A stretch of DNA of 64,000 nucleotides from the sequence record PP328843.1; one strand, given 5' to 3'. This stretch comes from Escherichia phage 215Ecol030PP. The notes beneath the pieces were generated by a model that worked only from the letters and a program-made list of their open reading frames with translations, was not told where the DNA came from and searched no databases. The position numbers and the translations under genes were made by a program. Positions 1 to 64,000 of the stretch are shown piece by piece (the first letter of the stretch is position 1; the number at the start of each line of letters is the position of its first letter).

Positions 1-3130
<3,130 letters not shown>

Positions 3131-3158
3131 TATTAAAGCATATTAAAGAGGATTAAAA

Positions 3159-5138
3159 ATGACTTTATTATCTCCGGGCATTGAGCTCAAAGAAACTACG
3201 GTTCAAAGCACCGTGGTTAATAACTCTACTGGTACAGCAGCTTTGGCCGGTAAATTCCAGTGGGGTCCTGCTTTTCAGATTAAACAGGTTACAAATGAAG
3301 TAGATTTAGTTAATACTTTTGGTCAACCAACCGCTGAAACTGCTGACTATTTTATGTCTGCGATGAATTTCTTGCAGTACGGAAATGACTTACGAGTAGT
3401 TCGTGCTGTTGATAGAGATACCGCTAAAAACTCATCTCCGATTGCCGGTAATATTGAATACACAATTTCTACCCCAGGTAGTAACTACGCAGTTGGAGAT
3501 AAAATCACGGTCAAATATGTTTCAGATGCTATTGAAACTGAAGGTAAAATTACTGAAGTAGACGTAGATGGAAAAATTAAGAAAATTAATATTCCTACTG
3601 CAAAAATTATCGCTAAAGCTAAAGAAGTCGGTGAATATCCAGCACTAGGTTCTAACTGGACTGCGGAAATTTCTTCATCTTCCTCTGGTTTAGCTGCAGT
3701 AATAACTCTTGGAAAAATTATTACTGATTCTGGTATTTTATTAGCTGAAATTGAAAATGCTGAAGCTGCTATGACAGAGGTTGGCTTTCAAGCAAATCTC
3801 GAAAAATACGGAATTCCAGGAGTAGTAGCGCTTTATCCAGGCGAATTAGGCGATAAAATTGAAATTGAAATCGTATCTAAAGCTGACTATGCAAAAGGAG
3901 CTTCTGCATTACTCCCAATTTATCCAGGTGGTGGTACTCGTGCATCTACTGCTAAAGCAGTGTTTGGATATGGACCACAAACTGATTCACAGTACGCTAT
4001 TATAGTTCGTCGTAATGATGCTATTGTTCAAAGCGTTGTTCTTTCAACTAAGCGTGGTGAAAAAGATATTTACGATAGTAACATCTATATCGATGACTTT
4101 TTCGCAAAAGGTGGTTCAGAATATATTTTTGCAACTGCACAAAACTGGCCAGAAGGCTTCTCTGGAATTTTAACTCTGTCTGGTGGATTATCATCAAATG
4201 CTGAAGTAACAGCAGGAGATTTGATGGAAGCTTGGGACTTCTTTGCTGACCGTGAATCCGTTGATGTTCAATTGTTTATTGCGGGTTCTTGTGCCGGTGA
4301 ATCTTTAGAAACAGCATCTACTGTCCAAAAACACGTCGTTTCAATTGGGGATGCTCGCCAAGATTGCTTAGTATTGTGCTCTCCTCCGCGTGAAACTGTA
4401 GTTGGAATTCCTGTAACTCGTGCTGTTGATAACTTAGTCAATTGGAGAACCGCAACAGGTTCATACACTGATAATAACTTTAATATCAGTTCAACCTACG
4501 CAGCAATTGATGGTAACTACAAGTATCAGTATGACAAATATAATGATGTGAATCGTTGGGTTCCATTAGCAGCTGATATTGCTGGTTTATGCGCAAGAAC
4601 TGATAACGTATCTCAGACTTGGATGTCTCCAGCTGGTTATAATCGTGGCCAAATTTTGAACGTTATTAAACTGGCTATTGAAACTCGCCAAGCTCAGCGC
4701 GACCGTTTATACCAAGAAGCTATCAACCCGGTAACTGGTACAGGTGGTGATGGTTACGTATTGTATGGTGATAAAACAGCTACTTCTGTTCCTTCTCCGT
4801 TTGATCGTATTAACGTTCGTCGTCTGTTTAATATGTTGAAAACGAATATCGGACGTAGTTCAAAATATCGTTTGTTCGAATTAAACAACGCGTTTACTCG
4901 TTCATCATTCCGCACAGAAACTGCCCAGTACTTACAGGGAATTAAAGCTCTCGGTGGAATTTATGAATATCGTGTAGTTTGCGATACAACAAATAACACT
5001 CCGTCAGTAATTGATAGAAATGAGTTTGTTGCAACATTCTACATCCAACCTGCGCGCAGTATAAATTATATCCAACTTAACTTCGTTGCGACTGCTACTG
5101 GTGCAGATTTCGATGAGTTAACTGGTCTTGCAGGTTAA
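3159..5138 (+). CDS. 18: contractile tail sheath protein gp18
   Basis: 659 aa ORF preceded by TATAAATA late promoter; T4 gp18 size and position. Confidence 0.95.
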   Translation: MTLLSPGIELKETTVQSTVVNNSTGTAALAGKFQWGPAFQIKQVTNEVDLVNTFGQPTAETADYFMSAMNFLQYGNDLRVVRAVDRDTAKNSSPIAGNIEYTISTPGSNYAVGDKITVKYVSDAIETEGKITEVDVDGKIKKINIPTAKIIAKAKEVGEYPALGSNWTAEISSSSSGLAAVITLGKIITDSGILLAEIENAEAAMTEVGFQANLEKYGIPGVVALYPGELGDKIEIEIVSKADYAKGASALLPIYPGGGTRASTAKAVFGYGPQTDSQYAIIVRRNDAIVQSVVLSTKRGEKDIYDSNIYIDDFFAKGGSEYIFATAQNWPEGFSGILTLSGGLSSNAEVTAGDLMEAWDFFADRESVDVQLFIAGSCAGESLETASTVQKHVVSIGDARQDCLVLCSPPRETVVGIPVTRAVDNLVNWRTATGSYTDNNFNISSTYAAIDGNYKYQYDKYNDVNRWVPLAADIAGLCARTDNVSQTWMSPAGYNRGQILNVIKLAIETRQAQRDRLYQEAINPVTGTGGDGYVLYGDKTATSVPSPFDRINVRRLFNMLKTNIGRSSKYRLFELNNAFTRSSFRTETAQYLQGIKALGGIYEYRVVCDTTNNTPSVIDRNEFVATFYIQPARSINYIQLNFVATATGADFDELTGLAG

Positions 5139-5154
5139 TACGGTGCATTCTAAA

Positions 5155-5172
5155 GGCCTGTTTCGGCAGGCC
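5155..5172 (+). terminator. stem-loop after gene 18
   Basis: GGCCTG-TTTCGG-CAGGCC inverted repeat. Confidence 0.4.
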
Positions 5173-5173
5173 A

Positions 5174-5181
5174 TATAAATA
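5174..5181 (+). promoter_or_regulatory. late promoter TATAAATA (first of two) upstream of gene 19
   Basis: Exact TATAAATA right after a hairpin. Confidence 0.5.
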
Positions 5182-5232
5182 CACTATATCCTTAATTCTT
5201 TAATTCTATATGCCCTAGGTTAAACATAGGGA

Positions 5233-5240
5233 TATAAATA
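5233..5240 (+). promoter_or_regulatory. late promoter TATAAATA (second) upstream of gene 19
   Basis: Exact TATAAATA 15 nt upstream of ATG. Confidence 0.55.
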
Positions 5241-5254
5241 CTACAGAGGCTAAT

Positions 5255-5746
5255 ATGTTTGTAGATGATGTAACACGAGCGTTTGAATCTGGTGATTTTG
5301 CTCGACCTAACTTATTCCAAGTAGAAATTTCTTATCTTGGACAAAATTTTACGTTTCAATGTAAAGCCACTGCTTTACCAGCTGGTATTGTAGAAAAAAT
5401 TCCAGTCGGATTTATGAACCGTAAAATTAACGTAGCAGGTGATCGTACATTCGATGACTGGACTGTTACAGTAATGAACGATGAAGCTCATGATGCTCGT
5501 CAGAAGTTCGTTGATTGGCAAAGCATTGCTGCGGGGCAAGGAAACGAAATTACTGGTGGAAAACCTGCAGAGTATAAAAAGAGCGCTATCGTTCGTCAAT
5601 ATGCTCGTGACGCTAAAACAGTAACAAAAGAAATTGAAATTAAAGGTCTGTGGCCTACTAACGTGGGTGAACTTCAATTAGATTGGGATTCAAACAATGA
5701 AATCCAAACATTTGAAGTAACTCTTGCTCTCGATTATTGGGAATAA
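5255..5746 (+). CDS. 19: tail tube protein gp19
   Basis: 163 aa ORF, two TATAAATA motifs upstream. Confidence 0.93.
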   Translation: MFVDDVTRAFESGDFARPNLFQVEISYLGQNFTFQCKATALPAGIVEKIPVGFMNRKINVAGDRTFDDWTVTVMNDEAHDARQKFVDWQSIAAGQGNEITGGKPAEYKKSAIVRQYARDAKTVTKEIEIKGLWPTNVGELQLDWDSNNEIQTFEVTLALDYWE

Positions 5747-5751
5747 AATGA

Positions 5752-5769
5752 ATGGGGAGAAATCCCCAT
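5752..5769 (+). terminator. stem-loop after gene 19 (GAAA tetraloop)
   Basis: TGGGGA-GAAA-TCCCCA. Confidence 0.4.
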
Positions 5770-5778
5770 CCTGCTTAA

Positions 5779-7403
<1,625 letters not shown>

Positions 7404-7404
<1 letters not shown>

Positions 7405-7643
7405 TGGAAGGTTTAATTGAAGCTATTAAATCAAACGACCTCGTAGCCGCTCGTAAATTATTTGCTGAAGCCATGGCTGCAAGAACGACTGATTTAATTA
7501 AAGAAGAAAAAATCGCTATCGCTCGTAATTTCTTAATCGAAGGTGAAGAACCTGATGACGAGGATGATGACGAAGACGAAGATAGTGATGATAAAGACGA
7601 CAAAAAAGACAAAGACTCTGACGAAGACGAGGATGATGAATAA
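7404..7643 (+). CDS. 67: prohead core protein gp67 with poly-acidic C-terminal tail
   Basis: 79 aa, ATGA overlap with gene 20 stop; C-terminus almost entirely D/E. Confidence 0.85.
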
Positions 7644-8068
7644 TGCTTCTGATCCCTGAAACTCATGAATTAGTTCTCGAGAATGTCGAAGCACTTATTC
7701 CTGAAGCACAGGGTCGCTTTGACGAATTGTCTTCTGCTTTAAATAAAGACGATATAAATACAATTGTCGAGAATATGCTTGATGATGAAACTGATTTAGC
7801 GGTTGCATTAGCTTCTATTAATGAAAATATGCCGTTAAATGAATTTATCGTTAAACATGTTTCTGCCCGTGGTGAAATTACTCGCACTAAAGATCGCAAA
7901 ACCCGCGAACGTAATGCATTTCAAACTACCGGGTTGTCTAAAGCAAAACGTAGACAAATTGCTCGTAAAGCTACCAAAACGAAGATTGCCAATCCAGCAG
8001 GTCAATCTCGTGCTCAGCGTAAGCGTAAAAAAGCTCTTAAACGCCGTAAAGCATTAGGATTAAGCTAA
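7643..8068 (+). CDS. 68: prohead core protein gp68
   Basis: 141 aa, basic C-terminus, ATGA overlap with gene 67. Confidence 0.85.
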
Positions 8069-8706
8069 TGAATGAACCCCAATTACTAATTGAAACTTGG
8101 GGTCAACCTGGCGAAATTATTGATGGCGTACCAATGCTTGAATCTCATGATGGAAAAGACTTAGGTTTAAAACCGGGTTTATACATCGAAGGAATATTCA
8201 TGCAAGCGGAAGTCGTCAATAGAAATAAACGTCTTTATCCAAAACGTATATTAGAAAAAGCGGTAAAAGACTATATTAATGAGCAAGTTTTAACTAAACA
8301 AGCTCTCGGAGAATTAAATCATCCTCCACGCGCTAATGTTGACCCGATGCAAGCCGCTATCATTATAGAAGATATGTGGTGGAAAGGAAATGACGTATAC
8401 GGACGAGCTCGTGTTATTGAAGGTGACCATGGTCCTGGAGATAAATTAGCAGCTAATATTCGTGCCGGATGGATTCCAGGAGTTTCTTCTCGTGGATTAG
8501 GTTCATTGACTGACACAAATAAAGGTTATCGTATCGTAAACGAAGGATTCAAATTAACTGTAGGTGTTGATGCAGTATGGGGTCCAAGTGCTCCAGATGC
8601 ATGGGTAACTCCTAAGGAAATTACCGAATCACAGACGGCGGAAGCCGATACAAGTGCCGATGACGCCTATATGGCTCTCGCAGAGGCCATGAAAAAAGCG
8701 TTATAA
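8068..8706 (+). CDS. 21: prohead core protease gp21
   Basis: 212 aa, position between 68 and 22. Confidence 0.93.
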   Translation: MNEPQLLIETWGQPGEIIDGVPMLESHDGKDLGLKPGLYIEGIFMQAEVVNRNKRLYPKRILEKAVKDYINEQVLTKQALGELNHPPRANVDPMQAAIIIEDMWWKGNDVYGRARVIEGDHGPGDKLAANIRAGWIPGVSSRGLGSLTDTNKGYRIVNEGFKLTVGVDAVWGPSAPDAWVTPKEITESQTAEADTSADDAYMALAEAMKKAL

Positions 8707-8709
8707 ATA
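8702..8709 (+). promoter_or_regulatory. late promoter TATAAATA for gene 22
   Basis: Exact motif overlapping gene 21 stop. Confidence 0.55.
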
Positions 8710-8736
8710 TTATTATCTAAACAACAGGACTACAAA

Positions 8737-9546
8737 ATGCTTAAAGAACAACTGATTGCCGAAGCGCAGAAAATTGATGCTTCCGTTGCTCTTGATAGTA
8801 TTTTCGAATCAGTTAATATTTCTCCGGAAGCAAAAGAAACTTTCGGCACTGTATTCGAAGCTACCGTCAAGCAGCACGCCGTTAAATTAGCTGAATCTCA
8901 TATCGCTAAAATTGCTGAAAAAGCAGAAGAAGAAGTAGAAAAAAATAAAGAAGAAGCAGAAGAAAAAGCTGAGAAGAAAATCGCTGAGCAAGCTTCTAAA
9001 TTCCTTGACCATCTTGCAAAAGAATGGCTCACTGAAAATAAATTAGCAGTAGATAAAGGTATCAAAGCCGAACTGTTTGAATCCATGCTTGGTGGATTGA
9101 AAGAGCTCTTTGTTGAACACAACGTTGTTGTTCCAGAAGAATCAGTTGATGTTGTAGCTGAAATGGAAGAAGAGCTGCAAGAACATAAAGAAGAATCAGC
9201 TCGTCTGTTCGAAGAACTCAATAAGCGTGACGCATATATCAATTATGTGCAGCGTGAAGTGGCATTGAGCGAAAGTACTAAAGATCTGACTGAGTCTCAA
9301 AAAGAAAAAGTCTCTGCTCTGGTCGAAGGTATGGATTATTCAGATGCATTCTCAAGTAAATTGAGTGCAATCGTAGAAATGGTGAAGAAATCTAATAAAG
9401 ATGAAAGCACTATTACTGAGAGTATAAATACTCCTGATACTGAAGCAGCCGGACTGAATTTCGTCACTGAAGCTGTAGAAGATAAAGCTGCACCTGGTGC
9501 AGAAGATATTGTAAGTGTATATGCGAAAGTCGCATCTCGTTTCTAA
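8737..9546 (+). CDS. 22: prohead core scaffold protein gp22
   Basis: 269 aa, highly charged coiled-coil-like sequence, late promoter upstream. Confidence 0.93.
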   Translation: MLKEQLIAEAQKIDASVALDSIFESVNISPEAKETFGTVFEATVKQHAVKLAESHIAKIAEKAEEEVEKNKEEAEEKAEKKIAEQASKFLDHLAKEWLTENKLAVDKGIKAELFESMLGGLKELFVEHNVVVPEESVDVVAEMEEELQEHKEESARLFEELNKRDAYINYVQREVALSESTKDLTESQKEKVSALVEGMDYSDAFSSKLSAIVEMVKKSNKDESTITESINTPDTEAAGLNFVTEAVEDKAAPGAEDIVSVYAKVASRF

Positions 9547-9564
9547 TTTTAAAGGTTAACACAA

Positions 9565-11130
9565 ATGACTATCAAAACTAAAGCTGAACTTTTGAACAAA
9601 TGGAAGCCATTACTGGAAGGTGAAGGTTTACCGGAAATTGCTAATAGCAAACAAGCGATTATCGCTAAAATCTTTGAAAACCAGGAAAAAGATTTCCAGA
9701 CAGCTCCGGAATATAAAGACGAAAAAATTGCTCAGGCATTCGGTTCTTTCTTAACAGAAGCTGAAATCGGTGGTGACCACGGTTACAATGCTACCAACAT
9801 CGCTGCAGGTCAGACTTCTGGCGCAGTAACTCAGATTGGCCCAGCTGTTATGGGTATGGTACGTCGTGCTATTCCTAACCTGATTGCTTTCGATATTTGC
9901 GGTGTTCAGCCGATGAACAACCCGACTGGCCAGGTATTCGCAATGCGCGCAGTATATGGTAAAGACCCAATTGCTTCCGGTGCTAAAGAAGCATTCCACC
10001 CAATGTATGGTCCAGATGCAATGTTCTCTGGTCAGGGTGCTGCTAAGAAATTCCCAGCTCTGGCTGCTAGCACACAAACCACAGCAGGTGATATCTATAC
10101 TCACTTCTTCCAGGACACTGGTACTGTGTATCTGCAAGCTTCTGCTCAAGTAACAATTAGTGCAAGCGCAACTGATGCAGATAAATTAGATGCTGAAATT
10201 AAGAAACAAATGGAAGCTGGTGCACTGGTAGAAATCGCTGAAGGTATGGCTACTTCTATCGCTGAACTTCAGGAAGGTTTTAACGGTTCTACCGATAACC
10301 CATGGAATGAAATGGGCTTCCGTATCGATAAACAAGTTATCGAAGCTAAATCTCGTCAGCTGAAAGCTGCTTACTCTATTGAATTAGCACAAGACCTTCG
10401 CGCTGTTCACGGTATGGATGCTGATGCTGAACTGTCTGGTATTCTGGCTACCGAAATCATGCTGGAAATCAACCGCGAAGTTGTTGATTGGATTAACTAC
10501 TCCGCACAGGTTGGTAAATCTGGTATGACCCTGACTCCGGGTTCTAAAGCTGGTGTATTTGACTTCCAGGACCCAATCGATATTCGTGGTGCTCGCTGGG
10601 CAGGTGAATCCTTTAAAGCTCTGTTGTTCCAGATTGACAAAGAAGCAGTTGAAATTGCTCGTCAGACCGGTCGTGGTGAAGGTAACTTCATTATCGCTTC
10701 CCGTAACGTAGTTAACGTTCTGGCTTCAGTTGATACTGGCATTTCTTATGCTGCACAGGGTCTGGCTACCGGCTTTAACACTGATACTACCAAGTCAGTA
10801 TTTGCTGGTGTTCTGGGTGGTAAATACCGTGTATATATCGACCAGTATGCTAAACAGGATTATTTCACTGTAGGTTATAAAGGTCCGAACGAAATGGATG
10901 CTGGTATTTACTATGCTCCATATGTAGCTCTGACTCCGCTGCGTGGTTCCGATCCGAAGAACTTCCAACCGGTAATGGGATTCAAAACTCGTTACGGTAT
11001 CGGTATCAACCCATTTGCAGAATCCGCTGCTCAGGCTCCGGCTTCTCGCATCCAGAGCGGTATGCCTTCTATTCTGAATAGCCTTGGTAAAAACGCTTAC
11101 TTTAGACGTGTATATGTTAAAGGTATCTAA
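9565..11130 (+). CDS. 23: major capsid protein gp23
   Basis: 521 aa, T4 gp23 length; codon usage typical of a highly expressed gene; strong hairpin terminator follows. Confidence 0.97.
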   Translation: MTIKTKAELLNKWKPLLEGEGLPEIANSKQAIIAKIFENQEKDFQTAPEYKDEKIAQAFGSFLTEAEIGGDHGYNATNIAAGQTSGAVTQIGPAVMGMVRRAIPNLIAFDICGVQPMNNPTGQVFAMRAVYGKDPIASGAKEAFHPMYGPDAMFSGQGAAKKFPALAASTQTTAGDIYTHFFQDTGTVYLQASAQVTISASATDADKLDAEIKKQMEAGALVEIAEGMATSIAELQEGFNGSTDNPWNEMGFRIDKQVIEAKSRQLKAAYSIELAQDLRAVHGMDADAELSGILATEIMLEINREVVDWINYSAQVGKSGMTLTPGSKAGVFDFQDPIDIRGARWAGESFKALLFQIDKEAVEIARQTGRGEGNFIIASRNVVNVLASVDTGISYAAQGLATGFNTDTTKSVFAGVLGGKYRVYIDQYAKQDYFTVGYKGPNEMDAGIYYAPYVALTPLRGSDPKNFQPVMGFKTRYGIGINPFAESAAQAPASRIQSGMPSILNSLGKNAYFRRVYVKGI

Positions 11131-11144
11131 TCTTTGACGATTTA

Positions 11145-11175
11145 AGGGACCTTCGGGTCCCTTTAGTTGTTTTTA
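11145..11175 (+). terminator. intrinsic terminator after gene 23 (UUCG tetraloop + U tract)
   Basis: AGGGACC-TTCG-GGTCCCT then TTAGTTGTTTTT. Confidence 0.65.
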
Positions 11176-11178
11176 TGG

Positions 11179-11186
11179 TATAAATA
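11179..11186 (+). promoter_or_regulatory. late promoter TATAAATA for gene 24
   Basis: Exact motif between gene 23 terminator and gene 24. Confidence 0.6.
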
Positions 11187-11213
11187 AATCATATAAACTG
11201 AAAGGAAAGCGCA

Positions 11214-12497
11214 ATGGCTAAAATCAACGAACTTCTGCGCGAATCAACCACAACGAATAGCAACTCAATCGGTCGCCCAAATCTCGTTGCTTTGACTCGC
11301 GCTACCACTAAATTAATATATTCTGACATTGTAGCAACGCAAAGAACTAATCAACCTGTTGCTGCTTTTTATGGTATCAAATACCTTAACCCAGACAATG
11401 AATTTACATTTAAAACTGGTGCTACTTACGCTGGCGAAGCCGGATATGTAGACCGAGAACAAATCACAGAATTAACAGAAGAGTCTAAATTAACTCTCAA
11501 TAAAGGCGATTTATTCAAATATAATAATATCGTTTATAAAGTATTAGAAGATACACCATTTGCTGATATTGAAGAAAGCGATTTAGAATTAGCTCTTCAG
11601 ATTGCAATCGTTCTTTTAAAGGTTCGTCTATTTTCTGATGCTGCAGTAACAAGCAAATTTGAAAACTCTGATAGCGAAATTGCGGATGCTAGATTCCAGA
11701 TTAATAAATGGCAAACCGCAGTTAAATCTCGTAAACTTAAAACTGGCATCACAGTTGAATTAGCACAAGATTTAGAAGCAAACGGATTCGATGCTCCTAA
11801 TTTCTTGGAAGATTTGCTTGCAACTGAAATGGCGGATGAAATCAATAAAGATATTCTGCAGTCTTTGATTACAGTATCAAAACGCTATAAAGTTACAGGA
11901 ATTACTGATACTGGATTCATTGATTTGAGTTATGCATCTGCACCTGAAGCTGGTCGTTCATTATACCGAATGGTATGTGAAATGGTTTCACATATCCAGA
12001 AAGAATCAACTTATACAGCAACGTTCTGTGTTGCTTCAGCTCGTGCCGCTGCGATTCTTGCTGCATCAGGTTGGTTAAAACATAAACCAGAAGATGACAA
12101 ATATCTTTCACAAAATGCCTACGGGTTCTTAGCTAATGGTTTACCGCTTTATTGCGATACCAACAGTCCATTAGATTATGTAATCGTTGGCGTAGTAGAA
12201 AATATTGGTGAAAAAGAAATTGTTGGATCAATTTTCTATGCTCCGTATACAGAAGGTCTTGACTTAGATGACCCTGAACATGTAGGTGCATTTAAAGTTG
12301 TAGTTGATCCAGAAAGTTTGCAGCCATCTATCGGTTTATTAGTTAGATATGCTTTATCTGCAAATCCTTACACTGTAGCAAAAGATGAAAAAGAAGCAAG
12401 AATAATTGATGGTGGAGACATGGATAAAATGGCGGGTCGTTCAGATTTGTCTGTTTTATTAGGTGTTAAGCTACCAAAAATTATTGTTGATGAATAA
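11214..12497 (+). CDS. 24: capsid vertex protein gp24
   Basis: 427 aa, preceded by TATAAATA; gp23 paralog position. Confidence 0.95.
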   Translation: MAKINELLRESTTTNSNSIGRPNLVALTRATTKLIYSDIVATQRTNQPVAAFYGIKYLNPDNEFTFKTGATYAGEAGYVDREQITELTEESKLTLNKGDLFKYNNIVYKVLEDTPFADIEESDLELALQIAIVLLKVRLFSDAAVTSKFENSDSEIADARFQINKWQTAVKSRKLKTGITVELAQDLEANGFDAPNFLEDLLATEMADEINKDILQSLITVSKRYKVTGITDTGFIDLSYASAPEAGRSLYRMVCEMVSHIQKESTYTATFCVASARAAAILAASGWLKHKPEDDKYLSQNAYGFLANGLPLYCDTNSPLDYVIVGVVENIGEKEIVGSIFYAPYTEGLDLDDPEHVGAFKVVVDPESLQPSIGLLVRYALSANPYTVAKDEKEARIIDGGDMDKMAGRSDLSVLLGVKLPKIIVDE

Positions 12498-12500
12498 AAC

Positions 12501-12526
12501 AAAGGGACCTTTCGGTCCCTTTTTAT
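12501..12526. terminator. bidirectional hairpin terminator between convergent genes 24 and rnlB
   Basis: AAAGGGACC-TTTC-GGTCCCTTT flanked by T/A runs. Confidence 0.65.
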
Positions 12527-13531
12527 TTAGCTCACCAATTCAATCCAAGCCGGACGAAGTACATCTTGCACCATTTTAACTAATTCCTTTTTAATCAAAG
12601 AAGGATTATCTGCTTGAGTTAAAGTAATACCTTCACGAGAAGTTTCTTCCAAAATATCTTGAACAGTTAGTCCCATCACCTTTCCAAAATCTTTAGGACC
12701 AATTTCACCAATTTTAGAAATAACGTTATTTACTCGGTTCAGTGTAACGTAACAAGCTAAAATTCCAACCAATTTGTTATCAGCTTCTGACAGTTCAACT
12801 TTAGCTTTAATAGGCTTATCAGACTTTTTCTTTTCACTAAATTTAGAGTTCTTGCATTTGATAGCTACGCGATTGCCATTAGGCATCCAAGAAGGATAAC
12901 AAGGTTTCAATACATATCCTTCAGCGGTAAATACTTCGCCTTTTACTTCAGCATTCCAAACGCATTTATTTGCATCAACTAATCCAGCATGGTCTACCGT
13001 AAAATTATAATCCTGGACGACAGAATCTAAATCATTTGGCAATTTAATAAGTTCTTCAAATTTACCGCGACCTAAAAGTGGAGCCATTTTAAATTTAAAT
13101 GTATTGCAGAATGATTCCATCATATAATCATCGACATAAGTCACATCACCACTTTCTGTAGTAACAATAATGTCAAATACATAAAAATCTTTATCGCCAT
13201 AATCGACATTCTTCTGAATGCCAGGTCCAGCGAATTCGCCAAAAACTTGATAAGATACAACCGCTGAAGTTTCCATAATATCTTGTACTGCTTTAATGGA
13301 ATCAGCGTAATTCTTCAAAATAATTTCATACCCAAAGAAATCTTCAGCAGGAAGAATAGGACCAGTACGTTTAGCACAAGTTGCTTTATCGCGTTCAATA
13401 ATCAGTGAGAAATTTGTGCCATGAATCTTTTCACGAGCTACCCATTCGCCGCCAGTCAATCCTAAACTATAAAGTTTTTCAATGAATTTAGAATTGTAAT
13501 GATTTTCAAGACTGCTATACTTTTTAAACAT
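12527..13531 (-). CDS. rnlB: RNA ligase 2 (Rnl2)
   Basis: 334 aa starting [16 protein letters not shown]; nucleotidyltransferase lysine motif KIHGTN. Confidence 0.93.
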
Positions 13532-13540
13532 AATTAATCC

Positions 13541-13819
13541 TCAAAATGTAATTTCTAACCAATCACCATCACGCTGGTCACTATTGACTTTAAAGCTAAA
13601 TCCTTCTTTTCTCAGCCAATCACCAATTTCTTCAGTAATCAATTTATCGCGAGCAGTGCAATAATAACTAAAATATGTTTTACCTTGTTCAGCTGCTTTA
13701 TTAGCAAGTTCCGAAAAATCTTTAATAAAACACTCTAGCTTAAACTGTTTGCTTTTAAGTGCTTTTTCGCGTAATTGATTAGCAAAAGATTCATTTTCAT
13801 AAAGATCATACTGTTCCAT
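13541..13819 (-). CDS. hypothetical protein (gene 24.2 position)
   Basis: 92 aa ORF between rnlB and hoc. Confidence 0.6.
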   Translation of the reverse strand: MEQYDLYENESFANQLREKALKSKQFKLECFIKDFSELANKAAEQGKTYFSYYCTARDKLITEEIGDWLRKEGFSFKVNSDQRDGDWLEITF

Positions 13820-14021
13820 TTTTCACCTTCTTATTAATATGTCTTTTTCTATAGACAACTTTTTCTCGAGTCTCAAATTTATTCTTAGCAGTCATAGCTC
13901 GAGCCCATAATACAGCCACTTCTTTCGCCTGTAAGTTCAATTCACGAGCAATTTCAATGAATGACTTTCCAGACTCATGAAGAGTAAACACCACAACCTC
14001 AGTTCTCATAATCAATCTCAT
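13806..14021 (-). CDS. small protein with possible helix-turn-helix (gene 24.3 position)
   Basis: 71 aa; segment SGKSFIEIARELNLQAKEVAVLWARA resembles an HTH. Confidence 0.5.
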   Translation of the reverse strand: MRLIMRTEVVVFTLHESGKSFIEIARELNLQAKEVAVLWARAMTAKNKFETREKVVYRKRHINKKVKNGTV

Positions 14022-14089
14022 GTTATCGAGTTGGTGCCATTATATACATCGTTTTCTGATTGTGGTTTGTGTGCTTTCAAAATGAAGAA

Positions 14090-14105
14090 AGGGGCCGAAG
14101 CCCCT
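14090..14105 (-). terminator. hairpin after hoc (UUCG loop on minus strand)
   Basis: AGGGGC-CGAA-GCCCCT; U-rich on transcribed strand. Confidence 0.5.
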
Positions 14106-14109
14106 GAGA

Positions 14110-15528
14110 TTATGGATAGGTATAGATGATACCAGTTTCTAAAGCAGTTTTATGAATGATGTATCCATTACGCGATTCTTGGACATCAACTTCTGGATAA
14201 TCTTTCATCATCTTCTGAAGAGTGTAACGATGCAGGTAGTATTTACTATCTGGATCTTCAGTTTTCCAATCTTTACCTTCTTCAGTCATTTTTTGGATTT
14301 CATCCATAACCCACCAACCGCACCAGATGTAAGCTGAGCTACGATGTGGAAGAGGATGAACATAAGGTAATTCACCTTCTGGTTCCGGAGCAGCTTTATC
14401 AGTTACCTGAACTTGACCTTCTGCTGTAATAGTTTTGCTATCATAATCAGCAGCAGTAACAGTTGCAGTAACTTCAATAGTTTGACTTCCAACAGATGAT
14501 GTATCAACGGTGTATACATTAGTTGACCCTTCTACAGGAGAAGAATCTTTCTTCCATGAATACGTAATTTGCGCTTCTTCCGGAGCATCCGTAACGTTAG
14601 CAGTAAATGTAGCCGAAGCATCTTGCTGAACATTAATAGAAGGAGGAGTCAATGTAACCTGTGGATTCATTGTCTTCTTATTAACTGTCAATGATACTTC
14701 ATTAGAAGTAACTTCCTTTTCATTATAATTTTCTGCAGTTACTTGGGCTACGCATTTAATTCTTTTTACTCCACTTGTAGTTGGAGTATAGTTAAATGTA
14801 GAGTTAGTTTCTCCACCAACTTGTGAATCATCTACATACCACTGATACGTAGCAGACGCTCCGTCAGGTTGAGAAGCTAATGCAGCAGTAAATTGAACCG
14901 GGGTTCCAATTACTCCAGCAGCAGGACTAGCAGGAGTTACTGCCAAGGTAGTTGTCTGTGTCTTTTTATTAACTGTCAATGATACTTCATTGGAAGTAAC
15001 GCTCAGTGCATCATAATCTGTCGCAGTTACTTGAGCTACACACTTAATTTTTTTAACTCCGCTTGTAGTAGGAGTATAATTGAATGTAGCAGAAGTTGCT
15101 TCGCTCACAGGAGAACCGTCAACGTACCATTGATACGTAGCAGATGCGCCCGATGGCTGCGAAGCTAAAGCAGCAGTAAATTCAACAGCTGTTCCGATTA
15201 CTCCTTCTGGAGGACTATTAGGAGTTACAGCTAAGGTAGTTGTCTGTGTCTTATTTTGAACTGTGATAGTTGTACTAATTTCAGCTGTTTCAGCTTCAGC
15301 TTCTGGAACTGTATTTGTTGCAACCACTTTAATAGTCTTTTGACCAGCAGGTCCTTTTAATACATAATTAAAGGTTGCTTCAGCTCCATCCTGTGGAACA
15401 TTATCTACACTCCAAGCATAGGTAATAGTTCCACCTTCAGTTTGACCACTGGGTGCAGCAGTAAACTGCTTGGTTTCATCAATAACCCCCGTTGGTGTTT
15501 TAGGAGTTATATCAACTGTAAAAGTCAT
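14110..15528 (-). CDS. hoc: highly immunogenic outer capsid protein Hoc, four Ig-like domains plus capsid-binding C-terminal domain
   Basis: 472 aa; C-terminal YIWCGWWVMDEIQKMTEEGKDWK... capsid-binding domain; two adjacent diverged 96-aa Ig-like units. Confidence 0.92.
   Translation of the reverse strand: MTFTVDITPKTPTGVIDETKQFTAAPSGQTEGGTITYAWSVDNVPQDGAEATFNYVLKGPAGQKTIKVVATNTVPEAEAETAEISTTITVQNKTQTTTLAVTPNSPPEGVIGTAVEFTAALASQPSGASATYQWYVDGSPVSEATSATFNYTPTTSGVKKIKCVAQVTATDYDALSVTSNEVSLTVNKKTQTTTLAVTPASPAAGVIGTPVQFTAALASQPDGASATYQWYVDDSQVGGETNSTFNYTPTTSGVKRIKCVAQVTAENYNEKEVTSNEVSLTVNKKTMNPQVTLTPPSINVQQDASATFTANVTDAPEEAQITYSWKKDSSPVEGSTNVYTVDTSSVGSQTIEVTATVTAADYDSKTITAEGQVQVTDKAAPEPEGELPYVHPLPHRSSAYIWCGWWVMDEIQKMTEEGKDWKTEDPDSKYYLHRYTLQKMMKDYPEVDVQESRNGYIIHKTALETGIIYTYP
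14677..15252 (-). repeat. tandem diverged duplication of a 288-bp Ig-like domain unit within hoc
   Basis: Hoc aa 93-188 and 189-284 both read KTQTTTLAVTP...TYQWYVD...EVSLTVNK; DNA about 80 percent identical. Confidence 0.8.
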
Positions 15529-15537
15529 AAGTTATCC

Positions 15538-16218
15538 TTATTTTAATGTTACGAAAGAAGAATTACGTGTTTCACGAATTAGAACTGATCCGTCACGATT
15601 AATGTAGTAAATTAAGCTAAATAAAGTTTGGTGTGCTGACGCGTGTTCAAAACTAGTTGGGTGAGATTTCCAATCCGGAGTTTCAGCAATCCACTGGTAA
15701 ATCCACCAAGGAACGGTGCAGAATCCTGGATTTTTTCCAATCAGCTGAAGATTCGGACTAAAGTTTTCCGGAAGAGTAAATACAGACAGCTTTTCAGATT
15801 CAATAATCTCAGCTACAGCCTGCTCGAATTTTTCTTCAACAAAAGGAGTATCTTCAATCAAAACATCGGTATTTTCAGGAATTTTATCCGTTTCTACTAC
15901 TTCAATTTTAATGTCAGATTTAACCGGAGAATCAATCAGAAGTGCTGCTTCTGGATTGACTTCTTCATCGTCATATTTTAATCCGTCTGCGGCATCAGCA
16001 GCATCAATTAAGTCTTTAATAGATAACCCATCAGTCTCTGGCATAGGTTCACTAGCGAGCTTCTGGAGAGCTTCTTCAATATCATTAACGATATTATCAA
16101 AAGATTTATTCTTTTTGACCTTTATACCAAACTGTTCAGCATATTCAGCTAATTTAGCTTTAGCTTCTTTGTTATCATCAAGAGCCTTCAGCTCTGCAAT
16201 ATAATCTTTATCTATCAT
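15538..16218 (-). CDS. inh: Inh, inhibitor of prohead protease
   Basis: 226 aa ORF directly upstream of hoc on minus strand, T4 inh size and position. Confidence 0.8.
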   Translation of the reverse strand: MIDKDYIAELKALDDNKEAKAKLAEYAEQFGIKVKKNKSFDNIVNDIEEALQKLASEPMPETDGLSIKDLIDAADAADGLKYDDEEVNPEAALLIDSPVKSDIKIEVVETDKIPENTDVLIEDTPFVEEKFEQAVAEIIESEKLSVFTLPENFSPNLQLIGKNPGFCTVPWWIYQWIAETPDWKSHPTSFEHASAHQTLFSLIYYINRDGSVLIRETRNSSFVTLK

Positions 16219-16231
16219 AATATTTCCTCAG

Positions 16232-16239
16232 TATAAATA
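16232..16239 (+). promoter_or_regulatory. late promoter TATAAATA for uvsW
   Basis: Exact motif about 30 nt upstream of uvsW ATG. Confidence 0.55.
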
Positions 16240-16268
16240 TAGATATATTTATTACATGGTATTTAGAC

Positions 16269-17780
16269 ATGACTGACATTAAAGTACATTTTTATGATTT
16301 TAGTCACGTGAGAATTGATTGTGAAGAAAGTACATTTCATGAACTCCGTGATTTCTTTAGCTTTGAAGCTGATGGGTATCGTTTTAATCCGAAGTACAGA
16401 TATGGCCACTGGGATGGACGAATCCGTCTGTTAGATTATAATCGTCTTCTTCCATTCGGCTTAGTCGGGCAAATTAAAAAGTTCTGTGATAACTTTGGCT
16501 ATAAAGCCTGGATTGACCCACAAATTAACGAAAAAGAAGAATTATCAAGAAAAGATTTTGATGAATGGCTTTCTAAATTAGAAATCTATTCAGGAAATAA
16601 AAGAATTGAACCACACTGGTATCAAAAAGATGCAGTGTTCGAAGGATTAGTTAATCGTCGTAGAATTCTTAATCTTCCAACATCCGCTGGTAAATCTTTA
16701 ATTCAAGCTTTGCTTGCGCGATATTATTTGGAAAATTATGAAGGTAAAATTCTTATCATTGTTCCAACAACTGCTCTGACAACTCAGATGGCTGATGACT
16801 TCGTCGACTATCGTTTATTCAGTCATGCAATGATAAAGAAAATTGGTGGCGGAGCATCAAAAGATGATAAATATAAAAATGATGCACCGGTCGTTGTTGG
16901 TACATGGCAAACTGTAGTAAAACAACCGAAAGAATGGTTCTCACAGTTTGGAATGATGATGAATGATGAATGTCATCTTGCTACAGGAAAAAGTATTTCA
17001 TCTATCATATCAGGTTTAAATAACTGCATGTTCAAATTTGGTCTATCAGGTTCATTACGTGATGGCAAAGCCAATATCATGCAGTATGTTGGAATGTTTG
17101 GTGAAATATTTAAGCCAGTAACGACTTCTAAGTTAATGGAAGATGGACAAGTAACTGAGCTAAAAATTAATAGTATTTTTCTTCGCTATCCCGATGAGTT
17201 CACTACTAAATTAAAGGGAAAAACTTACCAAGAAGAAATAAAAATTATTACTGGGCTCAGTAAAAGAAATAAATGGATCGCTAAATTAGCTATTAAGCTT
17301 GCACAAAAAGATGAAAACGCTTTTGTCATGTTTAAACATGTATCGCATGGTAAAGCTATTTTCGATTTAATTAAAAATGAATACGATAAAGTTTATTACG
17401 TATCAGGGGAAGTTGATACCGAAACCCGCAACGTAATGAAAACCTTAGCTGAAAATGGTAAAGGAATAATTATAGTAGCTAGTTATGGTGTATTTTCTAC
17501 TGGTATTTCAGTTAAAAATCTGCATCATGTTGTTTTAGCGCACGGCGTTAAATCAAAAATCATTGTATTACAAACAATCGGTCGTGTATTACGTAAGCAT
17601 GGTTCTAAAACAATCGCAACAGTCTGGGACCTCATAGATGACGCGGGCGTCAAGCCAAAATCTGCTAATACGAAAAAGAAATATGTTCATTTGAACTATC
17701 TTTTAAAACACGGCATTGATCGTATTCAGCGCTACGCAGATGAAAAATTTAATTACGTAATGAAAACAGTTAATTTATAA
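16269..17780 (+). CDS. uvsW: UvsW SF2 DNA/RNA helicase
   Basis: 503 aa; Walker A LPTSAGKS and DECH box MMNDECH; late promoter upstream. Confidence 0.93.
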   Translation: MTDIKVHFYDFSHVRIDCEESTFHELRDFFSFEADGYRFNPKYRYGHWDGRIRLLDYNRLLPFGLVGQIKKFCDNFGYKAWIDPQINEKEELSRKDFDEWLSKLEIYSGNKRIEPHWYQKDAVFEGLVNRRRILNLPTSAGKSLIQALLARYYLENYEGKILIIVPTTALTTQMADDFVDYRLFSHAMIKKIGGGASKDDKYKNDAPVVVGTWQTVVKQPKEWFSQFGMMMNDECHLATGKSISSIISGLNNCMFKFGLSGSLRDGKANIMQYVGMFGEIFKPVTTSKLMEDGQVTELKINSIFLRYPDEFTTKLKGKTYQEEIKIITGLSKRNKWIAKLAIKLAQKDENAFVMFKHVSHGKAIFDLIKNEYDKVYYVSGEVDTETRNVMKTLAENGKGIIIVASYGVFSTGISVKNLHHVVLAHGVKSKIIVLQTIGRVLRKHGSKTIATVWDLIDDAGVKPKSANTKKKYVHLNYLLKHGIDRIQRYADEKFNYVMKTVNL

Positions 17781-17792
17781 GGGCTTCGGCCC
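17781..17792 (+). terminator. stem-loop between uvsW and uvsW.1 (UUCG tetraloop)
   Basis: GGGC-TTCG-GCCC; likely stabilising or attenuating rather than a full terminator. Confidence 0.35.
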
Positions 17793-17805
17793 TTTGGAGA
17801 AAAAG

Positions 17806-18036
17806 ATGTTACTAGGATTTAAACAATTTCTTTATGAAGCTTCTATTGATGAATTTATGGGTAAAATTGCCTCTTGCCAAACATTAGAAGGTCTAGAAGA
17901 ACTTGAAGCTTATTACAAGAAAAGAGTCAAAGAAACTGAATTAAAAGATACTGATGACATCTCAGTCAGAGATGCTTTGGCAGGAAAAAGAGCTGAATTA
18001 GAAGATTCAGATGATGAAGTAGAAGAAAGTTTTTAA
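17806..18036 (+). CDS. uvsW.1: UvsW.1 small acidic protein
   Basis: ORF track begins at TTG 17794; ATG at 17806 with SD gives 76 aa. Confidence 0.75.
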   Translation: MLLGFKQFLYEASIDEFMGKIASCQTLEGLEELEAYYKKRVKETELKDTDDISVRDALAGKRAELEDSDDEVEESF

Positions 18037-18090
18037 ATAAAAAAGGCCCAACCAAAAAGGAAGGGCCAAAACTATAGACTAAAGGTCACA

Positions 18091-18258
18091 CTATAGCAAA
18101 AGTTGTGTTTCATTTAATTGTTCTTCCGAACTTTCTGAAACTGGTAGTTCTTTAATGTAATTATAGCAAGGCCCAGGATGTACAGGACCTTTGTCTGTTT
18201 CAACAACCAATGCAGAATCGATTGGAGTTTTACAGACAACACAAATCTTATCTGACAT
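18091..18258 (-). CDS. small Cys-containing ORF (55 aa) with its own late promoter and SD
   Basis: Hand translation MSDKICVVCKTPIDSALVVETDKGPVHPGPCYNYIKELPVSESSEEQLNETQLLL; AGGAGA 6 nt upstream; below ORF-track size cutoff. Confidence 0.35.
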   Translation of the reverse strand: MSDKICVVCKTPIDSALVVETDKGPVHPGPCYNYIKELPVSESSEEQLNETQLLL

Positions 18259-18283
18259 GATTGTCTCCTCTGAATTATATATC

Positions 18284-18291
18284 TATTTATA
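18284..18291 (-). promoter_or_regulatory. late promoter TATAAATA upstream of the 55-aa small ORF
   Basis: Minus-strand TATAAATA about 25 nt upstream of SD AGGAGA. Confidence 0.4.
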
Positions 18292-18511
18292 CAACTCTCA
18301 TATGCATATCAATGCCCATATCTTTAGAATAAAAATATTCATCAAGATATCCAGCAAATTTTCCTTTAATATAAAGGACATCTTCACCACACGGGTGGTC
18401 GGCCAGGATACGAATATCCTGACGCTTGAGATTATGCTTTTTCATTAAGAATTGAATTTCCGTTTCAAATTCTTCTTCATAATTAAAAGCATCATCAATG
18501 CTATATCTCAT
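18287..18511 (-). CDS. hypothetical protein downstream of uvsY (uvsY.-1 position)
   Basis: 74 aa ORF, ATGA overlap with uvsY stop. Confidence 0.6.
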   Translation of the reverse strand: MRYSIDDAFNYEEEFETEIQFLMKKHNLKRQDIRILADHPCGEDVLYIKGKFAGYLDEYFYSKDMGIDMHMRVV

Positions 18512-18924
18512 TATTTTCCAGCCTCAAATGCTCGCATGTCTTGAATATGCTTAATAGCAAATCCACGTGATTTAATAGCATCAAGAGCTCCGCTACAGAA
18601 ATCTAATAAAATCCCCCAATACTGTAACGAGGTATCAACCTTTAAAACATCCTTATCAGCTGATAGAACTGTCTTCATTTCTGATTTCTCGTAACGATCC
18701 ATACTAAATTCATCACCATCTCCTCGTCCCGAGTAGTAGTCTAATCTAGCTTTAAGAGCAACTTTTTTCTGTGCGTCAATTCTAAGCATTTCCTTTTTAA
18801 TACTTGAATGCTTATTAAGCCATTTACTATATAACATCACATTATTAGCTGCTTCATACTGTAATTTAGTCGAATCTATAAACACATCTTTCTTCAATTC
18901 TTCTTGAAGATCTTCTAATCTCAT
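18511..18924 (-). CDS. uvsY: UvsY recombination mediator
   Basis: 137 aa, T4 UvsY size; MotA-type middle promoter upstream. Confidence 0.93.
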   Translation of the reverse strand: MRLEDLQEELKKDVFIDSTKLQYEAANNVMLYSKWLNKHSSIKKEMLRIDAQKKVALKARLDYYSGRGDGDEFSMDRYEKSEMKTVLSADKDVLKVDTSLQYWGILLDFCSGALDAIKSRGFAIKHIQDMRAFEAGK

Positions 18925-18961
18925 ATTGTTCTCTATTCAATTGTTATTGGATGGACTTAGA

Positions 18962-18992
18962 TTCATTATACCACGTTTATACGTGAAGCATT
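18962..18992 (-). promoter_or_regulatory. MotA-dependent middle promoter upstream of uvsY
   Basis: Minus strand AATGCTTCA (MotA box) then 13 nt then TATAAT, about 40 nt upstream of uvsY ATG. Confidence 0.55.
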
Positions 18993-19389
18993 ATACTCTG
19001 TTACTGGAAGCCAGTTGTAGTTTTATCTGCTCAATATCATCAGGGTTATCGATGACCGAAAAGCGTATTTCTACTATCAGAGTATAATCATCATAAACTG
19101 GTATTACATTAACTGCTAATTTATCAATACGTGGCTCGTAGTTTCTTACTGCGCTTTCAATATTGCGCTCAACTGTGTCAGCAGTAAGAGGAGTCATATT
19201 TTCAAAAAGCTGGTCTGATAAATCACATCCAAATTCAGGGTCAAACGGTCTTGAACCTTTTCTTGTTGTAATAATTCCCAAAAGACTGTTTTTAATTGAC
19301 CTTAATCCAAGTGATCTGGAAACATCTTTGTTCCAATCCATTTTCATTTCCGGGTCAATATCAGAATAAAGCTTATTAATATTTGCCAT
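18991..19389 (-). CDS. 25: baseplate wedge protein gp25
   Basis: 132 aa, T4 gp25 size and position. Confidence 0.9.
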   Translation of the reverse strand: MANINKLYSDIDPEMKMDWNKDVSRSLGLRSIKNSLLGIITTRKGSRPFDPEFGCDLSDQLFENMTPLTADTVERNIESAVRNYEPRIDKLAVNVIPVYDDYTLIVEIRFSVIDNPDDIEQIKLQLASSNRV

Positions 19390-20015
19390 TATAGTAACTC
19401 AAAGAACTCTTTGAGGCCTCTTATTACGTGAGCATGGGTTTTTCCACACTCTGGACACTTAATTGGAACAGCCAAATAAACGGTAGGTTTTAAAAGCATA
19501 TCTTTTATAGCTACAATATCTGACTCTGTGATGATAGAATATAAATCTTCTAGTTCCTTTTCATTTAAGTCTTCAACTGGAATGCTTTCCCCGTTAGCAT
19601 GAATCGTTTCTATACATGATACTATCATGTGGGCTATATTTTTATCATCAAAAATTTTAGGGTATCGGAATTTAATTTTAATGTCACCCAGTGTATACCA
19701 GAGGTCTTCTGGTGCATCTATTTGTGTATGTAATAGATTTATATGGGTTGGTATTTCAGTTCCACAGGTGCACTTCCAGGAGTTTTCATGATTAACTTCT
19801 CCAAGAGAATGCGCCCATAAATGAATCAGCAGTAGTTCTGATTCTTGACGGTTTAAATCTTTTGCATTTGTGCATTCTTTGATTAGCTTTTTAACGATCT
19901 CTTCTACTGAACCGTTCTTTTTAGCAGTAATAAGCTCTAGATATTCTTTAAGAGTAAATGCGCGACAGTTGATTATTTTAGAACCAACTCTCACATCAAA
20001 TTTGTATTCATACAT
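19389..20015 (-). CDS. 26: baseplate hub protein gp26
   Basis: ORF track extends to 20075; ATG at 20015 with SD AAGGAGC gives 208 aa; ATGA overlap with gene 25. Confidence 0.8.
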
Positions 20016-20035
20016 ATTTAGCTCCTTTATTATCA

Positions 20036-20047
20036 TATTTATAAATA
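20036..20047. promoter_or_regulatory. overlapping divergent late promoters for gene 26 (minus) and gene 51 (plus)
   Basis: Palindromic TATTTATAAATA holds TATAAATA on both strands. Confidence 0.55.
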
Positions 20048-20064
20048 GAATAAAAGGAGCATCT

Positions 20065-20814
20065 ATGGCAAACATTATTCGTTGTAAATTACCAGATGGT
20101 GTTCATCGTTTTAAACCATTTACGGTAGAAGATTATCGAGATTTTTTGTTAGTTCGAAACGATATAGAACATCGGTCACCACAAGAACAAAAAGAAATAA
20201 TTGCTGATTTAATTGCCGATTATTTTGGAGACTATCCGAAGACTTGGCAACCATTTATATTTTTGCAGGTATTTGTAGGGTCAATAGGTAAAACAAAAGT
20301 ACCAGTCACATTCGTATGTCCAAAATGTAAAAAAGAAAAGACAGTTCCATTTGAAATATATCAAAAAGAATTAAAGGAACCTGTTTTTGATGTAGCTAAT
20401 GTTAAAATTAAATTAAAGTTTCCTTCTGAGTTTTATGAAAATAAAGCAAAGATGATTACTGAAAATATTCATTCTGTTCAAGTAGATGAAATTTGGTATG
20501 ATTGGAAGGAAATTAGCGAATCAAGTCAAATAGAACTTGTTGATGCAATCGAGATAGAAACATTAGAAAAAATTCTCGATGCAATGAATCCTATTAATTT
20601 AACTCTACATATGTCCTGCTGTGATAAGTATGTAAAAAAATACACTGATATAGTAGATGTGTTTAAGCTATTAGTTAACCCAGATGAAATATTTACTTTT
20701 TATCAAATTAATCACACACTCGTAAAAAGTAATTATAGCTTAAATTCAATAATGAAAATGATTCCTGCCGAGCGCGGATTCGTATTAAAACTGATTGAGA
20801 AGGATAAACAATAA
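20065..20814 (+). CDS. 51: baseplate hub assembly catalyst gp51
   Basis: ATG at 20065 after SD AAAGGAGC and late promoter; 249 aa ([12 protein letters not shown]...). Confidence 0.85.
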
Positions 20815-21989
20815 TGAGTATGTTGCAACGCCCTGGATATCCAAATCTCAGCGTTAAATTATTTGATAGCTACGACGCTTGGAGTAATAATAGATTTGTT
20901 GAATTAGCTGCTACTATTACCACATTAACTATGCGGGATTCTCTTTATGGCCGAAATGAAGGAATGCTGCAGTTTTATGATTCTAAAAATATTCATACAA
21001 AAATGGATGGAAATGAAATAATTCAGATTTCTGTAGCTAATGCAAACGATATTAATAATGTTAAAACACGAATTTATGGATGTAAGCATTTTTCCGTGTC
21101 AGTAGATTCAAAGGGTGATAACATCATTGCTATTGAATTGGGAACTATTCATTCTATAGAAAATCTTAAATTTGGCAGACCGTTTTTCCCTGATGCAGGT
21201 GAATCTATAAAGGAAATGCTTGGTGTCATTTATCAAGACCGCACGCTATTAACTCCAGCGATAAATGCTATAAATGCTTATGTTCCTGATATTCCATGGA
21301 CTAGCACATTTGAAAACTATTTGTCGTATGTTAGAGAAGTTGCTCTAGCTGTAGGAAGTGACAAATTTGTATTTGTATGGCAAGACATCATGGGAGTTAA
21401 CATGATGGATTATGATATGATGATAAATCAAGAACCATATCCAATGATTGTCGGTGAGCCATCTTTAATAGGTCAATTCATCCAAGAACTAAAATACCCA
21501 TTAGCGTATGATTTCGTTTGGTTGACTAAATCGAATCCTCACAAACGTGACCCAATGAAAAACGCTACTATCTATGCTCATTCATTTTTAGATTCTTCAT
21601 TGCCAATGATTACTACAGGAAAAGGCGAAAACTCTATTGTAGTGTCAAGGTCAGGTGCTTATTCTGAAATGACTTATAGGAATGGATATGAAGAAGCTAT
21701 TCGTCTTCAAACTATGGCGCAATATGATGGCTATGCTAAATGTTCTACTGTCGGTAATTTTAACTTGACCCCTGGCGTTAAAATTATTTTTAATGATAGT
21801 AAAAACCAATTTAAAACAGAATTTTACGTTGATGAAGTTATTCATGAATTATCAAATAATAATTCAGTAACTCATCTATATATGTTCACTAATGCAACGA
21901 AACTGGAAACAATAGACCCAGTTAAGGTTAAAAATGAATTTAAATCTGATACTACCACTGAAGAAAGCAGTTCTTCCAATAAGCAATAA
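20814..21989 (+). CDS. 27: baseplate hub protein gp27
   Basis: 391 aa, ATGA overlap with gene 51. Confidence 0.93.
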
Positions 21990-22467
21990 AGAAGTTTCTA
22001 TTCCTAAAATGGGTCTTAAACATTATAACATTTTAAAGGATGTTAAAGGTCCTGATGAAAATTTAAAACTTCTTATTGATTCTATTTGTCCGAATTTATC
22101 ACCGGCAGAAGTTGATTTCGTTTCTATTCATTTATTGGAATTTAATGGAAAGATTAAATCTCGTAAAGAAATAGATGGCTATACTTATGACATTAATGAT
22201 GTTTATGTATGCCAAAGATTGGAATTTCAATACCAAGGAAATACATTTTATTTTAGACCGCCTGGAAAATTTGAACAATTTTTAACGGTGAGCGATATGT
22301 TATCTAAATGCTTGCTTAAGGTCAATGATGAAGTTAAAGAAATTAATTTTCTTGAGATGCCAGCATTCGTTTTAAAATGGGCAAATGATATTTTTACAAC
22401 TTTAGCAATTCCTGGCCCTAATGGTCCAATAACCGGAATTGGCAATATTATTGGATTATTTGAATGA
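21934..22467 (+). CDS. 28: baseplate hub distal protein gp28
   Basis: 177 aa, overlaps 3' end of gene 27. Confidence 0.85.
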
Positions 22468-24236
22468 AAAAGCCACAAGAAATGCAAACGATGCGTAGAA
22501 AAGTTATTTCAGATAATAAACCAACACAGGAAGCGGCTAAATCCGCTTCTAACACTTTATCTGGACTTAACGATATATCTACGAAATTGGATGATGCTCA
22601 AGCTGCTTCTGAATTAATTGCTCAAACGGTCGAAGAAAAATCAAATGAAATAATTGGAGCAATTGATAATGTAGAAAGCGCAGTGAGTGATACTACTGCC
22701 GGTTCTGAATTAATTGCTGAAACTGTCGAAATTGGCAACAATATTAATAAAGAAATCGGTGAATCACTCGGAAGTAAATTAGATAAATTAACGAGTTTAC
22801 TCGAGCAAAAAATCCAGACAGCCGGAATTCAACAAACAGGAACTAGTTTAGCTACGGTTGAAAGCGCTATTCCTGTTAAAGTTGTTGAGGACGATACAGC
22901 TGAATCTGTTGGTCCTTTATTACCGGCTCCTGAAGCAGTTAATAATGATCCTGATGCTGATTTTTTCCCTACCCCTCAGCCAGTTGAACCTAAACAAGAA
23001 TCGCCAGAAGAAAAACAGAAAAAAGACGCATTTAACTTAAAATTATCTCAAGCTTTAGATAAATTAACGAAGACTGTTGATTTTGGATTTAAGAAATCCA
23101 TTTCAATTACTGATAAAATATCGAGCATGTTATTTAAGTATACTGTCAGTGCTGCTATTGAAGCCGCTAAAATGACTGCAATGATATTGGCTGTTGTTGT
23201 CGGAATAGATCTGTTGATGGTTCATTTCAAATATTGGTCAGATAAATTTTCGCAGGCTTGGGATTTGTTTAGTACAGACTTTACTAAATTCTCTAGCGAA
23301 ACCGGAACATGGGGTCCTTTATTACAAAGCATCTTTGGTTCTATTGATAAAATTAAGAAGCTGTGGGAAGCTGGAGATTGGGGCGGATTGACAGCAGCTA
23401 TTGTAGAAGGACTTGGAAAGGTTCTTTTTAATTTAGGAGAGCTTATTCAGCTTGGAATGGCTAAATTATCTGCTGCAATTCTTCGAGTCATTCCTGGCAT
23501 GAAGGATACCGCTGATGAAGTAGAAGGAAGAGCACTAGAAAATTTCCAAAATACTACAAATGCTTCTCTTAACAAAGAAGACCAAGAAAAAGTTGCAAAC
23601 TATCAATATAAAAGAATGAATGGAGAACTTGGTCCGATAGCAAAAGGACTAGACAAAATTGCGAACTGGAAAACTCGTGCATCTAACTGGATTCGTGGTG
23701 TTGATAATAAAGAAGCACTAACGACTGATGAAGAGAGAGCAGATGAAGAAGAAAAATTAAAGCAACTTTCTCCGGAGGAAGCTAAAATTGCTTTAATGAA
23801 AGCTAATGAAGCTCGTGCTGCTATGAATCGTTTTGATGAATATGCTAATTCAGCTGATATGAGTAAAGATTCAACAGTTAAATCAGTTGAAGCTGCCTAT
23901 GAAGACCTTAAAAAACGGATGGATGACCCGGATTTAAATAATTCACCGGCAGTTAAAAAAGAACTTGCTGCTAGATTTTCTAAAATTGATGCTACTTATC
24001 AAGAGCTCAAGAAAAATCAGCCTAATGCCAAACCTGAAACTTCTGCTAAATCACCAGAAGCGAAACAAGTCCAGGTGATTGAAAAGAACAAAGCACAGCA
24101 AGCTCCTGTTCAACAAGCATCTCCTTCAATCAATAATACTAATAATGTTATTAAGAAAAATACTGTCGTTCATAATATGACACCCGTAACGAGCACGACT
24201 GCTCCTGGTGTATTTGATGCGACTGGAGTTAATTAA
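22464..24236 (+). CDS. 29: baseplate hub / tail length determinator gp29
   Basis: 590 aa, T4 gp29 size and position. Confidence 0.92.
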   Translation: MKKPQEMQTMRRKVISDNKPTQEAAKSASNTLSGLNDISTKLDDAQAASELIAQTVEEKSNEIIGAIDNVESAVSDTTAGSELIAETVEIGNNINKEIGESLGSKLDKLTSLLEQKIQTAGIQQTGTSLATVESAIPVKVVEDDTAESVGPLLPAPEAVNNDPDADFFPTPQPVEPKQESPEEKQKKDAFNLKLSQALDKLTKTVDFGFKKSISITDKISSMLFKYTVSAAIEAAKMTAMILAVVVGIDLLMVHFKYWSDKFSQAWDLFSTDFTKFSSETGTWGPLLQSIFGSIDKIKKLWEAGDWGGLTAAIVEGLGKVLFNLGELIQLGMAKLSAAILRVIPGMKDTADEVEGRALENFQNTTNASLNKEDQEKVANYQYKRMNGELGPIAKGLDKIANWKTRASNWIRGVDNKEALTTDEERADEEEKLKQLSPEEAKIALMKANEARAAMNRFDEYANSADMSKDSTVKSVEAAYEDLKKRMDDPDLNNSPAVKKELAARFSKIDATYQELKKNQPNAKPETSAKSPEAKQVQVIEKNKAQQAPVQQASPSINNTNNVIKKNTVVHNMTPVTSTTAPGVFDATGVN

Positions 24237-24244
24237 GGAATAAT

Positions 24245-25339
24245 ATGGCAATTGTTAAAGAAATAACTGCTGATTTAATTAAAAAGTCCGGTGAGAAAAT
24301 TTCAGCCGGACAGAGTACTAAATCAGAAGTAGGAACTAAAACATACACAGCCCAGTTTCCAACTGGGCGTGCTAGTGGTAATGACACTACAGGGGACTTC
24401 CAGGTAACAGATCTATATAAGAATGGATTATTATTTACTGCATACAATATGTCATCTAGGGATTCTGGAAGTCTTAGATCGATGAGATCTAACTACTCTT
24501 CTTCATCTTCGAGTATTTTACGTACAGCTAGAAACACTATTAGTAGTACAGTATCAAAACTATCAAATGGATTAATATCAAATAATAATTCAGGAACAAT
24601 AAGTAAATCTCCTATCGCAAACATTCTTTTACCGAGATCTAAATCTGATGTTGATACATCATCACATAGATTTAATGATGTTCAAGAAAGCCTTATCAGT
24701 AGAGGCGGAGGTACTGCTACTGGAGTGCTAAGTAATATTGCTTCAACCGCAGTATTTGGGGCACTGGAAAGTATAACACAAGGTATAATGGCTGATAATA
24801 ATGAACAGATTTATACGACAGCCAGAAGTATGTATGGTGGTGCTGAAAATAGAACTAAAGTGTTTACATGGGATTTGACTCCACGTTCAACAGAAGATTT
24901 AATGGCTATTATTAATATCTATCAATATTTTAACTATTTTTCTTATGGTGAAACGGGTAAATCTCAATATGCTGCTGAAATAAAGGGGTATTTAGATGAT
25001 TGGTATCGTTCTACGTTAATTGAACCTTTATCTCCGGAAGACGCAGCTAAAAATAAAACACTATTTGAGAAAATGACATCGAGTTTAACTAACGTTCTTG
25101 TAGTTTCAAACCCGACAATTTGGATGGTGAAAAACTTTGGTGCAACATCTAAGTTTGATGGAAAAACGGAAATATTCGGTCCATGTCAAATCCAGAGTAT
25201 CAGATTTGATAAAACACCTAATGGTAACTTTAACGGATTAGCTATTGCTCCAAATCTCCCTAGTACATTTACTCTCGAGATTACTATGAGAGAAATTATC
25301 ACGTTAAACCGTGCTTCTTTATATGCGGGGACTTTTTAA
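24245..25339 (+). CDS. 48: baseplate tail tube cap gp48
   Basis: 364 aa. Confidence 0.92.
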   Translation: MAIVKEITADLIKKSGEKISAGQSTKSEVGTKTYTAQFPTGRASGNDTTGDFQVTDLYKNGLLFTAYNMSSRDSGSLRSMRSNYSSSSSSILRTARNTISSTVSKLSNGLISNNNSGTISKSPIANILLPRSKSDVDTSSHRFNDVQESLISRGGGTATGVLSNIASTAVFGALESITQGIMADNNEQIYTTARSMYGGAENRTKVFTWDLTPRSTEDLMAIINIYQYFNYFSYGETGKSQYAAEIKGYLDDWYRSTLIEPLSPEDAAKNKTLFEKMTSSLTNVLVVSNPTIWMVKNFGATSKFDGKTEIFGPCQIQSIRFDKTPNGNFNGLAIAPNLPSTFTLEITMREIITLNRASLYAGTF

Positions 25340-26304
25340 TGTATTCTTTAGAGGAATTTAATAATCAAGCAATAAACGCAGATTTCCAACGTAATAATAT
25401 GTTTAGCTGCGTTTTTGCAACAACTCCATCAACTAAAAGCTCTTCGTTGATAAGTTCAATTAGCAACTTTTCTTATAATAACTTGGGCCTAAATTCAGAT
25501 TGGTTAGGATTAACTCAAGGCGATATTAATCAGGGAATTACCACGCTAATTACTGCTGGCACACAAAAACTGATAAGAAAATCAGGGGTTAGTAAATATC
25601 TTATTGGTGCCATGAGTCAACGTACAGTTCAAAGTTTATTAGGCTCATTTACAGTTGGTACATATTTAATTGACTTCTTTAACATGGCATATAACTCATC
25701 TGGATTGATGATATACTCCGTAAAAATGCCAGAGAATAGATTATCCTATGAAACTGACTGGAACTATAATTCTCCTAATATTCGTATAACCGGAAGAGAA
25801 TTAGACCCTTTGGTTATTTCATTTAGAATGGATTCAGAGTCGTGTAATTATCGTGCAATGCAAGACTGGGTTAACGCTGTTCAAGACCCAGTAACTGGAT
25901 TGCGTGCTTTGCCGCAAGATGTCGAGGCAGATATTCAGGTTAATCTTCATTCTCGCAATGGATTACCACATACTGCGGTGATGTTCACTGGATGCATTCC
26001 AGTGTCCGTAAGCGCTCCTGAGTTATCATATGATGGAGATAACCAAATAACTACATTTGATGTTACTTTTGCGTATAGAGTGATGCAGGCTGGAGCAGTT
26101 GATAGACAAGCTGCCCTTGAATGGCTTGAATCTGCTACTATAAATGGTATTCAAAGCGTTCTCGGAAATAGTGGAGGTGTTACTGGACTATCTAATTCGC
26201 TTTCACGACTTAGTAGATTAGGGGGAACTGCAGGAAGCATTTCAAATATTAATACTATGACAGGAATTGTCAATTCGCAAAGTAAAATATTAGGAGCAAT
26301 ATAA
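25339..26304 (+). CDS. 54: baseplate tail tube initiator gp54
   Basis: 321 aa, ATGA overlap with gene 48, hairpin terminator follows. Confidence 0.92.
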   Translation: MYSLEEFNNQAINADFQRNNMFSCVFATTPSTKSSSLISSISNFSYNNLGLNSDWLGLTQGDINQGITTLITAGTQKLIRKSGVSKYLIGAMSQRTVQSLLGSFTVGTYLIDFFNMAYNSSGLMIYSVKMPENRLSYETDWNYNSPNIRITGRELDPLVISFRMDSESCNYRAMQDWVNAVQDPVTGLRALPQDVEADIQVNLHSRNGLPHTAVMFTGCIPVSVSAPELSYDGDNQITTFDVTFAYRVMQAGAVDRQAALEWLESATINGIQSVLGNSGGVTGLSNSLSRLSRLGGTAGSISNINTMTGIVNSQSKILGAI

Positions 26305-26306
26305 CA

Positions 26307-26338
26307 ATGGGGACCGAAAGGTCCCCATATTTTTATTT
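26307..26338. terminator. bidirectional terminator after gene 54
   Basis: ATGGGGACC-GAAA-GGTCCCCAT followed by ATTTTTATTT. Confidence 0.65.
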
Positions 26339-26623
26339 ACGGAATGAAATGAAAGCAGCAACTGAAGCAACTAAACTGTCTTCAATATAAACTTCAATTT
26401 TTACCGGAGCTTCTGACTCAAATTTACCTGTTACTACACCCTGAAAAATACTTTCAGTCTGTTCTGGCTTTGAAAAATTTTCAGAAGGAAAAATTCCAAA
26501 CTTTTTATCTGTTCCGAAAATTTTGATAAATTCATCATAAACCGCTTCGTTAAAAGCATTATCAGCAGGAATAACGCCTTCAACTACAAGTTCTTGACCT
26601 AAAAAGCGTAAAGAAGATTTCAT
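26333..26623 (-). CDS. hypothetical early protein (alt.-3 position)
   Basis: 96 aa ORF with SD GAGGA and early promoter upstream. Confidence 0.6.
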   Translation of the reverse strand: MKSSLRFLGQELVVEGVIPADNAFNEAVYDEFIKIFGTDKKFGIFPSENFSKPEQTESIFQGVVTGKFESEAPVKIEVYIEDSLVASVAAFISFRK

Positions 26624-26631
26624 TTTGTGTT

Positions 26632-26684
26632 CCTCATGTTATGTCAGTAAGACTACTATAACACAACACGAGGGACTTGTAAAC
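26632..26684 (-). repeat. 53-bp early promoter/leader element, copy A
   Basis: 52/53 identical to 40168-40220; contains GTTTAC and TATAGT. Confidence 0.8.
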
Positions 26685-26934
26685 TACATTTTGAACTTTT
26701 TAGTACGCGTAATAGGCATGCGTCGATTTTATACTGTTTCATTGTTTGAAGAGCAGTATCAAAAACAGCATTAATGACGCCAATTGGATTTCCACCCAAG
26801 TTTCTAAGCTTAACCAGTGATAATTTCTCGTTGACACCTATCATTACGATATGCATCATTTTATCGCCTGGCTTAACGTTTTTATTTGTATCACCGCCAG
26901 AGGTGTATGTACAAAATCTAAATCCAGGAAGCAC
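26656..26934 (-). CDS. Alt N-terminal paralog fragment (alt.-2/alt.-1 position)
   Basis: 92 aa; PGFRFCTYTSGGDTNKNVKPGDKMMHIV... parallels Alt residues about 41-140. Confidence 0.6.
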   Translation of the reverse strand: MLPGFRFCTYTSGGDTNKNVKPGDKMMHIVMIGVNEKLSLVKLRNLGGNPIGVINAVFDTALQTMKQYKIDACLLRVLKSSKCSLQVPRVVL

Positions 26935-27045
26935 GCTTTCTTCGTCGGCTTGAATAGCAAAAATTTGAGGTATTTTATGCTTAGGATTTAAGTTAACAAC
27001 CGGCGCCGAAGCGCCGTCAAATAATTATGTAATAAGTTCCATGAT
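26935..27045 (-). pseudogene. decayed 5' end of the alt paralog
   Basis: Minus strand reads ATG GAA CTT ATT ACA TAA (MELIT then stop) then a GC hairpin, then continues in Alt-like frame into the 26656-26934 ORF. Confidence 0.5.
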
Positions 27046-29103
27046 TTATCCTTGAACGAACTTGTAAGGCATGTTTGCAATATCTATGCAAGACGCAATA
27101 ATTCCAAGAGATGATTCTACTTTCTGTTTAACATTTGATGAAACAAATGATGCAAAGTCAACTCTGTCTTCTATTTCAATATCACCTGTCATTGCAACTA
27201 CTTCACCGGTTTCCATTAAACGGTCTCCGTCATAAATTACCGATTCGGTGAGTTCTTCTGTGGTCATAACTTCAGCTTGAATAAGCTTGTTGTTAGTTCT
27301 AACTGTTCCATCGTTGTAAGATGCATCGGTTATTTTATTAACTTTGACCATTAATCCACGTGGCAAAATGACTTCCATTTCATTTGAAGGCGCTAAACTT
27401 CCACCAGGTAAAACAACATTGACCTTATCAGCCCCAGTAATAACCCATCCAATTCCAACTAAATTATCGCTAGAATTTACTAGTCCTTCATCAGTTTTAT
27501 CAATAGAAACACTTAGACGTTTTTCGTCTGGTAAAACACCTATAGATGAATCAGTCATCCAAGTACCAAAAATATTTGGATATAATGATGTTGACACAAA
27601 GTTTCTAAAATAAAAAACTCGATTTTTTACCATTGCTTCATATATTGAAGGTAACATTCGTTGTGAACGATACAAAGTAATACCTTTTGGTAATCGTTCA
27701 CCATTTTTAAAGGCTGAATCTAAATTATCAATGGCTTGTTCTATTTCAGGTGCTGTTAAAATACTTGTACGCTCATCTGGATTATATAATCCCAAAAGAG
27801 CATTATTTATGTCTACATATCCTGAACCTACATATTCACGAATTCCGCGTTTTTGCGCTGGCGTGTATTTAGATGAATCTTTATTTTCGACTATAGGATG
27901 TAATGACCATCCAGCGGTAAGAGCATATCCACGTAATTCTCTTCGAATAATCTTTGTTTTTATTGCATTCCAAGAATTTTGTACTAACTCATTTGCAGCA
28001 TCTTGGTTTAAATGCGAATGTCTGTTAATATTTCTTTCAAACCAGGCACCTTTATATTTTTCTAAAGTATCATCGACGATAGAAGCAATAGTTTCTAAAG
28101 TTTTTATTGAAGTAATAGATTCTTTTCGTAATTTTTCTAAAGCTTTATTTTTTATTTCTGCATTAATAATGGATTCTTTATCTTCAGGAATTATAGAAGC
28201 TTCTCTGAATGCCATCCCAGCTGTAACACTGCTAAGAGCATTCTCTAGTGCAAATCCTGAAGTAGAAATTACCGTTAATTCATTAGAATCAGAAATTAAA
28301 GGCGCGTCCGCTGGTTTATTTAATTCTGCCGCTGAAGCCTCAAATTTTTGAAACATCGGTGTTTCAAATCTAGAAGATTCCAATGATTGACTTTGTGCAA
28401 TTGCTCTACGGGAAATTTTAACTTTAACGATTACAGCTTGGTCAGAACGTTTATCATTTTCTTGTGCAATAGATGCTGCAATTGCCTCATTTTTAGTTAC
28501 TTGAGCTCCAGTATCTTTATTGATATAAACATCACCGACCTTCGATTCAACCTTAGTAAAGAGCTCGGTACTAATTTCCGGAACTCCTGGAATGTCTTCT
28601 AGTGATACATTTTTGCGATGTATAAGAATATATGCATACTTTTTATCATAATCCCAGAGTTCCTTAAGAAGGACGTATCTGCCACCTGAACGACTACGGA
28701 TAAGTCTATCAGCAATAACTTGAATTTGTCGAGCTTGACCAGCAGTTTTAGACTTAAGAATACGAAGCATACAGGCATCAATTTTATACTGACGCATCGT
28801 CTGCATTGCAACAGTAAAAACTGAATTGATATAATTAATTGGGCTTGGACCAAGACCTTTCAATTTAGCAATTGAACCTTTAGCGGTTAATGTAAAAGGA
28901 ACAATATGCATCATTTTATCGCCCATCTTTAAATCACGATTAGTGTCACCTCCAGATGTATAGGTACATAAACGAAAGCCTGGTTGTTCAATTGCATCAT
29001 CAACATGAACTGAAAAAATTTGCGGTATTTTCTTCTTTGGATTTAAGTTTGTAATCGGAAGAGTAGTATCTTCGTCAAATAATTCTGTAATTAGTTCCAT
29101 CAT
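27046..29103 (-). CDS. alt: Alt, capsid-packaged ADP-ribosyltransferase
   Basis: 685 aa starting MMELITELFDEDTTLP; T4 Alt size and position. Confidence 0.92.
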   Translation of the reverse strand: MMELITELFDEDTTLPITNLNPKKKIPQIFSVHVDDAIEQPGFRLCTYTSGGDTNRDLKMGDKMMHIVPFTLTAKGSIAKLKGLGPSPINYINSVFTVAMQTMRQYKIDACMLRILKSKTAGQARQIQVIADRLIRSRSGGRYVLLKELWDYDKKYAYILIHRKNVSLEDIPGVPEISTELFTKVESKVGDVYINKDTGAQVTKNEAIAASIAQENDKRSDQAVIVKVKISRRAIAQSQSLESSRFETPMFQKFEASAAELNKPADAPLISDSNELTVISTSGFALENALSSVTAGMAFREASIIPEDKESIINAEIKNKALEKLRKESITSIKTLETIASIVDDTLEKYKGAWFERNINRHSHLNQDAANELVQNSWNAIKTKIIRRELRGYALTAGWSLHPIVENKDSSKYTPAQKRGIREYVGSGYVDINNALLGLYNPDERTSILTAPEIEQAIDNLDSAFKNGERLPKGITLYRSQRMLPSIYEAMVKNRVFYFRNFVSTSLYPNIFGTWMTDSSIGVLPDEKRLSVSIDKTDEGLVNSSDNLVGIGWVITGADKVNVVLPGGSLAPSNEMEVILPRGLMVKVNKITDASYNDGTVRTNNKLIQAEVMTTEELTESVIYDGDRLMETGEVVAMTGDIEIEDRVDFASFVSSNVKQKVESSLGIIASCIDIANMPYKFVQG

Positions 29104-29137
29104 ATCCTCTCTATTGTTTATTCTATTTATAAAATTA

Positions 29138-29155
29138 AAGGCCCGAAGGCCTTTA
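29138..29155 (-). terminator. hairpin between the 62-aa ORF and alt
   Basis: AAAGGCC-CGAA-GGCCTTT. Confidence 0.4.
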
Positions 29156-29341
29156 ATAATCTAGTGGTAAGAGAGTACGGTATATTTCAAACTTTGGACC
29201 TTTTTCATAGGCATCAAATGTTTCTGTGAATTTATTATAAGCATATGCATCTACAAATTCGAGAATGACTTGTGATACAGAAGTAGAAACATCTCCACCT
29301 TCTTTTTGAGCAATGACAATTGTTTCTAAGTAAGCTTTCAT
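29153..29341 (-). CDS. hypothetical small protein between gene 30 and alt
   Basis: 62 aa ORF, ATGA start/stop overlap with gene 30. Confidence 0.5.
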   Translation of the reverse strand: MKAYLETIVIAQKEGGDVSTSVSQVILEFVDAYAYNKFTETFDAYEKGPKFEIYRTLLPLDY

Positions 29342-30801
29342 AGACCAGTTACCTCATGAAAATCACCAAATACATCTTCGAACGTATTAGCTTTAGTTTT
29401 ATCTTCGCGTAAACGAATCGCAATCGGAAGAAATAATTTAACGTAATCAGTGCGGCCATCAGATTTTAACCAACCGTTGCATTCGCACTCTAGAATTTTT
29501 CCAATATAATAATTTTGGTTTTCCATAATGCGAGTACGGTCAAGTTCATGCGATTTTACACCGGCTTTATCTTTTAAGCCTGAACCAGCATTTACTTTAA
29601 TTTTTCCACACTCTGATTCAAGAATAAATCCACCTGCTTTAGTAGGGTCTTTACGGTGAGGATAAATTCCTACAATTTTTAAATCAACATCAATTACTTC
29701 TTTAAATTTATAGAGATTTTTTGAACGAGCATTTTCCCATAATCCATCGATATTTTTGAGAATAATACCTTCAAGACCTTGGTCAATATACTTTTTATAA
29801 ATTACCTTAGCTTCATCTAGGTTATTTACTACTTGGTTTTCAATTAAAATTACTTTATCATAGCCTGATGTCATTTGTTCTAGTTTAGAAAAACGTACAT
29901 CATATTTCAAACGAAATGCAGGAAGACCGTATATTTCTACCAACGGAACATAGTCCCAGACCTGAAACTTCATGCATTGAGCTTCTTTTTCAGAAATGGT
30001 TCCCTTTAAAGATTTATTAGCGATTCCATTAGAAGTAGTACGTGATTCAGCTACTTCGGCGAATTCTTTGGCTTTACTAATTTCAGGATAAGCATCAAAA
30101 AGAAAATCTAGGCCTTCTGGCTCCTTTTTAACTTGCTCATGGTATACCAATTCGCCATCAATTAACACGCCTTCTGGATGAATCTGGCGGGCTTCAGCGG
30201 TCATTTTGATTAATTCTTCCTTAAGAAGATCTAATCCTAGATATTCATTACCGGCTCGTGATAAAAGACGAACATCATCTAATTCATCACCTCTGACTTC
30301 GGCAAAGCACCGAGCTCCATCAGCTTTTAACTGGGCAAAGGCTGGAAATTTGATATTCTTATTAATGCCTTTTTCATCATAAGAACTTGCAAGCATTTGA
30401 GGTTGTTCAGGAATTAAACCTGGCCAAACTTTGTTTGCAATAGATACCGAAGCACCGCATTCAAGGTCTCGCATCATCACTCGACGCAAAACTTCAACAT
30501 CATCTTTTTTACCATCGGTGATGTATCCAGTTAATTCCTCAATTGCCGCATTTCCAGTCAATTTCCGAGTAGCTAACGTGAATTCAATGAAGTCAAGCAT
30601 ATCGGTAAGAGTCAACATTCCAAAACTCTGGGTAGCAATACCAGGTTTAGGCCATTTCTTGATATAATACTGCAACCCACGAGAATAAGTCAGACGATAT
30701 ACTCGTTTAAGCAATTCATTATCTTTATTCTTTTCAAGAATTGCTTGCTTCTGCTTAGTTGAACCAATAGATGCTATTTCGTTCAGAATTTTAAGAATCA
30801 T
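29338..30801 (-). CDS. 30: ATP-dependent DNA ligase gp30
   Basis: 487 aa; adenylation motif KADGAR. Confidence 0.95.
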   Translation of the reverse strand: MILKILNEIASIGSTKQKQAILEKNKDNELLKRVYRLTYSRGLQYYIKKWPKPGIATQSFGMLTLTDMLDFIEFTLATRKLTGNAAIEELTGYITDGKKDDVEVLRRVMMRDLECGASVSIANKVWPGLIPEQPQMLASSYDEKGINKNIKFPAFAQLKADGARCFAEVRGDELDDVRLLSRAGNEYLGLDLLKEELIKMTAEARQIHPEGVLIDGELVYHEQVKKEPEGLDFLFDAYPEISKAKEFAEVAESRTTSNGIANKSLKGTISEKEAQCMKFQVWDYVPLVEIYGLPAFRLKYDVRFSKLEQMTSGYDKVILIENQVVNNLDEAKVIYKKYIDQGLEGIILKNIDGLWENARSKNLYKFKEVIDVDLKIVGIYPHRKDPTKAGGFILESECGKIKVNAGSGLKDKAGVKSHELDRTRIMENQNYYIGKILECECNGWLKSDGRTDYVKLFLPIAIRLREDKTKANTFEDVFGDFHEVTGL

Positions 30802-31067
30802 TGTTCATCCTTCAGAGTTTGGTTTACAGCTCTATTATAAATCAATTCATCATTAAGCTCAGTCAAAGACTTATGATATGTGGTTCTAACTTTATTTCCT
30901 TGCATCCAGTGCTTGACGTAAATGAAACCTTGCTCTACACATTTTTTAAAAATTCGTTCGTCTTTTTGAGCTCGGAATTCTGGATTGCATCTAAAAAATT
31001 GATTTACGTGACCGTAATCACGTGTAGTATTACCTTCATTTTCATAAATGGTATGAACAACAAACAT
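30798..31067 (-). CDS. hypothetical early protein (30.x cluster)
   Basis: 89 aa, ATGA overlap with gene 30. Confidence 0.6.
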   Translation of the reverse strand: MFVVHTIYENEGNTTRDYGHVNQFFRCNPEFRAQKDERIFKKCVEQGFIYVKHWMQGNKVRTTYHKSLTELNDELIYNRAVNQTLKDEQ

Positions 31068-31906
31068 TAGAATGCTCCTTGGAAAATATTATCACCACTA
31101 GTAGGTCTATTATACAAATACTCTATGCCACCAGGTTTAATATAGTTCCATGTCTGAAACGGATGTGTCTGATATGGATGATATAGATGATTATAAGGAT
31201 TAAATCCAGGAGTTCTCCAGGTAGTGTTCCAAGGAAAAGAATCGTTTTTGATCATCTTCTCAATTACATCTTTTATAACTTTTTCACTATCAAAACTTTC
31301 TTTATTTTCCTTCGATGGAAAAAGCTTATTCTCTACATCATTCCATGTATAAACTCGCTGAGCAGTTTTTGGAATATTGTCACGTTCTCCTCGAGCCATC
31401 CAATAAACCGGAACATTTAATATTTCACTCGCGTGGTCGCAGTGGTGAGCGAGATCGTCAATATAACAAATTACGTTATATTTCTCTTTTGCCTTTTTAA
31501 ACAACTCTTCTTTTGAAGAATCATGACCACACATCATTACTTCTGAGAAGGCACCAGGAAAAAGAGCATTCAAATTAAATTGACGATTTAATAGAGCGTC
31601 AATAGAATCACCCAGCGCTGTAACAGCTACAAAATTATAATCTTCTTTTAATTTGTTAATTACACACAGAGCATCTTTATATGGAGACAAGTAACGAATA
31701 AAATCTGAACGATTGTATTTTTCAATTAACTTGACGCCAAGTTCTTCGTCACAATTAAAAAGTTTACCAGGAGAAATAAATTTTTCATCTTGGATCATTT
31801 TTAAAATATGTTCCAATGGAAGATTATATTTCTGGGCAAAATAAGGAAGACCCGATTGCCAGCTTAAACATACTCCATCAATATCAGTTAAAATAGTAGG
31901 CTTCAT
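31067..31906 (-). CDS. HAD-superfamily hydrolase-like protein (30.x cluster)
   Basis: 279 aa; N-terminal LTDIDGV matches HAD motif I (DxDx[TV]). Confidence 0.65.
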   Translation of the reverse strand: MKPTILTDIDGVCLSWQSGLPYFAQKYNLPLEHILKMIQDEKFISPGKLFNCDEELGVKLIEKYNRSDFIRYLSPYKDALCVINKLKEDYNFVAVTALGDSIDALLNRQFNLNALFPGAFSEVMMCGHDSSKEELFKKAKEKYNVICYIDDLAHHCDHASEILNVPVYWMARGERDNIPKTAQRVYTWNDVENKLFPSKENKESFDSEKVIKDVIEKMIKNDSFPWNTTWRTPGFNPYNHLYHPYQTHPFQTWNYIKPGGIEYLYNRPTSGDNIFQGAF

Positions 31907-32367
31907 AGAGAGTCTCTTAATAGGTTTAACACATCAATAAATTCAGCTTCGGTTAGTATTGTATCATCTTTTGTTAGACCACTAGCCATGCTGTGCTTCA
32001 AAACTTTTCCTTTCGAGGCTTGTAATGCATCACGAAATCCCTTGTTTTGGATCGCTGCTTCAAAATATGCATTTGTGTATAATTCTTTCCACGCCGGGGA
32101 GTATCTTGAAAACGGAACTCCAAGCCAAAAGAGGGTCCCGCGGTCCTGAGCTCTTGCATAAGACCTTCCAGCTTGTTGGGCGGCAAGCCCGGATAACCCA
32201 AATATACGACGTTGTTGTTCAACGTTTTTCACCTTACACCCTTGGAGGAATCCTTCGAGACCTCCAAATTGGATACCATCCATAACGAAAGGCCATTGGG
32301 CGAAATTGCTTAATGCACATGATGGCCATCTAAAATTGCTTCTTATCTCTAGCTCAGGCATTTTCAA
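31903..32367 (-). CDS. NADAR / YbiA-like (DUF1768) domain protein (30.x cluster)
   Basis: 154 aa; SNFAQWPFVMDG...EGFLQGCKV matches YbiA signature SNFA.WP...DG...EH.FQ..KF as recalled. Confidence 0.6.
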   Translation of the reverse strand: MKMPELEIRSNFRWPSCALSNFAQWPFVMDGIQFGGLEGFLQGCKVKNVEQQRRIFGLSGLAAQQAGRSYARAQDRGTLFWLGVPFSRYSPAWKELYTNAYFEAAIQNKGFRDALQASKGKVLKHSMASGLTKDDTILTEAEFIDVLNLLRDSL

Positions 32368-32560
32368 TACTTATAATTTCAACATCAGCCCAATGACCAT
32401 AGCAAGGAAGACGAAATTCAACTGGCCAGTTAGGGTCCTTTTCTAATATAATAGACTTAACTTGTGGTTCTTCATGTTCATCGGTATACGGACCTTTATA
32501 CGTTACTTTATATGTGACCTTAATGTACTGAATTCCAAAAATCTTATTAATTATATTCAT
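32354..32560 (-). CDS. hypothetical early protein (30.x cluster)
   Basis: 68 aa ORF. Confidence 0.5.
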   Translation of the reverse strand: MNIINKIFGIQYIKVTYKVTYKGPYTDEHEEPQVKSIILEKDPNWPVEFRLPCYGHWADVEIISIENA

Positions 32561-32754
32561 ACTAATTCCTTTAATCCATAGATAGGAGATAATTCATCAC
32601 CCATACGAAGGTCTTCATTTCCATCTACCCAGGAAACAATATAAGCCTCTTTTATTTGAACGTCTCTCCATTTAAATGCAGGCAAAACCTTAGAAATTAA
32701 TCCAGGTATACCGACTCCCTTTAATTCAACAGTTTGACCCAAAAAGAATTTCAT
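32557..32754 (-). CDS. hypothetical early protein (30.x cluster)
   Basis: 65 aa ORF, ATGA overlap. Confidence 0.5.
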   Translation of the reverse strand: MKFFLGQTVELKGVGIPGLISKVLPAFKWRDVQIKEAYIVSWVDGNEDLRMGDELSPIYGLKELV

Positions 32755-33041
32755 TAGAACCTCATCTGAAATCCGTGCGATTTAACATTACCACCACCAA
32801 TGTCAGAAATATTAATTTCACGCGCAATTGAAGGGTCAATGTCAATTTCACGATTGAGTTTAATGATTGCTAGAGTATCACGTCCATTTACAGTACGGAA
32901 CTCTAAAGGACATACTACATTAACGTAGTTTTTAATCGATTCACTGGTAGGTTGCAAATGAGCAGGAAGGCCTTTAGGCGCCTTTGAGAAAACCACTTCA
33001 CAGAAATTTTTACGGGTATCAAAATAAGTAGTCATAAACAT
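32754..33041 (-). CDS. hypothetical early protein (30.x cluster)
   Basis: 95 aa ORF. Confidence 0.55.
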   Translation of the reverse strand: MFMTTYFDTRKNFCEVVFSKAPKGLPAHLQPTSESIKNYVNVVCPLEFRTVNGRDTLAIIKLNREIDIDPSIAREINISDIGGGNVKSHGFQMRF

Positions 33042-33057
33042 AGTATTTTCCTCAGTA

Positions 33058-33073
33058 AGGGGCCGAAGCCCCT
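33058..33073 (-). terminator. hairpin within ligase-region early cluster
   Basis: AGGGGC-CGAA-GCCCCT. Confidence 0.4.
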
Positions 33074-33082
33074 CATTTATTT

Positions 33083-33448
33083 TTAAATATCAAATTCGTT
33101 AAGAACTACATCAAAGATTGCTTCAAGATGCTCAGGTTTAGCTCTGTTACTCAGAATATGACGAATCCAAGTTTTAACCAGAAGCTTGCGATTAACGCCA
33201 TTCCAACAAGGATGAGTACCTAAATCACGTTGACGGAAATCATCATCTAATGCGATTTTAAAGGAAGAACCTTCTTTCGTGATTGAAACCGTGATGCCAT
33301 TTTCAAATCGCATATAAACGTAGTTAGGAGTCATATACTGTTCAATTTCGCATACTGATCCATTTTGATGTTTCCAAAGGCAGATAGTATCAATAGAACC
33401 TGCAATACCATTAGAAACATATTTACGTTCAAAGTTGATGTAGTTCAT
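33083..33448 (-). CDS. hypothetical early protein (30.x cluster)
   Basis: 121 aa; SD GGAGAA and early promoter upstream. Confidence 0.6.
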   Translation of the reverse strand: MNYINFERKYVSNGIAGSIDTICLWKHQNGSVCEIEQYMTPNYVYMRFENGITVSITKEGSSFKIALDDDFRQRDLGTHPCWNGVNRKLLVKTWIRHILSNRAKPEHLEAIFDVVLNEFDI

Positions 33449-33475
33449 TTTTATTCTCCGAGATGTTTAATTGCG

Positions 33476-33514
33476 GTACAGGTATATAATATCATATCCT
33501 GTACCAAAGTAAAC
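33476..33514 (-). promoter_or_regulatory. early promoter upstream of 30.x ORF at 33448
   Basis: GTTTAC-N17-TATTAT with 8-bp inverted repeat GGTACAGG/CCTGTACC embracing the -10. Confidence 0.5.
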
Positions 33515-33516
33515 AA

Positions 33517-33849
33517 TTATTTTACTACTTTCCAATGCTGCATGTCAAGTTTACCAACTTTTTTCATCTTCTCAATCAAACGTTCGGCACGTTGACGGGC
33601 TGTAACATAATACCATTCACCTAATTCATTTTGTTCAATTTTTCCAACGATTACTGTATTCAATTCATAAATCCAACCAGTAAAGAAATTATGAACTTGA
33701 ATTGTAAAGGTGAAATCTGTTCCCATACCTTCTGTTGTTTCTACTTCAATAATATCACCTTCAACTGCCATTAAGAACCACATAGTTTCATCATATTTAC
33801 CATTGAAGCATTTAGTTTTAACTGCAGCGTTCAGATTAATCGTTTTCAT
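33517..33849 (-). CDS. hypothetical early protein (30.x cluster)
   Basis: 110 aa; SD AAGGAGA and early promoter upstream. Confidence 0.6.
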   Translation of the reverse strand: MKTINLNAAVKTKCFNGKYDETMWFLMAVEGDIIEVETTEGMGTDFTFTIQVHNFFTGWIYELNTVIVGKIEQNELGEWYYVTARQRAERLIEKMKKVGKLDMQHWKVVK

Positions 33850-33869
33850 TTTATTCTCCTTTGTTTGTG

Positions 33870-33906
33870 TAAGATAATACTATCACAAAGGAACCATACT
33901 GTAAAC
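33870..33906 (-). promoter_or_regulatory. early promoter upstream of 30.x ORF at 33849
   Basis: GTTTAC ... TAGTAT; inverted repeat TCCTTTGT/ACAAAGGA spans -10 and SD. Confidence 0.5.
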
Positions 33907-33935
33907 AACTTTATGCAATCTTTGGAAAATAAAAA

Positions 33936-33955
33936 AGGACTCCCGAAGGAGTCCT
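33936..33955 (-). terminator. hairpin downstream of the 30.9-position ORF
   Basis: AGGACTCC-CGAA-GGAGTCCT. Confidence 0.45.
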
Positions 33956-33959
33956 CAAC

Positions 33960-34136
33960 TTATGCTTTCTGCTTACCAAAACGAGAAGCATCATCTCGAA
34001 GAACCGCACGTGCTCGGCGCATGATCTTCTCAACAGTTTGATTGATACGAGAGTTCGACCCACGCTTGTAGCCAGCGCGTTTAGAATCACCAACTTTCTT
34101 TTCAACTGCTTTCTTTGCTTTAGCTTGTTTTGCCAT
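33960..34136 (-). CDS. small basic protein (30.9 position)
   Basis: ORF track extends to 34178; ATG at 34136 gives 58 aa MAKQAKAKKAVEKK... Confidence 0.5.
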   Translation of the reverse strand: MAKQAKAKKAVEKKVGDSKRAGYKRGSNSRINQTVEKIMRRARAVLRDDASRFGKQKA

Positions 34137-34380
34137 TATAAATTCTCTTTTAAATGAAAATGCAGGACTTATTGGCATTGCCTGCGCAAGCCCTCAAGGG
34201 GAACATAGGTTTTTGGATATTTAACGACCAGGATAACCATAAACCCGTCATCATTCACATTCAAGAGGTACACCGTAAAACTGCCGGGGTCTTAAAACTA
34301 TAATGATTCGCAAATCATTAATCAGACAGTTCGACGGCTCCTCGATTTAGCTCACACTAAGGCAGTGAATCTCCAATAAA

Positions 34381-34629
34381 TTACTTCAATGTTACCACAA
34401 AGTGACGAACTGCTTTTCGCGCAGCAGAAGCCAAAGGCTTAGCATATTTAAGTTCATCTTTTTCCTGAAGCTCAGCAGCTAATGCAGTTTGAGCAGGATT
34501 CAGATGTTTGAAATAACGCAGGATTTCAAGAGCTTCGGCTTCAACATCAATAGATGCGCCATAGTTTTCGTGACCATTATTCCATGCGTTTCGTTGCAGT
34601 TCAAGAGCGTGTTGTAATTGTTTAATCAT
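34381..34629 (-). CDS. rIII: rIII lysis-inhibition accessory protein
   Basis: 82 aa; position upstream of ligase cluster and downstream of gene 31; late promoter upstream. Confidence 0.75.
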   Translation of the reverse strand: MIKQLQHALELQRNAWNNGHENYGASIDVEAEALEILRYFKHLNPAQTALAAELQEKDELKYAKPLASAARKAVRHFVVTLK

Positions 34630-34768
34630 TTAAAAATTCTCGTTAGAGATTAAAACTCGGTAGTCACGTTCTTCTGAATTTCATCTTCTTTCGACAGATC
34701 TCTCAGTTGTAGACTACCACATAGAATTGTTCGGTTAACTTATTATTCCGACACCCAATTCATATTAT

Positions 34769-34776
34769 TATTTATA
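34769..34776 (-). promoter_or_regulatory. late promoter TATAAATA upstream of rIII
   Basis: Minus-strand TATAAATA in the 31-rIII intergenic region. Confidence 0.5.
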
Positions 34777-35112
34777 TCACTTATAAAGACACGGAATAGC
34801 TTTATAGTGACAAGTAACGAATTTTTGTTTAATTTCTTTTGGCTGCTTAAGACCCAGAGCTACAAAAGGATGCGGAACATTTCGAATTTGACCAACTGGA
34901 AGAGAAGTCAAATCACCAACTTCGCAGAAACCTTCAGGAACATCAGGACCGACAGAGTGAATTACACACAGTTCAGGAACTTCACCTTGAACACGTTTAC
35001 CGATAATAAGTCCTGATTCTGTAACTTCTTCATCACCGGCTTGTGCAGGTTCAGAAACTAAAATAACATATTCACCGACAGCACGAATTGGTAGCTGTTG
35101 TACTTCAGACAT
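34777..35112 (-). CDS. 31: gp31 GroES-like co-chaperonin
   Basis: 111 aa, T4 gp31 size. Confidence 0.9.
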
Positions 35113-35168
35113 CGTTTTTCCTTTTTGTTAACAGATGAATTAATAATAACAAATAATTCTTAAAGCAT

Positions 35169-35477
35169 TTATTTACCAATAAATTGGAGCAAATGCTCAA
35201 CTTTCATACCATTAACGGAAATCAATTTGTCAATAGAAAAACCTCGCCATGCACCAAGCTCAACATCAAATACTGGAACCATATCAGTAGATTCTTTCCT
35301 AGTAGATTCCGTCAATTTACCAGTTTGCATGGTTGGCATAAAGTCTGCATCACGAGTACCTTTCATAACACGAATAGTACCATCAGACTTTTCAAAAACT
35401 ACGCTTGAAACACCCATGGACAATTTAGTTTTCAAAATTTCACGAATTGCTACTTTTTGTTCAGTCGTCAGTTTCAT
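35169..35477 (-). CDS. hypothetical protein (31.1 position)
   Basis: 102 aa ORF. Confidence 0.6.
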   Translation of the reverse strand: MKLTTEQKVAIREILKTKLSMGVSSVVFEKSDGTIRVMKGTRDADFMPTMQTGKLTESTRKESTDMVPVFDVELGAWRGFSIDKLISVNGMKVEHLLQFIGK

Positions 35478-35714
35478 TTATTTACCTATTACAGTTTTAA
35501 TATGAGTTGTTCCACGTTCTTTAAGAGTGGAAAGTAATTTTTGGCATTTTTCTAAATCAGATTTCCAACTATATGGTCTATCAATACTAGTCCAATCAGT
35601 TTTATAATACTGTTTCCATTTAGAGAAAAAATATTTCTTATACTCTACAGCAAATGAGATGTTCTCGTTAGAATAAGAACTAATTGCTGTGAGCTTTACC
35701 AAACGAAATTTCAT
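35478..35714 (-). CDS. hypothetical protein (31.2 position)
   Basis: 78 aa ORF. Confidence 0.55.
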   Translation of the reverse strand: MKFRLVKLTAISSYSNENISFAVEYKKYFFSKWKQYYKTDWTSIDRPYSWKSDLEKCQKLLSTLKERGTTHIKTVIGK

Positions 35715-36295
35715 TATTCACCGCAGAATTCGTTGATATTTTCCCAGTTTAACTTATTCAAGTTTTTCTTAGGAACATTAAACACTTCAATACCTGCATT
35801 TCGCAGAATATCATCCCAGCCAGGTTTATTTTTATCATATGTTTCGCAATAAACCAGCTTTTTAATACCAGATTGAGCTATCGCTTTTGCGCAATCCGGA
35901 CATGGAGAAAGTGTTACATACATAGTAGCACCTTCAATAGAAGAACCATTTCGTGCAGCAAACAAAATTGCATTTAGTTCAGCATGAATTTCATTTTTAG
36001 ATGACCATTCCGAGTGAGCACTACGGTGTTCTTTCGCCAAGACAAAACGATCAGTTGAACCAAATGATACGCATTCAGGCTTATGACCTTGAATGATAGT
36101 ATGTTTAGGCTTATTCAACAACCAACCTTGCTCAGCAGCATAATCACAACAGTTCACACCCCCTGCGGGTGAACCATTATACCCAGTAGAAATAATACGT
36201 CCATTCTTTTCAATTACTGCTCCTACCTTCCAGGAGCAACATTTTGATTCCTGCGATACTAAATATGCAATTTGAAGTACTGTACTCGCTTTCAT
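35714..36295 (-). CDS. cd: dCMP deaminase
   Basis: 193 aa; zinc-binding HAELNAI and PCPDCA motifs. Confidence 0.93.
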   Translation of the reverse strand: MKASTVLQIAYLVSQESKCCSWKVGAVIEKNGRIISTGYNGSPAGGVNCCDYAAEQGWLLNKPKHTIIQGHKPECVSFGSTDRFVLAKEHRSAHSEWSSKNEIHAELNAILFAARNGSSIEGATMYVTLSPCPDCAKAIAQSGIKKLVYCETYDKNKPGWDDILRNAGIEVFNVPKKNLNKLNWENINEFCGE

Positions 36296-36630
36296 TTCAT
36301 AATCACCAGATAAGCAGATTTAGCAGTTTCAACACGATAAATTTCGTGACGAAGTTTAGTTATACTTTTAATAACAGAACTAATTATATTCTGCCCATCT
36401 TTAAAGCGGTTTTTCTTATCAATAAAAACTGCGCCAGTCATCTTTTTGTGAAGCTCAACTGGATACTTCGTCACAATAATAGCATCATACACGGAAGGAT
36501 GAATACTATTCACCAGAGTATCATTCATTAAAGTTATTCTAATGAACTTTGCTGTTTCAGAATCAAGCGCTCTATGATCGCCAGTATCATTTTCAAGACA
36601 ATTATCAATTATATCAGTTAAATTCATCAT
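36292..36630 (-). CDS. hypothetical protein (cd.x cluster)
   Basis: 112 aa ORF. Confidence 0.55.
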   Translation of the reverse strand: MMNLTDIIDNCLENDTGDHRALDSETAKFIRITLMNDTLVNSIHPSVYDAIIVTKYPVELHKKMTGAVFIDKKNRFKDGQNIISSVIKSITKLRHEIYRVETAKSAYLVIMK

Positions 36631-36863
36631 AGTACGCCATACACCCTTTGTGCTTCAACTAATCCATCAAAATCCAGTTTAAGATGCGATATTTGATCGC
36701 CATCGCCTGGATTCACAATTACTAATACTGAGCGAGGAGTTTCGGTAATAACACGAACCGATGTTTCAGGAAATCGTTCAGAAACCTTATTTACTAATTC
36801 CTGTGCAAATAGTTTAACTTTTTCTTGGAATTCTTTAACAGTAATTGGTTTTTCGCTTAGCAT
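36627..36863 (-). CDS. hypothetical protein (cd.x cluster)
   Basis: 78 aa; SD GAGGA; early promoter upstream. Confidence 0.55.
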   Translation of the reverse strand: MLSEKPITVKEFQEKVKLFAQELVNKVSERFPETSVRVITETPRSVLVIVNPGDGDQISHLKLDFDGLVEAQRVYGVL

Positions 36864-36889
36864 TTCAATTTCCTCATTTGTTTTGGTAG

Positions 36890-36925
36890 AGCTATAATAT
36901 CACAACTCTACCGTAAAGTAAACCA
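36890..36925 (-). promoter_or_regulatory. early promoter upstream of cd.x ORF
   Basis: GTTTAC ... TATTAT with inverted repeat GGTAGAG/CTCTACC embracing the -10. Confidence 0.5.
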
Positions 36926-37201
36926 TTAAATCGCTTTGAATTCTGCTGTCTGCGATTCAAAACGAATGTCGCCTTTGATGACTAGCTCAGCATCAAGACC
37001 GAATACGACAATGATATGCGCTGACCCAGGATACAGTTGAATAACAACAGAATCCACCTGGTCTGGAAGCAAAGTGTTTAATACATGAGTCACTTGAGCG
37101 TGGATTCGAAGTTCAGCTGCATTATCAAGCTTTTCAAACATGTTATTAGCGATAATTTGGCTAAACACTACTTCTACGATTTTAGAGTAAGTCGGAAACA
37201 T
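36926..37201 (-). CDS. hypothetical protein (cd.x cluster)
   Basis: 91 aa ORF. Confidence 0.55.
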   Translation of the reverse strand: MFPTYSKIVEVVFSQIIANNMFEKLDNAAELRIHAQVTHVLNTLLPDQVDSVVIQLYPGSAHIIVVFGLDAELVIKGDIRFESQTAEFKAI

Positions 37202-37203
37202 AT

Positions 37204-37404
37204 TTACCTCACATAATTTTCTTCAAGCCAATCAATAACATCCAAAGCGTTATCAAAAATTGAACCATCTACTTTGTCTTCTGTTTCATAATCAAGAACA
37301 TCTAAGCCTACTCTTCCGTCAACAATAGGCCATAGACAAAATAGATATTTCTTTTCTTTTTCGATTTTATCACAAAGACGATAAATCTTTTCTAGATTAT
37401 TCAT
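37204..37404 (-). CDS. hypothetical protein (cd.x cluster)
   Basis: 66 aa ORF. Confidence 0.5.
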   Translation of the reverse strand: MNNLEKIYRLCDKIEKEKKYLFCLWPIVDGRVGLDVLDYETEDKVDGSIFDNALDVIDWLEENYVR

Positions 37405-37587
37405 AAGTTTTCCATGGTAAAGGCAGTTTAGTTTTCTTTACTGTTAGTTCAACATCAGGATTCTTTTCTCTTAATTTAAGGCATTCCTCCCAAGCTCTGA
37501 TTTCACTAGTGAATATACAAAATTGCCCATTACTAGTACCAACTAAACCACTATTTACAATAGCCCAAGTTTCATGATGCCAAGCCA

Positions 37588-37588
<1 letters not shown>
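37397..37588 (-). CDS. hypothetical protein (cd.x cluster)
   Basis: 63 aa ORF. Confidence 0.5.
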
Positions 37589-38788
<1,200 letters not shown>

Positions 38789-38792
<4 letters not shown>

Positions 38793-39025
38793 TTATTTTT
38801 CTCAACCAATGATTGAATATAATCATGCAGGTCTTTAGATGCTTTACCCCACTTATTTTGGTATTCATTTTTAAGATTAGCCCGAGATTGAGCTAATAAA
38901 ACATCATTAGTTGGAGGTAAAGATTCTAATCGTTGAATCTGGCGTCCATAAATCATTGCAGCCATCTCAGATTCATAAATCAATCCTTTGAGATGTTCAA
39001 ATTGATGCCATGAAATCATTTGCAT
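38789..39025 (-). CDS. hypothetical protein (pseT.x cluster)
   Basis: 78 aa ORF. Confidence 0.5.
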
Positions 39026-39315
39026 TTATCCTCTTTTAACTCTTGGCGATAATAACATATCATAGTTTTCTGATCATGTACATATCGTTTTACATCATTA
39101 AGCCAAATACGAAATTCCTGGGAATCTTCAAATGGCATACCGACCCAAGCTTTACCATCGATAACTTTAACTTGCCAAGATAGTTTAGCTTCATCATATG
39201 ACTTTATCTGCACAGGCCAATTAGGATGAACTGTTTCTTTCTTTACTTCTAGAGGCTTTGTCGAACAACCAACTAGAAGACCAATAGATAATATTACTGC
39301 TGATAGTTTAATCAT
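39016..39315 (-). CDS. outer-membrane lipoprotein, probable o-spanin
   Basis: 99 aa; signal peptide and lipobox LLVGC; directly downstream of and overlapping the membrane/coiled-coil ORF. Confidence 0.7.
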   Translation of the reverse strand: MIKLSAVILSIGLLVGCSTKPLEVKKETVHPNWPVQIKSYDEAKLSWQVKVIDGKAWVGMPFEDSQEFRIWLNDVKRYVHDQKTMICYYRQELKEDKCK

Positions 39316-39665
39316 TTAGAAAGGTCCTGGATGTCTTCTGCGAACTTATTAAAGGAGTTGTTGATTTGTTTTTCAACCAATCCTGGCTTATGAGCCACCA
39401 CATCCGCCTTCTTTGCGTCTTTGCGCAGTTTTTCATTTTCACGCTCAATAGCAGCAATTGCCTCACGATTTTTATTATTCATCGCATCAATATAATTATA
39501 TTGAATTTTTAAATCATTTAATGCTAAAGCGTTTTCATTGGCCGTTTTTGTAATTTCTACAACAGACGTTTCTAATCTTTCAATTTTACTTTTTAAAATT
39601 AAAGAAGTTCCGCCCAATGCAATTACAATTAATAACAAACCTGCTGTCGTATTACTTAATTGCAT
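39312..39665 (-). CDS. N-terminally anchored coiled-coil protein, probable i-spanin
   Basis: 117 aa; N-terminal hydrophobic helix LLLIVIALGGTSLIL then charged coiled-coil; 4-nt overlap with the lipoprotein ORF. Confidence 0.7.
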   Translation of the reverse strand: MQLSNTTAGLLLIVIALGGTSLILKSKIERLETSVVEITKTANENALALNDLKIQYNYIDAMNNKNREAIAAIERENEKLRKDAKKADVVAHKPGLVEKQINNSFNKFAEDIQDLSK

Positions 39666-40162
39666 AAAGTTTTAATAACCTCTACAATATCGTCTTGAGA
39701 AAGACCGTTAATTAAAATATGATGTTCAGCCGGAGATTTAGAAATTTTAAAGCATGCCTCAACATCTTCTGCCATATCTGATGCGCTACGATTTGGATTA
39801 CTAATTCCAAGACGATGTTTTCCCGTTAAAGGATTAACGATGATATAACATTTACAGTTGTTAATATGAACATTAGGTTGAGTCTGATTAATGAACACTT
39901 CACAGTCGTATTTCGCAAGCTGATTTTCTAAAAAGACTTTCATCTCTTCAACCGCATCAGGAAGCATATCACGGGCTTGCTCAAGACGACGATTTCGATA
40001 TTCTTTAATGGTCGTTTTCCGCTTGACTTGCTTAGCTAAATCTTTCTTAAGATCGGTGATATATCCAACTCGCCGATTTCCTTTAAATACAGAAATCCCA
40101 TCTGTAGTATCACCGTATGCTTCAACGACCATTTCAGTAGTAATAAGCTGCAAATCCATCAT
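39656..40162 (-). CDS. alc: Alc, inhibitor of host transcription
   Basis: 168 aa (MMDLQLITTEMVVEAYG...); early promoter upstream. Confidence 0.85.
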   Translation of the reverse strand: MMDLQLITTEMVVEAYGDTTDGISVFKGNRRVGYITDLKKDLAKQVKRKTTIKEYRNRRLEQARDMLPDAVEEMKVFLENQLAKYDCEVFINQTQPNVHINNCKCYIIVNPLTGKHRLGISNPNRSASDMAEDVEACFKISKSPAEHHILINGLSQDDIVEVIKTLCN

Positions 40163-40167
40163 AAAGT

Positions 40168-40220
40168 CCTCATGTTATGTCAGTAAGACTACTATAACAC
40201 AACACGAAGGACTTGTAAAC
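40168..40220 (-). repeat. 53-bp early promoter/leader element, copy B (upstream of alc)
   Basis: 52/53 identical to 26632-26684. Confidence 0.8.
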
Positions 40221-40223
40221 AGC

Positions 40224-41811
<1,588 letters not shown>

Positions 41812-41819
41812 AATAAAAT

Positions 41820-41833
41820 GGGCCTTGCGGCCC
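41820..41833 (-). terminator. hairpin between nrdB and denA
   Basis: GGGCC-TTGC-GGCCC. Confidence 0.4.
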
Positions 41834-41838
41834 ACTCC

Positions 41839-42341
41839 TTAAAAGTATTTTTTAAAACTCATCATAACTTTATCATCAACATCATTATCAATCTGTGCAA
41901 CAAGGTAAGATGACAATTCTACTTCTTGTGGCGCAGATTGAACATTATCAGAATTAAGATATTCACGAATCCAAGGATATGGATGTTTAACCGGAGCATC
42001 GGTAATTGGGCATGGAAGACCACACTGCTTCATACGAGATACAGTTAAGTAATCAATAAAGCTCCACATGCTATTTGTATTTAATCCAGGAACATCTCCA
42101 TCTTTAAATAAATGAACTGCCCAATCTTTTTCTTGGCGGTTAACTTCCATGAAAATATCAACTGCTTCTTGTTCACACTCTTGAGCAATTTTAACCCATT
42201 GATCGCCATCAGTACCAGATTGAAGTTGACGAATAATATATTGGGTGCCTTTAAGGTGAAGCTGTTCATCGCGTGCAATGAACTTCATAATCTTGGCATT
42301 ACCTTCCATGATTTCCATATTCTTATGGAAGTTAAAGGTAC
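41839..42341 (-). CDS. nrdB: ribonucleotide reductase small subunit NrdB, exon 2
   Basis: Frame continues ...TFNFHKNMEIMEGNAKIM...; joins exon 1 in frame via codon T|GT (Cys). Confidence 0.85.
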
Positions 42342-42932
42342 CGTATGTTCGATTGAGCTCGCTAATTCTCAACCCGTTCTCTTATGAACTGCTGCATGTT
42401 ACCATGCAGTCCAGACTATATCACAATCCCGGAGGGATTCTCCCCATTTCGAGTCGCTTGACCCTACGTCCGAAGACTAGTCGTTGAACCTTGTTTTGCA
42501 ATTGTCGCCGTGCCATCGTTTATATGTTGATGGTGATAAATCTTTCTTATCACAATATGGACAATTCAATTGAATTCTATTTGGATTTAATTTACATCTG
42601 TCATTATGTTTTAGATAAAATCCAGGACCTTTACCAATGTGACCGCAGAAATCACATGTGATTTCTTTTTGTGCAGGATGGGTCCCGTTCTTAACCATTT
42701 CTAATGTTTTGCTGATGTTCTTTTCTTATGGTCTTCCATCAGAATCTTTAGGTATAGGTCCGTTAGCATCTATCCAAATTTTTCTATAGTTCAATTGTGC
42801 ATCCTCTTAAAAGTATAATCATATTATACTAATTAAAGGTGCAAGCAAAACCTTGGCTGCTAGTTTTCCATAAAGGACTTTCCAGCAATTAAAGGAGTTT
42901 TCGATAAACGTTACCGTTTAAAGGCGCATTTT
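42342..42932 (-). mobile_element. group I intron in nrdB with degenerate homing-endonuclease ORF
   Basis: In-frame stop right after exon 1; 3' region GACTGCATGGTAACATGCAG parallels td intron P7; splice sites placed after U (42933) and G (42342) restore a 1179-nt ORF. Confidence 0.75.
42477..42698 (-). pseudogene. truncated intron endonuclease remnant (I-TevIII-like)
   Basis: 73-codon ORF inside the nrdB intron with Cys/His cluster CDFCGH...CPYCDKK...HGDNC; too short for an intact endonuclease. Confidence 0.55.
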
Positions 42933-43608
42933 ACGCAAAAGATACATAAAAACGAATAGCTTCTAAGGCATTAATAACGTGCAAACAGAGGTAAAGAGAT
43001 TTCATTAAAGCACGTTTAGCTTCGGCTTCTTGTTTAATAGCTCGGTTTAAACGAAAGACGGCATCAGGAGATTCTTTAGCTAGTTCTACAAATTCTTTAG
43101 CATTTTCCCATTCACGGGTTTTAATCAGAACATCATCATAATAACGTCCAATTGATTCAGCACGTTTCATAATAGCTTCATCTAATACAATCTCATCAAA
43201 TACCTTCGATGGATCAGTATAAAGATTTCGCATGATATGAGTATATGAACGACTGTGAATAGTTTCACTAAAAGTCCATGTAGCAACCCATGTATCAAGA
43301 CTTGGGTCTGAAATTAATGACATAAGTACAGCAGACGGTGCACGGCCCTGAATGCTATCCAAAAGTGATTGATACTTCAGATTATTAGTAAAAATATCTT
43401 GCTGATATTGAGGAAGCTTATTAAACTGTGCAGCATCCATCATTAAGTTAACTTCTTCGGGACGCCAGAAAAAACTGATCTGCCGCTCAATGAGTTCTTC
43501 AAATACTCGATGTCGTTGAATATCATATCGAGCTAAACCTAATCCAGAACCAAAGAACATCGGTTCATTCAAAACATCAACAGGGGATGTATTAAAAACT
43601 GTACTCAT
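42933..43608 (-). CDS. nrdB: ribonucleotide reductase small subunit NrdB, exon 1
   Basis: N-terminal 225 aa ending ...LEAIRFYVSFA then intron. Confidence 0.88.
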
Positions 43609-43659
43609 AAATTTTCCTCTTAGTTAATAGTTAGTGACTCGTCCATGAGTCATATTATA

Positions 43660-45924
43660 TCATAATTTACAGGATGAACAATCTTCAGCTTTTGGAGTTT
43701 CTATTTCATAATCATCAGTACCAGAACCATCACGGGTATTATGATAATAGAAATTTTTAATGCCATAATACCATCCGTATAGCATGTCATCAATCATTAT
43801 TGACATTGGAACCTTGCCTTTAGGGAAGATTTGGGGGTCATAGTATGTATTCGCCGAAGCTGATTGACAAACCCATTTCAGCATAATAGCTACCTGCGTA
43901 AGATAAGGTTTATTACCTTTCTTAGCTAATTTCCATGTATAATCATAGAGGTCTATGTTATGCTCAATATTGGGCACGACTTGATTAAAGGAGCCCTCTT
44001 TTGATTCTTTAACAGAGACTGGTCCACGTGGAGGCTCGATACCGTTTGTACTGTTAGAAACTTGGGAAGATGACTCACATGGCATAAGTGCTGATAATGT
44101 GCTATTACGGATGCCAAAGAGCTTAAGGTCTTCCCGCAGCGCCGACCAGTCACAAACGTATTTTGGAGCTGCGATTTGGTCAATCTTTTTATTGTACCAG
44201 TCGATAGGTAGTTCGCCTCGAGACCAACGAGTGTCTGAATAATATTCGCAAGGTCCTTTTTCTTTGGCGAGCTTAATGGATGCTTTAATGAGTCCATACT
44301 GTAATCTCTCAAATAGTTCATGTGTTAAATCGTTAGCATCTTCATAAGAAGCAAAGTTACTTGCCAGCCAAGCTGCATAGTTAGTAACACCTACACCGAG
44401 GTTACGACGCTTTTTAGCTTTTTCTGCTTCAGGAACTGGATATCCTTGGTAATCCAACAGATTATCAAGAGCACGAACTTGAACTTCTGCCAATTCATTA
44501 ATTTTATCTTGGTCTTGCCAGTCAAAATTATCTAGTACGAATGCGCTAAGGGTACACAATCCAATTTCAGCATCAGGGCTATTCACATCATTTGTTGGAA
44601 TAGCAATTTCACAACACAAGTTACTCTGACGAATAGGTGCCTTTTCACGAATAAACGGAGTATAGTTATTCGTATTATCAATGAACTGTACATAAATCCT
44701 TGCTGTTCCTGAACGTTCAGTCATGAGCAATTCAAATAGTTCACGGGCTTTAATACGCTTTTTACGAATATTAGGGTCTTTTTCTGCTGCTTCGTATAAT
44801 TCACGGAAACGGTCTTGGTCTTTAAAATAAGAATAATAAAGCTCTCCACCCATTTCATGTGGACTGAACAAAGTAATGTAATCGTTCTTTCCAAATCGTT
44901 CCATCATCAAATCATTCAACTGAACACCATAATCCATATGACGGATGCGGTTTTCTTCTACGCCTTTGTTATTTTTCAAAACGAGAAGATTTTCAACTTC
45001 CAAATGCCAAATAGGATAATAAGCAGTAGCAGCGCCGCCACGAATTCCACCCTGTGAACATGATTTAACTGCAGTCTGAAAATGTTTCCAAAAAGGAATA
45101 ACACCAGTATGGCGTACTTCACCTGTGCCAATCTTAGAACCTTCAGCACGAATCATACCAACGTTAATACCAATTCCAGCGCGTTTAGAGATATATTCAA
45201 CAATTGAAGCAGAAGCCTTATTGATAGACTTCAGTGAATCGCCTGCCTCAATAACAACGCATGAACTAAACTGCCGAGTTGGAGTACGGCAACCAGCCAT
45301 AATAGGAGTTGGTAATGAAATCTGTCGAGTAGATACCGCTTCATAAAAACGGATAACATGTTTTAATCTATCAACAGGTTCATCTTGATGCAATGCCATT
45401 CCAATAGTCATAAATGCAAACTGTGGAGTTTCATAAATTTGACCAGTGGTTTTATCTTTAACTAGATATTTTTCTTTTAATTGCATCGCCCCGGAATAAG
45501 TAAATTCCATATCCCGCTCGTGCTTAATTTTTGATTCTAAAAATGTAATTTCTTCTGCTGAATATTTTGACAATAATTCAGGGTCATATTTACCTTCATT
45601 TACACAGTAAGAAATATGGTCAATAAATGAACGTGGTTCATATTGTCCGTAAACATGCTTACGAAGAGCAAACATTAAACAGCGTGCAGCTACATATTGA
45701 TAATCAGGCTCTTCAACCGAAATAGAATTCGCAGCAGCCTTAATGACAATAGTCTGAATATCATCAGTTGTCATTCCATCACGGAGATAAGATTTAATAT
45801 TTTCATATAATTCATAAGGATCTACTGATGTTCCCTCAGCTGCCCAAGATAAAACTTTAATAATTTTTTGTGGGTCAAAGCTCTGAGAAACACCACTACT
45901 TTTGATAACATTAATTAATTGCAT
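43660..45924 (-). CDS. nrdA: ribonucleotide reductase large subunit NrdA
   Basis: 754 aa, T4 NrdA size. Confidence 0.95.
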   Translation of the reverse strand: MQLINVIKSSGVSQSFDPQKIIKVLSWAAEGTSVDPYELYENIKSYLRDGMTTDDIQTIVIKAAANSISVEEPDYQYVAARCLMFALRKHVYGQYEPRSFIDHISYCVNEGKYDPELLSKYSAEEITFLESKIKHERDMEFTYSGAMQLKEKYLVKDKTTGQIYETPQFAFMTIGMALHQDEPVDRLKHVIRFYEAVSTRQISLPTPIMAGCRTPTRQFSSCVVIEAGDSLKSINKASASIVEYISKRAGIGINVGMIRAEGSKIGTGEVRHTGVIPFWKHFQTAVKSCSQGGIRGGAATAYYPIWHLEVENLLVLKNNKGVEENRIRHMDYGVQLNDLMMERFGKNDYITLFSPHEMGGELYYSYFKDQDRFRELYEAAEKDPNIRKKRIKARELFELLMTERSGTARIYVQFIDNTNNYTPFIREKAPIRQSNLCCEIAIPTNDVNSPDAEIGLCTLSAFVLDNFDWQDQDKINELAEVQVRALDNLLDYQGYPVPEAEKAKKRRNLGVGVTNYAAWLASNFASYEDANDLTHELFERLQYGLIKASIKLAKEKGPCEYYSDTRWSRGELPIDWYNKKIDQIAAPKYVCDWSALREDLKLFGIRNSTLSALMPCESSSQVSNSTNGIEPPRGPVSVKESKEGSFNQVVPNIEHNIDLYDYTWKLAKKGNKPYLTQVAIMLKWVCQSASANTYYDPQIFPKGKVPMSIMIDDMLYGWYYGIKNFYYHNTRDGSGTDDYEIETPKAEDCSSCKL

Positions 45925-46241
45925 AAGTCCTCAATTTGAAAATCGTCTTTAAACAGTCGGTTAACTATATGAGCTATTATATCACCATGACACGGCTTTG
46001 GTTTACATGTGCATCCTAGCCTCATTCCACGTAAAGGCTCTAAATGTGCTTTAGTTATTTCTCCGGATTTAATTCGACGTATAAAATCTTTTTTGAATAA
46101 TTCAATGGCAGCCTCCCGGCTGCCAGCATCTTTACCGACGTAATTCCCCCAAAATGTACCACGGTGAATATTAACATCAAAGTCGGATTTGTATTTATTC
46201 ACTACCCGGCATAGACGGCCCGCGCGGTGATAATTCGGCAT
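45915..46241 (-). CDS. hypothetical protein (nrdA.1 position)
   Basis: 108 aa ORF. Confidence 0.55.
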
Positions 46242-46458
46242 ATTGTTTTTCCGTTAAAACAGTAATATCGTAGTAACAGTCAGAAGAAGTTTTAACTGTG
46301 GAAATTTTATTATCAAAATACTCACGAGTCATTTTATGAGTATAATATTTTTTGCCATAAATGATAATAGGCTGATTTGGTCCTGGAACTTCTAACTCGC
46401 TTGGGTTAGGAAGTGTAAAAAGAACGGCACCAGAAGTATCTTTAAATCGTAAAATCAT
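46195..46458 (-). CDS. hypothetical protein (nrdA.2 position)
   Basis: 87 aa ORF. Confidence 0.5.
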
Positions 46459-46482
46459 ATATCCTCACAATTAATAAATTAA

Positions 46483-46794
46483 TTACACCGCCATTTTTCC
46501 TTTCAAGACACCATGGGACTGATAATCTTTGAGAACGAAATCTTTAGGCCTGAGTTTAAGAATGTATTCCAATTGTTCTTTAGTAGAAAGATAGCGGAAT
46601 TTATAAGGCAATCCGCCTATTACCAGTTCACAAAGCTCTTTAGGTTCACGACGCAAAATTTCTTTACATTGTTCCACGTGATTCATATAGATATGAGTAT
46701 TACCACCAGAAAATATCAAATCTCCTGGAATAAGATTACACATCTTAGCTACAATATGAACTAACGCAGCATATGATGCAATGTTGAATGGAAG
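46483..46794 (-). CDS. td: thymidylate synthase, exon 2
   Basis: Begins CTT CCA TTC AAC (LPFN...) right after intron-terminal G; 103 codons. Confidence 0.88.
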   Translation of the reverse strand, partial: LPFNIASYAALVHIVAKMCNLIPGDLIFSGGNTHIYMNHVEQCKEILRREPKELCELVIGGLPYKFRYLSTKEQLEYILKLRPKDFVLKDYQSHGVLKGKMAV

Positions 46795-47056
46795 CATTAT
46801 GTTCAGATAAGGTCGTTAATCTTATCCCGGAATTATATCCAGCTGCATGTCACCATGCAGAGCAGACTATATCTCCAACTTGTTAAAGCAAGTTGTCTAT
46901 CGTTTCGAGTCACTTGACCCTACTCCCTAAAGGGATAGTCGTTAGGCATTTAGGTAGAACCAAAGTCCTACAATTTAGCACGGGATTGTCTACTAGAGAG
47001 GTTCCCCGTTTAGATAGATTACAAGTATAAGTCACCTTATACTCAGGCCTCAATTA
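46795..47056 (-). other. group I self-splicing intron in td, 262 nt, no endonuclease ORF
   Basis: Starts UAAUUGAGGCCUGAGUAUAAGG... right after exon-1 GGU and ends ...CUGAACAUAAUG, as recalled for the T4 td intron; only a 16-nt loop where T4 carries I-TevI. Confidence 0.8.
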
Positions 47057-47746
47057 ACCCAAGAAAACATCTACTGAGCGTTGATACCACTGCAAATCCA
47101 AATAGCCATTACGCACATTAAACTGATAGAACATATGACAAGGCGGTAATGCCATATATTTAAGTTCAGCTGGATTCCATGCAGAAACAATTTGACGCCT
47201 ATCATTTGGCAATTTTTTAATACGATCAATAACTTCTACAATTTGGTCTACACCGCCAAAATCACGCCATTGTTTTCCATAAATTGGACCAAGTTCACCG
47301 CTATGGTATCCTAAATCTTTTGCTTGATTTTCGTAATTTTCATCCCAGACTGTTTTGCCTTGAATTAATGAATCATGCTGAATTTGGTCTACACCGCCAA
47401 AATCACGCCATTGTTTTCCATAAATTGGACCAAGTTCACCGCTATGGTATCCTAAATCTTTTGCTTGATTTTCGTAATTTTCATCCCAGACTGTTTTGCC
47501 TTGAATTAATGAATCATGCTGAATTAATCGTAAATCATTTACGTTAGTACTTCCTGATAAGAACCAAAGTAGCTCAGCAATGCAAGCTTTCCAAGCGAGC
47601 TTCTTAGTTGTTACCGCAGGAAAACCTTTAGTTAAATCCCAGCGTAATTTAGTACCGAACAAAGCAATTGTTCCTGTGCCTGTTCGGTCATCGGTTTCAT
47701 AGCCATTTTCAAAAATGTCTTTAATTAAATCTTGGTATTGTTTCAT
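47057..47746 (-). CDS. td: thymidylate synthase, exon 1, carrying an in-frame 47-codon tandem duplication
   Basis: 230 codons; IQHDSLIQGKTVWDENYENQAKDLGYHSGELGPIYGKQWRDFGGVDQ occurs twice in tandem. Confidence 0.88.
47241..47522 (-). repeat. exact 141-bp tandem duplication (2 copies) inside td exon 1
   Basis: Copy 1 at 47241-47381 and copy 2 at 47382-47522 read identical by eye; short AATT-type microhomology at the junction. Confidence 0.85.
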
Positions 47747-47790
47747 TTAGTACCTTATATAAATTATAATACATTTTATGAAGCTAATAA

Positions 47791-48138
47791 TCAATACGGT
47801 TTAGCATCAAATTTTCTTTCGATTTCAGGAGTGAAATATAATTCTTTACCGCGTTTGGAAAAGCGACCAATAATATGATAATTATTCTCATCAAACGTAA
47901 TATTACCAATATCCATAGCTTTCAACCAAATATCGATATTTCTATCCAGCTTTATGTCAAAATTCCAATACGGAGAACTATTACCGAAAATACTGCAAGC
48001 AGATTCAGTGAAACAACTGCTATAAATCTTGTCTTTAGGAACTACTAATTGATAGACACCTTTAATAAACTGAGGACCCTGCCACTTTGGCTGTTTCGCG
48101 TCTTCTTCTAATAGAATAGGGTAATAATTAAAGTTCAT
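47791..48138 (-). CDS. hypothetical protein inserted between frd and td
   Basis: ORF track begins at GTG 48150; ATG at 48138 gives 115 aa (MNFNYYPILLEEDAKQPK...). Confidence 0.55.
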   Translation of the reverse strand: MNFNYYPILLEEDAKQPKWQGPQFIKGVYQLVVPKDKIYSSCFTESACSIFGNSSPYWNFDIKLDRNIDIWLKAMDIGNITFDENNYHIIGRFSKRGKELYFTPEIERKFDAKPY

Positions 48139-48158
48139 ATTTTCCGCCACGCGTTATT

Positions 48159-48988
<830 letters not shown>

Positions 48989-48998
48989 ATTATTTTCC

Positions 48999-49241
48999 TT
49001 AAACAGACTTTTTCACAATTTTCCAATCAGCTTTAAACTGATCGACGTCAGAATGGTAAATCCAGAATCCTGCGCTTTCTCCGTCTTCATAAAGAGGACA
49101 TCCATCACATTCATCTTCCCATCCCATGTCACGTAAAAGATGTTCAGCTTTTTCAACAAGTTCAGAATCTTTACCGATGATATTAAAATACCATTTACCT
49201 CTAACTTCTGAATCTTTGATGCTCTGGCGTTGTAATCTCAT
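48999..49241 (-). CDS. hypothetical protein (frd.x cluster)
   Basis: ORF track begins at TTG 49298; ATG at 49241 with SD AAGGAGAA gives 80 aa; early promoter occupies 49262-49296. Confidence 0.5.
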   Translation of the reverse strand: MRLQRQSIKDSEVRGKWYFNIIGKDSELVEKAEHLLRDMGWEDECDGCPLYEDGESAGFWIYHSDVDQFKADWKIVKKSV

Positions 49242-49261
49242 TTTATTCTCCTTAGTTGATA

Positions 49262-49296
49262 AGGCTATAGTATCATTACCATAGCCCGTTGTAAAC
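49262..49296 (-). promoter_or_regulatory. early promoter inside frd.x cluster
   Basis: GTTTAC ... TACTAT with inverted repeat GGCTAT/ATAGCC embracing the -10. Confidence 0.45.
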
Positions 49297-49298
49297 AA

Positions 49299-49592
49299 TT
49301 ATTTTTGAATTTTATCGAGCCACTTACCAAGCTTAATCATTTCTTTAGTAGCCTTTTCCATACTTCTGAACTTAACCAATAGAGGATAGGTATCGACACC
49401 CATAACTAAACTGGTTACAAGACTGTGTTCACCCACAAGCCATAACGAATACGTTTGAATATCGAGCCCGTAATTTCTGTCTTTATGGACCCGTACACCC
49501 ATCACTTCAAATTTCTCACTAGCTTTTTCTACCGCATCCAGGAAATCATCTTTAGTCATATTAGGCCTTAAAAGTTTTTCGCAAAAGTTCAA
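49299..49592 (-). CDS. hypothetical protein (frd.x cluster)
   Basis: 97 aa ORF. Confidence 0.55.
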   Translation of the reverse strand: MNFCEKLLRPNMTKDDFLDAVEKASEKFEVMGVRVHKDRNYGLDIQTYSLWLVGEHSLVTSLVMGVDTYPLLVKFRSMEKATKEMIKLGKWLDKIQK

Positions 49593-49947
49593 TGATTTCG
49601 TCTACATTGTTTTCGTCAACAATGCAGTGAATTTTTGTTACGCCAGAAACCTTGTCTTTGACTTCATCCTCTTCAGAAGTTGGTTCTTTATATTCGCGGA
49701 AACAATAAAACTCTTCTTCACTAAGTTCAAAATAATCATCACCCATACCATCATCATTATAGATTTCACCGTTAGCACAAATGATTTCGGTTACATAATC
49801 AAAGCCATCTAAACTTGATATTGATTTAACTTCAAACCAACCACCATTTTCTTGAATGATGCCGACCATATTAGCATTTGATGAACTAATATCAATGAAA
49901 GATTTAATACGGTGTGGATTTAACTCGTATTTTTTGCCGATTTCCAT
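49561..49947 (-). CDS. hypothetical protein in frd-32 variable region
   Basis: 128 aa from the SD-preceded ATG at 49947; acidic C-terminal half. Confidence 0.5.
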   Translation of the reverse strand: MEIGKKYELNPHRIKSFIDISSSNANMVGIIQENGGWFEVKSISSLDGFDYVTEIICANGEIYNDDGMGDDYFELSEEEFYCFREYKEPTSEEDEVKDKVSGVTKIHCIVDENNVDEIIELLRKTFKA

Positions 49948-49992
49948 TTTGATTTTCCTCATTTTAATAGGGGCTTAATAGCCCCTTGATAA

Positions 49993-50220
49993 TTATTGTT
50001 CAATCAGTCCCATGTAAAATTCTGCGTCTTCAGAATCCATGCCATCACAATATTCATTAGCCATAAAGCGGGTGAGGTCTTCAAGAGGACCTTCAATAAC
50101 GATTTGAATACTCCAAAACTTAGAATCTTGTACGCTTGTGATACTAAGTTCAGGATAACGATTACGAATAATCTCTTCAATATATTCAAAATCAACGATG
50201 TCAATATCAACTTTAGCCAT
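49993..50220 (-). CDS. hypothetical protein in frd-32 variable region
   Basis: ATG at 50220 with SD AAGAGGAAAA gives 75 aa ([17 protein letters not shown]...). Confidence 0.5.
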
Positions 50221-50324
50221 ATTATTTTCCTCTTTAATCATCAGCAGTATTGCCGATAGTTGTATAGTACCATGGAAGGACAAGGATGTAAACCGTTTTG
50301 TGAAAAAATTTTTGAAATAAAAAA

Positions 50325-50342
50325 GGGGACCTCTAGGGTCCC
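50325..50342 (-). terminator. intrinsic terminator after gene 32
   Basis: GGGGACC-TCTA-GGGTCCC then U tract on minus strand. Confidence 0.6.
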
Positions 50343-50365
50343 CAATTAATTAGTAATATAATCTA

Positions 50366-51271
50366 TTAAAGGTCATTCAAAAGGTCATCCAGGTCCGTGT
50401 CATCAGCACTAGATGAACTGCCAGAGCTTGAGCTCATAAAATCATCTTCAGTTTTTGTTTTGAAGTCATCAACATTGAATGCATCCAAATCATCAGCAAC
50501 TTTATCAGCTTTCTTAGCGGCAGTTGCAGCGGCACCACCCATAGCAGCAGTTCCCATAACTTGACTGAACTTAGTGCTCAGTTCTTCAAACGATTTGAAT
50601 TTATCTTTAGAAGTCATTTCAGAAAGGTCAACCATTTGTTCGAACAGTTCTTTCTGGAAAGATTCATCGTCAATGTTTGGAATCGCAGATTGATTCAGGA
50701 ATTTAGATTCGTCGTAGTTACTAAATCCAGAAACTTGTTTAACTTTCAGTACAAAGTTAGCACCTTCCCACGGACAAGTTACATCAACCGGAGTTTCACC
50801 CATTTCAACATCAACCGCAATCATTGCATTGATTTTATCCCAGATTTTCTTACCGAAGCGGTATTTAAATACTTTACCTTCGTTTTCTGGAGCAGCTGGA
50901 TCTTTTACTACAAGAATGTTAGCCCAGTAAGAAGTTTTACGTTTAACAAGACTGTACTCTTTATTGTCAGTGTTGTACAGATCATTTTTACTGATGTACT
51001 GACATACTGGGCAAGAATCGTAATCACCGTGGGTAGATGAACATGTTTCAATATACCATTTACCATTTTTCTTGAAACCGTGATTTACAAGAATTGCGAA
51101 TGGTGCTTGTTCATCATTTTTAGACGGAAGAAAACGAATTACTGCTTGACCGTTACCCGCATTGTCGAGTTTCAGTTTCCACTCGCCTTTATCTTCAGAA
51201 GAAAAACCTTTATTGCCATTCAGTTTAGCCATTTGTGCAGCGAGTTCAGCAGTAGATTTACGTTTAAACAT
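50366..51271 (-). CDS. 32: single-stranded DNA-binding protein gp32
   Basis: 301 aa; acidic C-terminal tail; zinc-binding H/C cluster; leader operator upstream. Confidence 0.97.
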
Positions 51272-51345
51272 TTTTATTTCCTTTTTAATTTAATTAACAG
51301 TTGGTGCTATGACGATGTATGACCTCATAGCTGGTCAGTGAGATA
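51272..51345 (-). promoter_or_regulatory. gene 32 mRNA leader: autoregulatory operator with pseudoknot
   Basis: Minus strand ...GCUAUGAGGUCAUACAUCGUCAUAGCACCAACUGUUAAUUAAAUUAAAAAGGAAAUAAAAAUG matches the T4 gene 32 translational operator as recalled. Confidence 0.7.
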
Positions 51346-51354
51346 ATTATAATC

Positions 51355-51362
51355 TATTTATA
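51355..51362 (-). promoter_or_regulatory. late promoter TATAAATA for gene 32
   Basis: Plus TATTTATA = minus TATAAATA. Confidence 0.5.
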
Positions 51363-51370
51363 ATAAGCAA

Positions 51371-52024
51371 TTAATACTTACAAGATTTCACAGTTTCAAT
51401 GAAAACATTTTTAGCTTTCTGTGAATCAATATTTAAAATTTTTCTATAAGCCTTTAACTTTATAGAATAATTATTCCAGACTAAATTATCAGTCTGTTCA
51501 TCATGTTTATCAATTATATTTAAAAATGAATCAAGCAAGATAAACGTCTCAAACGAAATTATGTTCGATTGCAGAAGTTTAAAAATATAACTCGACTGAA
51601 CTTTTGGATTATACTCAAAGATTTCTTTAAAAGCAGAAACTTCAACTTTTTTACTAAAATAATAGATATTCCTAATATCTTCTTCAAACTTAAATTTAAT
51701 TTGCTTTAAGCGTCCGATATATTCACGATAAAACACAAGTGCATCAGCGTCAGAGATGTCACCAATCCAAGCATCTTGGTTAGCAACCAAATTACTTATA
51801 AAGATTAAAGCAAGTTCCTTTAATTTATATTTTTCTGATAACTTCTGGAAAAAATACTTATCCCTTCGCTTTTGATAAGCGGCATCAGACACCCGCATGC
51901 ACCAATTATACTTAATTACATCATACTTTCCATTCATATGTTGTTTTATCATTAAGTATAATTTATAAACTGATTTACCATCAATGTATCTTTCACCACC
52001 AGCAGGCATGCGGAGTTTAATCAT
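51371..52024 (-). CDS. 59: helicase loader gp59
   Basis: 217 aa, T4 gp59 size. Confidence 0.9.
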   Translation of the reverse strand: MIKLRMPAGGERYIDGKSVYKLYLMIKQHMNGKYDVIKYNWCMRVSDAAYQKRRDKYFFQKLSEKYKLKELALIFISNLVANQDAWIGDISDADALVFYREYIGRLKQIKFKFEEDIRNIYYFSKKVEVSAFKEIFEYNPKVQSSYIFKLLQSNIISFETFILLDSFLNIIDKHDEQTDNLVWNNYSIKLKAYRKILNIDSQKAKNVFIETVKSCKY

Positions 52025-52359
52025 AGTAGAAAATCTAATGTATTAGTTTTTTCACAACGAACAACAGAAGGACGTAAAAGATTTTCGTCAATAGCTTCTG
52101 ACTGGATTTTTTCAATTATCCCCGAAGGAATAAATTTAGCAAATTGAGTTTCAGGAATAGAGTTTTCTTCCAAGAATGCTGTTGTAGCTTCAAGATAACT
52201 CATTCCAAACTCTTCTACCATTTTTTCAATAATAAATCCGTTTTCTTGACGGTCAAGAAGCTTTGCTATTTCATCCTTTTCTTTCTTAATTGAAAGTTCT
52301 TTTTCTGAAAGACCGGTCTCATCGACCGGACGAATATCATTTAGAGAAAACTGTGTCAT
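52021..52359 (-). CDS. 33: late transcription coactivator gp33
   Basis: ATG at 52359 gives 112 aa MTQFSLNDIRPVDE... Confidence 0.85.
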   Translation of the reverse strand: MTQFSLNDIRPVDETGLSEKELSIKKEKDEIAKLLDRQENGFIIEKMVEEFGMSYLEATTAFLEENSIPETQFAKFIPSGIIEKIQSEAIDENLLRPSVVRCEKTNTLDFLL

Positions 52360-52606
52360 AAAGTTCAACTACCTCTTCAGTTTCAGCTTCAAACACATCA
52401 CGGTTATCTTTATGATACAAAGCTAATAGACGATTAAACATCTTACCATCAACGCCAAGTTCATCTTTGGCACGAATTCGAATATCTTTAATCAGTTCAT
52501 TATAACCGGAAATTTTCAGTTTATGATCAGATGCTTCTTTAATAAATTTAGCCAAGTCTTCGCCATGGATAGCTTCATCAAATTCAACCATTTCTTTTTT
52601 AGCCAT
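52337..52606 (-). CDS. dsbA: DsbA double-stranded DNA-binding protein
   Basis: 89 aa ORF overlapping gene 33 start. Confidence 0.8.
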   Translation of the reverse strand: MAKKEMVEFDEAIHGEDLAKFIKEASDHKLKISGYNELIKDIRIRAKDELGVDGKMFNRLLALYHKDNRDVFEAETEEVVELYDTVFSK

Positions 52607-52614
52607 TATTCACC

Positions 52615-53532
52615 TCAAAATTCATTAATGCTATTAGTTAATTTAGAAAGACCCGCTTTTACAAAATATGAATAAATTTTGCCACGCGGTGGTAATTTAT
52701 ATGAATTATAGTAATTCACAATGTTTGAAGCAATATTATCAGGAATATAATCAAAATCAATTAGAACTAAATTTTCTTTATAACGATTATATTCAGATTC
52801 TGTGAGAAGCACCTTAGCTTGCTCACGGTCATTAGCAATAGCTTCAACGATTGAAGTTTTCATTGAAGGAGTTCGTTCACCTTCAACTCTAGTAAACCAA
52901 AAGTCAGATCGTACTTTAACTGAAGCAACGTTATCCTTTTTGTCTCCCTTAAGGATTTTAGTCATACAGTCAATTTCAGCAGAACCGCTTTTAATTTTAA
53001 CCCATTTCTTGTGCATCGGTGACCATTGCTTAACATTTGGATATTTGTGAAGCTGTGTAAAGTCACCATCCGATGAAATGATTAAAATCTTGTGTCCTTC
53101 TAAAGAGAACTTTTTAACAAGAACAGCAATATGGTCATCTGCTTCATACTTATCAATATCCATAACAATGTATGGCATATAAGCTTTCAATTCATCTATA
53201 ACTTTATGGCTGGATTCAAAATAACCTTCCCAATCCCAAGTAGATTCTTCTCGTGCTTTTCCACGGTTTTTCTTATAATAATAAGCAAAATCACGACGCC
53301 AATATCCAGATTTCGCGTTATCAATACACAGCACAATTTTAGTGTATCCAAGCGTTTTTGCTTTTTTGACATTAAACTTAATTGAGTTCAATATCAAATG
53401 ACGAACCATTGATAAATTAATTTTTTCTTTATCTGGAAAGTTTACCAAAGCAGTTGAAAGCGCAATTTGACTAAAGTCAATTAAGCAGATTCCTTCTTTG
53501 TAATCTTCATCCAACATCATTTCTAAATCCAT
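52615..53532 (-). CDS. rnh: RNase H (5'-3' exonuclease, FEN-like)
   Basis: ATG at 53532 gives 305 aa MDLEMMLDEDYKEG...; early promoter upstream. Confidence 0.92.
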   Translation of the reverse strand: MDLEMMLDEDYKEGICLIDFSQIALSTALVNFPDKEKINLSMVRHLILNSIKFNVKKAKTLGYTKIVLCIDNAKSGYWRRDFAYYYKKNRGKAREESTWDWEGYFESSHKVIDELKAYMPYIVMDIDKYEADDHIAVLVKKFSLEGHKILIISSDGDFTQLHKYPNVKQWSPMHKKWVKIKSGSAEIDCMTKILKGDKKDNVASVKVRSDFWFTRVEGERTPSMKTSIVEAIANDREQAKVLLTESEYNRYKENLVLIDFDYIPDNIASNIVNYYNSYKLPPRGKIYSYFVKAGLSKLTNSINEF

Positions 53533-53555
53533 ATGAACCTCGTTCAATTAGTGAG

Positions 53556-53592
53556 ATTTCTATTATATACTATCTAAATCTTAAAGTAAACA
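53556..53592 (-). promoter_or_regulatory. early promoter for rnh (GTTTAC -35, TATAAT -10)
   Basis: Minus strand GTTTAC-N18-TATAAT about 25 nt upstream of rnh ATG. Confidence 0.55.
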
Positions 53593-53594
53593 GG

Positions 53595-53602
53595 TATAAA
53601 TA
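53595..53602 (+). promoter_or_regulatory. late promoter TATAAATA for gene 34
   Basis: Exact motif about 35 nt upstream of ATG. Confidence 0.6.
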
Positions 53603-53636
53603 CTTATTATTGAAAACACAATAGGAGCCCGGGAGA

Positions 53637-56600
53637 ATGGCCGAGATTAAAAGAAAGTTCAGAGCAGAAGATGGTCTGGACGCAGGTGGCGATAAAATAA
53701 TCAACGTAGCTTTAGCTGATCGTACCGTAGGAACTGACGGTGTTAACGTTGATTACTTAATTCAAGAAAACACAGTTCAACAATATGATCCAACTCGTGG
53801 ATATTTAAAAGATTTTGTAATCATTTATAATAATCGTTTTTGGGCAGCAACGGATGATATTCCAAAACCTGCTGGAAATTTTAATAGAATTCGTTGGAAA
53901 GCATTACGTACTGATGCTGTATATACAACCGTATCATCTGGACCATATCAATTAAAATCCGGAGAAGCAATTTCAGTAGATACATCAGTTGGCAATGACA
54001 TTGAGTTTACTTTACCACCTTCTCCGCTTGATGGAGAAACCGTAATAATTCAAGATATCGGTGGAAAACCTGGCATAAATCAGGTTAAAATAAATTCTTC
54101 AAATCAGAGTATTGTCAATTTTAGAGGTGAACAGGTACGTTCAGTTTTAATGACTCATCCAAAGTCACAGATGGTATTCATTTTTAATAATCGTTTGTGG
54201 CAAATGTATGTTGCTGATTATAGCAGAGAAGCTGCGATTGTTACTCCATCGACTGCATATCAAGCACAATCTAATGATTTTATCGTGCGTAGATTTACTT
54301 CCGCTGCGCCGATTAATGTTAAGCTTCCAAGATTTGCTAATCATGGCGATATTATTAATTTCGTCGATTTAGATAAATTAAATCCACTTTATCATACAAT
54401 TGTCACGACATATGATGAAACGACGTCAGTGCAAGAAGTTGGAACTCATTCCATTGAAGGCCGTACAACGATTGACGGTTTCTTGATGTTTGATGATAAT
54501 GAGAAATTGTGGAGATTGTTTGACGGGGATAGTAAAGCGCGTTTACGCATTATAACGACTAATTCTAATATTCGTCCAAATGAAGAAGTTATGGTATTTG
54601 GTGCGAATAATGGAACAGCTCAGACAATTGAACTTCAGCTTCCGACTGATATTTCTGTTGGTGATACTGTTAAAATTTCCATGAATTACATGAGAAAAGG
54701 ACAAACAGTTAAAATCAAAGCTGCCGGTGAAGATAAAATTGCTTCTTCAGTTCAATTGCTGCAATTCCCAAAACGTTCAGAATATCCGCCTGAAGCTGAA
54801 TGGGTTACAGTTCAAGAATTAGTTTTTAACGGTGAAACTAATTATGTTCCAGTTTTGGAGCTTGCTTATATTGAAGATTCTGATGGAAAATATTGGGTTG
54901 TACAGCAAAACGTTCCAACTGTAGAAAGAGTAGACTCTTTAAATGCTTCTACTAGAGCAAGATTAGGCGTAATTGCTTTAGCTACGCAAGCTCAAGCAAA
55001 TGCTGATTTAGAAAATTCTCCACAAAAAGAATTGGCAATTACTCCAGAAACGTTAGCTAATCGTACTGCTACTGAAACTCGCAGAGGTATTGCAAGAATA
55101 GCAACTACTGCTCAAGTGAATCAGAACACCACATTCTCTTTTGCAGATGACCTTATCATCACTCCTAAAAAGCTGAATGAAAGAACTGCTACAGAAACTC
55201 GTAGAGGTGTCGCTGAAATTGCTACGCAGCAGGAAACTAATACAGGTACTGATGATACTACAATCATTACTCCTAAAAAGCTTCAAGCTCGTCAAGGTTC
55301 TGAGTCATTATCTGGTATTGTAACTTTTGTATCTACTGCAGGTGCTACTCCAGCTTCTAGCCGTGAATTAAATGGTACGAATGTTTATAATAAAAACACT
55401 AATAATTTAGTTGTTTCACCTAAAGCTTTGGATCAGTATAAAGCTACTCCAACACAACAAGGTGCGGTAATTTTAGCAGTTGAAAGTGAAGTAATTGCTG
55501 GACAAAGCCAAGAAGGATGGGCAAATGCGGTTGTAACGCCAGAAACGTTACATAAAAAGACATCAACTGATGGAAGAATTGGTTTAATTGAAATTGCTAC
55601 GCAAAGTGAAGTTAATACAGGAACTGATTATACTCGTGCAGTCACTCCTAAAACTTTAAATGACCGTAAAGCAACTGAAAGTTTAAGTGGTATAGCTGAA
55701 ATTGCTACGCAAGTTGAATTCGACGCAGGCGTCGACGATACTCGTATCTCTACACCATTAAAAATTAAAACTAGATTTAATAGTACTGATCGTACTTCTG
55801 TTGTTGCTCTATCTGGATTAGTTGAATCAGGAACTCTCTGGGACCATTATACCCTTAATATTCTTGAAGCAAATGAGACACAGCGTGGTACACTTCGTGT
55901 AGCTACACAAGTTGAAGCTGCTGCAGGAAAATTAGATAATGTTTTAATAACTCCTAAAAAGCTTTTAGGTACTAAATCTACTGAAGCACAAGAAGGTGTT
56001 ATTAAAGTTGCAACTCGGTCTGAAACTGTAGCTGGAACGTCAGCAAATACTGCTGTATCTCCAAAAAATTTAAAATGGATTGTGCAGAGTGAACCTACTT
56101 GGGCAGCTACTACTGCGATAAGAGGTTTTGTTAAAACTTCATCTGGTTCAATTACGTTCGTTGGTAATGATACGGTAGGTTCAACACAGCCATTAGAATC
56201 ATATGAGAAAAATGGTTATGCAGTATCACCATATGAATTAAATCGCGTATTAGCAAATTATTTGCCATTAAAAGCAAAAGCTGTAGATAGTAATTTATTA
56301 GATGGTCTAGATTCGCTCCAGTTCATTCGTAGGGACATTGCACAGACGGTTAATGGTTCACTAACCTTAACCCAACAAACGAATCTGAGTGCCCCTCTTG
56401 TATCATCTAGTACTGCTACATTCGGTGGATCAGTTTCAGCAAATAGTACATTAACTATTTCTAATACTGGAACGGCAACTCGTCTGATTTTTGAGAAAGG
56501 ACCTCAAACTGGAACAAACCCGACTCAAACGATGACTGTCAGAGTGTGGGGAAATCAATTTAGTGGGGAATCAGACACAACACGTTCTACCGTATTTGAA

Positions 56601-57506
56601 GTTAGTGATGAAACGTCTAGTCATTTTTATTCTCAGCGTAATAAAGCTGGTAATATAACATTTAATATAAACGGTACAGTAACGCCGATAAATGTGAATG
56701 CTTCAGGAACATTGAATGCGAATGGCGTTGCAACATTCGGTAGTTCAGTTACTGCTAATGGCGAATTTATCAGTAAATCATCGAATGCTTTTAGAGCAAT
56801 AAACGGTGATTATGGATTCTTTATTCGTAATGATGGTGCTAACACCTATTTTATGCTTACTGCATCTGGCGATCAGACCGGTGGATTTAATGGATTACGT
56901 CCTTTAACTATTAATAATGCATCTGGTCAAGTAACGATTGGTGAAAGCTTAATCATTGCCAAAGGTGCTACTATAAGTTCAGGTGGTTTAACTGTTAACT
57001 CGAGAATTCGTTCTCAGGGTACTAAAACCTCTGATTTATATACCCGTGCGCCAACATCTGATACTGTAGGATTCTGGTCAATCGATATTAATGATTCAGC
57101 CACTTATAACCAGTTCCCGGGTTATTTTAAGATGGTTGAAAAAACTAATGAAGTGACTGGGCTTCCATACTTAGAACGTGGCGAAGAAGTTAAATCTCCT
57201 GGTACATTGACTCAGTTTGGTAACACGCTTGATTCACTTTACCAAGATTGGATTACTTATCCAACGACTCCAGAAGCACGTACCACTCGCTGGACACGTA
57301 CATGGCAGAAAACCAAAAACTCTTGGTCAAGTTTTGTTCAGGTATTTGACGGAGGTAACCCTCCTCAACCTTCAGATATAGGAGCGATCCCATCTGATAA
57401 TGGAATAATAGGTAATCTTACTATTCGCGATTTCTTGCGAATTGGTAATGTTCGCATTATTCCTGACCCAGTGAATAAAACTGTTAAATTTGAGTGGATT
57501 GAATAA
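53637..57506 (+). CDS. 34: long tail fibre proximal subunit gp34
   Basis: 1289 aa, late promoter upstream, repeated T-x-ETRRGIA-like motifs. Confidence 0.95.
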   Translation: MAEIKRKFRAEDGLDAGGDKIINVALADRTVGTDGVNVDYLIQENTVQQYDPTRGYLKDFVIIYNNRFWAATDDIPKPAGNFNRIRWKALRTDAVYTTVSSGPYQLKSGEAISVDTSVGNDIEFTLPPSPLDGETVIIQDIGGKPGINQVKINSSNQSIVNFRGEQVRSVLMTHPKSQMVFIFNNRLWQMYVADYSREAAIVTPSTAYQAQSNDFIVRRFTSAAPINVKLPRFANHGDIINFVDLDKLNPLYHTIVTTYDETTSVQEVGTHSIEGRTTIDGFLMFDDNEKLWRLFDGDSKARLRIITTNSNIRPNEEVMVFGANNGTAQTIELQLPTDISVGDTVKISMNYMRKGQTVKIKAAGEDKIASSVQLLQFPKRSEYPPEAEWVTVQELVFNGETNYVPVLELAYIEDSDGKYWVVQQNVPTVERVDSLNASTRARLGVIALATQAQANADLENSPQKELAITPETLANRTATETRRGIARIATTAQVNQNTTFSFADDLIITPKKLNERTATETRRGVAEIATQQETNTGTDDTTIITPKKLQARQGSESLSGIVTFVSTAGATPASSRELNGTNVYNKNTNNLVVSPKALDQYKATPTQQGAVILAVESEVIAGQSQEGWANAVVTPETLHKKTSTDGRIGLIEIATQSEVNTGTDYTRAVTPKTLNDRKATESLSGIAEIATQVEFDAGVDDTRISTPLKIKTRFNSTDRTSVVALSGLVESGTLWDHYTLNILEANETQRGTLRVATQVEAAAGKLDNVLITPKKLLGTKSTEAQEGVIKVATRSETVAGTSANTAVSPKNLKWIVQSEPTWAATTAIRGFVKTSSGSITFVGNDTVGSTQPLESYEKNGYAVSPYELNRVLANYLPLKAKAVDSNLLDGLDSLQFIRRDIAQTVNGSLTLTQQTNLSAPLVSSSTATFGGSVSANSTLTISNTGTATRLIFEKGPQTGTNPTQTMTVRVWGNQFSGESDTTRSTVFEVSDETSSHFYSQRNKAGNITFNINGTVTPINVNASGTLNANGVATFGSSVTANGEFISKSSNAFRAINGDYGFFIRNDGANTYFMLTASGDQTGGFNGLRPLTINNASGQVTIGESLIIAKGATISSGGLTVNSRIRSQGTKTSDLYTRAPTSDTVGFWSIDINDSATYNQFPGYFKMVEKTNEVTGLPYLERGEEVKSPGTLTQFGNTLDSLYQDWITYPTTPEARTTRWTRTWQKTKNSWSSFVQVFDGGNPPQPSDIGAIPSDNGIIGNLTIRDFLRIGNVRIIPDPVNKTVKFEWIE

Positions 57507-57514
57507 GAGGTATT

Positions 57515-58630
57515 ATGGAAAAATTTATGGCAGAGTTTGGACAAGGATATGTCCAAACGCCATTTTTATCGGAAAGTAATTCAGTAAGATACAAAATAAG
57601 TATAGCGGGTTCTTGCCCGCTTTCTACAGCAGGACCATATGTTAAATTTCAGGATAACCCTGTCGGAAATCAAACATTTAGCGCAGGTCTTCATTTAAGA
57701 GTTTTTGACCCTTCAACAGGAGCATTAGTTGATAGTAAGTCATATGCTTTTTCTACTTCAAATAATACTACATCAGCTGCTTTTGTTAGTTTCATGAATT
57801 CTTTGTCAAACAATAGACTTGTTGCTATACTAACTAGCGGAAAGGTTAATTTTCCTCCTGAAGTGGTATCTTGGTTAAGGGGAGCAGGAACTTCAGTTTT
57901 TCCATCAGATTCAGTATTGTCAAGATTTGACGTATCATATGCTGCTTTTTATACTTCTTCTAAAAGAGCTATTGCATTAGAGCATGTTAAACTAAGTAAT
58001 AGAAAAAGCACAGATGATTATCAAACTATTTTAGATGTTGTATTTGATAGTTTAGAAGACGTCGGAGCTACGGGATTTCCTAAAAGAACATATGAAAGTG
58101 TCGAGCAATTTATGTCAGCGGTTGGTGGAACTAATAACGAAATTGCGCGATTGCCAACTTCAGCTGCTATAAGTAAACTTTCTGACTATAATTTAATTCC
58201 TGGTGATGTTCTTTATCTTAAAGCACAGTTATATGCTGATGCTGATTTACTTGATCTTGGAACTACAAACATATCCATTCGTTTTTATGATGCATCAAAT
58301 GGATATATTTCCTCGACCCAAGCTGAGTTTACTGGGCAAGCTGGGTCTTGGGAATTAAAAGAAGACTATGTAGTTGTTCCAGAAAACGCCGTAGGATTTA
58401 CGATATATGCACAAAGAACTGCTCAAGCAGGTCAAGGCGGCATGAGAAATTTAAGTTTTTCTGAAGTATCAAGAAATGGCGGCATTTCAAAACCTGCCGA
58501 ATTTGGCGTCAACGGTATTCGCGTTAATTATGTCTGTGAATCGGCTTCACCTCCAGATATAATGGTACTTCCTACACAAGCCTCTTCTAAAACTGGCAAA
58601 GTGTTTGGACAGGAATTTAGAGAAGTTTAA
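57515..58630 (+). CDS. 35: long tail fibre hinge protein gp35
   Basis: 371 aa. Confidence 0.9.
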   Translation: MEKFMAEFGQGYVQTPFLSESNSVRYKISIAGSCPLSTAGPYVKFQDNPVGNQTFSAGLHLRVFDPSTGALVDSKSYAFSTSNNTTSAAFVSFMNSLSNNRLVAILTSGKVNFPPEVVSWLRGAGTSVFPSDSVLSRFDVSYAAFYTSSKRAIALEHVKLSNRKSTDDYQTILDVVFDSLEDVGATGFPKRTYESVEQFMSAVGGTNNEIARLPTSAAISKLSDYNLIPGDVLYLKAQLYADADLLDLGTTNISIRFYDASNGYISSTQAEFTGQAGSWELKEDYVVVPENAVGFTIYAQRTAQAGQGGMRNLSFSEVSRNGGISKPAEFGVNGIRVNYVCESASPPDIMVLPTQASSKTGKVFGQEFREV

Positions 58631-58633
58631 ACT

Positions 58634-58660
58634 GAGGGAGCCTTCGGGCTCCCTTTTTCT
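58634..58660 (+). terminator. intrinsic terminator after gene 35 (UUCG tetraloop + U tract)
   Basis: GAGGGAGCC-TTCG-GGCTCCC-TTTTTCTTT. Confidence 0.65.
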
Positions 58661-58661
58661 T

Positions 58662-58669
58662 TATAAATA
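58662..58669 (+). promoter_or_regulatory. late promoter TATAAATA for gene 36
   Basis: Exact motif right after gene 35 terminator hairpin. Confidence 0.6.
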
Positions 58670-58692
58670 ATATTAAAATAAAGGGGCATATA

Positions 58693-59343
58693 ATGGCTGA
58701 TTTAAAAGTAGGTTCAACTGTGGGTGGATCTGTCATTTGGCATCAAGGAAATTTTCCATTGAATTCAGCCGGTGACGATGTACTCTACAAATCATTTAAA
58801 ATATATTCAGAATATAATAAACCGCAGGCAGCTGATAACGATTTCGTTTCTAAAGCTAATGGTGGTACTTACACCGGTCCAATTACTATTAATTACGGGG
58901 TAAATAGTTATCTTCAATTAAGTAATAATGAAACCCCCATCCGAATTCGTTCTGGTGGCGGCACTGGTAATACTCTTGTAGTTGGTGGCTCTTCTGGCGG
59001 TATTAGTTTTAGACCAGCAGGTAGTGAAATCACTACTGGACAAATTACGATTACGCCAGAAGGTTTGACAACATTTACCAAAGCTGTAACGGCTCCATCT
59101 GTAACTGTTACATCTACTCCTTCCGCAGCATCTGATGTTACTCGTAAAGATTATGTTGATGGAGCAATAAATACTGTTACAGCAAATGCAAACTCTAGGG
59201 TATTACGCTCTGGAGACACTATGACAGGAAATTTAACTGCGCCAAACCTTTTTTCACAGAATCCTGCATCTCAACCTTCACACGTTCCACGATTTGACCA
59301 AATCGTAATGAAGGATTCTGTTCAAGATTTCGGCTATTATTAA
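58693..59343 (+). CDS. 36: long tail fibre distal connector gp36
   Basis: 216 aa, late promoter upstream. Confidence 0.9.
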
Positions 59344-59351
59344 GAGGACTT

Positions 59352-62297
59352 ATGGCTACTTTAAAACAAATACAATTTAAAAGAAGCAAAACTGCAGGTC
59401 AACGTCCTGCTGCTTCAGTATTAGCCGAAGGTGAATTGGCTATAAACTTAAAAGATAAAACAATTTTCACAAAAGATGACTCAGGTAGTGTTATAGAATT
59501 AGGTTTAAAATATGGAGGAACTATAAATGGGTCTTTAGAGGTTACAGAAAATATAACTGGAACTTTAATTGGAAATTCTAGCACAGCTACTAAATTGCAA
59601 ACACCTAGGAAAATTAATGGTATATCTTTTGATGGGTCAAAGGACATTACCTTAACTCCATCTGACATAAATGTCAATAGCACAACATTTATAAAAAATA
59701 ATGGCGAATTACCTGTTGATGCTAATTTAGATACGTATGGGCCTGTTGAAGAATATCTTGGAGTTTGGTCGAAAGCAACTTCAACCAACGCTCAACCAGC
59801 AAATAAATTTCCAGAAGAAAATGCTGTAGGTGTGCTAGAAGTATTTGTGGCCGGTCAATTTGCTGGTACTCAGAGATATACAACTAGATACGGAAATGTT
59901 TATATTCGTTCCTTGACTGCTACATGGAACGGAGTAAATGGTCCGTGGAGTGTGTGGCGAAATATTCAATCCGGTACTCGTCCACTGTCAACAACAATTG
60001 ATCTTAATGATCTAGGAGGCGCTGAACACCTTGGTTTGTGGCGAAATAGTTCAAATTCCATTGCTACCTTTGACAGAAATTTCCCAGAAGAGGGGTCGTC
60101 AGCTCAAGGTCTTTTGGAAGTATATGAAGGTGGAAACTATTCTCGTACACAAAGATATACAACCAGATTTGGTGTTGTATATACTCGTTGTCTTGCTGCC
60201 GCGTGGGATGCTTCCGCGCCTAAATGGGGACCGTGGCAACAAGTCGGTAATGTCACACCAGCGACTTTCTATGACGGAAACCTGAATGATTTTAAAACTC
60301 CTGGGTTATATAACATTTTAGGCACTGATGCCGTTATTAACTGTCCTACTGGTGAAGGTTTACCAGCCGTTATTGTTGGTTTGCTGGAAGTTAAACAGCG
60401 TGCTTCTGGTGGTGCTATTTTCCAAAAATTTACTACTGCCGGAACAGGTGCAACTACCCGCGATCGTATTTTTGAGCGCGCATATACCGGCGGTGTGTGG
60501 GGTGAATGGAACGAAGTATACACATCCTATTCTCTACCAATTACTTTGGGTATGGGCGGTATTAAATCTAACTTAGCTGAGTTAGACTGGCAAACCTTTG
60601 ATTTTGTCCCTGGTAGTATGTTTAGTGTTCCTTTGAACAAAATAAAGAACATGCCAGCTAATATGAATTGGGGCACGATTGACGGAAACTTAATTATGTT
60701 TTCTGTTGGTCCTAGCGAACATACTAGCACAGGGCGTACTGTTCAGGTTTGGCGCGGTACTGTATCCCAGACAAACTACCGTTATTTTGTCGTTCGTGTG
60801 TTCGGTAATTCTGGAAATAGAACTTGCACAGTCCGCCGTGTTGTTCTTGAAGACGGATCACATACTTGGACTGCTCAACAAAACTTTAGGGGATTGCTGA
60901 ATATCACTGCTGCTGTTAATCTTGGTGCTAATCAGAAAATTTCACTTGCTCCAGGAGCATATATTCAAGCCCCTGCTAGCGGTTCTGGTTCTAATACTTA
61001 CGCAAATCAGAATACTACCATTGCACCATTATATCAGGCCATTGACGATTCAAATAAAAACCAGTTTGCACCAATTGTTAAACAGAAAAACACTGTAAGT
61101 AATATCACCTTTGCCACTGGTATGGCTATAGGTACATCCGAATATAAGATCATTGCTCAGGGTGATTTATCCGCTAATGGAACAGCAGATGGGTTAAAAC
61201 AATGGACTTTCATGCCGTCAGGTTATTTTAAATCTCCAGGGCGTGTATATGTCGGTGATGCGTTCCTTAATACAGATGGTAATATTGCCGGTTCAATCTG
61301 GAAGAAATATAACAATGCGACAAATTTAGATGCTGCCTTGAATACTCGCGTAGGTAAAGGCGGTGATACGATGACAGGTCGGTTAACAATCAATGCACCT
61401 AATGATTCTATTGTATTATCAACAACTGCTAGTAATTCTTTGCATATTCGCGGTGACATAGACGGGACTGGTAACTGGTATATTGGCAAGGGTGGTGCTG
61501 ATAATTCGCTAGCATTTTATAGCTATGCTTCTCAGGCGGCAGTACATATCACAAACAATGGTGAGATTGCGTTAAACCCGCAAAATACCGCAATGGTTAA
61601 CGTTAACCGCGACCGTGTACACATTAACGGTTCTGGATGGATTGCTAGACAACCGGGTGATTGGGGCAACCAATGGCGAGTAGAAGCTCCATTATTCGTC
61701 GATCATGGTTATGTTTCACAGGATTGTTATTATCCTATTCTTAAAGCAAGAAGCGTTATAACCAATCAAGGATATAGCACCTCTGTTGACTTTGGTATGC
61801 GTCGTACTCCATCACAGTGGGGGCAAGCAATCATTCGTGTCGGATCCACGGAGGCTTCTCCTGATGCTGGACACCCACAAGCTGTGTTTGCATTCCATCA
61901 TGATGGATTCTTTTATACACCAGGAAATGGTAGCTTTAGCGATGTGTATATTCGTTCTGATGGTCGTCTTAAGATTAATAAAAAAGAGCTAGAAAACGGA
62001 GCGGTCGAAAAAGTTTGCCGACTGAAAGTTTATATTTACGATAAAGTTAAGTCTATTAAAGACCGTAGTGTTATTAAACGTGAAGTTGGTATTATTGCTC
62101 AGGATCTTGAAAAGGAATTACCGGAAGCTGTATCTAAAGTTGAAGTTGATGGATCTGATGTTCTGACAATTTCTAACTCTGCTGTGAATGCTCTTTTAAT
62201 TAAAGCTATTCAGGAAATGAGTGAGGAAATTAAAGAATTGAAAACGCCTCTCTTTACTAAAATTGCTCGCAAAATTAGTAAATATTTTAAATTCTAA
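59352..62297 (+). CDS. 37: long tail fibre distal subunit gp37 (T2-type, with C-terminal intramolecular chaperone domain)
   Basis: 981 aa; N-terminus [13 protein letters not shown] conserved; C-terminal 113 aa begin SDGRLK. Confidence 0.9.
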
Positions 62298-62302
62298 CAA
62301 CA

Positions 62303-62320
62303 AGGGGGAAATGCCCCCTT
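62303..62320 (+). terminator. stem-loop after gene 37
   Basis: AGGGGG-AAATG-CCCCCT between 37 stop and 38 start. Confidence 0.45.
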
Positions 62321-62333
62321 TGGAGTATAAATT

Positions 62334-63131
62334 ATGGCAGTAGTTGGAGTTCCTGGCTGGATTGGAAGTTCAGCCGTAAATGAAACAGGACAGCGCTGGA
62401 TGAGTCAAGCGGCTGGTCAATTAAGATTGGGTGTTCCTTGCTGGATGAGTCAATTTGCAGGTCGCTCACGAGAAATTATTCACACGCTTGGAGCAGACCA
62501 TAACTTCAATGGTCAATGGTTCCGAGATAGATGTTTTGAGGCAGGTAATGCACCTATAGTGTTTAATATTACAGGTGATTTAGTATCATATTCTAAAGAT
62601 GTTCCTTTATTCTTCATGTACGGAGATACACCAAATGAATATGTTCAGTTAAATATTATTGGCGCTCATATGTGGGGTAGAGGTGGACAAGGTGGATGGA
62701 CTCATTCCGGTGGAGATGGTAATGGACAACAAGGCGGGCATTGTATTCAAAACGACATTGGTGGACGATTAAGAATTAACAACGGTGGAGTAATTTGCGG
62801 TGGAGGTGGCGGTGGTGGCGGTATCGCTTATCGTCCTCACTCTGGCGCAAACTGGCAGGATATTGGTGGCGGTGGAGGAAGACCATTTGGCCCAGGAGGT
62901 GGCGGTGGTTATTCAGGAGGTGCTGCTTCTTATGACGGCCCAGGAGGTGGTTATAATTATGGTAATGCTCATTCTGGTCAGGGCGGTGATGCCGGAGGAA
63001 ATGGACAAAATGCCTGGTCTGATGGCGGTAAAGTACTAAAAGTCGGTGCAGGAGGAGCAGCAGGTTATGCTGTCATAGGATCTGCTCCAACTTGGCAAAA
63101 TGTTGGAGTAATATATGGTCCAAGAGTATAA
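62334..63131 (+). CDS. 38: gp38 receptor-binding adhesin with glycine-rich motifs (T2/S16 type)
   Basis: 265 aa; GGGGGGGG, GGGGG and GGGGG runs separated by variable segments. Confidence 0.85.
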
Positions 63132-63162
63132 TTTTGAATAAATACCCCTAAAAGGAGGGTCT

Positions 63163-63819
63163 ATGGCAGCACCTAGAATATCATTTTCGCCCTCTGATAT
63201 TCTATTTGGTGTTCTAGATCGCTTGTTCAAAGATAACGCTACCGGGAAAGTTCTTGCTTCCCGGGTAGCTGTCGTAATTCTTTTGTTTATGATGGCGATT
63301 GTTTGGTATAGGGGAGATAGTTTCTTTGAGTACTATAAGCAATCAAAGTATGAAACATACAGTGAAATTATTGAAAAGGAAAGAAATGCACGCTTTGAAT
63401 CTGTCGCCCTGGAACAACTCCAGATAGTTCACATATCATCTGAGGCAGACTTTAGTGCGGTGTATTCTTTCCGCCCTAAAAACTTAAACTATTTTGTTGA
63501 TATTATAGCATATGAAGGAAAATTACCTTCAACAATAAGTGAAAAATCACTTGGAGGATATCCTGTTGATAAAACTATGGATGAATATACAGTTCATTTA
63601 AATGGACGTCATTATTATTCCGACTCAAAATTTGCTTTTTTACCAACTAAAAAGCCTACTCCCGAAATAAACTACATGTACAGTTGTCCATATTTTAATT
63701 TGGATAATATCTATGCTGGAACGATAACCATGTACTGGTATAGAAATGATCATATAAGTAATGACCGCCTTGAATCAATATGTGCTCAGGCGGCCAGAAT
63801 ATTAGGAAGGGCTAAATAA
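63163..63819 (+). CDS. t: holin T
   Basis: 218 aa with one N-terminal transmembrane segment VAVVILLFMMAIVWY. Confidence 0.9.
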   Translation: MAAPRISFSPSDILFGVLDRLFKDNATGKVLASRVAVVILLFMMAIVWYRGDSFFEYYKQSKYETYSEIIEKERNARFESVALEQLQIVHISSEADFSAVYSFRPKNLNYFVDIIAYEGKLPSTISEKSLGGYPVDKTMDEYTVHLNGRHYYSDSKFAFLPTKKPTPEINYMYSCPYFNLDNIYAGTITMYWYRNDHISNDRLESICAQAARILGRAK

Positions 63820-64000
63820 TTATTTGTTCGTATACATTTCTAGATATCGATATACACCCTCAAAACCCTCGTTGAATTCATCGATGAGGGTTTTCTTATC
63901 TTCTTGAGTTAATTCAGAAACAATTTTACGAAATGAATTCTGATTTAACTTTCTACCTTCATGCGTTACTCCAATCTCATTAAGAAATGCAATAAAATTA
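63820..64000 (-). CDS. asiA: anti-sigma70 factor AsiA, C-terminal part (5' end beyond window)
   Basis: Minus strand ends ...NFIAFLNEIGVTHEGRKLNQNSFRKIVSELTQEDKKTLIDEFNEGFEGVYRYLEMYTNK then stop. Confidence 0.8.
   Translation of the reverse strand, partial: NFIAFLNEIGVTHEGRKLNQNSFRKIVSELTQEDKKTLIDEFNEGFEGVYRYLEMYTNK

Follow-up and report, generated by a model that had tools for sequence, protein, structure and literature searches.

The exact 141-bp tandem repeat in td exon 1 of Escherichia phage 215Ecol030PP is probably an untrimmed assembler overlap

In sequence record PP328843.1 of Escherichia phage 215Ecol030PP, the first exon of the thymidylate synthase gene td contains the same 141-bp segment twice, head to tail. 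We analysed a 64,000-nucleotide stretch of this record, hereafter called the window, and conclude that the extra copy is most probably an untrimmed k-mer end overlap of the MEGAHIT assembler, absent from the phage DNA. This explanation leads because 141 bp is exactly the default maximum k-mer of MEGAHIT; we infer both the identity of the assembler and the rotation or joining step that would have brought the copies together. A sequence-only reading of the same DNA had proposed a recent biological or laboratory event, which is probably wrong given that 141 is the maximum k of MEGAHIT. The option which it had listed last, an assembly artefact, is now the leading one.

The window belongs to a T4-like phage (Tequatrovirus) and shares 95-98% identity with RB3 and phages related to it. 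Over a stretch of 22 kb, many Tequatrovirus genomes match it at 95-96% identity; in the td region, the identity with RB3 and with PST is 97.8%. Positions 1-5139 match RB3 90,832-95,970 with 97.4% identity, and this stretch of RB3 encodes gp15, the terminase subunits gp16 and gp17, and gp18. The offset by which window position 1 corresponds to RB3 90,832 was considered as a sign that the record had been rotated to the T4 convention, and was set aside as unusable owing to upstream indels. A T4-like metagenome contig of 167,438 bp (OIWM01000017.1, positions 127550-128853) has in common with the window an exact 50-mer of the td-frd intergenic region (47750-47799). It was the single JGI/ENA metagenome match for this 50-mer, which was absent from IMG/VR and from the GTDB genomes. 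The contig is a close relative with SNPs near the 50-mer, and the piece that was compared ends before the repeat. Searches for proteins identical to the products of exon 1, NrdA and Frd found none recorded, and E. coli genomes and plasmids likewise yielded no match.

The td gene is composed of two exons separated by a group I intron devoid of the I-TevI open reading frame (Table 1). The intron matches Rfam family RF00028 at 47066-46843 with 65.5 bits, above the gathering score of 50. The sequences at the splice junctions are GGGT/TAATTGAGG and ACATAATG/CTTCC, and the peptide formed at the exon junction, VFLG/LPFNIASY, is the same as in the T4 thymidylate synthase (TS). With respect to phage MLP2, the gene is colinear apart from the extra 141 bp and an intron P6 region shorter by 58 nt. 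Apart from the repeat, td is thus an undamaged, ordinary T4-type gene with an ORF-less group I intron. Within this intron, the sequence GTAGGAC-TTTG-GTTCTAC could close P6a with a tetraloop. At the td intron site, many relatives, RB3 and PST among them, have I-TevI.

Table 1. Positions of the td exons and intron, of the repeat and of the Hoc-like ORF in the window
Feature	Position	Strand	Remarks
td exon 1	47746..47057	minus	690 nt, 230 codons; 549 nt, 183 codons in relatives
td group I intron	47056..46795	minus	262 nt, without I-TevI ORF
td exon 2	46794..46483	minus	103 codons plus stop codon at 46485-46483
Repeat copy 1	47240..47380		downstream in coding sense; codons 122-168 of the 333-aa Td; identical to copy 2
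Repeat copy 2	47381..47521		upstream in coding sense; codons 75-121; identical to copy 1
AATT, 4-bp continuation of the repeat	47522..47525		
Hoc-like ORF	14110-15528	minus	472 aa

The spliced td product has 333 amino acids, and 286 once one of the two copies is deleted. The peptide IQHDSLIQGKTVWDENYENQAKDLGYHSGELGPIYGKQWRDFGGVDQ occurs twice in the longer product, at residues 75-121 and 122-168. When this product was compared with the PDB by phmmer, residues 1-122 aligned with residues 1-122 of 1TIS and residues 123-333 with residues 76-286 of the same entry (E = 8.9e-218). The spliced translation and this colinearity with 1TIS both agree with the earlier claim that 47 codons are added in frame to exon 1, giving 333 instead of 286 amino acids. 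Homologues of the td product carry the PF00303 domain. On the basis of whole-enzyme homology, including the catalytic cysteine (PPCH) and the four phosphate-binding arginines, the encoded protein is assigned to the ThyA-type thymidylate synthases (PF00303) of the T4 td type. Residues R21, R183/R184, R223 and C203 are invariant in the Td homologue alignment, in which the homologues are forced onto the second copy of the repeat.

Concerning the repeat itself, a repeat search and a direct string comparison both showed that the two 141-bp copies are 100% identical. TRF reported a single array at 47240-47525 with a period of 141, 2.0 copies, 100% matches, no indels and a score of 572. The match ends at 47239 on the left side and at 47526 on the right side. 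The unit begins with the tetranucleotide AATT, which recurs directly after copy 2; the match is thereby 4 bp longer than 141 bp, so that the phase of the unit can be shifted by 0-4 bp without loss of identity. The two identical copies recognized by the sequence-only reading were thus recovered, and the phase which it gave them (starts at 47241 and 47382) is equally valid. Its zero divergence and junction microhomology were likewise found, as the 100% identity over 141 bp and the 4-bp AATT extension.

The novel junction lies between 47380 and 47381 and reads GAATCATGCTG/AATTTGGTCTACA, without any scar between the head-to-tail copies. The junction 24-mer, GAATCATGCTGAATTTGGTCTACA, has one occurrence within the window. 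An exact repeat of 141 bp is beyond the reach of chance, and it is the sole high-identity tandem repeat of the 64-kb window. The only other array in the window was observed at 14671-15264, with a period of 288 and 79% identity, inside the Hoc-like ORF. The latter is about 96 aa longer than T4 Hoc, which we take to be a protein of 376 aa with Ig-like repeats and a conserved C-terminus, and the 288-bp array may be read as one extra Ig-like repeat. This array is a real and old duplication, unlike the td repeat with its zero divergence.

The length of the td repeat has precedents in the assembly literature. The k-list of MEGAHIT runs 21, 29, 39, 59, 79, 99, 119 and 141, and contig end overlaps are maxK long for both MEGAHIT and metaSPAdes (COBRA paper, PMC10914622). 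In the case of circular molecules, MEGAHIT contigs with the prefix k141_ have 141-bp identical ends, and a flag=3 MEGAHIT contig of 499 bp closes to a 358-bp circle (bioRxiv 10.1101/2023.06.07.544120). An exact, adjacent 141-bp "insert" was described in a MEGAHIT assembly, and a search of the FASTQ files yielded zero supporting reads (PMC11572364). Similarly, phage genomes assembled with SPAdes carry a 127-bp repeat, equal to k, which is routinely removed (PMC7372960). The period of the td repeat, 141, is the last k of the default MEGAHIT list.

The genomes of T4-like phages are packaged by a headful mechanism and are circularly permuted; therefore, short reads of such genomes assemble into a closed path. 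For the phage considered here, the circularly permuted genome would have given a closed de Bruijn path, and MEGAHIT, with its final k of 141, would have written this path as a linear contig that ends with a second copy of its first 141 bases. Alternatively, two contigs broken at a branch of the graph would have had a 141-mer in common. Rotation to a conventional start, wrapping of the circle or joining of the contigs, if performed without trimming, would then have brought the two copies next to each other, head to tail, inside the sequence. The cut point would have fallen in td exon 1 by chance.

Since 141 equals 47×3, such a repeat is in frame wherever it is placed in a gene, and the in-frame property therefore carries no information. 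In a mostly coding genome, it will usually land inside a gene. Immediately to the left of the repeat, the base at 47239 gives the codon GTA (Val), compared with ATA (Ile) in most relatives. T4-like Td proteins are commonly dimorphic for Val and Ile at this residue (30 clusters with Val and 93 with Ile). The dimorphism fits a graph branch between co-occurring strains but could be due to chance, and lends weak support to the variant in which two contigs were joined; polymorphic sites are frequent in td.

Two points stand against an artefact. First and foremost, an extension of at least 4 bp arises in 3.1% of random cuts (lag 141, de-duplicated window); the AATT extension would be due to chance under an artefact and would represent microhomology under a real event. 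Second, a real duplication private to this isolate would likewise be missing from every database.

Independent occurrences of the junction were searched for in several collections. A junction-only 48-mer gave no match by megablast in 50,697 phage records; this 48-mer has 22 and 26 bases on the two sides of the junction, flanks so short that a single-copy gene cannot seed a megablast match. The junction 24-mer had no match in IMG/VR, in the JGI metagenome contigs or in the GTDB genome contigs. When a 181-bp query over the junction was used, every phage record among the matches listed aligned in two pieces spanning 145 bp, which to judge from the alignments is the pattern of a single copy. At the protein level, the 333-aa sequence was compared with a collection of 5.8 billion clusters, and only proteins of 286 or 287 aa were found among the best 120 matches. 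In the same 5.8-billion-cluster collection, a 126-aa query covering the repeat region gave 27 clusters of 121-208 aa, none of them of 230 or 333 aa. A literature search on td duplications in T4 and on the stability of T4 tandem duplications returned nothing relevant.

The main alternative to an assembly artefact is a real tandem duplication, in which slippage or illegitimate recombination between AATT tetranucleotides located 141 bp apart would very recently have copied codons 75-121. We regard this event as unlikely, in spite of several features that it would account for. The 4-bp microhomology at the junction, which a random cut yields 3.1% of the time, speaks for it with a likelihood ratio of perhaps 15-20-fold, and the head-to-tail arrangement with a scar-free junction is what such an event would leave. 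T4 is able to generate duplications at short homologies. Since td is otherwise intact, a real duplication would have to be recent. Furthermore, td is dispensable for the growth of T4 on thyA+ hosts; if the altered Td were inactive, the phage would rely on the ThyA of its host.

Against a real duplication, the coincidence of its length with the MEGAHIT kmax is given a chance of roughly one in several hundred to one in 1000 for an event of arbitrary length, whereas an overlap left by MEGAHIT has this length by construction. In addition, neither the junction nor a Td of 230 or 333 aa was found in any other genome, contig or protein in the collections searched and among the protein matches listed. 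T4 also recombines efficiently between direct repeats of about this size, so an unselected 141-bp repeat should vanish quickly and should rarely be the consensus. Finally, an adjacent insert of identical length and devoid of reads is documented in a MEGAHIT assembly (PMC11572364).

The position of the repeat within the enzyme bears on what a real duplication would mean. In E. coli TS, the phosphate of dUMP is bound by Arg21, Arg166, Arg126' and Arg127' (PMC6514825). The equivalents in the 333-aa product (R21, R183/R184 and R223) are located outside the repeat, four out of four. The arginine of the LGPIYGKQWR segment had been taken to bind the phosphate; the offset between the two proteins (query 148 = E. 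coli TS 86) makes it the equivalent of E. coli TS Arg99, and this assignment was abandoned. By the same E. coli TS offsets, the repeat includes the equivalent of Tyr94. It presumably also includes the Trp80/Trp83 region, when TVWDENY is compared with IWDEW, which we take to be the E. coli motif. Thus, if the duplication were real, the phosphate-binding arginines and the catalytic cysteine (PPCH) would stay in single copy, and the Tyr94 equivalent and the Trp80/83-type segment would be doubled.

In a real duplication, the 47 added residues might either inactivate the enzyme or form a loop close to the site at which other thymidylate synthases have an insertion. The chain of a tandem repeat can follow the native fold and release the 47 extra residues anywhere within the unit. 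TS of L. casei (316 aa) gives one continuous alignment with the 333-aa product (3-284 against 5-279), and TS of E. coli (264 aa) splits into two stretches on the same product. These alignments hint that the added length is situated where the TS family tolerates an insertion. With respect to E. coli TS, the L. casei enzyme presumably has an insertion of about 50 residues in the same part of the fold, the small domain. A fixed, in-frame duplication of 47 codons and of zero age in the TS active-site region, with a hybrid copy that could adopt the native fold and leave the surplus as a loop, nevertheless appears rather improbable to us. If true, it would offer a snapshot of how domain-sized insertions begin in the thymidylate synthase family.

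Involvement of I-TevI was also considered and rejected: the intron is without an endonuclease ORF, and the cleavage site of I-TevI, placed 23-25 nt upstream of the intron insertion point, is separated from the closer end of the repeat by about 160 bp.

A tandem repeat becomes a cycle in a de Bruijn graph, and its copy number is then beyond what the assembler can resolve. A junction present in a subpopulation or in a few reads, through minority variants or chimeric reads, and traversed once over a single-copy consensus genome would be compatible with the uniqueness of the junction, yet it gives no reason for a period of exactly 141, real junction reads allowing any period, and we hold it to be extremely improbable.

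If the extra copy is the assembly artefact that we favour, td should be annotated as a normal, intron-containing thymidylate synthase gene with a 286-aa product, and 141 bp should be removed from the record. More generally, exact tandem repeats having the k-mer length of an assembler (141, 127, 99, 77 or 55 bp) should be suspected before any biological reading is given to them. If real, the repeat would be of modest interest as a newly arisen in-frame duplication in a conserved enzyme, and could serve to investigate how TS tolerates insertions and how stable short direct repeats are in T4-like phages.

Comparison with known systems places the repeat as follows. The de-duplicated 286-aa product is nearly identical to T4 Td (1TIS). 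The intron insertion site and the 5' and 3' splice-site sequences are the same as in T4 td, and the intron of the window matches RF00028; the difference lies in exon 1, which in the window has the extra 141 bp. Phage MLP2 has an ORF-less td intron as well, 58 nt longer than the 262-nt intron of the window.

Among microhomology-mediated duplications of the T-even phages, the classical rII duplications resemble the td repeat in their head-to-tail copies and in the few bases of homology at the junction. However, most of them are much longer; they also arise under selection and readily segregate, whereas the td repeat is without evident selection and its length coincides with an assembler parameter. 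The insertion of L. casei TS is similar, on alignment coordinates, in that about 50 extra residues are present with respect to E. coli TS and the alignment is obtained in a single stretch; its placement in the same part of the fold is presumed from the L. casei numbering. In contrast to the td repeat, which duplicates active-site residues next to it, the L. casei insertion is old and has a diverged sequence of its own.

The end overlap of de Bruijn assemblers (141 bp for MEGAHIT, 127 bp for SPAdes) has in common with the td repeat zero divergence, a length equal to the largest k and a genome that assembles as a circle. It differs in two respects: the td copies adjoin in the interior of the sequence instead of standing at its two ends, so that an extra step is needed, and the match continues 4 bp beyond 141. 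The td repeat nevertheless resembles this documented assembler signature most closely, and not a biological system, and is best regarded as probably not real.

Follow-up and report, generated by a model that had tools for sequence, protein, structure and literature searches.

Two small ORFs beside gene 32 of a T4-like phage correspond by sequence to the early genes frd.2 and frd.3, the former with a hypervariable N-terminal cassette

Among the described systems close to the genes analyzed here is a family of Tevenvirinae proteins with an 'LSm-like fold', in which a 2025 paper groups Frd.2 with GoF and MotB.1 on the basis of a predicted barrel of five antiparallel strands whose likeness to Hfq was noted (PMC12152347). 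GoF and MotB.1 resemble Frd.2 in having a small N-terminal beta-barrel and an acidic linker, and in being early, dispensable and acidic. Mutants of GoF suppress the effects of rho mutants, and GoF(D25Y) stabilises the gene 41 leader mRNA. In a reporter assay, GoF(D25Y) lengthened the half-life of the reporter RNA, while wild-type GoF and MotB.1 were without RNA stabilisation (PMC12152347); we found no mention of Frd.2 in this assay, and the D25Y mutant carries the only RNA-stability phenotype known in the family. A second point of comparison is provided by the promoter-early stem-loop (PeSL) cassettes of T4-type phages, in which a stem-loop is combined with an early promoter fitting TTTACW-N17-TAYWAT at the borders of variable ORFs, and ORFs are gained and lost at such junctions (PMC2839356, PMC4122927).

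Both frd.2 and frd.3 entered the T4 annotation and Pfam decades ago, and a fold assignment for Frd.2 is published. NAD caps are added to RNA at transcription initiation. Among the NAD-capped RNAs of T4, that of frd.3 ranks with the most abundant (bioRxiv 10.1101/2024.04.04.588121), which points to a primary transcript starting at the frd.3 promoter. RNA of T4 frd.2 was seen by RNA-seq in T4-infected cells at 5 min post-infection, and its level was unchanged by knock-down of motB, the gene then serving as RT-qPCR reference (PMC6070864). Evidence of expression, the absence of which the original prediction of these ORFs had named as a ground for refutation, is thus on record for both genes. Amber mutants of T4 frd.2 plate normally, with an efficiency of plating near 1 (PMC12152347). 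In a CRISPRi-ART screen, frd.3 was called 'Not fit' and frd.2 marginally 'Fit' (score 0.83, p = 0.027, four guides), as the sole T4 gene of unknown function to receive this label; gene 32 scores strongly. No demonstrated function of either gene appears in the literature that we found: a 2025 accessory-gene screen does not mention them (PMC12373910), searches under alternative names (Frd2, Frd3, frd-Gp32 intergenic) gave unrelated papers only, and Frd.3 was met with in listings alone.

We analyzed a window of 64,000 nucleotides from Escherichia phage 215Ecol030PP (PP328843.1), a segment of a Tequatrovirus (T4-like) genome whose top DNA match is Escherichia phage 235Ecol030PP (97.9 % over 1.7 kb). 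From gene 59 to td every gene lies on the minus strand (Table 1). Positions 49561-50220 are the exact span from the stop of a 128-aa ORF to the start of a 75-aa ORF, and both ORFs, as predicted, have an ATG preceded by a Shine-Dalgarno sequence (GAGGAAAATCAAA-ATG for the longer and AAAGAGGAAAATAAT-ATG for the shorter one). The next gene downstream, ORF86, has its ATG one base past the TAA of the 128-aa ORF (TAATATG). Two plus-strand ORFs, at 49627-49812 and 49996-50259, were treated as antisense shadows, as they are antisense to the conserved frd.2 and frd.3.

Table 1. Features of the region from gene 59 to td, in order of transcription.
Feature	Position	Strand	Description
gene 59	51371-52024	minus	
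gene 32	50366-51271	minus	
gene 32 intrinsic terminator	50325-50343	minus	terminator scan; GGGGACC-CTAGA-GGTCCCC, then UUUUUUAUUU
frd.3/frd.2 early promoter, sigma-70-type	50264-50292	minus	promoter scan; TTTACA, 17 nt, TG-n-TACTAT
frd.3 CDS	49993-50220	minus	75 aa + stop; ATG at 50220
frd.3-frd.2 intergenic hairpin	49971-49986	minus	GGGGCU-AUUA-AGCCCC, no U-tract
frd.2 CDS	49561-49947	minus	128 aa; ATG at 49947
frd.2 codons 1-88	49684-49947	minus	predicted SH3/FeoA-like barrel; hypervariable allelic cassette
frd.2 codons 89-101	49645-49683	minus	acidic linker, predicted disordered
frd.2 codons 102-128 + stop	49561-49644	minus	nearly invariant tail (GVTKIHCIVDENNVDEIIELLRKTFK)
ORF86	49299-49559	minus	phrog_4423, function unknown
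frd.1	48999-49241	minus	DUF5417
ORF81	48743-48988	minus	phrog_3183
frd	48159-48743	minus	
ORF119	47791-48150	minus	
td	from 47746 downward	minus	

By their sequences, the 128-aa and 75-aa ORFs are the known T4 early genes frd.2 and frd.3. The 128-aa product matches Pfam PF03197 (FRD2; 7e-39, 132.9 bits against a gathering cut-off of 29) and is identical to T4 Frd.2 (NP_049852; T4 reference NC_000866) at 126 of the 127 aligned residues, and the 75-aa product matches PF05798 (Phage_FRD3; 8.1e-40, 135.6 bits against a cut-off of 28.1) over profile positions 1-75 of 75 and is identical to T4 Frd.3 (NP_049853; NC_000866) at all 75 residues. Their PHROG assignments are phrog_622 and phrog_1764, respectively, and their location between gene 32 and frd is the same as in T4. 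The original prediction had placed the two ORFs between the frd.x ORFs and gene 32, which is wrong, since they are themselves frd.2 and frd.3. Its view of the two as functionally uncharacterised candidates for accessory or host-interaction genes is fair, given that no function is demonstrated and that the amber mutant plates normally, but they are not new and have Pfam families of their own.

The window copy of frd.2 shares with that of T4 its length, location, upstream hairpin and Shine-Dalgarno sequence, but its product ends in A (...TFKA) where T4 Frd.2 ends in K, a consequence of the RB51-type 3' junction in the window; what follows is ORF86 in the window and a 138-bp spacer in T4. The frd.3 gene differs from T4 by one synonymous change, with shared promoter hexamers and upstream terminator and a different promoter spacer. 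Longer readings of both genes were rejected. The upstream ATG of a 133-aa frd.2 is put out of frame in RB51 by a 1-nt deletion, the upstream in-frame ATG of an 82-aa frd.3 in the window is ATA in T4, and a 96-aa reading of frd.3 from a TTG starts further upstream, without the conserved Shine-Dalgarno sequence of the 75-aa start.

Beyond their own families, weak Pfam side-matches (PII-homologue, RepB_C, RelB-like) were all far under the cut-offs, neither protein has a match in NCBIfam, and sequence searches of the PDB gave nothing meaningful; no enzymatic signature was found in Pfam, NCBIfam or the PDB sequence searches. We also found no paralogues of either protein elsewhere in the window. A match of the Frd.3 profile at 21651-21845 (E = 0.006) was discarded, as it is antisense within a 391-aa gene (20814-21989, plus strand) that is apparently the baseplate hub gene 27.

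Concerning transcription, the gene 32 terminator has a 7-bp GC-rich stem and a 5-nt loop followed by U6AU3, folds at -14.3 kcal/mol, and is identical in T4, RB51 and RB3. The early promoter of frd.3 and frd.2 begins about 30 nt past it, has an A/T-rich tract upstream, and fits the T4-type early consensus TTTACW-N17-TAYWAT (PMC4122927). Both of its hexamers are invariant in T4, RB51 and RB3, and T4 departs in the spacer only, as one would expect if the promoter works. The two hexamers recur before frd.1 (49295-49260), where they overlap a hairpin of -14.7 kcal/mol.

The hairpin between frd.3 and frd.2 folds at -12.9 kcal/mol (z = -3.4) and lies 9 nt before the frd.2 Shine-Dalgarno sequence. It does not qualify as an intrinsic terminator, the stem being followed by UAUUAAAAUGAGG and left uncalled by the terminator scan. 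Its stem is kept in T4, RB51 and RB3, with variable loop and stem length, and an unrelated hairpin occupies the same intergenic position in Serratia phage X20. No Rfam family matches positions 48500-51500 at E <= 1. No stable hairpin follows frd.2, where the junction stretch folds at only -0.5 kcal/mol, so that the claim that each ORF is flanked by stable hairpins holds on both sides for frd.3 and on the upstream side alone for frd.2.

The arrangement before frd.3, like that before frd.1, fits the description of a PeSL cassette: at 50343-50264 a stem-loop stands beside an early promoter (TTTACA-17-TACTAT), and ORFs are gained and lost in this region as at PeSL junctions. However, and unlike in PeSL cassettes, the stem-loop is here the working terminator of gene 32, and the breakpoints of the frd.2 cassette fall inside the tail-coding sequence and at the intergenic hairpin and Shine-Dalgarno sequence, not at the promoter.

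Both genes are widespread: tblastn matches to Frd.2 occur in 886 phage records, those to Frd.3 in 733. The order frd.3, frd.2, frd.1 between 32 and frd is found in T4, RB51, RB3, Serratia phage X20 and Klebsiella phage PMBT63. The Frd.3 homologue of PMBT63 (E = 2.8e-7 against the Frd.3 profile) ends 3 nt before frd.2, and that of X20 is one ORF away from frd.2. The two ORFs are therefore not the variable part of the interval, as had been supposed: their order holds across Tequatrovirus and the T4-like phages of Serratia and Klebsiella, and the genes that come and go are located between frd.2 and frd. There, ORF86 and ORF81 are absent from T4, ORF86 is also missing from RB3 and is shared with RB51 (pS 0.019 between RB51 and the window), and RB51 and RB3 have other ORF combinations downstream of frd.2. 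The idea of a variable interval does hold for the N-terminal allele of frd.2 and for a 13-residue patch of Frd.3, but not for the presence of the two genes.

By identity, the phage records with Frd.2 form three groups, at 90 % or more, at 60-80 % and under 60 %. An alignment of the DNA of the window, T4, RB51 and RB3 displays two near-identical blocks around ~300 highly diverged nt, the first block comprising the 3' end of frd.3, the hairpin and the Shine-Dalgarno sequence, and the second the final ~85 nt of frd.2. Between allele classes, pS is 0.65-0.87 and pN 0.26-0.47 in the N-terminal domain of frd.2, against a pS of 0.06-0.25 in the tail and a baseline of 0.08-0.13 in gene 32. Divergence so far above that of gene 32 suggests an ancient allelic cassette in a young backbone. 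The window combines a T4-type frd.2 cassette with an RB51-type 3' junction, and the tail DNA is near-identical even among phages whose N-terminal domains are more than 50 % different. The tail-coding block serves as a recombination junction, and this mosaic at the DNA level implies that part of the invariance of the tail is recombinational, not selective.

In frd.2, dN/dS is 0.19-0.30 when one of the two allele classes compared is that of the window or of T4, and 0.48 between RB51 and RB3; in frd.3 it is 0.35-0.44. These values indicate purifying selection on both genes, and no positive selection was detected between allele classes at this resolution. The variable patch of Frd.3 covers residues 29-41, with a mean identity of 0.47 against about 0.8 elsewhere.

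Frd.2 is a protein of 14.7 kDa with a pI of 4.34 and a net charge of -16, and its barrel has a pI of 4.2. In the AF2 model (pLDDT 85.7), residues 1-88 are predicted to form a small SH3/FeoA-like beta-barrel with two inserted helices. Close known counterparts of the barrel are FeoA, the C-terminal SH3-like domain of DtxR, and the Tudor-like domains of CarD/CdnL, UvrD and PcrA, and its structural neighbours are mainly protein-binding barrels of SH3, Tudor or KOW-like type. The linker has a pLDDT below 50 for residues 92-100 and a mean pairwise identity in the family of 0.28. In the model, the tail carries a C-terminal helix (residues 115-126). Pairwise comparison gives the tail a mean identity of 0.83, whereas the N-terminal domain reaches 0.55.

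The model of Frd.2 has the features described for the GoF/MotB.1/Frd.2 family, that is, a bent antiparallel N-terminal barrel, a flexible linker and a C-terminal part. At the sequence level, Frd.2 matches the PHROG 'goF mRNA metabolism modulator' weakly (E = 6.8e-4), and hhalign gave E = 0.07 (single sequence) and 0.29 (profile) for GoF and E = 0.018 for MotB.1, all with probabilities below 3 % from shallow alignments (Neff 2.4) and none of them significant. By eye, the tail of GoF resembles that of Frd.2 (KIHCIVDENNVDEIIELLRKTFK). We do not count the sequence homology as confirmed here; it rests on the published claim.

Frd.3 is smaller (8.8 kDa, pI 4.05, net charge -13), and its AF2 model (pLDDT 94.4; beta-alpha-beta-beta-alpha-alpha) predicts a single generic ferredoxin-like alpha/beta domain, structure comparison returning generic ferredoxin-like matches only. 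BFVD models of homologues from Erwinia, Klebsiella and Serratia phages have the same fold at 23-28 % identity (TM-scores 0.85-0.9). The family signature combines an N-terminal MAK-(V/I)-x-(I/L)-(D/E)-(I/V) motif with the turn EY-x-x-G-(M/A)-D-x-(E/D), which joins helix 2 to helix 3. A search of the profile against 1.84 billion representative proteins gave 7 matches, only a handful of small phage proteins, and the family is accordingly confined to T4-like phages. We found no fusion proteins that would account for the 391-position PHROG profile of Frd.3. The one large protein among the matches (P0071, 2044 aa, with 11 weak matching stretches) is not a relative, as Cys-rich tandem repeats inflate its score.

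We consider the best overall explanation, with a probability of about 0.8, to be that frd.3 and frd.2 are early genes whose products would have binding roles in host takeover. The two genes would form one small transcription unit running on into the downstream ORF, and the intergenic hairpin would act as a protector of RNA 3' ends or as an attenuator instead of a full terminator. Both products, presumably dispensable in laboratory hosts, would act stoichiometrically as binding proteins early in infection; being small, acidic, early, dispensable and without a catalytic motif, they fit the stoichiometric binding proteins of the host-takeover class. The 'Fit' label of frd.2 in the CRISPRi-ART screen is hard to square with full dispensability. 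If GoF, a relative according to the literature, is taken as a guide, Frd.2 might act on the stability of mRNA, on the termination of transcription or on RNA polymerase-associated machinery, a proposal that we put forward only tentatively. For Frd.2, we favour contact with a protein partner over direct binding of RNA, because the barrel is acidic, its neighbours are protein-binding barrels, and wild-type GoF and MotB.1 do not stabilise RNA. The variable barrel may provide target specificity and the invariant tail contact with a constant partner, while Frd.3 would either partner Frd.2 or bind a separate host protein; only the linkage of their genes points to a complex of the two.

For the GoF/MotB.1/Frd.2 family, a role as genuine LSm/Hfq-like RNA chaperones, with phage or host RNAs bound directly by the N-terminal barrel, has been proposed, and the five-strand prediction and Hfq likeness (PMC12152347) speak for it; the AF2 model of Frd.2 does have the same barrel, and GoF(D25Y) prolongs the half-life of a reporter RNA. 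However, we regard this as unlikely for Frd.2: its barrel is strongly acidic and the whole protein carries a charge of -16, the model has neither close similarity to Sm/LSm (Hfq-like) structures nor the Sm-typical N-terminal helix before the first of the five strands, and the RNA-stabilising D25Y form of GoF, unlike the inactive wild-type GoF and MotB.1, is described as having gained positive surface potential. One or both proteins could instead be anti-defence or host-range factors, in which the variable barrel and the Frd.3 patch at residues 29-41 would be arms-race interfaces facing a polymorphic host target. Such a role would agree with the three deeply diverged N-terminal classes (pS 0.65-0.87 against ~0.1) in a backbone that is otherwise ~90-95 % identical, and with both proteins being small, acidic, early and dispensable, as is typical of phage inhibitor proteins. 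Yet dN/dS between allele classes (0.19-0.48) gives, at this resolution, no indication of positive selection, recombination alone can yield a mosaic, we found no screen reporting frd.2 or frd.3, and the two genes are constant across genera where anti-defence genes are usually patchy, so that the probability of this role is low. A more specific version, in which the products of frd.3 and frd.2 would belong together as a conserved module of two proteins with an exchangeable Frd.2 barrel as specificity cassette, swapped by recombination and targeting a polymorphic host factor, seems to us quite improbable. The swaps would take place at the upstream hairpin/Shine-Dalgarno block and at the downstream block coding for the invariant tail; the barrel would be a KOW/Tudor mimic directed at a target such as a defence sensor or a protein associated with Rho, RNA polymerase or an RNase, and the tail, possibly together with Frd.3, would make the constant effector contact.

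Position alone, in the form of the 32-frd synteny conserved in all T4-like phages examined, would speak for Frd.2 and Frd.3 as scaffolds or accessory subunits in nucleotide synthesis and replication. But the genes have an early promoter of their own behind the gene 32 terminator, their products resemble no metabolic or replication protein, and the effect of knock-down or amber mutation is little or none against the strong score of gene 32, which leaves this assignment very improbable. Finally, the conserved DNA blocks beside the variable cassette do behave as recombination junctions, as would be expected if the ORFs had no protein function of their own and were spacer DNA between regulatory or recombination motifs. 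This is effectively refuted by the conservation data: both frames are intact in hundreds of phages, dN/dS is below 0.5, confident folds are modelled from shallow alignments, and homologues of Frd.3 as distant as 23-28 % identity have the same predicted fold.

As a discovery, the finding is real but ordinary, and of little weight. For Frd.3, a confident model and a family signature are now available. No other T4 gene of unknown function was called 'Fit' besides frd.2, which makes any clue to how its product works useful, and the acidic barrel with its SH3/Tudor/KOW-like neighbours argues for trying protein partners before RNA. The mosaic of frd.2, with an ancient, saturated N-terminal cassette between two near-identical DNA blocks, may provide a natural domain-swap set for such experiments.

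Two small genes of the window, ORF86 and ORF81, are absent from T4. The junction of the ORF86 insertion lies inside the last two codons of frd.2, which in the window ends in TFKA-stop followed by ATG, whereas in T4 and RB3 it ends in TFKK-stop followed by a GTTTACA promoter. A second early promoter precedes frd.1 and overlaps a hairpin of -14.7 kcal/mol, and a 14-nt block comprising the ribosome-binding site and start codon is identical in frd.3 and ORF81. These repeated cassettes resemble the motifs of PeSLs, the promoter-early stem-loop cassettes of T4-type phages.

Features of the td-to-frd.3 region and of the Serratia phage X20 locus (L005)
Feature	Coordinates	Strand	Remarks
Group I intron in td	46843-47066	minus	Rfam RF00028, 65.5 bits
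Tandem duplication in td exon 1 (ORF 47054-47746)	47240-47525	minus	141 bp, 2.0 copies, 100 % identical
119-aa ORF	47791-48150	minus	phrog_1928; inserted between td and frd
ORF81	48743-48988	minus	phrog_3183; pI 4.05
Second early promoter	49260-49295		TTTACA-17-TACTAT, same hexamers as frd.3 promoter; just upstream of frd.1
ORF86	49299-49559	minus	phrog_4423
Shared 14-nt block (coding strand)	48986-48999 (ORF81); 50218-50231 (frd.3)		AGGAAAATAATATG
X20 Frd.3 homologue and 70-aa protein genes	L005 784-996 and 1061-1285

Further differences from T4 concern td and the flank of gene 32. The td and frd genes overlap in T4, but are separated in the window by a 119-aa ORF. The td intron of T4 contains I-TevI, whereas that of the window, at only some 250 nt, lacks a homing-endonuclease ORF. 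The homing endonuclease gene segG lies between genes 32 and 59 in T4 and RB3, but is missing there in the window, 235Ecol030PP and RB51, the gap in the window being only about 100 nt (51272-51370).

The first exon of td also carries an in-frame tandem duplication that doubles 47 thymidylate synthase codons. The best database relatives lack it, since they align over only 330 nt of a 471-nt query spanning the duplication. Either this repeat is an assembly artefact, or it is real and recent, in which case the enzyme is probably disrupted.

Concerning Frd.3, the 75-aa acidic protein with a predicted ferredoxin-like domain, we found that Serratia phage X20 encodes, just 3' of gene 32, a homologue together with a second small protein of 70 aa. 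The predicted structure of the latter is weakly similar to that of Frd.3 (Foldseek E = 0.014, TM-score 0.66), and on the basis of this likeness it may represent an old paralogue of Frd.3.

Follow-up and report, generated by a model that had tools for sequence, protein, structure and literature searches.

The window, by which is meant the whole 64-kb stretch of DNA analysed here, is part of the genome of a Tequatrovirus (a T4-like phage), Escherichia phage 215Ecol030PP (PP328843.1). It spans gene 15/16, head and baseplate genes, the alt-30-cd-pseT-nrd-td-frd-32-59 region, and the tail-fibre genes and t, and blastn showed it to be collinear with positions 95378–161058 of T4 (NC_000866) at 92–98% identity. 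This synteny with T4, which the original prediction had proposed as a check, was broken exactly at the three junctions that it had singled out: 23/24, inh/uvsW and 32/59, where T4 carries segD, segE and segG, respectively. The T4 positions that it gave agree with the T4 annotation and with Table 1 of the review by Edgell et al. (PMC2988022); gaps put at about 80, 50 and 100 bp measured 83, 50 and 99 bp from ORF coordinates. The junctions, and the flanking genes that bear on their interpretation, are as follows.

11131–11213, plus strand: gene 23/24 spacer, 83 bp, the empty segD site, between the end of gene 23 (11130) and the start of gene 24 (11214)
16219–16268, divergent: inh/uvsW spacer, 50 bp, the empty segE site, between the start of inh (minus strand, 16218) and the start of uvsW (16269)
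16269–16407, plus strand: first 139 nt of uvsW, of the segE-less haplotype, with dense, mostly synonymous differences from the segE-linked allele
50366–51271, minus strand: gene 32 (ssDNA-binding protein, 301 aa), the target of SegG in T2; a mosaic of T2 and T4 alleles, T4-type at its 5′ end
51272–51370, minus strand: gene 32/59 spacer, 99 bp, the empty segG site, between the start of gene 32 (51271) and the stop codon of gene 59, beginning at 51371
51371–52024, minus strand: gene 59 (helicase loader), bordering the empty segG site on its upstream side

At each site a short unaligned stretch of the window stood in blastn for a much longer stretch of T4: 60 bp at 11142–11201 for 789 bp (T4 106522–107310), 19 bp at 16256–16274 for 635 bp (T4 112045–112679), and 35 bp at 51335–51369 for 623 bp (T4 147919–148541). 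The T4 annotation places segD at 106561–107232 on the minus strand, segE at 112057–112674 and segG at 147909–148541. The window thus shares with T4 the three sites and their flanking genes, and is collinear with it on both sides of each, but the homing endonuclease gene itself is exactly absent. As this is a comparison of presence with absence, chance is of no concern for the three compact junctions.

T2 is the classical seg-less partner in T4 × T2 crosses, and the window aligned with T2 (AP018813) straight through all three junctions. The T2 spacers are likewise 83, 50 and 99 bp long, and identical to those of the window at 81/83, 50/50 and 99/99 positions. Gene order is also the same, but overall identity is 92–96%, so the window is not T2. 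Moreover, T2 is without the td and nrdB introns, both of which are present in the window (that of td without an ORF), and the T4-type 5′ ends of gene 32 and nrdB found here are not those of T2. Megablast against 50,697 phage records returned hundreds of Tequatrovirus genomes at 95–99% identity and no record at ≥99% over the regions tested; by these matches the phage is an ordinary mosaic of its genus, distinct from any listed record.

Differences from T4 were also seen in hoc and the tail fibre. The product of hoc (14110–15528, minus strand) has 472 aa and additional Ig/PKD-like repeat content, the T4 protein being 376 aa long; the internal overlap of the gene in the blastn alignment with T4 is consistent with one additional domain, and hoc is of similar length in phages 132, IME340 and SA20RB. 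The DNA of the distal part of gene 37 and of gene 38 (59506–63138) is unrelated to that of T4. Since the 265-aa gp38 matches the Pfam GP38 adhesin family, it is assigned as a T2-type adhesin, and not a T4-type assembly chaperone; T2 likewise has an adhesin-type gp38.

No ORF, and so no seg-type GIY-YIG ORF (~200 aa), lies in any of the three spacers. Searches of the whole window gave the same picture. With 15 T4 seg, mob and Tev proteins as tblastn queries, nothing was found at E < 0.3 other than a remnant of I-TevIII, and none of the nine T4 GIY-YIG proteins matched at that level. GIY-YIG and HNH HMMs, built from the N-terminal domains of the T4 proteins, were searched against 880 six-frame ORFs of ≥30 aa: the best GIY-YIG score (E = 0.14) fell on denA and was not significant, and the best HNH score was E = 0.29. 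As controls, the HMMs recovered all 14 T4 genes (nine GIY-YIG at E ≤ 2.5e-24, and five mob). Seg homologs, which the original prediction had named as a finding that would tell against it, were found by neither method. Four small minus-strand ORFs without a T4 counterpart were considered as hidden endonuclease genes and rejected, having no Pfam match and matching only PHROGs of unknown function (38490–38792, phrog_2364; 47791–48150, phrog_1928; 48743–48988, phrog_3183; 49299–49592, phrog_4423). T2 has ORFs annotated at the positions of the second, between td and frd, and the third, just beyond frd.

Further signs of endonuclease absence or decay were found in the nrd and td genes.

42483–42769, minus strand: remnant of I-TevIII within the nrdB intron, with a frameshift against the already defective 97-aa copy of T4
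43609–43659, minus strand: nrdA/nrdB spacer, the empty mobE/nrdB.1 site, T2-type (57/60 identical), not listed in the original prediction
46843–47066, minus strand: td group I intron without the I-TevI ORF, ~260 nt (Rfam RF00028, Intron_gpI, 65.5 bits)

The I-TevIII match was split by tblastn over two frames (aa 1–29 at 42769–42683, aa 16–96 at 42725–42483), and the remnant also matched a PHROG described as ‘endonuclease’; the T4 annotation labels its own copy ‘defective’. No intact HNH ORF of the Mob or I-TevIII type was present in the window, where this frameshifted C-terminal remnant stands alone. Upstream, 43609–43663 stands in blastn for T4 139720–140419, so that mobE and nrdB.1 are absent. 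The segment 42373–43659 accordingly combines an intron with the lack of mobE, an arrangement that recombination close to the MobE nicking region could have produced. In td, the group I core is at the T4 site and the I-TevI ORF is gone, T4 143716–144469 (754 bp, holding I-TevI) being absent with a deletion point at ~46963 by blastn. An identical deletion junction occurs in vB_vPM_PD112, vB_EcoM_CE1 and BYEP01 at 98–99% identity, and ~30 further records match the intron as a single, more divergent piece (88% identity). At the Rfam gathering threshold this was the sole match in the window; neither the nrdB intron nor a gene 32 operator family was found. With its td intron in place, the window is without the intact exon junction that I-TevI recognises. 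The ORF-less td intron and the decayed nrdB endonuclease both figured in the original prediction, and the view that the region is largely free of active homing endonucleases is borne out, even understated, since mobE is missing too.

Exon 1 of td (minus strand) contains a perfect 141-bp in-frame tandem duplication (47240–47380 = 47381–47521, 100%), bounded by 4-bp AATT microhomology, which would add 47 aa (IQHDSLIQ...GGVDQ) to thymidylate synthase. The segment is single in T4 and T2, and all listed database phages span 330 bp here, against 471 bp in the window. Either a genuine slippage mutation, in a gene that the phage can do without, or an assembly artefact could explain the duplication. 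As the one suspicious feature in the sequence, and one that the listed database phages lack, it raises the question of whether collapsed or mis-joined contigs might also hide inserted genes at the seg sites. We regard the probability of this as negligible: all three junctions agree exactly or almost exactly with those of the independently sequenced T2, the 32/59 junction also with those of T6, RB32, PD112, Sf21, fPS-65, SHFML-11 and 235Ecol030PP, and the 23/24 spacer nearly matches RB14; mis-assembly would not reproduce such junctions.

Each short spacer would be the native regulatory region of its flanking genes. Motif scans agree with the claim that the spacers hold only promoters and operators, with the addition of a terminator hairpin after gene 23. 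The candidate elements, named by their identity with sequences studied in T2 and T4, are these.

11144–11163, with a T-run to 11173, plus strand: gene 23 terminator hairpin, 8-bp GC-rich stem AAGGGACC-TTCG-GGTCCCTT
11179–11186, plus strand: late-promoter motif TATAAATA, exact match, upstream of gene 24
Before the gene 24 ATG at 11214, plus strand: Shine-Dalgarno sequence AAAGGAAAG
16232–16239, plus strand: late-promoter motif TATAAATA, exact match, toward uvsW
Within the inh/uvsW spacer, minus strand: near-consensus late-promoter motif AATAAATA, 7/8 match, toward inh
51370–51364, minus strand: MotA-box-like TTGCTTA, putative middle promoter
51362–51355, minus strand: late-promoter motif TATAAATA, exact match
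51351–51346, minus strand: −10-like TATAAT, 12 bp past the MotA-like box
51337–51306, minus strand: T2-type H-type pseudoknot, both stems fully complementary
51305–51272, minus strand: UUAAA/UAAA repeats and Shine-Dalgarno sequence, UUAAUUAAAUUAAAAAGGAAAUAAAA-AUG

The late-promoter motif TATAAATA occurs 18 times in the window, against 8.75 expected from shuffles, and each spacer has one exact match, which would be its T4-type late promoter. The motif facing uvsW is the same in SA20RB, where it is annotated as a T4-late promoter, and fPS-65 has an annotated middle promoter at the corresponding place in front of gene 32. In the 32/59 spacer, scanning for sigma-70 promoters picked up a single match, on the plus strand, no more than in shuffles and irrelevant to the middle and late T4 promoters on the minus strand. 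The RB14 23/24 spacer equals that of the window except for one T lacking in the T-run and for the two bases at which T2 differs as well.

The leader of gene 32 has the form of the T-even translational operator. The predicted pseudoknot RNA, UGACC-A-GCUAUGA-GGUCA-UACAUCG-UCAUAGC, would pair UGACC with GGUCA in stem 1 and GCUAUGA with UCAUAGC in stem 2, with loops of 1 nt (loop 1) and 7 nt (loop 2); its 5′ end lies 66 nt upstream of the gene 32 AUG, and it is followed by the UUAAA/UAAA tract and a ribosome-binding site. This corresponds to the known anatomy of the gp32 autoregulatory operator, in which a pseudoknot ~40–70 nt upstream of the AUG is followed by unstructured repeats (PMC535899). 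No difference from the leader of T2 or T6 was detected, whereas T4 has a pseudoknot variant unlike that of the window in stem 1 and loop 2. Eight segG-less relatives in which the leader was read share essentially this sequence with the window, and in the seven annotated ones (T6, RB32, PD112, Sf21, fPS-65, SHFML-11 and 235Ecol030PP) the spacer is 99 bp long.

Taken together, these elements suggest how the junctions work. Between genes 23 and 24, the gene 23 terminator would be followed by the gene 24 late promoter and ribosome-binding site; the inh/uvsW spacer would hold divergent late promoters; and the 59/32 spacer would hold middle and late promoters and then the gp32 operator, with its T2-type pseudoknot, UUAAA repeats and ribosome-binding site. 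In T4, insertion of the seg genes would have moved such regulatory signals inside the new genes or brought them into overlap with these. No compaction or loss need be invoked for the window, where the seg genes would never have been inserted, or not co-inherited.

Alleles linked to the seg genes were sought in alignments of phages with and without them, the samples being small (4–8 genomes per class, two for segD-lacking) and the sampled phages related to each other. Among 8 segG-carrying and 8 segG-lacking genomes, the pseudoknot variant co-segregated perfectly with segG, the T2 type with its absence and the T4 type with its presence. This is explained by the T4 arrangement, in which the pseudoknot overlaps the 3′ end of segG, including its stop codon (PMC535899). 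The gene 32 promoters of T4 sit inside segG (PMC2988022), and these, the T4-type pseudoknot at the segG stop and a recoded uvsW 5′ end are T4-specific features absent from the window.

When the first 420 nt of uvsW were aligned for 5 segE-carrying and 4 segE-lacking phages, 39 columns, with almost entirely synonymous changes, co-segregated perfectly with segE, all of them within nt 1–139, and none was found beyond nt 139 in these nine phages. (A pattern scan of IMG/VR for uvsW loci gave two loci only, which were left out of this analysis.) The window has the segE-less state at 38/39 of the diagnostic columns, and its first 125 nt are identical to T2. The recoded block coincides with the reported target region of SegE, given as uvsW (PMC2988022, Table 1) and as hoc.1-uvsW of RB30 and RB52 (PMC2330249). 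Judged by its position and its linkage, the block looks like the pattern expected of an immunity haplotype travelling with segE.

These observations make it very probable that the window carries ancestral or unoccupied, T2-type alleles at the sites where T4 acquired the GIY-YIG genes segD, segE and segG, and no evidence contradicting the structural reading of the junctions as empty T2-type sites was found. The converse history, in which an ancestor possessed all three genes and each was later deleted precisely, is very improbable. It could account for the T4-type, endonuclease-linked alleles that lie beside two empty sites (gene 32 columns 52–66 and the first 135 nt of nrdB), and homing endonuclease genes do decay, as have I-TevIII and mobA (PMC2988022). 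However, the spacers are T2 alleles (81/83, 50/50 and 99/99), including the T2-type pseudoknot linked to segG absence in the 8+8 genomes, and the segE-less uvsW block is intact. Deletion of segG would be expected to leave behind a pseudoknot of the T4 type and to take with it the gene 32 promoters that lie inside segG (PMC2988022), a deleterious change, yet neither seg-derived nucleotides nor residual segG 3′ sequence were seen at the junctions. Recombination among co-circulating alleles is also a far more parsimonious account than three independent base-perfect deletions.

The unoccupied sites are accompanied by a more complex pattern at gene 32 and nrdB. The first ~234 nt of gene 32 are T4-type in the window, including a 3-nt indel at columns 64–66, and this 5′ allele (columns 52–66) was present in 6/8 segG-carrying genomes and in 1/8 lacking segG. 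No column among the 86 variable ones in the gene 32 coding sequence separated the two classes in these 8+8 genomes. In nrdB, compared between T2 and T4 only, the first 135 nt are T4-type: nt 6–135 match T4 at 30/30 polymorphic sites and T2 at none.

Such a pattern may reflect past attacks by T4-type donors that converted the 5′ ends of gene 32 and of nrdB, the latter with its intron, in tracts that stopped before the endonuclease gene; we consider this unlikely, if by no means far-fetched. The skewed distribution of the gene 32 allele would fit, as would nrdB, which is T4-type at the 30 sites and has the intron, yet is without mobE and has a T2-type nrdA-nrdB spacer. Mosaic co-conversion tracts have been described in the literature, and a study of nrdB recovered progeny with mobE but without the intron. 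Cleavage sites lie hundreds of bp from the endonuclease gene, whose inheritance needs resection into flanking homology (PMC2790892). However, ordinary homologous recombination among T-even phages yields the same mosaics without an endonuclease, and gene 32 alleles have been reshuffled in genomes with segG as well as in those without it. The nrdB evidence is a two-phage comparison. Liu et al., in 2003, reportedly placed SegG cleavage 332 bp from the insertion site. If incomplete conversion did occur, partial immunity would be expected at gene 32 and nrdB, with uvsW still naive, and the phage would offer a natural test case for immunity alleles that spread ahead of selfish genes.

At the segD site no linked haplotype block was present in the last 400 nt of gene 23 or the first 400 nt of gene 24, class differences between 4 segD-carrying and 2 segD-lacking phages being limited to spacer-adjacent positions and one coding column. 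SegD is listed at the 23/24 junction with its target unknown, and T4 segD, which runs antisense to the genes on either side, is probably expressed only poorly (PMC2988022, with Table 1).

Empty sites are common in the genus, a point absent from the original prediction. T4 segG DNA was found in 142 phage records, segD DNA in 55 and segE DNA in 159, compared with ~500 Tequatrovirus records that matched the flanking genes at 95–99%; the resulting proportions (~28%, ~11% and ~32%, respectively) are rough, as the counts include duplicate RefSeq and GenBank entries. On these counts, each of the three seg genes is missing from most of the genus.

The three empty junctions are, in this respect, ordinary and already-known biology. 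Variable presence of seg, mob and intron endonuclease genes among T-even phages has been known since the 1990s–2000s, and seg-less alleles such as those of T2 are textbook recipients in marker-exclusion experiments. Work on the free-standing GIY-YIG homing endonuclease genes of T4 and on ‘intronless homing’ includes that of Belle (2002), Liu (2003) and Kadyrov (1997), and is reviewed in PMC2988022. Variable presence of ORF 32.1 (segG) had itself been noted by 2004 (PMC535899). In intronless homing, the free-standing endonuclease of a donor cuts the recipient near, rather than at, its own insertion site, and repair from donor DNA co-converts flanking markers (PMC2988022, PMC2330249, PMC2790892). 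Local exclusion has precedents in T2 gene 32 (SegG), T2 gene 56 (SegF) and the uvsW region of RB30 (SegE) (PMC2330249, PMC2988022).

Without endonuclease genes of its own, the phage would be a potential recipient in this process. On co-infection with T4, SegE and probably SegG would cut the uvsW 5′ end and gene 32, respectively, and repair from T4 DNA would then replace local markers. The original prediction had expected marker exclusion by T4 in general, and the alleles read here suggest that susceptibility would differ between the three sites. The prediction is best supported for uvsW: with the segE-less haplotype at 38/39 columns, in the reported target region, exclusion of uvsW markers by SegE is likely, and the phage could serve as a recipient in SegE homing. 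For gene 32, whose target status and junction are recorded for SegG (PMC2988022, Table 1), exclusion by T4 is plausible by analogy with T2, which has an identical spacer and is excluded by SegG, but the sequence gives no firmer pointer, gene 32 being mosaic and none of its columns diagnostic of segG in the 8+8 genomes; the phage is possibly usable as a SegG-homing recipient. SegD is not expected to exclude gene 24 markers, given the lack of a linked block and the probable poor expression of segD, and given that, as Sokolov et al. reportedly found in 2018 (in Virology), the SegD site is identical in phages with and without segD and SegD initiates no homing.

The seg-less junctions thus matter little beyond correct annotation, but the three spacers do deserve to be annotated as regulatory regions, with a terminator, late and middle promoters, and the gp32 operator. 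The co-segregation of the uvsW block with segE, and of the pseudoknot with segG, identifies haplotypes linked to homing endonuclease genes that could be mined across the ~500 sequenced Tequatroviruses.

Follow-up and report, generated by a model that had tools for sequence, protein, structure and literature searches.

The long tail fibre protein gp37 of Escherichia phage 215Ecol030PP ends in a predicted self-cleaving intramolecular chaperone domain of the peptidase S74 family

Results

Gene setting

At its end, the window analysed here, a stretch of 64,000 nucleotides from the genome of Escherichia phage 215Ecol030PP (PP328843.1), carries a T-even long-tail-fibre cluster and then a holin gene (Table 1), and this gene order (34-35-36-37-38-t) is shared with T2 and S16. 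Over its last 24 kb, the window is ~95–96% identical to many Tequatrovirus genomes, including those of Escherichia phages AV121 and G2540-3 and Yersinia phage PST. The product of gene 37 was matched by PHROG 1699, annotated as "long tail fiber protein distal subunit", with an E-value of 1.5e-200. The product of gene 38 was matched by the Pfam families GP38 (4.4e-66) and Gp38_N (2.9e-20), which identify it as a Gly-rich adhesin of the T2/S16 type, as opposed to a T4-type assembly chaperone.

Two other candidate features in this region were considered. An opposite-strand gene overlapping positions 61956–62297 was rejected, as the minus strand lacks ORFs of at least 50 aa there, and a hairpin located between genes 37 and 38 (-14.8 kcal/mol) was set aside as a functional element since its z-score was only -1.75 and 10 of 200 shuffled sequences were as stable.

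Table 1. Genes and features of the long-tail-fibre region, in coordinates of the 64,000-nucleotide window.
Feature	Position	Strand	Remarks
gp34	53637-57506		long-tail-fibre cluster, end of window
gp35	57515-58630		long-tail-fibre cluster
gp36	58693-59343		long-tail-fibre cluster
Gene 37, long tail fibre distal subunit precursor	59352-62297	+	981 aa, ~106.7 kDa; ORF
Predicted mature gp37, residues 1-868	59352-61955	+	~93.9 kDa; would end ...FSDVYIR after the predicted cleavage
DVYIR, last strand of predicted mature gp37			proposed gp38 docking tip
Predicted scissile bond Arg868/Ser869	61953-61958	+	Ser869 alignment and invariance
C-terminal intramolecular chaperone domain, residues 869-981	61956-62294	+	113 aa, ~12.8 kDa; predicted release after the fibre trimerises
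Pfam Peptidase_S74 core, residues 869-927	61956-62132	+	includes invariant Gly913 and G-I-I-A-Q (913-917)
Lys874, predicted general base of Ser-Lys dyad (Ser+5)	61971-61973	+	alignment and invariance
Long C-terminal helix, residues 942-979	62175-62288	+	DSSP on AlphaFold2 model; trimeric coiled coil expected
Gene 38, T2/S16-type Gly-rich tail-fibre adhesin	62334-63131	+	265 aa; directly downstream of gene 37
gp38 N-terminal attachment domain, residues 1-42	62334-62459	+	putative partner of exposed gp37 tip
Holin t	63163-63819		after long-tail-fibre cluster

The C-terminus of gp37 is a member of the peptidase S74 family

The initial annotation had placed an S-D-x-R-x-K motif at the start of the last 113 residues of gp37, and the reading frame bears this out: codon 869, the serine of the motif, lies at 61956–61958, and 113 residues run from it to the TAA stop at 62295–62297. 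The motif is short, with four specified residues, and might in principle have arisen by chance in an unrelated C-terminus; however, it occurs only once across the six frames of the 64 kb window, with an expectation of 0.008 in gp37 based on the composition of the protein, and the region as a whole gave domain-level E-values of 1e-10 to 1e-20 plus a fold match. We put the likelihood of a chance occurrence at practically nil, as it is refuted by the Pfam, conservation, profile, and fold matches presented below.

A Pfam search matched gp37 residues 869–927 to positions 1–57 of the 58 in PF13884 (Peptidase_S74, "chaperone of endosialidase"), scoring 40.1 bits against a gathering cut-off of 22, with E-values of 4.4e-10 for whole gp37 and 1.9e-11 for the 113-residue fragment alone; the significant similarity to peptidase S74 that the earlier assignment depended on is thus present. 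As the match begins at profile position 1, the family profile starts exactly on Ser869. A phmmer search of PDB sequences with the last 163 residues of gp37 identified the S16 gp37 construct (6F45_A, 3e-5) and aligned the predicted gp37 cleavage junction with the DLNVS-SDRRIK of S16. A family profile built from 36 sequences (A1) matched 6F45_A (1.7e-20), the tail fibre 8JOV (3e-13), MyRF ICA (7DC3, 1.2e-10), and the GA1 neck-appendage chaperone (3GUD, 3e-4), the deposited chain of the last of these (3GUD_A) opening with SDERHK, its first residue being the serine aligned to Ser869.

As a word-indexed search with the 113-residue fragment gave just 15 close relatives, which were short and for the most part partial, 1.84 billion cluster representatives were searched exhaustively instead, and 1414 relatives were identified at an E-value of 1e-3 or less. 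We retrieved 163 of these. The match began at residue 1 or 2 of the query in 152 of them, and the median distance from its end to the C-terminus was 5 residues, in proteins ranging from 90 to 2517 residues, i.e., the domain is almost always found at the extreme C-terminus, the position that it occupies in gp37 as the last 113 residues of a phage fibre protein. In addition, at least 25 PHROG families, almost all of them described as tail-fibre or tail proteins, were matched by the fragment at their very C-terminus, a distribution that would be expected of a mobile or shuffled terminal module.

Conservation was assessed with 153 representatives sharing no more than 50% identity. Ser869, Asp870, Lys874, and Gly913 were invariant in all 153, and Ala916 (152/153), Gln917 (149/153), and Arg872 (141/153) were nearly so. 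Ser869 was aligned with T2 Ser1243, S16 Ser638, T5 pb1 Ser1264, and K1F endosialidase Ser911, and Lys874 with T5 Lys1269 and K1F Lys916; gp37 therefore has the catalytic serine at domain position 1 and the lysine five residues on. The same Ser/Lys (+5) dyad, together with a G-hydrophobic-I-A-Q sequence, is found in the intramolecular chaperone domains of the K1F endosialidase (3GW6), the L-shaped T5 fibre pb1 (4UW8), and the GA1 neck appendage (3GUD), which belong to PF13884 (MEROPS S74).

Predicted fold of the domain

We modelled residues 857–981 of gp37 as a monomer with AlphaFold2 and alignment A1 (model residue 13 corresponding to Ser869), obtaining a mean pLDDT of 89.1 and a pTM of 0.73. 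The order of elements assigned by DSSP was a short helix, a beta-hairpin, a helix, a beta-hairpin, and a long helix spanning residues 942–979 (model residues 86–123), and thus the monomer model has the small alpha/beta unit and long terminal helix of the family, with trimer formation being predicted. The helical region that the initial annotation expected after the motif corresponds to this long helix, in the last third of the domain; the remainder of the domain is of different make-up, consisting of helices and two beta-hairpins.

A Foldseek search of the PDB returned only intramolecular chaperone domains at ranks 1–12 (7DC3, 3GUD, 3GW6, and 4UW8), with noise below rank 12. The best match and sole strong one was to MyRF ICA (7DC3; TM 0.72, 1.8e-5), while the phage chaperones 3GUD, 3GW6, and 4UW8 were individually weak matches (E-values of 0.03–0.2, TM 0.42–0.48), as would be expected when a monomer model is compared with intertwined trimers carrying long insertions. 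Like the gp37 domain, MyRF ICA is a compact form of this fold; however, it is eukaryotic, has no phage-fibre role, and lies internally in a membrane-bound transcription factor, where cleavage frees the N-terminal part for nuclear entry.

Comparison with processed fibre proteins

The closest described counterparts are in the fPS phages, for which cleavage at DVYIR^SDGRLKI, chaperone release, and gp38 docking have been predicted (Salem et al. 2021, Viruses 13:296, PMC7917993). The fPS junction is identical to that of gp37 here and the two have the same kind of gp38 adhesin, with the cleavage likewise being a prediction in that work. The chaperone domain of Yersinia phage fPS-90 is 96.5% identical to the gp37 domain; over the protein as a whole, fPS-90 gp37 is 97% identical over residues 1–524 and 81% over residues 676–981, whereas the intervening region (~525–675) is unrelated and cannot be aligned. 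More broadly, the domain is at least 95% identical in ~140 phage records.

The S16 work (Dunne et al. 2018, PDB 6F45) is cited here through passages of PMC7917993 and PMC7289586, in which the last 113 residues of S16 gp37 are described as an intramolecular chaperone removed by autocleavage once the trimer has formed, exposing the surface on which gp38 docks. By our alignment, Ser638 of the 749-residue S16 protein leaves 112 residues, in contrast to the 113 given in the relevant passage of PMC7917993. The S16 domain starts with S-D-R-R-I-K, and according to the same passages, S16 gp38 docks by an N-terminal domain through conserved tryptophans. S16 differs from the phage studied here in its pre-cleavage strand (DLNVS versus DVYIR) and in its unrelated, shorter shaft (749 aa). 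For T2 and T6, the part of PMC3157838 that concerns them, citing Drexler, Riede and Henning 1986, describes C-terminal proteolytic cleavage of gp37 followed by capping with gp38. The T2 junction is NVYIR-SDIRLK and the two proteins are 44% identical over the last 125 residues, but T2 gp37 is longer (1341 aa) and its predicted released part shorter (99 residues), lacking a basic 17-residue tail found in the phage studied here.

The more distant chaperones of K1F, T5, and GA1 likewise have a terminal coiled-coil helix and an extreme C-terminal position. However, those of K1F and T5 carry long insertions ("tentacle" hairpins) that are absent from the compact 113-residue gp37 domain, the clients in the K1F, T5, and GA1 systems are a triple beta-helix or bullet domain rather than a T-even fibre tip, and their cut ends have no adhesin cap. 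In T5 pb1, the S1264A change blocks auto-proteolysis, and Lys1269 has been proposed to activate the serine, the role of this lysine being described for K1F as well; in addition, an arginine of the neighbouring chain senses correct folding of the trimer, the sensors upstream of the cut being Asp1239 and Arg1250 (PMC4690869).

These systems bear on how gp37 would be cut. As the T2 and T6 cleavage is described in the relevant part of PMC3157838 as proteolytic only, with no mechanism given, and the 1986 T2 result, as relayed there, was first termed simply "proteolytic processing", one might suppose that a host or phage protease removes the gp37 C-terminus in trans, with no autocatalysis. Against this, the invariant catalytic serine and lysine are shared by homologues from very different hosts, homologous domains self-cleave when expressed alone in E. 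coli with a single Ser-to-Ala change abolishing the reaction (T5, PMC4690869), and S16 gp37 is described as autocleaved in the passages cited above; we therefore regard cleavage in trans as highly unlikely, and favour autocatalysis.

Similarly, a genuine S74-type chaperone could be cut after Ser869, the serine then forming the C-terminus of mature gp37. The S16 cut is reported between two serines, on the N-terminal side of the one that aligns with Ser869, in the passage of PMC7917993 that deals with it, in both T5 and K1F the serine departs with the chaperone (PMC4690869), and the deposited GA1 chaperone chain opens with the aligned serine. A cut after Ser869 is thus very unlikely, and we place the predicted bond between Arg868 and Ser869 because of the alignments to S16 (...DLNVS^S) and T2 (...NVYIR-S) and of what has been predicted in print for the same DVYIR motif (PMC7917993).

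The gp38 partner

Trp9, Trp22, and Trp37 of gp38 are identical in the window, T2, and S16, S16 gp38 being 51% identical overall to that of the phage studied here, and gp37 is thus followed by a Gly-rich adhesin with the conserved tryptophan prongs of a T2/S16-type tip. In the corresponding passage of PMC7917993, these tryptophans are prongs that enter pockets of the freed gp37 tip, and binding of S16 gp38 to the freed gp37 C-terminus is there credited to the crystal structure 6F45. By analogy with S16, gp38 would dock on the DVYIR face of the freed gp37.

The chaperone domain could alternatively stay uncleaved in the virion as a degenerate or structural cap, with gp38 binding elsewhere. This appears extremely unlikely, as the catalytic and structural signature residues are all intact in the gp37 domain, the ~140 phage records keep a domain that is 96.5–99% identical, and both the attachment domain of gp38 and its tryptophans are shared with S16, in which a freed tip is needed for docking according to the passage of PMC7917993 just cited. 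The reading that we retain is that gp37 would be cleaved and lose its chaperone, after which gp38 would dock.

Discussion

We are highly confident that residues 869–981 of gp37 form a C-terminal intramolecular chaperone domain of the endosialidase/peptidase S74 family that would be cleaved by the mechanism proposed below, and the family membership put forward in the initial annotation stands on Pfam, profile, conservation, and fold evidence alike. Our searches establish the identity of the domain, its boundaries, its catalytic residues, and its fold, as well as the presence of a matching gp38 partner. Its function as a chaperone, the need for trimerisation, the cleavage, and the gp38 docking would be carried over to gp37 from homologues whose domains are ~27–44% identical (S16 and T2) or more distant (T5 and K1F).

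Based on these homologues, we propose that the chaperone domains would trimerise via the long C-terminal helix and so bring three nascent gp37 chains into register, this helix (residues 942–979) being expected to form a trimeric coiled coil, a role taken from the T5 and K1F structures (PMC4690869). The chaperone trimer would then nucleate folding of the fibre tip from the C-terminal end. Once the tip is correctly folded, Lys874 would activate the hydroxyl of Ser869 and the Arg868-Ser869 bond would be cut in each chain, the ~12.8 kDa fragments departing as a trimer and leaving the mature gp37 chain of 93.9 kDa. Finally, gp38 would dock on the exposed DVYIR face.

The 17-residue tail of the gp37 chaperone, located past the coiled-coil helix, is basic and amphipathic-looking, with five Lys/Arg and no acidic residues, and its last seven positions are occupied in only ~6 of the 153 sampled family representatives. 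It is conceivable, although we think it very doubtful, that this tail may give the released trimer (3 x 12.8 kDa) a further function, such as membrane association, the timing of gp38 loading, or an interaction with gp57A; if so, the released fragment would not be mere waste.

The prediction in the initial annotation that gp37 is cut before Ser869 re-derives a published one. The finding is an ordinary feature of T2/S16-type long tail fibres, since a paper on near-identical phages already places the predicted cut at this motif, and conceptually it adds nothing, since accounts of the processing, its mechanism, and gp38 docking exist for T2, S16, T5, and K1F and the fPS site has been predicted; going by the literature cited here, the processing of T2 gp37 has been on record since 1986 and the S16 case since 2018. 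In practical terms, the position at which mature gp37 ends (predicted ...DVYIR, residue 868) is needed for the annotation of T-even phages and for virion proteomics. Likewise, swaps of the gp37 tip or of gp38 that are intended to alter host range should keep the junction intact and include the chaperone domain in expression constructs.

Domain composition of gp37

In the N-terminal half of gp37, the distal subunit precursor of the long tail fibre, a domain of ~90 residues is repeated in tandem (residues about 135–395), with the pattern FPEE..G.LEV.....QRYTTR.G.VY.R......W..W; the first two copies are 42% identical (E-value of 5e-18), and inspection by eye identified a third, more divergent copy. 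This repeat region matched PHROG 4618, annotated as 'tail collar fiber protein' (5.7e-40), and no Pfam family at an E-value of 0.01 or less. Further along the protein, residues 692–742 scored 22.3 bits (E-value of 1.4e-4) with the Pfam family PF20744, 'Tail fibre protein gp37 trimerization region', a borderline match given the cut-off of 21.7.

The endosialidase/peptidase S74-type chaperone domain at the C-terminus ends in a basic tail (residues 965–981) with five Lys/Arg and no acidic residues. Most family members end before this tail does: in an alignment of 153 representative homologs of the domain, 143–147 have gaps in the last seven columns of the tail. The basic tail is retained in the gp37 of close T-even relatives (Yersinia phage fPS-90), and its analogue in Salmonella phage S16 is shorter (KELKDIVKFLTK).

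Regions flanking and following gene 38

The region between genes 37 and 38 (62291–62333) carries a G5/C5 hairpin and a Shine-Dalgarno sequence, the latter followed by TATAAATT, which abuts the gp38 ATG. The hairpin has a fold energy of -14.8 kcal/mol with a z-score of only -1.75, and 10 of 200 shuffled sequences folded equally well; as it has no T-run on the + strand, it is not a classic terminator on that strand. A strong terminator-like stem-loop is found after the holin gene t, at the point where, following the gene order of related genomes, transcription meets oppositely oriented genes.

Features of the gene 37–t region and a related gp38 record
Feature	Coordinates	Strand	Remarks
gp37 tandem domain copies	about 59750–60540		
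PF20744 match in gp37	61425–61577		
gp37 basic tail	62244–62294		C-terminal end of chaperone domain
G5/C5 hairpin	62303–62319		AGGGGG-AAAUG-CCCCCU; just 3' of gp37 stop
GGAG Shine-Dalgarno sequence	62322–62325		3' of hairpin, before gp38
Stem-loop	63862–63894	+	14 pairs then T-rich tail; just 3' of gene t
gp38 of Shigella phage ESh28 (L005)	ON528738.1, 4482–5282		labelled 'tail protein and peptidase'

Annotation of gp38

Some GenBank records label the gp38 adhesin 'tail protein and peptidase' and gp37 merely 'tail fiber'. Because the peptidase-type domain of the window lies in gp37, and the only Pfam families that gp38 matched were GP38 and Gp38_N, the 'peptidase' label on gp38 looks to be misplaced.

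Mosaicism of gp37

In the phage collection searched, the gp37-gp38 DNA had no match that exceeded about 93–95% identity across its full length. At the protein level, gp37 is 97% identical to that of fPS-90 over residues 1–524 and 81% identical over residues 676–981, whereas the middle 150 residues (about 525–675) could not be aligned. This gp37 is thus a mosaic relative of fPS-90 gp37, and the comparison indicates that an internal segment of the shaft was swapped by recombination.

Follow-up and report, generated by a model that had tools for sequence, protein, structure and literature searches.

The window analyzed here, a 64,000-nt stretch of DNA from Escherichia phage 215Ecol030PP, contains the tail fiber genes in the order 34-35-36-37-38-t, the same as in T4. 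Gene 38 (62334..63131), which starts with ATG and encodes 265 aa plus a stop codon, is identified from the ORF list and from matches to Pfam and the PDB as the gene for a tail fiber tip adhesin; a Shine-Dalgarno sequence, GGAG, can be read 8 nt 5' of the start codon (62322..62325; genes 37, 38 and t, and all features described within and between them, lie on the plus strand). Both the ORF and the three polyglycine runs that the original prediction had placed in its product are present, namely, GGGGGGGG at aa 156-163 (eight glycines; 62799..62822, with G157-G162 forming invariant alignment columns) and GGGGG at both aa 178-182 and aa 188-192. The architecture described in that prediction is correct with respect to these runs but incomplete: alignment with the homologs from T6, T2, S16, and PP01 resolves five glycine-rich motifs (GRMs) and four hypervariable segments (HVSs), the layout defined for gp38 by Trojet et al. 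(2011).

The N-terminal attachment domain (aa 1-48; 62334..62477), covered by the Gp38_N profile at aa 1-42, is predicted to dock on the tip of gp37 and belongs to the T6/AV121 allele, with 97.9% nucleotide identity to AV121 vs 56% to AV119. Its tryptophans W9, W22, and W37 are conserved in 90% or more of the 14 adhesins aligned, that of S16 among them, and N-terminal tryptophans of gp38 have been reported to insert into the gp37 tip (Salem et al. 2021; PMC7917993). The following conserved region (aa 49-108; 62478..62657) is nearly identical in most of the aligned relatives, with nucleotide identities of 98-100% to AV121, AV119, and ECML-123-2 and 74% to T6. The five GRMs and four HVSs make up the glycine-rich receptor-binding domain (aa 109-243; 62658..63062), which falls into the RB32/RB33/AV119 allele class. 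Within this domain, HVS1 (aa 122-133; 62697..62732), with boundaries read from the variable alignment columns, exceeds its counterparts in the Tsx-, OmpF-, FadL-, and OmpC-type alleles by five residues and is followed by HVS2 (aa 164-177; 62823..62864), HVS3 (aa 193-216; 62910..62981), and HVS4 (aa 223-239; 63000..63050). The C-terminal end of the protein, together with the stop codon (aa 244-265; 63063..63131), shows 94-100% nucleotide identity to AV121, AV119, ECML-123-2, and T6; a small C-terminal motif of gp38 is universally conserved (Trojet et al. 2011).

Glycine accounts for 26.4% of the residues of gp38 and for 40% within aa 109-243, compared with 4-11% in the neighboring gp34, gp35, gp36, gp37, and holin (t). 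Due to the GGN glycine codons, the DNA encoding aa 109-243 has the highest GC content of all 405-nt tiles across the 64-kb window (52.3%; the window averages 36.5%, with a 99th percentile of 46.4%), a peak that makes gene 38 findable from composition alone.

Two Pfam families cover the protein almost end to end: GP38 (PF05268; E = 4.4e-66, 223.3 bits) at aa 47-265, across profile positions 1-218 of 218, and Gp38_N (PF21721; E = 2.9e-20, 72.4 bits), in both cases far above the curated cutoff of 25 bits; no other family was matched in the Pfam scan. These profile scores rule out a chance ORF, and gene 38 is, on that basis, real. A sequence search against solved structures retrieved 9V85, the sfGFP-fused receptor-binding domain of PP01 gp38 (E = 3.5e-73), and 6F45 chain D, the gp38 of Salmonella phage S16 (E = 1.9e-50, aa 5-262), whereas BLASTP against T4 gp38 found no similarity (best E = 0.84). 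Judged by homology, gp38 of 215Ecol030PP is a full-length T2/T6/S16-type adhesin and not a T4-type chaperone. The identification as a T2-type adhesin in the original prediction, which could have been overturned by a homology search pointing to a T4-type chaperone, is thus borne out, and the length of 183 aa quoted there for T4 gp38 agrees with the T4 record.

The protein is identical to WWT42815.1, annotated as "receptor-recognizing protein" of Escherichia phage 215Ecol030PP, and the gp37 encoded upstream, in the same genome of 168,660 bp, has the accession WWT42814.1. It belongs to a 90%-identity cluster of 132 sequences; tblastn detected relatives in 803 phage records, including 47 with 95-99% amino acid identity, with the best matches in ECML-123-2 (98.1%), PM105 (97.7%), and RB33 (96.6%). 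According to Trojet et al. (2011), this form of gp38, and not the T4 version, is the predominant adhesin in T4-type phages. A literature search found no paper naming phage 215Ecol030PP or its sisters. With the protein already deposited under the right name and the family well studied, gp38 is an ordinary and already known member.

The distal half-fiber and the junction of genes 37 and 38

The similarity to T4 changes along the operon. Identity to the T4 counterparts is 92% for gp34 and 96% for gp35, the hinge protein encoded by gene 35 (57515-58630), and drops to 67% for gp36, in which the first 60 and the last ~70 residues are nearly identical to those of T4 and the middle is divergent. The divergence from T4 begins inside gene 36 (58693-59343), that is, within the hinge connector and 5' of gene 37. 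As a separate observation, aa 58-112 of gp35 match the Pfam family ILEI (PF15711, "Interleukin-like EMT inducer"; E = 5.4e-8, 33.7 bits, cutoff 27), an odd match for a tail fiber hinge protein.

The product of gene 37, a 981-aa ORF, is of the T6 type, with 91% identity to AV121 gp37 and 74% to T6 gp37. Alignment with T4 gp37 is confined to aa 1-64, at 75% identity, and a weakly similar (28%) central stretch; no significant alignment was found with aa 800-1026 of T4 gp37, the C-terminal tip region. The mature subunit of the distal half-fiber (aa 1-868; 59352..61955), which contains a match to Pfam gp37_trimer at aa 692-742, is followed by a putative C-terminal intramolecular chaperone (aa 869-981, 113 aa; 61956..62297) with a Peptidase_S74 match at aa 869-927. 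The motif DVYIR^SDGRLKI at aa 864-875 places the predicted cut after R868. The same motif in the fPS phages was aligned with the autocleavage site of S16 by Salem et al. (2021; PMC7917993), who concluded that the cut after DVYIR releases the intramolecular chaperone at the C-terminus and that the docking surface for gp38 is thereby exposed; the C-terminal part removed from S16 gp37 also comprises 113 residues, as predicted for 215Ecol030PP. Gene 38 is thus located directly after a gp37 ending in a predicted self-cleaving chaperone domain, as T2-type adhesins require.

Judging from these alignments, the entire distal half-fiber is of a common non-T4 kind, and the T4-like part of the fiber is only its proximal half (gp34 and gp35). 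The view that this gp38 sits in an otherwise T4-like operon therefore fits gp34 and gp35 but neither gp36 nor the T6-type gp37. We also discarded the possibility of a T4-like gp37 to which a foreign gp38 had been added, because gp37 itself is T6-type with a self-cleaving chaperone domain. Downstream, the boundary of the module is marked by gene t (63163..63819), encoding the holin (Pfam Phage_holin_T, E = 1.9e-117).

Genes 37 and 38 are separated by 36 nt, in which lies a GC-rich hairpin, AGGGGG-AAAUG-CCCCCU (62303..62319), predicted by folding, with an energy of -14.8 kcal/mol for positions 62290-62340 and a z-score of only -1.75. At the hairpin site, a G-run and a C-run flank a short variable segment (AAAT, CTTT, TTCG) in AV121, ECML-123-2, T6, and AV119. 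The hairpin could affect mRNA stability or translational coupling. A role as a terminator was rejected, given that the z-score is insignificant alone and that the terminator scan yielded minus-strand matches only. Immediately before gene 38, the sequence TATAAAT (62326-62332) is close to the T4 late-promoter consensus TATAAATA; it was likewise rejected as a late promoter of gene 38, because it abuts the ATG and is absent from AV119, ECML-123-2, and T6, and its occurrence there is probably due to chance.

Recombinant make-up of gene 38

Alignment of 2.5 kb around gene 38 with AV121, AV119, ECML-123-2, and T6 divides the gene into segments of different affinity. Over 40-64 kb, AV121 is the nearest genome (coverage 98%, identity 95.4%), and its nucleotide identity is 97-100% across the C-terminus of gp37, the spacer, and aa 1-108 of gp38. 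AV119, by comparison, shows 38-58% upstream of position 62478 and 100% over aa 49-108. Across the receptor-binding domain (aa 109-243), the relationship is reversed, with 49% identity to AV121 and 91% to both AV119 and ECML-123-2; over aa 244-265, it rises to 97% for AV121 and stands at 100% for AV119, and gene t is 98.9% identical to each. Read from this alignment, gene 38 is a clean recombinant of a T6/AV121-type docking domain and an AV119-type binding domain, in which the breakpoints fall in conserved sequence and the docking-domain allele is matched to its own gp37. Modular exchange of HVS blocks between T-even phages has been described and experimentally reproduced (Trojet et al. 2011), and the same exchange is seen in receptor-swap work from 2026, in which swapping gp38 alone changed the receptor in related phages.

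Between the binding domains of 215Ecol030PP and AV119, there are 31 synonymous and 6 nonsynonymous differences (dN/dS 0.05, dS 0.39). These differences imply that the allele class is old and under purifying selection, and the comparison indicates that the AV119-like binding domain is a conserved functional allele. The other parts of the AV119 fiber tip are different: the docking allele of its gp38 is two residues shorter, matching a different gp37. This AV119 gp37, of 1104 aa, is much longer than that of 215Ecol030PP and very different from it (AV119 excerpt 2505-5819 vs 59352-62297), so that at least two unrelated fiber tips carry nearly identical OmpA-type binding modules. As a further side observation, the nrdB and thymidylate synthase genes of AV121 are each annotated in two pieces split by a homing endonuclease gene (excerpt 2340-4609 and 7483-9359); this region of AV121 corresponds to about 41800-49000 of the window, which aligned there in seven pieces, at 98% coverage.

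Other members of the family differ from 215Ecol030PP to varying degrees. T6 and AV121, of the Tsx-binding class, have only 49-51% nucleotide identity over aa 109-243 and different HVS1-4 loops, although AV121 shares the docking domain and the gp37 C-terminus. PP01 (9V85) and S16 (6F45) retain the glycine motifs, the C-terminal end and, by homology, the polyglycine-rich domain, but all of their loops differ, identity is 66% for the PP01 receptor-binding domain and 50% for S16, and both bind OmpC. The gp38 of T2 (FadL/OmpF), which gave the class its name and occupies the same gene position, is only 49% identical (47.7% over aa 1-150), and T2 gp37 is far longer, at 1341 aa. In T4, the same slot between genes 37 and t is taken by the 183-aa tail fiber assembly chaperone, unrelated in sequence, and gp37 itself carries the receptor-binding tip.

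Predicted receptor and rival readings

To predict the receptor, we aligned gp38 with adhesins for which the receptor is known from experiment: Tsx for T6 and Bas36, OmpA for FL20, OmpW for RB68, OmpF for Bas38 and Bas46, FadL for T2, and OmpC for S16 and PP01. The loops of gp38 match none of these nine adhesins. They do match those of AV119, ECML-123-2, KIT03, OMNI12, and MX01, a class that shares the longer HVS1, the sequence IAYR[P/V]HSGANWQDI in HVS2, and NAW[S/H/Y]DGGKVLKVG in HVS4; literature searching for the receptor of KIT03 produced nothing useful, and the paper on the Yersinia PYps2T group gives no receptor.

Two independent sets of experiments link this class to OmpA, each through a close relative. 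An ompA deletion mutant of MG1655 resists infection by AV119 (OR352949) and FL08, both of which infect strains with each of the eight OmpA variants examined; they are classified as "type 1" OmpA-binding phages (Lutz et al. 2025; PMC12032242). Over aa 49-265, gp38 of 215Ecol030PP is identical to that of AV119, with the same HVS1-4 loops including the extended HVS1, except for P168V, D201V, G202A, and N208Q, three of which (D201V, G202A, and N208Q) are in HVS3. In AV119, residues R165, V166, H167, S168, G169, A170, and D217 lie at an OmpA interface that was modeled with AlphaFold-multimer and molecular dynamics and is not a solved complex (PMC12032242). These predicted contacts map onto R167-A172 in HVS2 and onto D219, in the glycine-rich motif just upstream of HVS4; the OmpA-class residues R167, H169, S170, G171, A172, and D219 are all present, and P168, which takes the place of V166, is also found in KIT03.

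The second relative, RB33 (KM607001), has the same T6-like N-terminal domain, and its binding domain differs only by N173K, G222A, and S229H. Infection by RB32 depends on OmpA and is affected by LPS composition, the gene 38 of RB33 is identical to that of RB32, and OmpA and LPS are also used by RB5 chimeras that carry the HVS block of RB32/33 (Trojet et al. 2011). P168, D201, G202, and N208 are common to RB33 and 215Ecol030PP. Thus, all four positions that differ from AV119 carry the RB33 residue, and the loops belong to the RB32/RB33/AV119 allele class, from which OmpA is predicted as the most likely receptor. We consider it probable that the primary receptor of 215Ecol030PP is OmpA, possibly with a contribution of the LPS core. 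A receptor assigned to RB33 in a genome-wide screen from 2026 was set aside, because the stock used differs from KM607001 according to its authors and behaves like T4 (OmpC).

The KM607001 record itself shows an irregularity. Compared with positions 62334-63131 of the window, gene 38 in its excerpt 4001-4800 contains two surplus nucleotides, which lie upstream of excerpt position 4369 (around codons 109-122). The resulting frameshift explains why the CDS is annotated as only 147 aa, and the rest of the gene reads on in another frame with ~95% nucleotide identity to 215Ecol030PP. The frameshift probably reflects a sequencing error within the glycine-rich stretch, given that gene 38 of RB33 served as a functional donor in the work of Trojet et al. 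(2011).

The prediction of OmpA has to be weighed against the sensitivity of receptor choice to small changes. Three to four loop residues separate gp38 from each of the experimentally tested relatives, P168 is at a predicted OmpA contact position, and in RB51/RB68 a single HVS3 change, Q206L, switches the receptor from OmpF to OmpW, as shown in work from 2026. Close copies of the allele are, furthermore, carried by phages whose isolation hosts were E. coli O157:H7, Shigella, Yersinia pseudotuberculosis, and Salmonella. A T2-type adhesin directed by a few loop substitutions to a different receptor (Tsx, OmpC, OmpF, FadL, OmpW, or LPS alone) would accommodate these facts; yet RB33, which shares gene 38 with the OmpA-dependent RB32 (Trojet et al. 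2011), has P168, D201, G202, and N208 throughout, and the OmpA-dependent AV119 has V, V, A, and Q there, so that both variants of all four positions occur in phages that use OmpA. Because the loops also share little with those of the Tsx, OmpF, OmpW, FadL, and OmpC classes, we regard a non-OmpA receptor as unlikely. A more tentative suggestion within the OmpA prediction is that P168, D201, G202, and N208, together with S229 and G222, constitute a sub-allele that widens or shifts the range of OmpA loop variants bound or that extends to the similar OmpA proteins of Yersinia, Shigella, or Salmonella; this is possible, although we doubt it.

Two other readings concern the nature of gp38 and the origin of the module rather than the receptor. 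Gene 38 occupies the T4 position, and older annotations of T6 gp38 read "distal long tail fiber assembly catalyst", as if gp38 were a T4-like chaperone for gp37 that is absent from the virion and leaves the choice of receptor to gp37. The lack of similarity to T4 gp38, the full-length membership in the adhesin family, the structures of homologs bound at the fiber tip, the gp37 with its own chaperone domain in place of a match to the T4 C-terminal tip, and the change of receptor upon swapping of gp38 alone make this reading wholly implausible. Nor is the gp37-gp38 module likely to be an unusual, recent import that makes the T4 backbone a rare mosaic, as the original prediction implied for the host-range module. 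The T4-like gp34 and gp35 next to a gp37 and gp38 that are not T4-like, and the sharp recombination boundaries at the receptor-binding segment, would fit such an import. However, the backbone is equally close to non-T4 Tequatrovirus genomes with the same kind of module (~95-96% nucleotide identity to AV121, PST, WilhelmHis, and others), the relatives in 803 phage records and the predominance of this form show that the combination is not unusual, and exchange of HVS blocks among T-even phages is described and experimentally reproducible. We therefore consider a rare import very improbable, and retain the reading of gp38 as an adhesin with OmpA as the probable receptor.

Proposed mechanism and implications

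Taken together, the best explanation, to which we assign a probability of about 0.9, is that gene 38 of Tequatrovirus 215Ecol030PP encodes a standard T2/T6-type tail fiber tip adhesin. The mechanism outlined below draws on solved or experimentally tested homologs for the fold, the location in the virion, the cleavage, and the OmpA receptor. The 981-aa gp37 would trimerize assisted by the chaperone domain at its C-terminus (aa 869-981), which would then cut itself off after R868 in the DVYIR^SDGRLKI motif. One gp38 monomer would dock on the exposed tip of the gp37 trimer through aa 1-48, including W9, W22, and W37. By homology to the solved structures 9V85 and 6F45, we infer that aa 109-243 fold as a polyglycine-II sandwich, as in PP01 and S16, with the four HVS loops pointing away from the fiber at its distal end. 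The loops would bind an outer membrane protein, presumably through the OmpA loops, reversibly, and adsorption would start with this contact.

Gene 38 is a textbook host-range determinant and, within this window, matters little beyond annotation. Its sharp internal boundaries, on the other hand, make it a clean example of the known exchange of binding domains among T-even phages. Should the sub-allele suggestion hold, it would help to explain the occurrence of the allele class in phages isolated on four genera. The prediction of OmpA, perhaps with the LPS core, as the receptor may also be useful in the composition of phage cocktails, in which resistance through one receptor would not defeat all members.
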